Shown here one piece after another: positions 1 to 29,467 of a stretch of DNA of 29,467 bases. How positions within the stretch are numbered: position 1 is the stretch's first letter; the number at the start of each line of letters is the position of its first letter. The DNA is taken from positions 1 through 29,467 of the IMG/VR virus record IMGVR_UViG_3300010236_000012, one strand, 5' to 3'. The notes beneath the pieces are model-generated. The model was not told the origin of the DNA. It saw only the letters and a list, made by a program, of their open reading frames with translations, and ran no database searches. A program made the translations under genes and the position numbers. Source of the DNA: a virus (taxonomy: Duplodnaviria; Caudoviricetes).

Positions 1-254
1 TTTTCCATAATTCCTGTAGCAAGTTCGTTGTTTTTCAGGAACTCTGGATCAAACTGCGGATCAAAATCCTGAGCACAATCATATTCAGATGGAAGCAAAT
101 CATAATCATAAATTCCGTCACCATCAGGAACCATACCAGAACCAACAACAGTTCCATCCGAACTCACAAACTCACCAAAGGAAAATGGGTATTGCCTATA
201 CCCCCTTCCGTGACGAATATAAAGCTCGTTCTTTTTCCAATATTCATCAGCCAT
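1..254 (-). CDS. Hypothetical acidic protein (partial, runs off window start), late operon
   Basis: My translation MADEYWKKNELYIRHGRG...DFDPQFDPEFLKNNELATGIME is open to the edge; SD AAGGAGG upstream; overlaps the stop of the GT gene. Confidence 0.75.
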   Translation of the reverse strand, partial: MADEYWKKNELYIRHGRGYRQYPFSFGEFVSSDGTVVGSGMVPDGDGIYDYDLLPSEYDCAQDFDPQFDPEFLKNNELATGIME

Positions 255-1131
255 CTTGTGTTTCCTCCTTCTTTCTAATTGGTATACACTCCCTAGTCAG
301 GGGGTTTTCGCGATGATCAAAATCGAATTGCATCGTTTTGCTCATCTTTTGCAGAGGAATAAATGTTGGATCAGGAAGAAATAATTGATTGAGATTATAT
401 TTTTCATGTATCTCTTTCAATATTTCTCTGTTTTCCTCTGTAAGTATTATTTTATCAAGCAAGTGTCCTATCTTAACAGTTGTATCGCAATAGATTCCAA
501 TACCACCTACATAATGATTTGCCTTTACGCAGAAGTATATGTCCTCTGTGTGTCCTGTTCCTGTCTGGAACCACGGTTTAGGAACCATTTTAAGAAGTCT
601 CGTATCAATAATGGTACAACAACAGCCAAGAGCGTCACATTTGACAAGACCATCATCTTCAACATAATCTTTATACTCCTCAAATGCTTTCATTTTCTTG
701 TTTTCACCAACTTCATACAGCTTGAAAATCATAGGTTTAAACGGGTATCCACGAATAAAAGCTAATGCTTGAAGTATGTGAATTTTTTCAGAATTATTTA
801 TAATTCTTTTAATCATTTCAATAATTACTTTTGCATCAGGAAAGTACATATCATCATCATAAAAGAATAAATAATCACAATTATAATAAAGAGCCAGTTC
901 ACCGGCATCATTTCTTGCTTTATCAATAGGTGTTCTCCACGGAGCAGTAAAAACTATATCATCAAGTGCAGGGTCTTTAGGATCAGCAATTTCAATTTCT
1001 ACTCCATGTAACGATCTTTCCACTTCTTTTCCAAGACGATAAAATAATTGCAAATGTCCAGAATAAACAATAGGATCAACTTGATATAAGTTAGTTGCTA
1101 TCATTATCTTTATTTTCTTACTTTCCTCCAT
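247..1131 (-). CDS. GT-A fold (GT2-like) glycosyltransferase
   Basis: KARN..G.LAL...DYLFFYDDDM (DxD), GCCCTII, PWF, TEDIYFC and KIGH motifs typical of GT2-like enzymes. Confidence 0.85.
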   Translation of the reverse strand: MEESKKIKIMIATNLYQVDPIVYSGHLQLFYRLGKEVERSLHGVEIEIADPKDPALDDIVFTAPWRTPIDKARNDAGELALYYNCDYLFFYDDDMYFPDAKVIIEMIKRIINNSEKIHILQALAFIRGYPFKPMIFKLYEVGENKKMKAFEEYKDYVEDDGLVKCDALGCCCTIIDTRLLKMVPKPWFQTGTGHTEDIYFCVKANHYVGGIGIYCDTTVKIGHLLDKIILTEENREILKEIHEKYNLNQLFLPDPTFIPLQKMSKTMQFDFDHRENPLTRECIPIRKKEETQDG

Positions 1132-1312
1132 TTTCAGCCCCCCTTGGCTTAAAGAATAATAGTCTGAAAAACAGTTTAATTATTTCCCATCGAGTGGGGT
1201 TTGCCCCCGCTACTCTGGTTTCAGAGCAGAAGGGGCATTTCCCGAACTTCTCAATTTCAACATCGGTGACTATCTTATGACAAGCATAGCACCTGTAAAC
1301 AGTTACATGCAC
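1118..1312 (-). CDS. Small Zn-ribbon protein (~64 aa)
   Basis: CYAC...CPFC pairs; likely GTG start at 1312 overlapping the upstream stop, since the longer ORF-track start lies inside the decoration gene. Confidence 0.65.
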   Translation of the reverse strand: MHVTVYRCYACHKIVTDVEIEKFGKCPFCSETRVAGANPTRWEIIKLFFRLLFFKPRGAENGGK

Positions 1313-1743
1313 CTGATGAACACCCCACCAGTATAAAGAGTAGTAGAAGTTGTTTTGGATGCAGAAAGAGCAAGAACAAAGTTGGGCTGAATACCAGAAG
1401 CGGCACCAACCGAAACAGACATATACAGATGACCAGAAGATGCAGAACCTACGGCCATAACTGCACCGCAATCAGCCGCTGCATCAGAAGCATTGATTAT
1501 CTGCGCATCGGAACGATAACCATAGCACTGAACCAACCCATAGGAACCGGAAGCAATTGCCTTATCTGCAAGACCAACAACAAGGGTTCCATCAGTAGCG
1601 GCATCAGCAAGATAGCCAACCTTTCCATCATCTGTACCATTGAAGTGCAGACAAACGGGACGACCAATCAAAAGTGCTTCACCCGCTTTAACGGAAATGA
1701 AAACTTTTTCAGGATCAGTACGATTAAGTCTCGAAAACAGCAT
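1303..1743 (-). CDS. Putative capsid decoration/cement protein
   Basis: Directly after the MCP; small, Gly/Ala-rich; VVGLADKAIASGSYGLVQCYG pattern typical of head decoration proteins; SD AAGGAGG. Confidence 0.65.
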   Translation of the reverse strand: MLFSRLNRTDPEKVFISVKAGEALLIGRPVCLHFNGTDDGKVGYLADAATDGTLVVGLADKAIASGSYGLVQCYGYRSDAQIINASDAAADCGAVMAVGSASSGHLYMSVSVGAASGIQPNFVLALSASKTTSTTLYTGGVFIRCM

Positions 1744-1772
1744 AACGACAACCTCCTTATATTTGAATTTTG

Positions 1773-2837
1773 TTAAGCGGCTATAGCTTGGGAAACATTA
1801 TAATGAACACCCTGTTTTTTCCTATTAGAACAGCAAAGTTCACCCATAAGATAAATAATGGATGTTTTTGCTTTCTGGTTTTCAGGCTGAATAAACGGGC
1901 CAACAGTAAAATCCTGACCTTTACAAACAACAAATTCAATAAACTCTGAATTGATGAATGTTCCAGTAGATTTCGTGTAGGAGTCCCAATAGCTGTCAAC
2001 AGTATCAACCGTAATAGCAACTTCATCCTGCACCGAAGGAACATATTCGTCCCACATCAGAGTGGCCCCTTTGAATTTAAGGCCGCCAAAACCAAGGTCT
2101 GCTACCGTTTCATTTGTCATTATGATCTGACCTTTTGCACGGCAAGCATTTTCATAGCACTCATAATACTTCTGATCGCAAAGAATCTGATCAGGATGAC
2201 TACGTTTTCCCTTCGATCCACCCTTAGAGCAGGACAGATAGAGATTCAACATCTCAGAAATAAATCCTGCCCAAGTTGTTGCAGACGAAGATTTAATAAC
2301 ATTCCTCCACCAACTGTATGAGGACTGATTGATTCCACCTACAGTATCGGAACCGGACGGAGTTTTCTGAATCAGTTTGTAAAGCGGAGTGAGGTCAGCA
2401 CCACCATTACCTGCTGTGAAAGCAAGCATCATGGCGTTGACAACTTCTGTCATCGACATTTCAGTATTATTAGCCTTCTGCTGGAGAAGATCAATAATCT
2501 TATTCGACCCCTGGTTTTTCGCCAATTCTTTATTGGCAATCGTGGTAGAACCAGCAATTTCTTTCCATTCAAAATAAGCGGCAGTCATTCCTTCCTGCGG
2601 AGTCGTATCAATAACATCATACCCACTCGTCATGGATTTAATGGTAGAGTTGCGTCCGTATTCCAGAGGAATAACAATCCTTTCTCCACCATCTTCAATT
2701 CTCTTACGACCATTTGCATGAATCCAGTACCAGAACGGACATGCATTAAAGATATTATCGTACAACTTTGAACGATAATTCATCCAAGTGCTTGTAAGAA
2801 GATCGTCAAAGTTATAAGTGATAGAATTAACTGGCAT
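1773..2837 (-). CDS. Major capsid protein
   Basis: 354 aa after the scaffold-like gene; N-terminal DDLLTSTWMNY..L.DNIF, GGERIVIPLEYG, VGGIN...WWRN and LGFGGLKFKG motifs typical of a widespread phage MCP family; strong SD. Confidence 0.88.
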   Translation of the reverse strand: MPVNSITYNFDDLLTSTWMNYRSKLYDNIFNACPFWYWIHANGRKRIEDGGERIVIPLEYGRNSTIKSMTSGYDVIDTTPQEGMTAAYFEWKEIAGSTTIANKELAKNQGSNKIIDLLQQKANNTEMSMTEVVNAMMLAFTAGNGGADLTPLYKLIQKTPSGSDTVGGINQSSYSWWRNVIKSSSATTWAGFISEMLNLYLSCSKGGSKGKRSHPDQILCDQKYYECYENACRAKGQIIMTNETVADLGFGGLKFKGATLMWDEYVPSVQDEVAITVDTVDSYWDSYTKSTGTFINSEFIEFVVCKGQDFTVGPFIQPENQKAKTSIIYLMGELCCSNRKKQGVHYNVSQAIAA

Positions 2838-2855
2838 TTAAGCCTCCTTCCTGCC

Positions 2856-3677
2856 TCAACGATTCGCCAAATCCTCTTTGGCTTTTTCAAAGGCATCTTT
2901 CATTGAATTTATTTTCTTAGGCTCTTGTTCACCTTTACGGGAACTACTCATCTCAATGCGATTTTTGGGATTTGGTTTTCTCTGGTTATCATTCTGATTC
3001 TTTTTAGAATCATCAATTTTCTTCACAGATTCTTCACCAAATTTAATTCCAAGTTCTGCACATGCGAGCTTATGGAGTCTTTTCAAGTCCTTAAAAGCAG
3101 GGTTCTTGTAGCCCAATGAAGCATCACCGAGAGTGGAAGCAAGTTCATCCATTTTGGCTATAACTTCTCTGGTTAGCTTGTTGTCGGTAAGGTATGACCG
3201 GAAGCGAGTCTCAAACGCTTGCTTCGATTCGCTCTCCACAACTCTTGCATTGTTTACCTGAGATTCAACAATCTCATCCAATGCTCCGGCAATAACCTTG
3301 AAGAATGGGGCATAATAATCGTCATCCGCAAACTTCAACTTATCGACAAGTTTTTCTCGCTTTTTTGGTTCCGGTTTATCATCCTGAACTGAGACTTGTT
3401 TTCGCTCAAGCATCGTTTTCATCAAATCGACCATATCTGATCTTGTTTTCAGATTGTCGATTGACAGCTTCTGCTCTTTAACGCTATTAACAAGCTGTTC
3501 AAAGATATTACGATGTTCCTCTGGAACCTTAGAAACATCAAAATTTACAAGATCATCCATTCCATCTTGGATGTCATTACCACCTTTGTCCTCAACAATG
3601 TCATTACCTTCTTCGACAAACACTGTTAGAGTTCTTCCATCGTCTGAAATCACTTCATTACCCATAATTTCCTCCAT
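2856..3677 (-). CDS. Putative head scaffolding protein
   Basis: Acidic N-terminus, helical and charged, C-terminal SMKDAFEKAKEDL helix; just upstream of the MCP; start may be ATG 3665. Confidence 0.7.
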   Translation of the reverse strand: MEEIMGNEVISDDGRTLTVFVEEGNDIVEDKGGNDIQDGMDDLVNFDVSKVPEEHRNIFEQLVNSVKEQKLSIDNLKTRSDMVDLMKTMLERKQVSVQDDKPEPKKREKLVDKLKFADDDYYAPFFKVIAGALDEIVESQVNNARVVESESKQAFETRFRSYLTDNKLTREVIAKMDELASTLGDASLGYKNPAFKDLKRLHKLACAELGIKFGEESVKKIDDSKKNQNDNQRKPNPKNRIEMSSSRKGEQEPKKINSMKDAFEKAKEDLANR

Positions 3678-3694
3678 TCCCCCATTTTTTTTAG

Positions 3695-3880
3695 TTACGG
3701 TAAAGGACTCTTTTTAAGATAATTTGCAGCAACAACCATAGCTGATATAGCAGCAACAGAAGCAAGTTTAGGCAAACCTTCTTGCAAGTTAAAAGTTTCA
3801 GGAGCTACTATAATAACCGTTACAGAATTAGCCGCCGCACCAATCGCAGCACTTACCAACCCTTTAAGCCATGTATTCAT
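3695..3880 (-). CDS. Putative holin / small membrane protein
   Basis: 61 aa with two hydrophobic segments and basic C-terminus (YLKKSPLP); near the endolysin. Confidence 0.6.
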   Translation of the reverse strand: MNTWLKGLVSAAIGAAANSVTVIIVAPETFNLQEGLPKLASVAAISAMVVAANYLKKSPLP

Positions 3881-4134
3881 AAGTCCTCCACTATTTGTTG
3901 TTTTCCTTCGTCTTTTTCGATAGCATCAATGCTATGATTTTTATCTATCTTATCAAGACCCCAATCAATAACCTTTGCAAGCGGATTAGGCCACCATGGA
4001 ATCTTGCCTCCGTGTTTAACTTTTAGTTTTCCAAGTCTTGAAGAAATGGTTTCATCAGGATCACCCATCCAGATAGCATTTCCAAGTTGATCTATACCTA
4101 TAAGAACATTAACAATCCATTTCTTAAACATCAC
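3877..4134 (-). CDS. Conserved phage hypothetical protein in lysis cassette
   Basis: IDQLGNA...GDPDETISSRLGK motif recurrent in phage small proteins; 4-bp overlaps with both neighbours. Confidence 0.7.
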   Translation of the reverse strand: MMFKKWIVNVLIGIDQLGNAIWMGDPDETISSRLGKLKVKHGGKIPWWPNPLAKVIDWGLDKIDKNHSIDAIEKDEGKQQIVEDL

Positions 4135-4478
4135 GCCCTCCCCTGATATAACATACTGAAATGATTTCCGTCCTTAGATTTAAAATCACCACCCCACCTA
4201 TTGAGGGAATGGAGGGATTTCCAAAAATCTCCAGCTATCTGGTAGTCAGCACAACTTTTCAAGTAAATATCACCACGAAAAAGCATTAAATCAATGGCAA
4301 GACGAATTATATGGTTGGAATATTTAGACCCTTTTCCTTGTCGAGCGTATAATTCAGCTTGCTCTTGAGTTCTCTGCGCTTCACCAAAAGTAACCTCATA
4401 TCCTTTGGTATTCAAATATATTATAAGGCGAGCTATATTTTTCGCAAACAGTTGTTGTTCGTGAAGCAACTCACTCAT
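4131..4478 (-). CDS. Peptidase M15 family endolysin (L-Ala-D-Glu peptidase-like)
   Basis: RT.EQ..LY..G, SNH...AID and RWGGDF..D..HF Zn-binding motifs. Confidence 0.88.
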   Translation of the reverse strand: MSELLHEQQLFAKNIARLIIYLNTKGYEVTFGEAQRTQEQAELYARQGKGSKYSNHIIRLAIDLMLFRGDIYLKSCADYQIAGDFWKSLHSLNRWGGDFKSKDGNHFSMLYQGRA

Positions 4479-4795
4479 ACTTCTCTCCGTGTCAATTTAG
4501 GTTCATATGTTCTTAATCTGCCTTGTTTTGAAGCAAGCTCACTATCATTATGTCTTGCTATAGCATCACGAAGTTCATTTCTGTTACGAACAAATACAGG
4601 CTTATCATCAATATCACGAACCCATTGAGCTTCAAAATTAACACAATTAGTTGTTATGCGATGATACATAACCTCAGTTTTATTACCACATTTGTCACAG
4701 AATGGAAAACAGCAGTTCTCCATCTCAGAAACATTCCGATAAACATCTATGTGTTCATGTCCACATTCAGGACATTTAAAATCAAACAGAGGCAC
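4475..4795 (-). CDS. FmdB-like zinc-ribbon protein
   Basis: (M)PLFDFKCPECG...CDKCG; GTG start at 4795 with AAGGA SD preferred over ORF-track start 4861. Confidence 0.75.
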   Translation of the reverse strand: MPLFDFKCPECGHEHIDVYRNVSEMENCCFPFCDKCGNKTEVMYHRITTNCVNFEAQWVRDIDDKPVFVRNRNELRDAIARHNDSELASKQGRLRTYEPKLTRREV

Positions 4796-6599
4796 TGTTC
4801 TTTCCTTTCGGTGCAGGAGGACTACCCTTTTGCATATTATTGGGATTCCCTGTATTTGCAAGAGCGTTTTGAATCATCTGATTTCTTAACTGTTTTTGCC
4901 TCTCCATTTCCTCTTGTTCTGGAGTATTAAGAATTTCCTCAGCAGTAAAGGTCGAGAACATCCTTGAGAATACATTAAATAAACCATTGAAATTAATCTT
5001 AGTTTGTATAATTTCTGGTGGAAATGCAGGAATCATCTGCATCATCATCATAAAATCCGATCTTTCATTTTCAGGAATTTTAGGTGATGTACTTCCAACC
5101 TCAACATTAACAACAAAATGCCCCTGAATATCATCAGGGCTTACAGTTATCCAGTTGGCAGCTTTACCTTCACCACCTATATTAATTGCATCTTGGGTAG
5201 ACATATTAGCTTGCATTGACATAAGAAGTTTTTTGCCAATATCAGTAGCAAAATCCTCAACCAATGAACGCCTATCTTCTTTGCGAACTCCAGAACCCTG
5301 GGTTATCTGAGAAGCCTCATAAGCAGTTTTCCTTCTTTCAACACCACCCCTATCATACTCATTAGCTCCACCAACTTGCCAGAAATCCTGTTTGCATTGC
5401 TCGAAATTCTGAAACACAGCAGCATCTAAAGCTGGATCAGGTATAGGTTCCAATATCTTAGCAAGTGGAAGTTCTTTAACTTTGACCAATGCTCCATCAT
5501 CAGGATTTTTCATTTCCTCCATAGATTCATCATGGAATCCAGATGGTATATAAGCATACTTCCTGCCGAATTTCTTAGCATGTGCATTAATCATCGCACG
5601 TCCAATATTATATTCCTCCTGAATTTCTTTCAGAGGTTGAATATCAGACATAGGATATATCTCATCAGGTATCTGATTGAAATACAAGAAGGAATAAGGA
5701 TGTTTATCAATACCTTCCGGCATTTCATCCTTCCTATGTAGTTGCTCCTGATTACTATCAGATACTACAATAAGTCTATCATTCTCAATATCGTAAATCT
5801 CATATATTGTAAGACGTTTAATATCTTCCAGAAGTTCATCATAACCTTCTTTTTTCTTTAAGGATGTATCATCAAGATCAATTCCAGATTTAACGGAATA
5901 TGTTTCTTTTAAATCAGACTTATTAACATACCTTTTATCTTTCTTGAATGCATCCAAGCTGGTATGTATTTGTTCTATTATATATCGTCCATCTTCAATG
6001 AATGTTTCTTCCTCCAAATCAAACAGAAAAGCACCAGGCGATCTACGTTTACAGAAGAATTTATCTTTAGTTATAAGTTCTTCGAGTTCGTCCTTTATAA
6101 ATTGACCCTGATCGTTTGTTTCATATACAGGATTATTGTCGTCATCATAACCTTTTATTTTAAATTTACCATAATTTGGATTAACTTCAATATCAGGAAC
6201 GTATCCAGTTTTTATTACACCAAAGAAAAAGAAGGCGTCAAGTATCGCTGCCCTGATGTGTTTTTTAAGAGACACTCCAATATTATAATTGGCGTAATAG
6301 TTCAAATAATATTGTGCAGTATTGGCATTTTCAATCCATTGTTGTACATCTTTACCTGTAGGTCTTACAAACCATTTGGGGTTCTGAAAATACAGGTATG
6401 GAAGTTGGCTTTTAACATGAGGAAATATCAAATTAACAGTCGGCTTGTCCTTAAATATGGTTTTCCTATCCCCCCACTGATTACCTTTATAGAACTGGAC
6501 GTATTTCTTCGCAAGTTTCATCTTCTCCTTGCGAACTTTTTTAGCACGCTCAATACGTTCATGCCATATAATAGCATCGTTTTGCCGCTTCTTAGCCAT
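4782..6599 (-). CDS. Portal protein
   Basis: 605 aa directly after terL; FYKGNQW, VNLIF, KTAYEA (TATE-like) motifs and Gln/Pro-rich tail typical of P22-like portals. Confidence 0.88.
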   Translation of the reverse strand: MAKKRQNDAIIWHERIERAKKVRKEKMKLAKKYVQFYKGNQWGDRKTIFKDKPTVNLIFPHVKSQLPYLYFQNPKWFVRPTGKDVQQWIENANTAQYYLNYYANYNIGVSLKKHIRAAILDAFFFFGVIKTGYVPDIEVNPNYGKFKIKGYDDDNNPVYETNDQGQFIKDELEELITKDKFFCKRRSPGAFLFDLEEETFIEDGRYIIEQIHTSLDAFKKDKRYVNKSDLKETYSVKSGIDLDDTSLKKKEGYDELLEDIKRLTIYEIYDIENDRLIVVSDSNQEQLHRKDEMPEGIDKHPYSFLYFNQIPDEIYPMSDIQPLKEIQEEYNIGRAMINAHAKKFGRKYAYIPSGFHDESMEEMKNPDDGALVKVKELPLAKILEPIPDPALDAAVFQNFEQCKQDFWQVGGANEYDRGGVERRKTAYEASQITQGSGVRKEDRRSLVEDFATDIGKKLLMSMQANMSTQDAINIGGEGKAANWITVSPDDIQGHFVVNVEVGSTSPKIPENERSDFMMMMQMIPAFPPEIIQTKINFNGLFNVFSRMFSTFTAEEILNTPEQEEMERQKQLRNQMIQNALANTGNPNNMQKGSPPAPKGKNSASV

Positions 6600-8149
6600 T
6601 AATACGTCCTCTCATTTATAACACCAGTCGTCAATGCTCTCTTTAACCTTCTTTTCCACATTTCGAGAGAATTGCGTTCATAATTTTTAGTCTGACTGAC
6701 TTTAGAAGATGGCTTAAGTATTTCCAGAAGCATTTGTTCACTATCGGGAAGGTCATCATGCTTTGCCTTTGGAAATCTAAGAAGTTGATTTTCAAACTCC
6801 GTACCTTCCAGTTTTTTATTATGCCAAACGTGACGCGATTCATACCAAGGTTGTAACTTTTTTATGGAAAATTCCTTGTTCTCACGTGTGTTCTTTCCAA
6901 GTGGCTCCCAACTCATATATATCTTCTCGTCCATCATCTTTTTCTTGAGGAACGAGAGAAGCATCTTCTCAATCAAAGACTTCTGACCAGCAAATTTTAT
7001 ACAAGACCACTCGAAATATTTCTCAACCATCTTGTCAAGAAATTTAACCGGATCACAAGTCTCCCTTTCCCACCAAGCATCAAGAATATATATGTGATTT
7101 TGGTAATCCATCATACCAATTTCAATAACAAAATAATCATCACCGCCTTCAGTAGCACCGTCAATTGTCATATAACAATCGCCTACTGGAAATTCAACAC
7201 CATCATCCCTAACTATAGTATGCGTTGCAGGATTAATGTCAAAATACTGGAAATACTTCTCTTTAAATATCTGAGCTTCTTCCGGCAACGGTTCAAGCTC
7301 ATAACAACAAGAGAACATATATGTTCCCATAGATTTCTTAATGGATTTCAACTCATGTTCAGGATACCGTTCAGGAAATATAGGTTGTCCATTGATCCTA
7401 CAAGGGAACTTAATGACTTCTATATCATCACCAAATTGGCCTGCAATCATATCCATATAAAGGTCATTATCATCCCATATAGTACCAACAACATCCATAG
7501 GAGTTCGCGGATTATCCCGCAAAGGAAAGCATGCCTTGAAAAATTCTTTGATCTTATTCAACTGATCTAATGTTGTGGAGTTCTCTTTAGTAACCAAGTC
7601 GTCAAGAATGATATGGTCAAAGTGGCGAGATGTTAATGTAGAATCCGAACCAAACGCCTCAAATGTGTTCTCCATAACACGAAGCCCACCATTTGAATAC
7701 CTGTTCGGCACTTCAATATTGCTTCTAGTCCACACTGTCTCTGGTGCTTGTGGCTTTACAGGACACCATTCAGGGAAGAACAAACGAAATTTGTCGTTCG
7801 TCAAATAATGATTACCTATGGCTGTAACCATCGTTTGAGCATTCGCCAAGACTCCCGAAACAATCGCTATCCTTATTGCAGGATTGTTGAGTTGGAGTCG
7901 GATACCCTGCCCAATAGTCAAGATTGTCGTCTTGAAATGACCACGCGGAAGCAGCCAGAGACGTATGGATTTTAGTCTTTGTTCGTTAAGTTTCTTACAG
8001 ACACGATTCCAGTGGAAACCTACGGTGAGGTCACGATAACCAAGCAAATCCTTGCACAAAAGGTAATGATTATCCTTGTACTTGGATCGTAATTCTTTTT
8101 GTTCTTCATTAAGCTGCATTATCAGAAATCGTACTCGCTTGAAAAACAC
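6599..8149 (-). CDS. terL: Terminase large subunit
   Basis: Walker A PRGHFKTT, Walker B IILDDLV, coupling motif VGT.W, nuclease acidic motifs TIDGA and HDDLPD; start may be ATG 8119. Confidence 0.93.
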   Translation of the reverse strand: MFFKRVRFLIMQLNEEQKELRSKYKDNHYLLCKDLLGYRDLTVGFHWNRVCKKLNEQRLKSIRLWLLPRGHFKTTILTIGQGIRLQLNNPAIRIAIVSGVLANAQTMVTAIGNHYLTNDKFRLFFPEWCPVKPQAPETVWTRSNIEVPNRYSNGGLRVMENTFEAFGSDSTLTSRHFDHIILDDLVTKENSTTLDQLNKIKEFFKACFPLRDNPRTPMDVVGTIWDDNDLYMDMIAGQFGDDIEVIKFPCRINGQPIFPERYPEHELKSIKKSMGTYMFSCCYELEPLPEEAQIFKEKYFQYFDINPATHTIVRDDGVEFPVGDCYMTIDGATEGGDDYFVIEIGMMDYQNHIYILDAWWERETCDPVKFLDKMVEKYFEWSCIKFAGQKSLIEKMLLSFLKKKMMDEKIYMSWEPLGKNTRENKEFSIKKLQPWYESRHVWHNKKLEGTEFENQLLRFPKAKHDDLPDSEQMLLEILKPSSKVSQTKNYERNSLEMWKRRLKRALTTGVINERTY

Positions 8150-8651
8150 CAGTTAGATTATCGCGCTCGAACTCCAGTATCTCACTCTCCAATTTACTTA
8201 TATTATCTTTGCTCTCCTGAATCCTCTTGAAAGCATCATCTACTAAAACACTTTCAACAAATCTTTTCTTCTCCCCTGCCTCATCCATAAGATAAGCATG
8301 CAGCTTCATCGCCTTCCGCTTTATCCAATGCTCCTTCGACTCCAAACCCAACCTAACTATTTTAAGTATAGAATCCATTGCCTTAATGAACTCTATGCCT
8401 AACTCACTCCGCATCCTATTTCTGTCAATTACAGCAATGTATGAAAGCCCAACCTCCGCATACCTTATGGTCTGTTCTAAATCAGACTTATCCAACTCCG
8501 TTCTTAATTTGCCAAATACGTCATTTACAGTCAACCCTGACATCTTGGCAAGAGTTGTAACCGGCTTCCCAAGAAGTGCTTTATCTTTTACATACTGCGC
8601 ACCTAAGGATAAAGCTAGTGGTTTAGCAACTGTAACGTCCGTACATTCCAT
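8109..8651 (-). CDS. Probable terminase small subunit or DNA-binding protein
   Basis: 180 aa helical protein immediately upstream of and overlapping terL, with HTH-like LAKMSGLTVNDV; assignment is positional. Confidence 0.45.
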   Translation of the reverse strand: MECTDVTVAKPLALSLGAQYVKDKALLGKPVTTLAKMSGLTVNDVFGKLRTELDKSDLEQTIRYAEVGLSYIAVIDRNRMRSELGIEFIKAMDSILKIVRLGLESKEHWIKRKAMKLHAYLMDEAGEKKRFVESVLVDDAFKRIQESKDNISKLESEILEFERDNLTGVFQASTISDNAA

Positions 8652-8652
8652 C

Positions 8653-8970
8653 TCATTTCCAACTTACACCTTCTTGCCAATTTACACCCGATTCCCATTG
8701 AGTAGAGCCGGAATCCTCAACAATAGCAGTCAATGAAACAACTTCGCTCGATCCTCTTTCTTGTATCCTCCGCACAATATCATCAAGCGCAAAGCCATCA
8801 TCTACCGTAACCTGCTCCCCATCCTCATTATATATATATAATAAAGAAAGATCGCCATTAACCGAATTAACATACTGTTGAGTTACAGGATGATAACCCT
8901 TGGGTATCATGTATATTTTAGCTGCTTTAGTTGCCACAATGCTGCCTATTATGTATAAAGCATTTAACAC
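8653..8970 (-). CDS. Hypothetical protein
   Basis: Fills the operon with a 1-bp gap to the next gene; start uncertain. Confidence 0.6.
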   Translation of the reverse strand: MLNALYIIGSIVATKAAKIYMIPKGYHPVTQQYVNSVNGDLSLLYIYNEDGEQVTVDDGFALDDIVRRIQERGSSEVVSLTAIVEDSGSTQWESGVNWQEGVSWK

Positions 8971-9214
8971 ACATAATTAAGGAGGTAAGGAAGCTGGGCT
9001 TGGGGGATCGGGCCGGAGGACGAAGCAGCTTACCCGAATTTTGTCCAGCTTCCCTACCAACACCCGCGCTCAGACGCCTAACCCTTCCTTCATTGGGATG
9101 TTTTAATTCATATGCCCAACTAGAACATACTTTCAAATGTTGAATATATTCTTCGGCTGTATTAAAGAACACTTCCTTCTTTTCTTGTCTTTTACAGTAA
9201 TAACACTGTATCAT
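8927..9214 (-). CDS. Hypothetical Zn-finger-like protein
   Basis: CYYC...HLKVC; 4-bp overlap with the upstream gene. Confidence 0.55.
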   Translation of the reverse strand: MIQCYYCKRQEKKEVFFNTAEEYIQHLKVCSSWAYELKHPNEGRVRRLSAGVGREAGQNSGKLLRPPARSPKPSFLTSLIMCVKCFIHNRQHCGN

Positions 9215-9411
9215 ACAGACCGCCTACCAGTTCCACCGTATATATCATCAAACTCAGTCTTTTCACTTTCTTCCTCAGTAGCGTCTGCAAAACCAAGTGC
9301 GTAACCAGCTATTACGCAATTATTGCATGGTTCAAGTGTAATCTGCCCGTTATCCTCCATCCTTCTTATTGTAAGAACATCGCCGCACCTACACCTAGCT
9401 GATATTGACAT
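9211..9411 (-). CDS. Small Cys-containing hypothetical protein
   Basis: SD GAGGT; CRC...CNNC; first gene after promoter 9446-9474. Confidence 0.65.
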   Translation of the reverse strand: MSISARCRCGDVLTIRRMEDNGQITLEPCNNCVIAGYALGFADATEEESEKTEFDDIYGGTGRRSV

Positions 9412-9445
9412 TGTTCTACCTCAAATTAGATTATTGTTTATTTTC

Positions 9446-9474
9446 TTTATACCGGACTTTTTTAAAAATGTCAA
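9446..9474 (-). promoter_or_regulatory. sigma70-type promoter for the leftward packaging/head operon
   Basis: TTGACA-N17-TATAAA on the minus strand. Confidence 0.7.
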
Positions 9475-10049
9475 GTTTTATTTCTAGAAATCTCATCTTG
9501 TATTTTCTCTTTATTAAAGAAGAAATATTCTACAACAGGTTTATAGTCACTCGCTTGCAGCAAAGGATAAATTTCCTTGATATATTCCATAGGCCAATCC
9601 CACCAAGGAATAGAAAGTTTCAGGTGAAGTAATGCAGCTTGTCCTCTAGTGCCAACCTTCTGCAATGGATTGCCAAGATATATACCAAACTCATTAAGAA
9701 AATCATTATCATATTCACGTACTACAGAATCCGAACCTATAATACATCCATTTGGAATGATAACTCCTGAATGAATAACTACTCTATCAGCTAACCATAC
9801 ATCGTTTCCTATGGTTACGTCACCATTTGTACCGGGGTAGCCTGGAATGTCTGAATCAATGTGATCTTTAGGATTGAAGTATTTATGTAATGGATGAGTG
9901 GTTAACCAATCTGACCTATGGTTTCCACCTAAGTAGACTCTTACATCCGTGCCTATGGAACAGAATTTACCGATGGTTAGATTGCCTTGTTCAGCGTAAT
10001 TGACTAGTAATTGAGTTGGGGAATAAGTTGCTTCACCTATTTTTATCAT
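9471..10049 (-). CDS. CatB/Vat-like hexapeptide-repeat O-acetyltransferase
   Basis: IGKFCSIG, GNHRSDWLTTHP, GDVTIGNDVW, GNP and WWDWP motifs of the XAT left-handed beta-helix family. Confidence 0.9.
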   Translation of the reverse strand: MIKIGEATYSPTQLLVNYAEQGNLTIGKFCSIGTDVRVYLGGNHRSDWLTTHPLHKYFNPKDHIDSDIPGYPGTNGDVTIGNDVWLADRVVIHSGVIIPNGCIIGSDSVVREYDNDFLNEFGIYLGNPLQKVGTRGQAALLHLKLSIPWWDWPMEYIKEIYPLLQASDYKPVVEYFFFNKEKIQDEISRNKT

Positions 10050-10061
10050 TAGTAGCCTCCG

Positions 10062-10241
10062 TTAGAATACTTGAATTGTTTTACATACAGTACATACTAG
10101 TTCGTGTGATACTGTCCAAAAAAATGTATTACAACCACATCCGCAATTCCAAATTGTAAATTCTTTATCGAAGCGTGATATAAATTGATCAATTGGCATT
10201 TTAACTGTAGACGGAAATAGAATAACATGATCAGTAGACAT
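10062..10241 (-). CDS. Small Zn-ribbon protein
   Basis: CGCGC...CTVC; ATG 10241 with GGAGG SD. Confidence 0.6.
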   Translation of the reverse strand: MSTDHVILFPSTVKMPIDQFISRFDKEFTIWNCGCGCNTFFWTVSHELVCTVCKTIQVF

Positions 10242-10462
10242 AAATTCCTCCAAAGATTTTTGTTTGATAGTATCATAGATTTAAGAAAATGTAAAGGGAT
10301 AAAGTAATATAGTAAAAAGAATGGATGGAAAAATTGTTGACATCTAATTTTGCACCTATGTCCCCCATGCGCGCCGGGGGAGGCGCACACCCCCTACCCC
10401 CTAAGCTCCACGCGAATCCTTAAAATACCCTATAATCCAGACGAATAAGGTTAAAATAACGC

Positions 10463-10491
10463 TTGCTTTTTATTTCGGTCTGTAGTATAAT
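10463..10491 (+). promoter_or_regulatory. sigma70-type early promoter
   Basis: TTGCTT-N17-TATAAT. Confidence 0.75.
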
Positions 10492-10524
10492 AAAATAAAA
10501 AAAACAAAAGGAGGCAACAAAGAA

Positions 10525-10710
10525 GTGGAAAGAATAAAACTTAGTATAGGGGAAATGCAGGAGAGGAAAAACCGGATTATCGGCTTAATCAATAAGTACT
10601 CTGAGAACTGCGACCATGACGGAATGATGATGATGTTTGATGATAAAGCAATGTGCATTGAATGTGCAAAGGCCATGAGAAAAGACTTATTCAATATTAC
10701 TGGACACTAA
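10525..10710 (+). CDS. Small hypothetical protein (CDH...CIEC)
   Basis: AGGAGG SD, GTG start, downstream of a promoter. Confidence 0.65.
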   Translation: MERIKLSIGEMQERKNRIIGLINKYSENCDHDGMMMMFDDKAMCIECAKAMRKDLFNITGH

Positions 10711-10811
10711 CCCCAACAAAATTACCGAAGCTATCTTAGAAGATCGAGAGCTTACCGATAGAGTATTTAAAATAATAGATAAAAAAATAGAAGAATTTTG
10801 GAACAAATAGC

Positions 10812-10840
10812 TTGACAAATAGCTCCTTTTATAGTATACT
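10812..10840 (+). promoter_or_regulatory. Strong sigma70-type promoter
   Basis: TTGACA-N17-TATACT; the -35 is overlapped by tandem ACAAATAGCT repeats. Confidence 0.8.
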
Positions 10841-10933
10841 CTTTTCAAATAATAGAGCTGGTAAGAATGCTGGACTTACTCGGAAGGTGACCGAATCCAC
10901 CAAACAACTAAAACATACGGAGGAATTAAAAAA

Positions 10934-11365
10934 ATGGCAGACCTTAGCAATGTCAATATCAAGGAAATGACTCCCGAACAGATTATGGCTTTCATGTCCC
11001 AGTTTAAGGAACTGGAGAAAACCGTAAAACAGGCAAAGAAGGAAGGTCTTATCCCTAAAGAAGAAAAGAAACGCGCAGAGAAGGAAATCATTCCCGAAGT
11101 TGCGTTGTTTCTGGAACAGATCAAGGCAGTTTACGAATCCAATATCGAAGTTATCAGGAATCTTTTCAACGGTACGAAAAGCGAAGCTGATCCCGTTGGA
11201 CAAATTGGAATTAACTTCAAGGTAACTGATGAATTCGGAATTCAGCTTCTTAGTGAAACGGCACGCAAGACCAAAGTTGAAGCCAACAAGGCAGCTAAAA
11301 GGGCCAAGGAAGCTGAGAAGAAAGAAAAAGAGGAAACAGAAACACCCAAGCCCGATGCGCCGTAA
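10934..11365 (+). CDS. Hypothetical Lys/Glu-rich protein, monocistronic
   Basis: GGAGG SD, own promoter and terminator, 143 aa. Confidence 0.85.
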   Translation: MADLSNVNIKEMTPEQIMAFMSQFKELEKTVKQAKKEGLIPKEEKKRAEKEIIPEVALFLEQIKAVYESNIEVIRNLFNGTKSEADPVGQIGINFKVTDEFGIQLLSETARKTKVEANKAAKRAKEAEKKEKEETETPKPDAP

Positions 11366-11380
11366 ATAGAACCTCGCATT

Positions 11381-11417
11381 CAATAAAGAACCCGCTGAAT
11401 AAGCGGGTTTTTTATTG
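11381..11417 (+). terminator. Rho-independent terminator, probably bidirectional
   Basis: AACCCGC-loop-GCGGGTT followed by a T-run, with an A-rich 5' flank. Confidence 0.85.
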
Positions 11418-11823
11418 CCCACTAACTATTTTTCCTATTTTTCCTTATTAACCCATTACCCCTTTACCCCCTTGTGAAATTTTACACGTCCTACATCCAA
11501 CCACCTACACTATTTCAACTAATCTACTTATTAAGGATATAAGGTAAGTATCTAATATTATTAATATTTTATTTATTTTTTATTATTACCTTTCCTTTGA
11601 GTTATTTTTATATTATTATTTTTTTTTTTTTTTTTTTAGAAGTCATTCTGAGAGAGTACCCCCTAATTATGAGTGGTAATATACTAACATTATAATTATA
11701 TAACATAAAATAGTAAACATAAATTAAGTGGTAAATCTTAGGTAAGAGGGGAGTACTATATAAATCCAATTTAGGAAATATAATATAACGACATGACGTG
11801 ATTCTGCGCAAATGGATATTCAT

Positions 11824-11941
11824 TAATAAAATCAATAACTTACGTACTCTAAACTATAAAAATTTGGGTAATTTATCACTTTTTTTTTAAACGTAATAAA
11901 ATCAATAACTTACGTACTAAATACTATCTAAGTAATTGATT
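11824..11941. repeat. Two 25-bp direct repeats plus an inverted partial copy, each containing an IHF consensus
   Basis: TAATAAAATCAATAACTTACGTACT at 11824-11848 and 11894-11918; TAAGTAATTGATT at 11929-11941; all fit WATCAANNNNTTR. Confidence 0.8.
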
Positions 11942-11960
11942 TTACTTATATATTTTCCTC

Positions 11961-11989
11961 TTGACTTTTTTTATAAACTATAGCACTAT
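11961..11989 (+). promoter_or_regulatory. Probable sigma70 promoter
   Basis: TTGACT-N17-CACTAT upstream of ORF 12023. Confidence 0.5.
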
Positions 11990-12022
11990 AAATAAAAAAT
12001 ACAATAAAGGAACATTAAAACT

Positions 12023-12439
12023 ATGCCTAAATTAACAGAAGATAGATTAAAACTACAACAACAGGTAGAGCATATTTTAAAAAGAAAACTACAACATAGA
12101 ATATTACCAAATAATTATGTTAGAGAATACTATCCAGACTTCAAACCAACATTCGTATCTATTCCAATAAAGAATCAAGAAGAAATACATTACTCCCTTT
12201 TAATGCCAGATTATAACAAAACAAATCTTATTAGATTATTAAATAGAATAAAAAATCATATTATATTTTATGATTCAAATTCTTGGAAATATAATATATT
12301 TGTAAAATGTCAAGATTCATATCACTCATTTAAAGATGAACAGAGTTTTTTAGATGCATTAAAAATGTTCAGAATTTCAGTATATGTTGTTTATCCATCT
12401 GGACACTTTCTTGATTTTTTTGTAGCACAAAGACTATAA
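12023..12439 (+). CDS. Hypothetical protein (very AT-rich)
   Basis: 138-aa ORF with AAGGA SD, long for such AT-rich DNA. Confidence 0.7.
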   Translation: MPKLTEDRLKLQQQVEHILKRKLQHRILPNNYVREYYPDFKPTFVSIPIKNQEEIHYSLLMPDYNKTNLIRLLNRIKNHIIFYDSNSWKYNIFVKCQDSYHSFKDEQSFLDALKMFRISVYVVYPSGHFLDFFVAQRL

Positions 12440-12617
12440 ACACTAATAGTCCTAACTATCCGTAATTATTACTATTTTTACCCTGCCCTTTTATACTCCG
12501 AAAACCTAAGTAATTTCCTATACTTACGCTCCTATTCCTTATTACTATATACTATTACCCTTTACCCCTTATCTAACTATACGATATTATTAAGGAAAAT
12601 ATTATATAATAATTTCC

Positions 12618-12646
12618 TTGACTTTTCCTTAATACTATGATACGAT
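12618..12646 (+). promoter_or_regulatory. sigma70 promoter with extended -10
   Basis: TTGACT-N17-TACGAT with TG at the extended position. Confidence 0.7.
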
Positions 12647-12665
12647 AAAAATAAAAAGGTAAAAA

Positions 12666-12815
12666 ATGCCACCTAAAACTAAATCTAATCAAATATTAAA
12701 ATTAAAAAATTTGATAACATATCTCACTTTAATGGGAAATGCAAAAGATGATAGACAAATTAATTTATTAAAAGAATTAAAAGAAACTGTAAAGATTTTA
12801 GAAAATGCCCACTAA
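12666..12815 (+). CDS. Small hypothetical protein (49 aa)
   Basis: MPPKTKSNQILKLKNLITY...; AAGGT SD; below the ORF-track cutoff. Confidence 0.5.
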   Translation: MPPKTKSNQILKLKNLITYLTLMGNAKDDRQINLLKELKETVKILENAH

Positions 12816-13176
12816 AAAGAAAGAAATCAAATTTACTATCAATTCCAAAGGCTGTCATATCATGGCCGGTAAAGGAGTTAATCAGGTTAGGATAAAACTC
12901 TATAACGAAATTTATCCTACTTTGGAGCTTGATCAAAAACTCTTAGCAACTTGTGGTAATTTAGCCTGTATTAATCCATCACATATGAGGGCCATTATCA
13001 ATCTAGACTATTACGAGCAAGACACACTAGGACAACGCAGATTAGAACCTGCGGATGTTAAATTCATTAGAGAATGTGATAATATGCGGGCTGTTGATTT
13101 AGCTGATAAATATGGAGTAAGTGAAGGAACCATACTCTGTATTCAATCATATAAAAGATGGCGATACGTTCCATAA
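12805..13176 (+). CDS. HNH-like domain plus C-terminal HTH (degenerate homing-endonuclease-like)
   Basis: TCGNLACINPSHM (cf. HxCDNxxCVNPxHL); LADKYGVSEGTI..I...KRW HTH. Confidence 0.7.
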   Translation: MPTKKKEIKFTINSKGCHIMAGKGVNQVRIKLYNEIYPTLELDQKLLATCGNLACINPSHMRAIINLDYYEQDTLGQRRLEPADVKFIRECDNMRAVDLADKYGVSEGTILCIQSYKRWRYVP

Positions 13177-13213
13177 ACCTTTAACCCCACAAACCAAAAG
13201 AAGGGAGAACATA

Positions 13214-13678
13214 ATGAACAGAGCAGAACACATTCAAGCGGTGCGGGATTTTCAAGAGGAATTAATGGTAAACAGGCAGGTATTGGGTGACGATACCATG
13301 ATTAAATCCATAGACGGCAGGTTAACGATTACTAGAACTAAATCTGTTTCCACTTCTTTAACTCTCCAGAATATCGCCAAAGCAAGTCAAGAGCGGGAAC
13401 GCCTTTACAAAGAGCTTTTTCCCTGGCATGATTGGAAGAAAGAGGGCGAATATGAAAGAACCCGCAAGGAAGTACAGACTTACCACTTTGTTGAAATCAT
13501 GAACATTACAGATGCTATCTGGATACATTGCGAAGAATGCAGGAATAATGATGCAAACTTCGCAATTACAGTTGATGAGAAGCATCTTTATAATGTATGC
13601 GTAACATGCCTCAAGAAGTCTTGGCTTGGCAAATTAAGAGTTAGTCAAGTTGCTTATGCTGGCAGGCGTGTAGCCTAA
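13214..13678 (+). CDS. Hypothetical protein with C-terminal CxxC pairs
   Basis: ATG 13214 with GGGAG SD; CEEC...CVTC. Confidence 0.7.
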   Translation: MNRAEHIQAVRDFQEELMVNRQVLGDDTMIKSIDGRLTITRTKSVSTSLTLQNIAKASQERERLYKELFPWHDWKKEGEYERTRKEVQTYHFVEIMNITDAIWIHCEECRNNDANFAITVDEKHLYNVCVTCLKKSWLGKLRVSQVAYAGRRVA

Positions 13679-13711
13679 CACCCCACAAACCAAACACAGA
13701 AGGGAGACATT

Positions 13712-14212
13712 ATGAACAATCAAGATTGCAACGAGTTTGTATTTCCAGAGTACGTTCAAGAAACCTTACCCGATAAACCCAAACCAAACAATTCTTTGCC
13801 GGATTTAAGACAATTAACCGGAGAAAAGAAAGCGGAAGAAATTCGCAGGTTAATTGATATTATTGAAAACTCAACAGATTCCAAACTCAGATACTCTGCC
13901 TTGCTGCTGATGGAGGCAGAATCTTACCGCAACAAGAAAAGAGCTGAAACTGCTAATGAGTATTTCAATGCTCAGATTAAAGACATGCAATTACAGGCCA
14001 TAGAAGATTTCAAGGTTCAAGCCAAAGTTAAATTCTCTGCCAAATATTCGGCACTTATTCAAAAAGGACAGTTCAGCCCGGAAATGATGAGGGATTTTGA
14101 CATCATTCAAAAGATGGAGAGGGCTGCATGTTATATGATGGATGGACTGACGGTTTACACTAAAGAGTGTAATAAATGTGAGCGCAGGAAAAGATGCTTT
14201 GGGGAGGAATAG
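13712..14212 (+). CDS. Hypothetical protein, Cys-rich C-terminus
   Basis: GGGAG SD; C...CNKC....C. Confidence 0.75.
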   Translation: MNNQDCNEFVFPEYVQETLPDKPKPNNSLPDLRQLTGEKKAEEIRRLIDIIENSTDSKLRYSALLLMEAESYRNKKRAETANEYFNAQIKDMQLQAIEDFKVQAKVKFSAKYSALIQKGQFSPEMMRDFDIIQKMERAACYMMDGLTVYTKECNKCERRKRCFGEE

Positions 14213-14216
14213 AACA

Positions 14217-14621
14217 ATGGAGGAAAAGATTACATTTAAAAAAGCACATGCGGAATGTAAGAGAATGTGGCTTATACTGGCGGAAACTGGTAGTCAAAAT
14301 AAAAAATATGTTATTAAACAAATGGGTTACGTTCCTGACAATTGGGATTCTAAAGGTGAAATATTAAATAATTGCTTTGCTTGTGAATTTACAAAGAAAA
14401 AAGGTGATCCTGATTGTAGTTTGTGTCCGATTACTTGGGGTAAAAAACCTAAAATAGATGAAGGTTTTTATTGTGAAAAATCTTCAAATTCACCTTATAG
14501 AAAGTGGTTAGACCTTACATTTGATTTAACAGATGAAGCTAGGGAAAAACGCAAGGGACTTGCCAAGATTATTGCCAATAAAAGATGGATTAATAAATTT
14601 AAAAAGGAGGGCATAGAGTAA
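14217..14621 (+). CDS. Cys-rich phage hypothetical protein
   Basis: CFACE...CSLCPI..W...C pattern; ATG 14217 with GGAGG SD. Confidence 0.75.
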   Translation: MEEKITFKKAHAECKRMWLILAETGSQNKKYVIKQMGYVPDNWDSKGEILNNCFACEFTKKKGDPDCSLCPITWGKKPKIDEGFYCEKSSNSPYRKWLDLTFDLTDEAREKRKGLAKIIANKRWINKFKKEGIE

Positions 14622-14890
14622 TGGCCAACGGTACAGACAATATAACCAAACCAGATATTGATCCTAATCTTGTGCTGAAATACAAAGAAGCACGTAAACA
14701 GATGGATGCCCTAAAAGAAGCATTTGGGCCAATGACTCAAGCGGTAGAAACCAAGTTGAAAGAACTGTACAAGGAAAATGTAGCAACATTGCTTACGCTT
14801 GAAGGTAAAGACAGGGTAACATTCTCCTTTGATGCAGAGGATAAGACACCGATAGAGGTAGTGTTTAAGGTTAAACGCACTTCATTATAA
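14621..14890 (+). CDS. Hypothetical protein
   Basis: AGGAGG SD, TAATG coupling. Confidence 0.8.
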   Translation: MANGTDNITKPDIDPNLVLKYKEARKQMDALKEAFGPMTQAVETKLKELYKENVATLLTLEGKDRVTFSFDAEDKTPIEVVFKVKRTSL

Positions 14891-15023
14891 AGGAGGTGAT
14901 TGAATGGAATAAACTAAGTACATGGGAGAGCTACCGACTGTTTTTTGAACAAGGGTATTGAGACTGACAGGCTCTCAATGCCCTGATTGAAAGAACAGTT
15001 ACCCCACAACTGGAGAGGATGGA

Positions 15024-16751
15024 ATGGAAAAAGATCACACACAAACTGTAATTTTTTGGTATTCGGGAGAGAATCACACAATATGCATAGACGCTAAAAA
15101 TGCATACCAGAGGTTTAATTTAAAAGGTGGTATATGGCGTCAAAAAGGCAATCGTTATTTCTTCCCTATGAATGATGAAAACATACAGATTCTTTTCAAA
15201 GATCATCCAGATGGAGGGTCTGACAGATGGAATGAATACAGATGGATTTGGAAGTTTTCACTTTGGGAAGGGATTTATAAATATCTTCAAAAACGTATCA
15301 CTAAGGTTGCAGACGATACATTTCTTACTAGGATTAATCTTGATAATGTATCGCGCTTTCCTAAAATATACAAGAAGGATGGTATGCCGGAACCATTCAA
15401 GAATCAACATGTGAGTCAATACTGGCAGCAAAAGACAGATTATCACGCCTACCTGTGGGAAATGGGTACTGGCAAAACAAGGGCTGGAGTCGAAGGATAT
15501 GAAATCAAGCGTAGACAAGGGAAGGTTGATCATTTGTTGATTATCTGCCCTGTGTCTATGCTTGACAAGTGGGTGGTTGAGATTGAAAAATGGGGCAGGG
15601 AAGAAATCCAAGCAGTTGCAATAAAGGGTAAAAATAGGGATGAAAAGTTAGACTTGCTTAAAATGGATTATGAAGCAATAGTTATCAACTTTGAATCAGC
15701 AGCTTTGATGGTTGATGATTTGCTTGAAATAGTAAATGAAAGGTGGATGATAATCTGTGACGAAACGACTAAAATCAAAAATCCAAGAGCTAACAGAACA
15801 AAGGCAGTACTTGACTTGGGTTTACGTACAGAATATAAAGCAATCCTTACAGGTACTCCAATTACACAGCACGCGTATGATGTATTTAGTCAATATGCTT
15901 TTCTTGATTCAGGTAAAACATTTGGTCTTAATTACGATGCTTTTCTTGACAAATACTTTTGGAAACAAGGATTCAAATTAATCAGTAAAGGTGAATGGGC
16001 ATTAAAAGAAGTGTCTGATAAGATGTATAAATCGAGCACACGATTCTTAAAGAAGGACTGCATAGACATACCGGACAAAATGTATGATAACAGAATACTC
16101 ACTTTGCCGGCATATAACCAAGAGAAGTACAAGGAAATGGTTAAGTATGCCATAACTCAAATTGAAGGTAGCGAACACGTTACAGCGGCGATTATACTAA
16201 CGCAATTACTTAGGTTAAGTCAAATAACATCGGGATTTGTGGTAGATGAACATGGGAAGGAGGTTAATTTTGATGAAAATCCGAAACTTGATGCTTTACG
16301 TGACATACTTGAGGAATCTAATTCTAGTAAGGTTGTTATTTGGGCGAGATTTAGGCAGGATGTTAGGAACATTTCAAGACTTTGCGAAGAACTCAAGATA
16401 AAATATGTACAAATGTATGGAGATATAAACAATGACCAACGCACTAGAAATGTCTCCGAATTTCAAAACAATCCAGATGTTAAAGTTATTATTGGTACTG
16501 CTAGTACGGGTGGGCATGGGATTGATCTTGTGGCCGGAACTATCGTGGTTTACTTCTCCAATTCATATTCCCTTGAACAAAGATTACAATCTGAGGATAG
16601 AACTCATAGAGCAGGACAAAGGAACCAAGTCACATACATCGACCTGCTCTGCAAAGATACAATAGATATAACAATATATAAGGTGTTGAGAAGCAAAAAA
16701 TCGGTGGCTGATATTGTGACCAGAGACTACAGATCACTCATGGGAGGCTGA
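15024..16751 (+). CDS. SNF2-family SF2 helicase/ATPase
   Basis: EMGTGKT, ICDE, LTGTP, LLRLSQITSGF, GIDL and QSEDRTHRAGQ motifs. Confidence 0.93.
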   Translation: MEKDHTQTVIFWYSGENHTICIDAKNAYQRFNLKGGIWRQKGNRYFFPMNDENIQILFKDHPDGGSDRWNEYRWIWKFSLWEGIYKYLQKRITKVADDTFLTRINLDNVSRFPKIYKKDGMPEPFKNQHVSQYWQQKTDYHAYLWEMGTGKTRAGVEGYEIKRRQGKVDHLLIICPVSMLDKWVVEIEKWGREEIQAVAIKGKNRDEKLDLLKMDYEAIVINFESAALMVDDLLEIVNERWMIICDETTKIKNPRANRTKAVLDLGLRTEYKAILTGTPITQHAYDVFSQYAFLDSGKTFGLNYDAFLDKYFWKQGFKLISKGEWALKEVSDKMYKSSTRFLKKDCIDIPDKMYDNRILTLPAYNQEKYKEMVKYAITQIEGSEHVTAAIILTQLLRLSQITSGFVVDEHGKEVNFDENPKLDALRDILEESNSSKVVIWARFRQDVRNISRLCEELKIKYVQMYGDINNDQRTRNVSEFQNNPDVKVIIGTASTGGHGIDLVAGTIVVYFSNSYSLEQRLQSEDRTHRAGQRNQVTYIDLLCKDTIDITIYKVLRSKKSVADIVTRDYRSLMGG

Positions 16752-16753
16752 AA

Positions 16754-16951
16754 ATGGACGATATAATGGAAAAAAAGGTAGATGAAAGATATTGGCCAGG
16801 AAGGAAAGATTTAGTAGGAAGATCAGTAACATTTGGAAAATCTGGAGATAGATATGTTGTTGGAAGTGGTGGCAATCTTGTAAGAAAATATAAGCCAATA
16901 AGTAAGAAAAAGCAACGGAAACTGGATAGACAAAAACGAATTGGAGGCTGA
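16754..16951 (+). CDS. Small basic hypothetical protein
   Basis: GGAGG SD; Lys/Arg-rich. Confidence 0.65.
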   Translation: MDDIMEKKVDERYWPGRKDLVGRSVTFGKSGDRYVVGSGGNLVRKYKPISKKKQRKLDRQKRIGG

Positions 16952-16952
16952 A

Positions 16953-17081
16953 ATGGACAATAGATTGAAACGCTCACCGGAATCAGAAGCTCTTGCACAC
17001 TATATAACATTGGTAATAACGGGAATAGTTATTGTATCTTTTTGGTATATGTTTATTAAGGCATGGTTTAATATCTCCTAG
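16953..17081 (+). CDS. Small membrane peptide (42 aa)
   Basis: GGAGG SD; one hydrophobic span YITLVITGIVIVSFWYMFI. Confidence 0.55.
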   Translation: MDNRLKRSPESEALAHYITLVITGIVIVSFWYMFIKAWFNIS

Positions 17082-17086
17082 TCTAG

Positions 17087-17305
17087 GTGAATGAAATGAG
17101 AAAGAAAAAGCCAACCCATCTTTACTGCGATGATAAGTATATCGGTCATTTACAACGATACAAAGGTAAGGATGCTAGGCAATTATTTGAGGAATTTGGA
17201 GTGGTGACATATGAAACAGAAGATATTGATATTATAAATGATGCAATAAATACAATAAATAAAGTGCTGAATAAATATAATAAAATTAGAAGAATAGACA
17301 GATAG
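17087..17305 (+). CDS. Hypothetical protein
   Basis: In-operon ORF; start may be ATG 17096 after AGGTG. Confidence 0.6.
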   Translation: MNEMRKKKPTHLYCDDKYIGHLQRYKGKDARQLFEEFGVVTYETEDIDIINDAINTINKVLNKYNKIRRIDR

Positions 17306-17391
17306 CCCCTTGTGGGGAGGGGCTGGTAATGCAGGTAGGGTTTGAGTCTCCCTTCGACCCTGCCTGACATTACCACATATATAAAGGAAAT

Positions 17392-17550
17392 ATGAAATTA
17401 ACAATCACATATCCAATGACCAAAAAGAAAATGCAAGCTGTACTTAAATCTTGTGCTGATGCACTTAGGAGAAAAGGTTATAAGGTTGAGCCTGATTATA
17501 TCAAAGGAACAATGTTTGTAAGGGAAGCAGATGGAGAGAATAGACTATAA
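17392..17550 (+). CDS. Small hypothetical protein (52 aa)
   Basis: AAGGA SD; MKLTITYPMTKKKM... Confidence 0.55.
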   Translation: MKLTITYPMTKKKMQAVLKSCADALRRKGYKVEPDYIKGTMFVREADGENRL

Positions 17551-17755
17551 CATATATCAAAACAGAAGAACGTCCAGACTTGCTTGGATTATCCTTCTAA
17601 TCTTATTGTTTGTCTTTATCCCAATTAAGACAAATGATAAGGCTAGAATGATAGTTATACATCAAGGGAATAGTTGGATAGAGCAAGTCAATAAATATAA
17701 CAGTTATTTATACAAAGGAAAATCAAAGGTAGTGAGAATTTCTTACCTTTACTGA
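17531..17755 (+). CDS. Small single-pass membrane protein
   Basis: Hydrophobic segment LAWIILLILLFVFIPI. Confidence 0.55.
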   Translation: MERIDYNIYQNRRTSRLAWIILLILLFVFIPIKTNDKARMIVIHQGNSWIEQVNKYNSYLYKGKSKVVRISYLY

Positions 17756-17945
17756 TCGAGGGATTGAGCAGATAGGACTTGACCGTTACTGTCGCATAGA
17801 CAGAAGTTAATCTGCAAAACGAAACGGGCCAAAGAGGAACGGATGTTATCCCAGGCGTGCTCGAACAGAAAGCCTCTAGGGGGAGTGTTTAACGGCACTC
17901 TCCCGAAATATTAGCAACCCACCGGCAGGGCGTAATGCCGAAAAA
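17756..17945 (+). ncRNA. Candidate structured non-coding RNA or leader
   Basis: GC-richer, ORF-free ~190-nt gap with several stems (see findings). Confidence 0.4.
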
Positions 17946-17965
17946 ATACACGGAGGAATAGATTT

Positions 17966-18121
17966 ATGCCAGAAATGACTTGGGGAGAATTTAAAGCGGA
18001 AATGGAGAGTAATGGAGTAACTGACGATTGCGAACTCAATGCGATTGAATTTAACAAAGACGACGAGAAAATGCTTGTAATGCGCAATGACGAAGGGGAG
18101 GTTGAAGTCTATTCCGAATAG
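17966..18121 (+). CDS. Small acidic protein (51 aa)
   Basis: GGAGG SD; MPEMTWGEFKAEMESNGVTDD... Confidence 0.65.
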   Translation: MPEMTWGEFKAEMESNGVTDDCELNAIEFNKDDEKMLVMRNDEGEVEVYSE

Positions 18122-18129
18122 GAGTGGTA

Positions 18130-18228
18130 ATGAAAATCAAGTACATGATTGTCATTCTTGAACCGGAAGATGAAGAAAAACCAAAGAAGAAAAGAGTTTA
18201 CAAGCGGAGGAAGAAAGAAAAAAAATAA
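18130..18228 (+). CDS. Lys-rich peptide (32 aa)
   Basis: AGGAG SD; MKIKYMIVILEPEDEEKPKKKRVYKRRKKEKK. Confidence 0.5.
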   Translation: MKIKYMIVILEPEDEEKPKKKRVYKRRKKEKK

Positions 18229-18341
18229 GTGACCGTCTTGGGGGCTGTACTAAATCTTTTTCAAGAAGATGAATACATAGCCCATGTTGTCAGCCCCCAA
18301 GTTTTTACCCACACACACTACATCTGAAAGGGAGACTGAAA

Positions 18342-18725
18342 ATGAAAGATCAAGCTGTTTCTGAACTCGTTGACTACACTTTCGATCATGTAAGACAATT
18401 CCTTTACAATGTTGAATGCGACAAGAATGAATTACCAACTTCAGAAGAAATCGAAAAGCTTTGCTGTGAATTGTATACAAAACTTTGTCACCAAGTTGGT
18501 GCTTTAACCGATGAAGATATAAAATACATAAATGAATGTCCTACCAGTAGATGTTTTATTGTATGTGCAACTGCTGAGGACAGAGATACAGAAGTAAACA
18601 TAGTTATAAAGTCAATTGAAGAAGAATATCCAGACACGGAGGCGACAGATGGCCAGATCGCACGAGTTCAAAATTCGGAATCCCAACTTCATTTGTTCCA
18701 AGATGCAGCTAAGAGACATAAATAA
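18342..18725 (+). CDS. Hypothetical acidic protein
   Basis: GGGAG SD; 127 aa. Confidence 0.7.
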   Translation: MKDQAVSELVDYTFDHVRQFLYNVECDKNELPTSEEIEKLCCELYTKLCHQVGALTDEDIKYINECPTSRCFIVCATAEDRDTEVNIVIKSIEEEYPDTEATDGQIARVQNSESQLHLFQDAAKRHK

Positions 18726-19080
18726 TGCTTTTGTTGTATCTGGATCAGTATTGGATTATACATATTCGGTACTGATTGAAGGTGGTTATGTAAGGAAAAT
18801 TGGTGGAAGGTTTTATGAGCCAACTGAAAAGTTGTTAGATGAAGCGTTCTTGCCTAATATTTTGGTGCTTGACGAACATCAAAGAAGATATTTAAGTATG
18901 AATCAATGCTTTTATCGTCACGATTTGGTTAAGTGTTTGGATGACAATGATCAAATAGTGAAAGCATTGATTAAAAAAGGATATTTGAAACTTGATACTG
19001 ATAAACGATACAAGAAATCAGACGACTTCAACAACATATTAGCTGACGGTGGCGACACAATAAACTTGAAGGGAGAATGA
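18649..19080 (+). CDS. Hypothetical protein, possibly tandem winged-helix-like
   Basis: ATG 18649 with GGAGG SD; twice-occurring LI..GY motif (LIEGGYV, LIKKGYL). Confidence 0.65.
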   Translation: MARSHEFKIRNPNFICSKMQLRDINNAFVVSGSVLDYTYSVLIEGGYVRKIGGRFYEPTEKLLDEAFLPNILVLDEHQRRYLSMNQCFYRHDLVKCLDDNDQIVKALIKKGYLKLDTDKRYKKSDDFNNILADGGDTINLKGE

Positions 19081-19451
19081 CAATGAAAAAACTTTATGAA
19101 ATTAAAAACAGATTTAATGGTGAAATTATATTTTCTATTGAAACAACTTCGATAAAAATTGCTGTAAAAAAAGCAATTGATTCAGGGGCCGATCTGTCAT
19201 GGGCCAATCTGTCAGGGGCCAATCTGTCAGGGGCCAATCTTGATTTTTCAACAGGGTTTACTTTCCGTTGTTCATGTTTTAATATAAAAGCTGAACTTAG
19301 ACTTGCTGCGCAGCTTGCTTATCATTTTTGTCGTTTTGATTTTTCAGAATGCAAAGAAGCACAAGAAGCACAAAAAGCACTTCAAGATTTAGCAAACAAA
19401 TTTCATAGAGTTGAAGAATGTGGTAAGATTGAGTTCAAGGAGGAAAAATGA
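19077..19451 (+). CDS. Pentapeptide-repeat protein
   Basis: A[D/N]LxG repeats (GADLSWANLSGANLSGANL); typical phage N-terminus EIKNRFNGEIIF. Confidence 0.85.
   Translation: MTMKKLYEIKNRFNGEIIFSIETTSIKIAVKKAIDSGADLSWANLSGANLSGANLDFSTGFTFRCSCFNIKAELRLAAQLAYHFCRFDFSECKEAQEAQKALQDLANKFHRVEECGKIEFKEEK
19182..19241 (+). repeat. 4 x 15-bp tandem repeat
   Basis: TCAGGGGCCAATCTG units with at most 1 mismatch each, encoding the pentapeptides. Confidence 0.9.
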
Positions 19452-19882
19452 AACGATACAGAGGGATAATAAGATTTCTCGGTGACACTTACACATACTG
19501 GACGTATGCCAGAGGATTAAATGCGGCATATTATAACTGTATTCACAAACTTTCAAAAGAAACTGGATACAAAGATAAATTTTTATTTGAATGTATTAAT
19601 ATGAAAATGTGTGATATTCATGAAGTTCCGGTCAAAAAAGAAGTGAGGATACCTGGAATGAAATATCTTGGTGAGGCTAGTTACGAAATCAAAGAGATAA
19701 AAATCGTTGATTTTGCAATTGATTCTTTTTCTGTTATAGTTGACAAAACTGGAATTATTTTTGAAGTGAAACCGATAGCGGGAGTTAGCGACAATGAAAA
19801 AGATAATCGGTCTGATGACAGACGCGCCAGATTACAATCTTGCTTTGATGAAATTATCCGCATTTCACAAGAGTCAAGGTGA
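19448..19882 (+). CDS. Hypothetical protein
   Basis: AGGAGG SD, ATGA coupling. Confidence 0.7.
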   Translation: MKRYRGIIRFLGDTYTYWTYARGLNAAYYNCIHKLSKETGYKDKFLFECINMKMCDIHEVPVKKEVRIPGMKYLGEASYEIKEIKIVDFAIDSFSVIVDKTGIIFEVKPIAGVSDNEKDNRSDDRRARLQSCFDEIIRISQESR

Positions 19883-20723
19883 TGAAGTTCATCTAAATGA
19901 TACGCTGAAACAATATGACTATGTTTATGCAAGTGTATTGTTTGATCACAACAAGAACAACGGCAGGTTTGCAACTGCTAATGAGTGTGGAGGGCCACAA
20001 TATCCTGATGTTAATTTACCTCCACATATTGAAAGAATTAAACCTGATTATGATTTGTATAAAAAGAATGATTTCAGCATTGGATATACGTTCAGACCGT
20101 GTTACCGTAGGTGTGAGTTTTGCTTAACTAAAACATTTAAGCAACCTGATAAGCGTCACCATAGTATATGGGAGTTCCACGATAAAAGGTTTAAGAAAAT
20201 TTGTTTGATGAATAATAATACCTTTATGGACCCATTTTGGAAAGACACTTTTGAGGAAATTTGGAAAGAGAATTTAATACTTAAGGAACACGGTCTGGAT
20301 ATTAGATTATTAGATGCTGAAAAAGCAGAGGCAATAAAGAAAACAAAGTTTGACGGACGTTACCATTTTGCTTGGGACAGAATGAAGGACGAACAGCTTA
20401 TTCTTCGTGGATTGCAGTTTGCAAAAGAGTATGACATAAAGGCACGGTTCTATGTTTTAGCAGGATATAATACAACATGGAAGGAAGATTTGTACCGTTG
20501 TCAAATCCTGATAAATTATGATCACGTTCCATATATTATGCCATATACGGACAACCCTACAGTAAAGGCCATGAAAAATTTCATTAACAGTCCAGGCAAT
20601 TGGTGGAATTACAAGGATGATATAACGAAAGGATGGGATGATTTTATAAAAGGACAAACTAAATCGAAGAAGAAAGAGAAAGCGAAATCTGATGCTGACG
20701 AACAACAAGCTGGCCTGTTTTGA
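19794..20723 (+). CDS. Radical SAM protein (phage-associated NLALMKLS family)
   Basis: CYRRCEFC (CxxxCxxC), N-terminal YNLALMKLSAFHK.QGD.V, GGP, GLDIRL, FAWD and YVLAGY motifs. Confidence 0.88.
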   Translation: MKKIIGLMTDAPDYNLALMKLSAFHKSQGDEVHLNDTLKQYDYVYASVLFDHNKNNGRFATANECGGPQYPDVNLPPHIERIKPDYDLYKKNDFSIGYTFRPCYRRCEFCLTKTFKQPDKRHHSIWEFHDKRFKKICLMNNNTFMDPFWKDTFEEIWKENLILKEHGLDIRLLDAEKAEAIKKTKFDGRYHFAWDRMKDEQLILRGLQFAKEYDIKARFYVLAGYNTTWKEDLYRCQILINYDHVPYIMPYTDNPTVKAMKNFINSPGNWWNYKDDITKGWDDFIKGQTKSKKKEKAKSDADEQQAGLF

Positions 20724-20819
20724 ATGTCCACATCCAGAAATACAGACTATTCCAGTTTATAATTGGAATAATAAACTAATAACCATTTGGCAACGCTGTA
20801 CTTATTGCGGGAGATACTT

Positions 20820-21788
20820 ATGGCAAGAAGAACTAGATCAATTACCAGACCAATATCTTACAAAACCATAGATATTCATCAACATGATATTGCAAATTTT
20901 ATGACTTGTCCGTTTAAGTATTATATGCAATCTGTTTTAAAGTATTCCAAACGGAAAAGAAATAAAAATATCAACATTGGTGATTGTGTAGCTAAGAGTG
21001 TTTATTGGTTGCATAAAGGTGAGCCTCTTGAGTTTTGTCTTGCATACATCGAAAAACTGCAAGAAGAAAAGACTCTGCTTGTTACAAAACAAGAAGAAGT
21101 TGATGATCTTTTAACCCAAGGTGTTCTTGCTCAAGGTTTAATTACCGGATACAATGAAATGTATTTGAATAGAGCAAGTCATGTTGTTGAAATCTTACCA
21201 GAGTTCCATACGAAAATGGAATTTATTAAGATGGGATACAAGATTATAATAACTTGCAGACTTGATGGGCTGGCCACTGATATGTGGGGTGGAATCAATA
21301 TTCTTGAACTTAAAACAACAGCACAAATAAACAAGAATATGATACTGTCCCTACCTGTTGATTTCCAGATAAACACATATTGGTTGTCATTATTAATGGG
21401 TAAGGTAAATCCTAAAGGTGTGCTGTATAGATGGATGAAAAAGACCGGCATTAGGTTGAAAAAGAAACAAACTCTGGAACAGTATAGACAAGAAATACTT
21501 ACTCTTTACAGTAAAGAGCCTGAGAACCTATTTATTCAGCAAGCACCGGAGTTTAAGCCGGAAGCAATTGAAAGATTTAAACCAAACTTTGATAAAATAT
21601 TAGAAGATTTGGTATGGTGTCATGTTCAAAATAAATTTGTACAAAGGGGGGTGAATTGTCTCGGAAAATTTTCTCCATGTAGTATGTTAGAATACTGTAG
21701 TAATCCGACATCAGAAACATTAAACACTTACTATGAGGTTAAACAAGAACAAACAGAAGAAAAAGAGGACGATGATGAAGCCGCTTGA
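20820..21788 (+). CDS. PD-(D/E)XK Cas4/RecB-like exonuclease
   Basis: RLDG...ELKT, QxxxY (FQINTY), N-terminal CP plus C-terminal C..C..C possible Fe-S ligands; ATG 20820. Confidence 0.85.
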   Translation: MARRTRSITRPISYKTIDIHQHDIANFMTCPFKYYMQSVLKYSKRKRNKNINIGDCVAKSVYWLHKGEPLEFCLAYIEKLQEEKTLLVTKQEEVDDLLTQGVLAQGLITGYNEMYLNRASHVVEILPEFHTKMEFIKMGYKIIITCRLDGLATDMWGGINILELKTTAQINKNMILSLPVDFQINTYWLSLLMGKVNPKGVLYRWMKKTGIRLKKKQTLEQYRQEILTLYSKEPENLFIQQAPEFKPEAIERFKPNFDKILEDLVWCHVQNKFVQRGVNCLGKFSPCSMLEYCSNPTSETLNTYYEVKQEQTEEKEDDDEAA

Positions 21789-22101
21789 TTATGAAGAAGT
21801 GATTGAACGCATATTCAAAATACTTGCGCAGAATCCAAGACTTAAATTGCCTACACCAGACGCTGTACATTTAAGACACGATCATAAAGCATATGGGAGG
21901 GCAAACACTAAACAGATTTGGATTAGTTTGGATTTAACAGGTGAACCATCAATAGAAAATACCAATTTTATAAACACTTTGGTACATGAAGTGGTTCACT
22001 ACAATGGTATTATGGATCACTCACATAAGTTCTATGAAGCGTTCAACCTTCTTTATGAAAGAGTTTTATCTGTGCTTAGACTACAAGGAGTAAACGTATG
22101 A
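21772..22101 (+). CDS. SprT/YgjP-like zincin metalloprotease
   Basis: LVHEVVH......H...F motif. Confidence 0.75.
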   Translation: MMKPLDYEEVIERIFKILAQNPRLKLPTPDAVHLRHDHKAYGRANTKQIWISLDLTGEPSIENTNFINTLVHEVVHYNGIMDHSHKFYEAFNLLYERVLSVLRLQGVNV

Positions 22102-22271
22102 GCAAATACTGTGAGTTTGAAATGCACGGTGTAAACTTCAAAGATTCCTCATTTGATGAAGGAAGAATTTACTTGGACATTACAAACCAATACGGACATA
22201 CAGTTTGCTTGAAATTTGACGACAAAGAAACAATACAACAACTAATTGAAGAATTGGAGGGATGGATATGA
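22098..22271 (+). CDS. Small hypothetical protein (57 aa)
   Basis: AAGGAG SD; ATGA overlaps at both ends. Confidence 0.6.
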   Translation: MSKYCEFEMHGVNFKDSSFDEGRIYLDITNQYGHTVCLKFDDKETIQQLIEELEGWI

Positions 22272-22990
22272 GCTTACCAACTGAAAAAACAAAGCCAAAA
22301 CTCAACTTGATGGATCACGTTATATTTCTTTACGGTATTCCAAAGATAGGTAAGAGTACACTCGTTTCTGAAATAGACGATGTGCTTTTCTTTAACACCG
22401 GCGGTGGCCTTGATGCTCTGGAGTGTTATCAGAAATCTATATCTGATTGGTTTACGTTTCTGGAAACATGCGCAGAGTTTGTGAAGGGGGAACACAAATT
22501 CAAGGTTGCCGCCATTGATACAGTAGATAGATTACATAAACAATGCGTTGCTTATCTTATGGAAAAACACAAAGTACAGCATCCGTCTGATCTTGAGTGG
22601 GGTAAGGGTTACGATATGGTAAAGGATGAGTTTATGCGTCCTTTGACAAAACTTGCCCTCAGTCCCTATGGTCTTGTTCTTATTTCACATGTTGATGAGC
22701 GTGAAGTTAAAACAAGAACTGCAACCATAACCAGAAGCGTTCCTACGTTACAGGGATATATATGGAACATGATTGACGGACTGACCGGAATTATCATGTT
22801 TATGACTGCTATTCAAGACAAGGATGGATATAGACGAATTATAAGAACAACTCCTAACGAAACTTATATAGCGGGAGACAGAACGAAAAGACTTGCATCC
22901 TATGGTGACATTGAAATCCTCAAAGACCAACCTAACTGGAAACGTATTGAGGAAGTGTTTAACAAATACGGGAAAGGAGAAACGAAATGA
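22262..22990 (+). CDS. AAA_24 / Sak4-like recombination ATPase
   Basis: Walker A YGIPKIGKST, Walker B AIDT, LISH; between exonuclease and SSB. Confidence 0.85.
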   Translation: MDMSLPTEKTKPKLNLMDHVIFLYGIPKIGKSTLVSEIDDVLFFNTGGGLDALECYQKSISDWFTFLETCAEFVKGEHKFKVAAIDTVDRLHKQCVAYLMEKHKVQHPSDLEWGKGYDMVKDEFMRPLTKLALSPYGLVLISHVDEREVKTRTATITRSVPTLQGYIWNMIDGLTGIIMFMTAIQDKDGYRRIIRTTPNETYIAGDRTKRLASYGDIEILKDQPNWKRIEEVFNKYGKGETK

Positions 22991-23448
22991 CAGAAGCGGT
23001 TGATGGATTTTTAGATCACATTTCAGGCGAACACGACCCCGGACAAGTGGAAGATGCTGGAGGTATGCCACCAGATGCCACCTATCAATGCAGACTTGAC
23101 AAAATTTACTTCAAAGAAATGAAGGACGGAAAGATTAAATGCGTTATGGAATTTGAAGTTATGAACGGTAAGTATGCTCACCGTACTATCTTCAAATGGT
23201 GTAATATGGACAACGTACAGAATCTTGACTGGCTTACAAGAGATTTGCGTATGTTGGGTGTTCCGGTAAACTTCAAATGGAACAGTGTCCAGAAAGAACA
23301 TTTTAGCAATCTTTTAGACAAGCCTTTCGAGATTGAAGTTAAAACCAAAGGTGAATTTACAAACGTGTATATCAAAAAGGCATTGAAAGCTGATGAGGTT
23401 TTCATCGGCCAAGGTTTAAAAAACGGTGAAAAGGATGTACCATTCTAA
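22987..23448 (+). CDS. Putative ssDNA-binding protein (DUF669-like)
   Basis: P..TY, G.YA.R.IF motifs, C-terminal DVPF tail; follows the Sak4-like gene. Confidence 0.75.
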   Translation: MTEAVDGFLDHISGEHDPGQVEDAGGMPPDATYQCRLDKIYFKEMKDGKIKCVMEFEVMNGKYAHRTIFKWCNMDNVQNLDWLTRDLRMLGVPVNFKWNSVQKEHFSNLLDKPFEIEVKTKGEFTNVYIKKALKADEVFIGQGLKNGEKDVPF

Positions 23449-23663
23449 TGGCTAAAGAAGCAGAAAAACCAAACGAAGATTCTGTTGATTTAATGGAAAG
23501 GATAAGACGACTTGAGTTGTCTATGGATGGTTTTTGTCCTAACTGTTTCCAACGTGTTGCTGGATGGGAAAGACCATTAAATAAAACAACTATAGATCAA
23601 CTTGGCGCTATGGGTATTGATCATTTAACTGGACATAAGAAGAATTGTGGGATGAAACCGTAA
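23448..23663 (+). CDS. Small hypothetical protein (CPNC...H...C)
   Basis: TAATG coupling. Confidence 0.65.
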   Translation: MAKEAEKPNEDSVDLMERIRRLELSMDGFCPNCFQRVAGWERPLNKTTIDQLGAMGIDHLTGHKKNCGMKP

Positions 23664-23669
23664 GCATCA

Positions 23670-23810
23670 TACTAGCATTATTTGCTATGTAATGGAAGAC
23701 CAAATCCATTGGACGGAACCCCTCATCTACATGCATTGAGGCCGTTCAGAACTGGCATGTAGAACGAACGACGGTTACCAAGTCGTGACAGCCTGGAGAG
23801 ACAGGCAACC
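23670..23810 (+). ncRNA. Candidate structured RNA with C4-antisense-like 3' module
   Basis: Five consecutive hairpins ending in GTGACAGCCTGGAGAGACAGGC. Confidence 0.45.
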
Positions 23811-23836
23811 AAAATTTTATCAGGAAAGGTTCGCTT

Positions 23837-26605
23837 ATGAAATTCTTGGAATTTTACAAGCGTTACTTTCCCGACTTGAAAGAAACAGTAAGGAAACAAA
23901 ATGTCATCTGTCCTTTCCATGCAGATAGTGATCCAAGTTGTAGCTTAGACCTTGAAGAAGGTCTTTATTATTGTCATTCGTGTAATATTGGTGGTGATAT
24001 ATTCGATTTTTATATGAAGTATCACCGTTGTTCTTTTACAAAGGCAAAGAATGACATATTAGGAAACCAAAAGGCTCCGGTTCTTACACCTACGGAAGCT
24101 AAGGTTGCCCATGAAAAATTGCTAAGTTCACCTGATCTCCAGAAGCTACTACTCGTAAAGCGTGGTTGGACTATACAAACGATAATTGATTTCAAGTTGG
24201 GATGGAGCGATGAAAGAGTTTATATACCAATACATAATAAGGACGGACGACTTTTAAACATAAGGAAATATGATGTACTGCATAAAACAAAGCAAAAGTT
24301 TCTCGGCATTGAAGGACATAATCAAGTTCGTCTCTGGCCAGAAGATATACTTAGACAAGAGATTGTTATTATCTTCGGAGGGGAACCAGACACCATACTG
24401 GCTACGCAAATGGGACTTCCGGCTGTTACGTTTGCAAATGGTGAAGGGACATTCCGTGCTGAATTACTACCTAGCTTTGAGAACAAGAAAGTTTATATAT
24501 GTTATGACGTGGATGATGCTGGAGCCAAAGGGGCAAAGGTTTTATCTGAGGCAATATCCAAATTCGCAGCAGAAACATATGTCATAAATTTACCGCATAA
24601 AATACTTCCAGTAAAGGGAGATTTTACAGATTTAGTTTTGTATTGTATAGATCAAAGTGTAGATTTTACCGCAACGTGGAACAAATGTGTTGAAAACGCA
24701 ATAAGGATTGATTACGTTGAGGTAGTTGATAATAAGGATTATGAAGAAATTGATTATTACGCAGCAGTAAGCGAAGATTATTATGGAAAAGATGTAACCT
24801 ATAGAGCTATGGCAATAGGTAAAAACTTTTCCCCGTTCTTTGCACCAAAGAAGTTGCATTTGTCTTGCGAGACTACTCGCGGTGATACATGTAAAAACTG
24901 CATATTATTCTTTGTTGGTGGTAAATATGTTAAAGAAATTGATGAATCTCAATCATTGGATTTGATTAAATGTACACAGGGTGAACAGAAAAATAAAATA
25001 AAAACATTATGCGGAATACACAATTGCAATCAATTCAAAATGGAAATGGACACTCAAACAATAGAAGAAATATTTGTAGCTCCGATGATAGATTCGGAAC
25101 GAATAGATAGACAATTTATAGTCAGAAAGTGTTACAGTAAAGGACATAATTTACAAATAAATAAGGCATATAGGTTTAAGGGAAAGACAATACCAGATGC
25201 AAAAACTCAAGAAGCCACACAACTGTTTGTTAGTGCTGAACCAGAAATGTCAAACCTGGAGTTGTTCCAACTTGAACCAAAAGATATAGATGATTTAAGA
25301 ATATTCAATCCACGGATTAACAGTTATGCTGGAATAGATGAAAGAACTTATGAAATATCACGAGACTTATCATACAACATACCGGAGGTAATCATTGGAC
25401 GAGAAAATTTACTCTTTGGATACGACTTGGTATTTCACTCGGTACTTCGATTTAAGCTCCTCGACTCGGTTGTGGCTAAGGGCTGGACTGAAATGCTGGC
25501 AATTGGGGATACAAGAACTGGCAAAACCAAAACAGCAGTCAAACTATGTCATCACTATAGAGTGGGAGAGTATGTCACCCTCGAGTCAGCAACTCTACCA
25601 GGACTTGTCGGCGGTATGTCTCAAGTTGGAAGGGATGTCACGTTCAGTTGGGGTGTTCTCCCAATTAACGATGGACGATTGGTATTGTTGGATGAGGCAA
25701 ATGGCCTTGATCCTGCCGGAATCAGCAACCTTAGTTCCATCCGTGACAATGGGGTGGCTGAGAGGACTGTGGTTGGCAGCACAAGAAAAACCACAAGTAG
25801 AGTCAGACTTATTTGGATTTCAAACCCACGATCAACAAAATCAATTTCATACTATTCTACAGGAGTTGAAGCAATTAGAGAACTCATGGGGAGAGCCGAA
25901 GATATATCCAGGCTTGACTTCGCTATAGTTGTCGCCAAAGAAGATGTTGGCATAGAGAAAATAAACACGGCAAGTCATAAAAAGCCAGAACATAAATATA
26001 CTTCCGAACTATGTCATAAACTTATAATGTGGACATGGAGCAGAAAAGAAGAAAATATCAAATTCACCAAAGATGCAGAGGATGAAATACTTAAATCAGC
26101 AATTGATATGAGCAATAAATATAGCGATGCAATTCCTTTGGTGCAGGGTAGTGTACAAAGAATTAAGATTGCTAAATTAGCAGTTGCTCTTGCATGTAGA
26201 TTGTTTTCGACAGAAGATGGTATTAATGTAATTGTTCATAAGGAACATGTTCAATTTATAACATATTACTTACAACAAATATATGATTCACCTTACTTTG
26301 GATACCTTGACTTTTCAAACAATAAACGTGATGAGTCTAAAATATCTGACATAGATGGAATTGAAAAAGAAATAAGGTTGCTTGATGATTCAGAAAGATT
26401 TGTAAATAAAATGCTTGCTACTAATACAATACTTTATGATGATCTTGTTGATTTTTCTGGTAAGTCAAGAGATTATGTAAAGGATTTAAAATCTAAATTA
26501 GTTGCTGGTAATTGTATAACAAGAAGGAAAACTTTTTATATAAAAACGCCAGAGTTTATTAAGTTGCTAAAAAGAATGCAATTGGAGGTAAAAAGAAATG
26601 GGTAA
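23837..26605 (+). CDS. Primase-helicase fusion: CHC2 Zn finger, TOPRIM and MCM-family AAA+ helicase
   Basis: CPFH..SC...CHSC; YDVDDAG; Walker A IGDTRTGKT; SATLPGL; WGVLPINDGRLVLLDE; WISNP; ISRLDF (MCM SRFD arginine finger). Confidence 0.88.
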   Translation: MKFLEFYKRYFPDLKETVRKQNVICPFHADSDPSCSLDLEEGLYYCHSCNIGGDIFDFYMKYHRCSFTKAKNDILGNQKAPVLTPTEAKVAHEKLLSSPDLQKLLLVKRGWTIQTIIDFKLGWSDERVYIPIHNKDGRLLNIRKYDVLHKTKQKFLGIEGHNQVRLWPEDILRQEIVIIFGGEPDTILATQMGLPAVTFANGEGTFRAELLPSFENKKVYICYDVDDAGAKGAKVLSEAISKFAAETYVINLPHKILPVKGDFTDLVLYCIDQSVDFTATWNKCVENAIRIDYVEVVDNKDYEEIDYYAAVSEDYYGKDVTYRAMAIGKNFSPFFAPKKLHLSCETTRGDTCKNCILFFVGGKYVKEIDESQSLDLIKCTQGEQKNKIKTLCGIHNCNQFKMEMDTQTIEEIFVAPMIDSERIDRQFIVRKCYSKGHNLQINKAYRFKGKTIPDAKTQEATQLFVSAEPEMSNLELFQLEPKDIDDLRIFNPRINSYAGIDERTYEISRDLSYNIPEVIIGRENLLFGYDLVFHSVLRFKLLDSVVAKGWTEMLAIGDTRTGKTKTAVKLCHHYRVGEYVTLESATLPGLVGGMSQVGRDVTFSWGVLPINDGRLVLLDEANGLDPAGISNLSSIRDNGVAERTVVGSTRKTTSRVRLIWISNPRSTKSISYYSTGVEAIRELMGRAEDISRLDFAIVVAKEDVGIEKINTASHKKPEHKYTSELCHKLIMWTWSRKEENIKFTKDAEDEILKSAIDMSNKYSDAIPLVQGSVQRIKIAKLAVALACRLFSTEDGINVIVHKEHVQFITYYLQQIYDSPYFGYLDFSNNKRDESKISDIDGIEKEIRLLDDSERFVNKMLATNTILYDDLVDFSGKSRDYVKDLKSKLVAGNCITRRKTFYIKTPEFIKLLKRMQLEVKRNG

Positions 26606-26765
26606 AAAATACCAAATAGCGTTACATGGATGCGATGATTCAACTTACATTAAATTAAAATTGACTGAAGATGAATTAAAATTTGTTAAGAAACTTTGTA
26701 GGTTAAGCGAAAAAGAATCAACGTATGGCTGTATGCCAACTATGGAGGTAAAAGAAGATGCCTAA
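26598..26765 (+). CDS. Small phage protein (55 aa, GCDDST...YGCMP)
   Basis: GGAGGT SD; overlaps both neighbours. Confidence 0.65.
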   Translation: MGKKYQIALHGCDDSTYIKLKLTEDELKFVKKLCRLSEKESTYGCMPTMEVKEDA

Positions 26766-27180
26766 AGTATATCAGAAAAAAAGACAGTTCCCCAAAAGGG
26801 AAAATGATTTTCTTGCACAATTTATGAAGCCATTTCAGAATGATCCATTATGTTGGTTTTTCAAAACTCATGGTGAACCGATGCAAACAAGAGGAATACC
26901 AGACATTCTTATGTGCTATGGTGGTTTATTTGTGAGTTTTGAATTTAAGATAATGAGGAACGGTAAACTAAATGTAACTCCATTTCAAGATTATACTATG
27001 GACAAAATAAAGAAATCTAACGGACTTTGTTTTGTAATATGGTATGATGATTCAAATGGAGAAACTGGAATAGGAATGACGCGATATAAGAATATGGAAG
27101 ATGCAGTTATGTGGGTTAAGTCATCACTTATTGCTATATCACAGATACCTTGTGCTAAGTTTAAGGAGTTAGAAAATTAA
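26758..27180 (+). CDS. VRR-NUC / Holliday-junction-resolvase-like PD-(D/E)XK nuclease
   Basis: E..F, GIPDI, EFK, T..Q motifs. Confidence 0.85.
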   Translation: MPKVYQKKRQFPKRENDFLAQFMKPFQNDPLCWFFKTHGEPMQTRGIPDILMCYGGLFVSFEFKIMRNGKLNVTPFQDYTMDKIKKSNGLCFVIWYDDSNGETGIGMTRYKNMEDAVMWVKSSLIAISQIPCAKFKELEN

Positions 27181-27592
27181 AGAAAATACTAAGGTATATT
27201 CTCCGCTTATAGCGGTTTCTTACCTATACTTACTAAAGGAAGGAGTTAAAACCTTATATAGATAAACGTCAATAGAATAAAGGGTATTTGTGGAGTACGG
27301 CTTAGGTATGGCAGGAAAAAGTGATGCAGTAATTTTAAAGGAGGAACTCGAACCCTCGACGCTGTTCCTAAACTATTTAATATAAAAGGGTTTTCATGTC
27401 AATAAATTTTGCTGATAGGATGTAGATAGGAAAGGGGGTGATGCCCGTGACGGGAGACGATCCGATGATTAGACCTCATAAAATTCAAGGGCATTAGCCG
27501 GGGGACGCATCCGGCAAAACACGCATTTAGCCGCCCCTTACATGGGCGGGGACTTTTTAGGGTACTGAGAAACTGGTGAGAAAGGAGGGGGT

Positions 27593-27817
27593 ATGACGGG
27601 AATGCCTTTTAGTAGAATCAATATTGGAGATGTATTTGAATCCCCATTAGCATGGACAGGTAGCAAGATGGTCTATATCGTTGTTGATAAAGACAAAGAT
27701 AGCAAGATGATTGAGGTAATGTCTTCTTATCAGCATCCGGCCCTACCGAAAACATTCTGGAAGAAATATACAGATCGTCTTTTTAATAAACGAATCGTTA
27801 TTGGTAAAGCCGACTAA
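27593..27817 (+). CDS. Hypothetical protein
   Basis: AAGGAGG SD. Confidence 0.7.
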   Translation: MTGMPFSRINIGDVFESPLAWTGSKMVYIVVDKDKDSKMIEVMSSYQHPALPKTFWKKYTDRLFNKRIVIGKAD

Positions 27818-27832
27818 CCCAGGAGGAGAGAC

Positions 27833-28123
27833 ATGGAAGATCAGAGACTATATGAGATATTGGCGCGGGAGGGGGACGGCAATGATGTTCCGTATAGCTA
27901 TCCATCATTTTTTTCAACATGGGACGGTTTCGGCTGGCTTTGGGAACGGGCGCAGGAGAAGAAATTTTTTACCGATTTTATAGAATGGTATCTCAGGAAA
28001 CAGTTACCTAAAAGGTACGATATGGAAGAATTGGTTTTGATTATAATGGCCCAAATGCTGCACCTTATCCACCCCCAACGCTTCTGTGAAGCCCTGAAAA
28101 CATTCTTGAAGGAGAGAGTATGA
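27833..28123 (+). CDS. Hypothetical protein (F.TWDGFG.LWE motif)
   Basis: AGGAGG SD. Confidence 0.75.
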   Translation: MEDQRLYEILAREGDGNDVPYSYPSFFSTWDGFGWLWERAQEKKFFTDFIEWYLRKQLPKRYDMEELVLIIMAQMLHLIHPQRFCEALKTFLKERV

Positions 28124-28668
28124 GCGAGATTAAGAGGTATGAAGCTGGATTAAACGGAACCGCTTACATGGGAATGCATGAAGTCCCAAATGGAAGATAT
28201 GCACTTTACTCTGATGTCATAGAGATAATTAATAAGTGCAATCTCGCCGTTAAGGAAATCCACGATATTAATGATGTGGTTGAATTTCAAAAGGGAGCAG
28301 TTAAAGAAGCAGAACAAATGGATCGAGAGAGTTTAATCTCTCATTATGTTTGCGCCGTAACAAATTGGGCTATCACCTTATATGAAAGAGATAAAGCAGA
28401 AGCCGAACTGGAAGCGGAACGGGAGAAGGTGAAATATTATCACGATAAGAATCAGGAAAAGTGTGCCGAAATAGACACATTAAGGCAAGAACTCGCCGAC
28501 CTTCGCGGGAGGCTTGCCCCAGTGGAGGAAGTGATTATCAATCTGCGAGAAGCATGGAGAGATTGTCCCGATGAACAAAGAGCAGATCGTGATTGCCAGT
28601 CTTGGGAAACAGTGAAAAATTTATATAAGGCATTTAAGAACCGCAAAGCCGAGCCTACTGCCAGCTAA
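28120..28668 (+). CDS. Hypothetical coiled-coil protein
   Basis: ATGA coupling; IKRY...G.Y.LYSD start and heptad region. Confidence 0.75.
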   Translation: MSEIKRYEAGLNGTAYMGMHEVPNGRYALYSDVIEIINKCNLAVKEIHDINDVVEFQKGAVKEAEQMDRESLISHYVCAVTNWAITLYERDKAEAELEAEREKVKYYHDKNQEKCAEIDTLRQELADLRGRLAPVEEVIINLREAWRDCPDEQRADRDCQSWETVKNLYKAFKNRKAEPTAS

Positions 28669-28754
28669 CCCCTGCCCCGGTGATGCTAATAAACACAGAA
28701 ATCCCTTAACATTTTGGGGGTTTTGGGGTAAGTAGCTTGCGGGAGGGTAAACAA

Positions 28755-28997
28755 ATGAAAAAGATGTTACGGGCAATCGGAGCATTTTGTTGCTTAATCT
28801 TTCTCCTGACCTTCATGAGTATTCTTTTTTTTATCATCTTTTCAAAAAGGACTCGGCAGAGGAAGAGTATCGGGAGATGTTGGAAAACATCTATGATGGA
28901 AGTGCGTTTCTTCAATGAACCCAGGGGACATAGGTCGTGGTATGTACCCTCAATGGATGCGGGTATGTGTAAGGGGTGTATGAGTAGGTCGTATTAA
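28755..28997 (+). CDS. Possible small membrane protein
   Basis: GGAGG SD, hydrophobic N-terminus; 3' end overlaps the convergent gene. Confidence 0.4.
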   Translation: MKKMLRAIGAFCCLIFLLTFMSILFFIIFSKRTRQRKSIGRCWKTSMMEVRFFNEPRGHRSWYVPSMDAGMCKGCMSRSY

Positions 28998-29466
28998 AGA
29001 AGTCCACGTTCTCTGCCAGGCAATTCTGTACTGAGCAAGTAGTAGTCGAGCACTCTATTGCAATAGTCGCGTTTACGGGAGTGCTTCCATTCTTCGTATT
29101 TCCCCAAAAATAAGTACCTGAAACGTGCTGCGGCTCACCATCACTCGTTGCCGATCCGTTGTTTGTGGGGTTGCAATCGTCAGAAAATTCCTCTTTTGTG
29201 GTCATGTCAACCCCGCTGGTGGTGATAGCATCGTTGTTATTAACTAGATGCTTGCCGCCTCTTGCATCTTCAATCCTAATGCTCTCATTATTCGTAGATG
29301 TAATTAAATTATAAGATACCTCTGTGCCCATAGAGGCATAATTTCCGCCAACGCCTTCATTGCCGTGAGCATCAAAAACAGGGGCGATTCCAGTTGTTCC
29401 ATTCCAGTTATAGGCATTGTGTCTTGCGGCATACCGTCCACCATCTCCACATGAATGGAAGGCAAA
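28912..29466 (-). CDS. C-terminal part of a parallel beta-helix (pectin-lyase-like) protein, possible tailspike/depolymerase (partial)
   Basis: Frame open to the window edge: GGRYAARHN, FDAHG, E.SYN, RGG...NN, Y.WGN, YTPYTYPHPL; Asn/Thr/Gly-rich. Confidence 0.65.
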   Translation of the reverse strand, partial: FAFHSCGDGGRYAARHNAYNWNGTTGIAPVFDAHGNEGVGGNYASMGTEVSYNLITSTNNESIRIEDARGGKHLVNNNDAITTSGVDMTTKEEFSDDCNPTNNGSATSDGEPQHVSGTYFWGNTKNGSTPVNATIAIECSTTTCSVQNCLAENVDFFNTTYSYTPYTYPHPLRVHTTTYVPWVH

Positions 29467-29467
29467 G

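Follow-up and report, generated by a model that had tools for sequence, protein, structure and literature searches.

A DnaG-type primase fused to an MCM-type helicase in a tailed phage, with a probably relocated TOPRIM glutamate

In the window (the whole stretch of 29,467 bases analyzed, which is the complete contig record of an uncultured tailed phage), a single intact open reading frame joins a DnaG-type primase to a genuine helicase module of the MCM type. The fusion itself is common in phages and little studied; what is new here is a probably displaced primase glutamate. A glycine occupies the canonical place of the TOPRIM catalytic glutamate, a point that the earlier note on this DNA had overlooked, and sequence comparisons suggest that the glutamate has probably been relocated rather than lost, with Glu203 predicted to replace the missing Glu181 in catalysis. 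We consider it probable that the protein as a whole joins a DnaG-type primase, active through Glu203, to a 3'-5' MCM ring of the BcMCM type, with priming on the leading face and hand-over to host Pol III. We also lean, if only narrowly, towards the broader reading that a working DnaG-type primase, with a TOPRIM glutamate that shifted into an adjacent loop, possibly on several occasions, is carried at the leading side of an MCM ring that drives host Pol III, which would amount to a second solution of the TOPRIM active site and to a chimeric replisome core in one gene.

Table 1. Positions in the window of the fusion gene, its parts and the neighbouring genes.
Feature	Position	Strand	Basis
Primase-MCM helicase fusion gene, 922 aa (P0001)	23837..26605	+	single intact ORF
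CHC2 zinc-binding domain (C25, H28, C46, C49)	23876..24061	+	PF01807, E 2.9e-13; 1d0q and 2au3 matches
DnaG-type RNA-polymerase domain, TOPRIM fold	24080..24715	+	VIA Z 20.1 to B. subtilis DnaG; conservation table
Gly181 (GGA) at the canonical place of the TOPRIM catalytic glutamate	24377..24379	+	aligns to E of DnaG VEGY/FEGF
Glu203 (GAA), predicted substitute for the catalytic glutamate, in the loop that follows TOPRIM strand 2	24443..24445	+	mutual exclusion with Glu181; covariation
MCM N-terminal zinc and OB-fold subdomains (B, C), subdomain A absent	24737..25261	+	VIA alignments; cysteines
MCM AAA+ motor	25268..26326	+	profile-PDB alignment, conservation, VIA, BcMCM alignment
Predicted C-terminal winged helix	26384..26581	+	secondary-structure order in the model
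SNF2-type helicase, same replication module	15024..16751	+	Pfam / PHROG-type matches
Radical-SAM-like protein, C-terminal QAGLF, presumably akin to a sliding-clamp-binding motif	19794..20723	+	phrog_9298
PD-(D/E)XK exonuclease	20787..21788	+	domain/family profile matches
Sak4-like annealase (AAA_24)	22262..22990	+	domain/family profile matches
DUF669-type SSB, terminal KDVPF, presumably like a bacterial SSB tail	22987..23448	+	phrog_378
Endonuclease after the fusion gene	26758..27180	+	phrog_93

A homologue search returned 90 proteins among 6018 candidates, and the alignment and profile were built from 89 of these (all except P0090). Against the PDB, the 89-homologue profile matched DnaG of Aquifex (1e-28) and then archaeal and eukaryotic MCMs (1.7e-14 onward), and the AlphaFold model of the whole protein had a pLDDT of 88.6. 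The earlier note had proposed a bacterial-type primase and an MCM-type helicase in one reading frame, and this is confirmed by the profile, by the fold and by homology to BcMCM. The DnaG-like CHC2 and TOPRIM domains that it named are borne out by the PF01807 match and by the DnaG-core fold of residues 1-293, and the Cys-rich joining region that it described is real, being the zinc subdomain of the MCM, with C344, C352 and C355 invariant in 89/89 homologues. Pfam profiles recovered part of this architecture in the protein itself: zf-CHC2 was found, Toprim_2 (aa 185-253) stayed below the cut-off with an E of 0.0015, and the MCM profile gave no match at E 0.01.

The CHC2 match covers aa 14-75, and residues E183, D185, D224, D226, D262, D265, R143 and K154 are conserved in the RNA-polymerase domain. 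Folded alone, residues 1-293 gave a pLDDT of 94.9 and aligned with the B. subtilis DnaG core in VIA over 197 residues (rmsd 2.3). The fold also matches T7 gp4 and Twinkle (Z 17-18), and RNase M5 and other TOPRIM nucleases were among the matches as well. The score against TIGR01391, the equivalog of cellular DnaG, was 71 bits and did not reach the cut-off of 283.6.

Where DnaG has VEGY or FEGF, the fusion protein has FGGEPD. TOPRIM domains are defined by a glutamate and a DxD motif (PMC5517523), and the equivalent glutamate is described as absolutely required in DnaG, with E268Q as the control (PMC3575809). The predicted shift is 22 residues downstream, from 181 to 203, and in the alignment position 203 corresponds to the Thr in the LGT/MGT loop of DnaG. 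This loop borders the catalytic glutamate in DnaG, and the strand order of the model is consistent with a placement of the loop beside the catalytic-glutamate site. Relatives with at least 47% identity carried Ala, Gly or Ser at position 181 in 41/41 cases, and a sequencing error was rejected as the source of Gly181 because the glutamate is also absent from all of these. Among the more distant rows, which include six AEP-type or headless rows, Glu181 was present in 39/48.

Glutamates at the two positions exclude each other. In a table of 262 rows, from which seven AEP-type rows were excluded and which was not dereplicated, so that some contigs appear twice, 178 rows had only Glu181 and 84 had only Glu203, with none showing both or neither. 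After dereplication at 90%, Glu203 was found in 55/55 proteins without Glu181 as compared to 0/116 proteins with it, the latter having a small or aliphatic residue at position 203. The remaining active-site residues are retained in the Glu203 proteins (E183, D224, D226 and K154 in 55/55, D185 in 52/55). In the divergent Glu203 proteins P0069, P0070 and P0071, D185 is replaced by Lys (GGE[LV]K), and a few Glu181 proteins show the same replacement. When the rows were thinned at 80%, leaving 153, the strongest covariation (z 10.5) was that between positions 181 and 203, which were also the sole columns to separate both groups at over 93%. Sequences fetched later kept the exclusion rule in 14/14 cases. 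The Glu203 form is also present in the cultured phage API480, whose protein, with 24% identity, reads CAGEKD and FTGGEG and is the only annotated primase in a complete 45-kb genome, where it adjoins the phage's own PolA. This protein, gp47 (L241:4995-7787), has a degenerate Walker A region, GEPRSMKS, although the phage is cultured.

How often the glutamate moved was assessed from trees. Free trees gave 1 to 4 changes or groups for Glu203, and AU tests of a single origin yielded p-AU values of 0.76 and 0.66 (both with 41 rows) and 0.48 (48 rows), in quick trees with long branches. Repeated independent origins were not upheld, the tests being compatible with one. Since a single origin was not rejected, the perfect covariation may represent one event that has been kept for a long time. 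The matches from region searches with the variant TOPRIM were 4 shorter proteins and 34 near-length ones, and another helicase family was annotated in none of them. A literature search, limited to titles and abstracts and mostly open-access, found no report of a moved TOPRIM glutamate, so that an earlier description is possible, and no paper stating the result of the equivalent T7 gp4 mutation was found. The TOPRIM glutamate is regarded as essential and unvarying, and domains that lack it are called dead on that ground. A natural family in which it has probably moved, with two clean reciprocal forms, allows a direct test of the role of the carboxylate and is a warning against motif-based calls of inactivity.

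The same observations can be read differently, namely that the primase domain of the Glu203 lineage has no catalytic activity left and persists as a DNA- or metal-binding aid to helicase loading, like human Twinkle, with host DnaG providing the primers. This would fit with the absence of a required glutamate from its canonical place and with the close clade, where no polymerase was found and host-type SSB tails are present, and Twinkle does retain an inactive primase-like domain that is needed for helicase function (PMC4417153). However, the account in PMC4417153 has Twinkle without most of the metal-binding residues, whereas the zinc ligands, the DxD motif, E183, D262 and K154 are all conserved here, and rows without Glu181 carry a new invariant glutamate (84/84) that is found in 0/178 rows with Glu181. 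In addition, API480 and a locus from a candidate-division FCPU426 bin (L158) have the variant alongside their own PolA. A dead primase was our first working idea; it was weakened by the Glu203 pattern, and we now regard it as unlikely.

Less likely still, in our judgment, is a reshaped site with changed chemistry, which would make other primers (from dNTPs, with another initiating nucleotide or with another metal) or serve at the origin as a nuclease of the TOPRIM kind. TOPRIM folds serve nucleases as well, such as RNase M5 and others among the fold matches, the primase of BcMCM prefers dNTPs (PMC3273815), and Glu203 sits at the conserved Thr of the DnaG GT loop. Against this, the protein agrees with the canonical-glutamate relatives in the zinc domain, in the basic subdomain residues and in every other acidic residue, and the swap is accompanied by no other co-changing column. 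The preferred reading is that of a primase active through Glu203.

For the helicase part, only MCMs were found among the matches listed for the full model, both by Foldseek (E 2e-22) and by VIA. The best VIA match (Z 30.5, rmsd 5.7, 448 aligned) pairs model residues 301-824 with MCM residues 103-603, spanning the zinc and OB subdomains as well as the AAA+ motor. Within it, model residues 301-475 align with the MCM N-domain. The VIA alignments to archaeal MCM and Mcm6 rows begin at about MCM residue 90-105, past subdomain A, which is missing from the fusion protein; residues 1-293 form the DnaG module instead. The module is therefore MCM-like, not a canonical cellular MCM. Conservation among the 89 homologues was nearly complete for the motor residues, with Walker A K563, Walker B E620 (beside D619) and sensor 1 N663 in 89/89, the arginine finger R692 in 88/89 and sensor 2 R775 in 86/89. 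The motor motifs, including the SRF-type arginine finger, were aligned to 4r7y, and the model hairpins E592-605 and E640-653 aligned to the helix-2 insert and the pre-sensor-1 hairpin of MCM. The model topology fits a C-terminal winged helix; Pfam winged-helix matches on homologues were sub-threshold.

The closest functional reference is BcMCM (BC1863) from the Bacillus prophage phBC6A51, which aligned with the fusion protein from residue 314 (30% over 622 aa, E 8e-63). Its residues K653, D711 and R782, tested by mutation, correspond to K563, D619 and R692. BcMCM is described as a hexamer that unwinds in the 3'-5' direction and has an N-terminal AEP primase-polymerase (PMC3273815), and by analogy the fusion protein is likely to be hexameric with 3'-5' polarity. 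The two proteins are alike in the MCM module, the catalytic residues, an N-terminal primase and the phage replication context, but the fusion protein has CHC2 and a DnaG TOPRIM in place of the AEP head, with no BC1863 alignment before residue 314, and phBC6A51 encodes PolA next door, whereas none was found in the close lineage of the fusion protein. It is very improbable that the C-terminal domain is instead a non-helicase AAA+ ATPase of the MoxR or Mg-chelatase type, as the earlier note had raised: the protein itself misses the Pfam MCM profile and some homologues match AAA_5 and Mg_chelatase weakly, but the MCM profile outscores these on every checked homologue that matches both (for P0088, 1.7e-11 versus 1.4e-4 and 1.3e-3, respectively), the structural match includes the MCM OB/zinc domain, and the homology to a proven helicase is direct. 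MoxR and Mg-chelatase were also absent among the fold matches listed, which by itself excludes nothing.

In other relatives the same MCM module carries AEP-like heads, seen as sub-threshold Pfam matches in 4/6 homologues checked, and the AEP-headed relatives are interleaved with DnaG-headed forms in the trees. For this reason the N-terminal slot is considered a primase slot, and a single phage MCM family takes either primase class in place of subdomain A. In this position the primase would, by analogy with cellular MCM, land on the leading face, where the eukaryotic primase also sits. The alpha protein of phage P4 has 3'-5' polarity. This protein is likewise a DnaG primase fused to an AAA+ helicase, of the SF3 type (PMC4889955). 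Given this precedent and the leading-face position, the strand geometry is not as unusual as the earlier note had suggested. In the mechanism that we propose, the MCM ring would unwind phage DNA in the 3'-5' direction with its N-terminal face leading, as in cellular MCM, and six tethered primase heads would point towards the fork, where the excluded lagging-strand template would be within their reach. The primase would prime the displaced strand through Glu203 in lieu of Glu181, and in the close lineage, judging from gene content and tail motifs, the primers may be handed to host Pol III and its clamp, recruited through the acidic tail of the phage SSB. The family would then be a single-chain system for studying how a bacterial primase works when placed ahead of a 3'-5' MCM ring, and it also bears on whether host Pol III can follow an MCM-type helicase.

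No polymerase was found in the window by Pfam, PHROG-type and later scans. Among the close records, which are linear contigs of 60-91% completeness in which a polymerase could be missed, PolA was absent in 7/7 (0/4 and 0/3), and DnaE, PolB and Prim-Pol were found in 0/5 each. A Pfam scan of 99/131 ORFs of five close records detected neither a polymerase nor a primase; the 32 ORFs outside the scan were judged by size and position to be already identified or counterparts of scanned genes. In G001, virion genes flank the early arm on both sides. PolA or DnaE was located near 37/45 Glu181 loci and 0/8 Glu203 loci, counted among related rows with at least 8 kb downstream after thinning at 80% and excluding L158, which has a short flank; an earlier, smaller count gave 23/28 and 0/4, respectively. 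A causal tie between the glutamate swap and polymerase loss was rejected, since the rows are related and in both L158 and API480 the Glu203 form adjoins PolA.

At the Glu203 loci, 16/18 distinct SSB tails end in D[VI]PF, which we take to resemble the bacterial SSB tail. Near the end of the radical-SAM-like protein, Q/N-x-x-L-F was present in 9/9 distinct tails from these loci, presumably resembling a sliding-clamp-binding motif. Because the close relatives lack a detected polymerase and keep host-type SSB tails, the use of host Pol III is likely for the close Glu203 lineage. It does not characterize the fusion in general, as is evident from the Glu181 loci with PolA or DnaE. The suggestion in the earlier note of host polymerase and clamp use thus holds as likely for the close lineage and does not extend to the family. 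The radical-SAM-like protein is retained in most close relatives and may possibly be a DNA-modifying or repair enzyme that follows the fork. The primase-MCM proteins P0003, P0004 and P0018 have PF ends of their own that are similar to SSB tails (EEAPF, EETPF and GVPF).

The earlier note had assumed that MCMs have few phage examples; full-length relatives occur in hundreds of viral contigs and in 48 phage records. These 48 are the records, out of 171 matching, in which the match covers at least 80% of the protein, and the MCM part matched 53 phage records, including Microbacterium, Bacillus, Arthrobacter, Weizmannia and Paenibacillus phages. Relatives are encoded in 438/599 pattern-matching viral stretches among the matches listed, in 272/550 metagenome stretches and in 3/252 genome stretches, and several ESM Atlas clusters of 59-161 members have the same architecture. 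The phage relatives are mostly annotated as "primase" or "primase/helicase", and hundreds of phage genes so labelled become recognisable as MCM-type. Five phage proteins with 24-32% identity (Krampus gp47, BSP7 gp45, Wollypog gp50, and those of Youna2 and API480, gp47) share the full-length DnaG-MCM architecture and similar neighbouring replication genes, with GenBank product names that do not mention MCM. Of the five checked, API480 alone has the Glu203 form; the other four phages retain Glu181 and have a DnaE or PolA of their own.

Among known systems, the EGExD form of motif IV, which is the Twinkle/T7 motif, is shared between the fusion protein and T7 gp4/Twinkle. A DnaG-type primase N-terminal to a ring helicase is described for phage P4 alpha (SF3) and for T7 gp4/Twinkle (SF4) (PMC4889955). 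In contrast to these three, the helicase of the fusion protein is SF6 with the MCM OB/zinc tier, and the glutamate is displaced. The OB, zinc and AAA+ architecture and the motifs are the same as in archaeal and eukaryotic MCM, from which the fusion protein differs in lacking subdomain A, in its low identity (10-16%) and in carrying the primase in the same chain. The SF6 architecture rows examined in the supplementary table of PMC4889955 comprise AEP, DUF3987 and archaeal MCM and contain no DnaG-MCM fusion, and its text mentions DUF3987 helicases that are fused to AEP or DnaG or lie next to them. PMC5862659 notes that MCMs occur together with AEPs in phages and bacterial elements, and Cch2 is treated in PMC7581432; PMC9198812 and PMC5513430 contributed nothing further. 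No paper on a DnaG-MCM fusion was found in titles and abstracts, mostly open-access, and an earlier description is possible. The fusion thus represents a real and widespread variant of the phage primase-MCM replicase that is apparently undescribed.

Primase and MCM also occur as two ORFs. This was observed in a Glu203 subclade (L085, L099, L190 and L193); in L085:8222-11719 about 600 bp separate the two ORFs, and the break falls immediately ahead of the xDFTD motif, which stands at the head of the MCM ORF. The Glu203 gene of L158 (10001-15313) is split near residue 505, with PolA directly downstream and a tyrosine recombinase upstream. Two-ORF relatives with the canonical glutamate are L037, L038, L122, L192, L207, L230, L232, L234 and L238; in those with a listed length, the first ORF has about 445-590 residues.

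The window covers only part of the genome; relatives reach about 41 kb. Its minus strand carries terminase, P22/SU10-like portal and capsid genes, and its plus strand the replication genes, in the order SNF2 helicase, radical-SAM-like protein, exonuclease, Sak4, SSB, fusion gene and endonuclease. An open frame at 28912-29467 (-) runs off the contig end and is likely to be the final part of a virion gene. The tRNA search found no tRNA genes, and no iteron-like repeats adjoining the fusion gene were found. A promoter scan of the control region showed no enrichment (8, as compared to 10.2 in shuffles). An AT-rich region at 11400-12700 separates the two gene arms and contains the quasi-palindrome TAAGTA-N8-TACTTA at 11545, 11929 and 12507, with variants at 11824, 11894 and 12573. 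There were 4 matches against 0.18 expected, for a pattern derived from the same region. Similar copies are present in L128, L130 and L007, and most of 20 exact viral matches lie in unrelated contigs. The element is a candidate operator or origin site. In three loci (L127:10967-12229, L130:4069-5340 and L132:2488-3750), a PurD/GARS-like ATP-grasp gene closes the virion arm, directly after a giant ORF.
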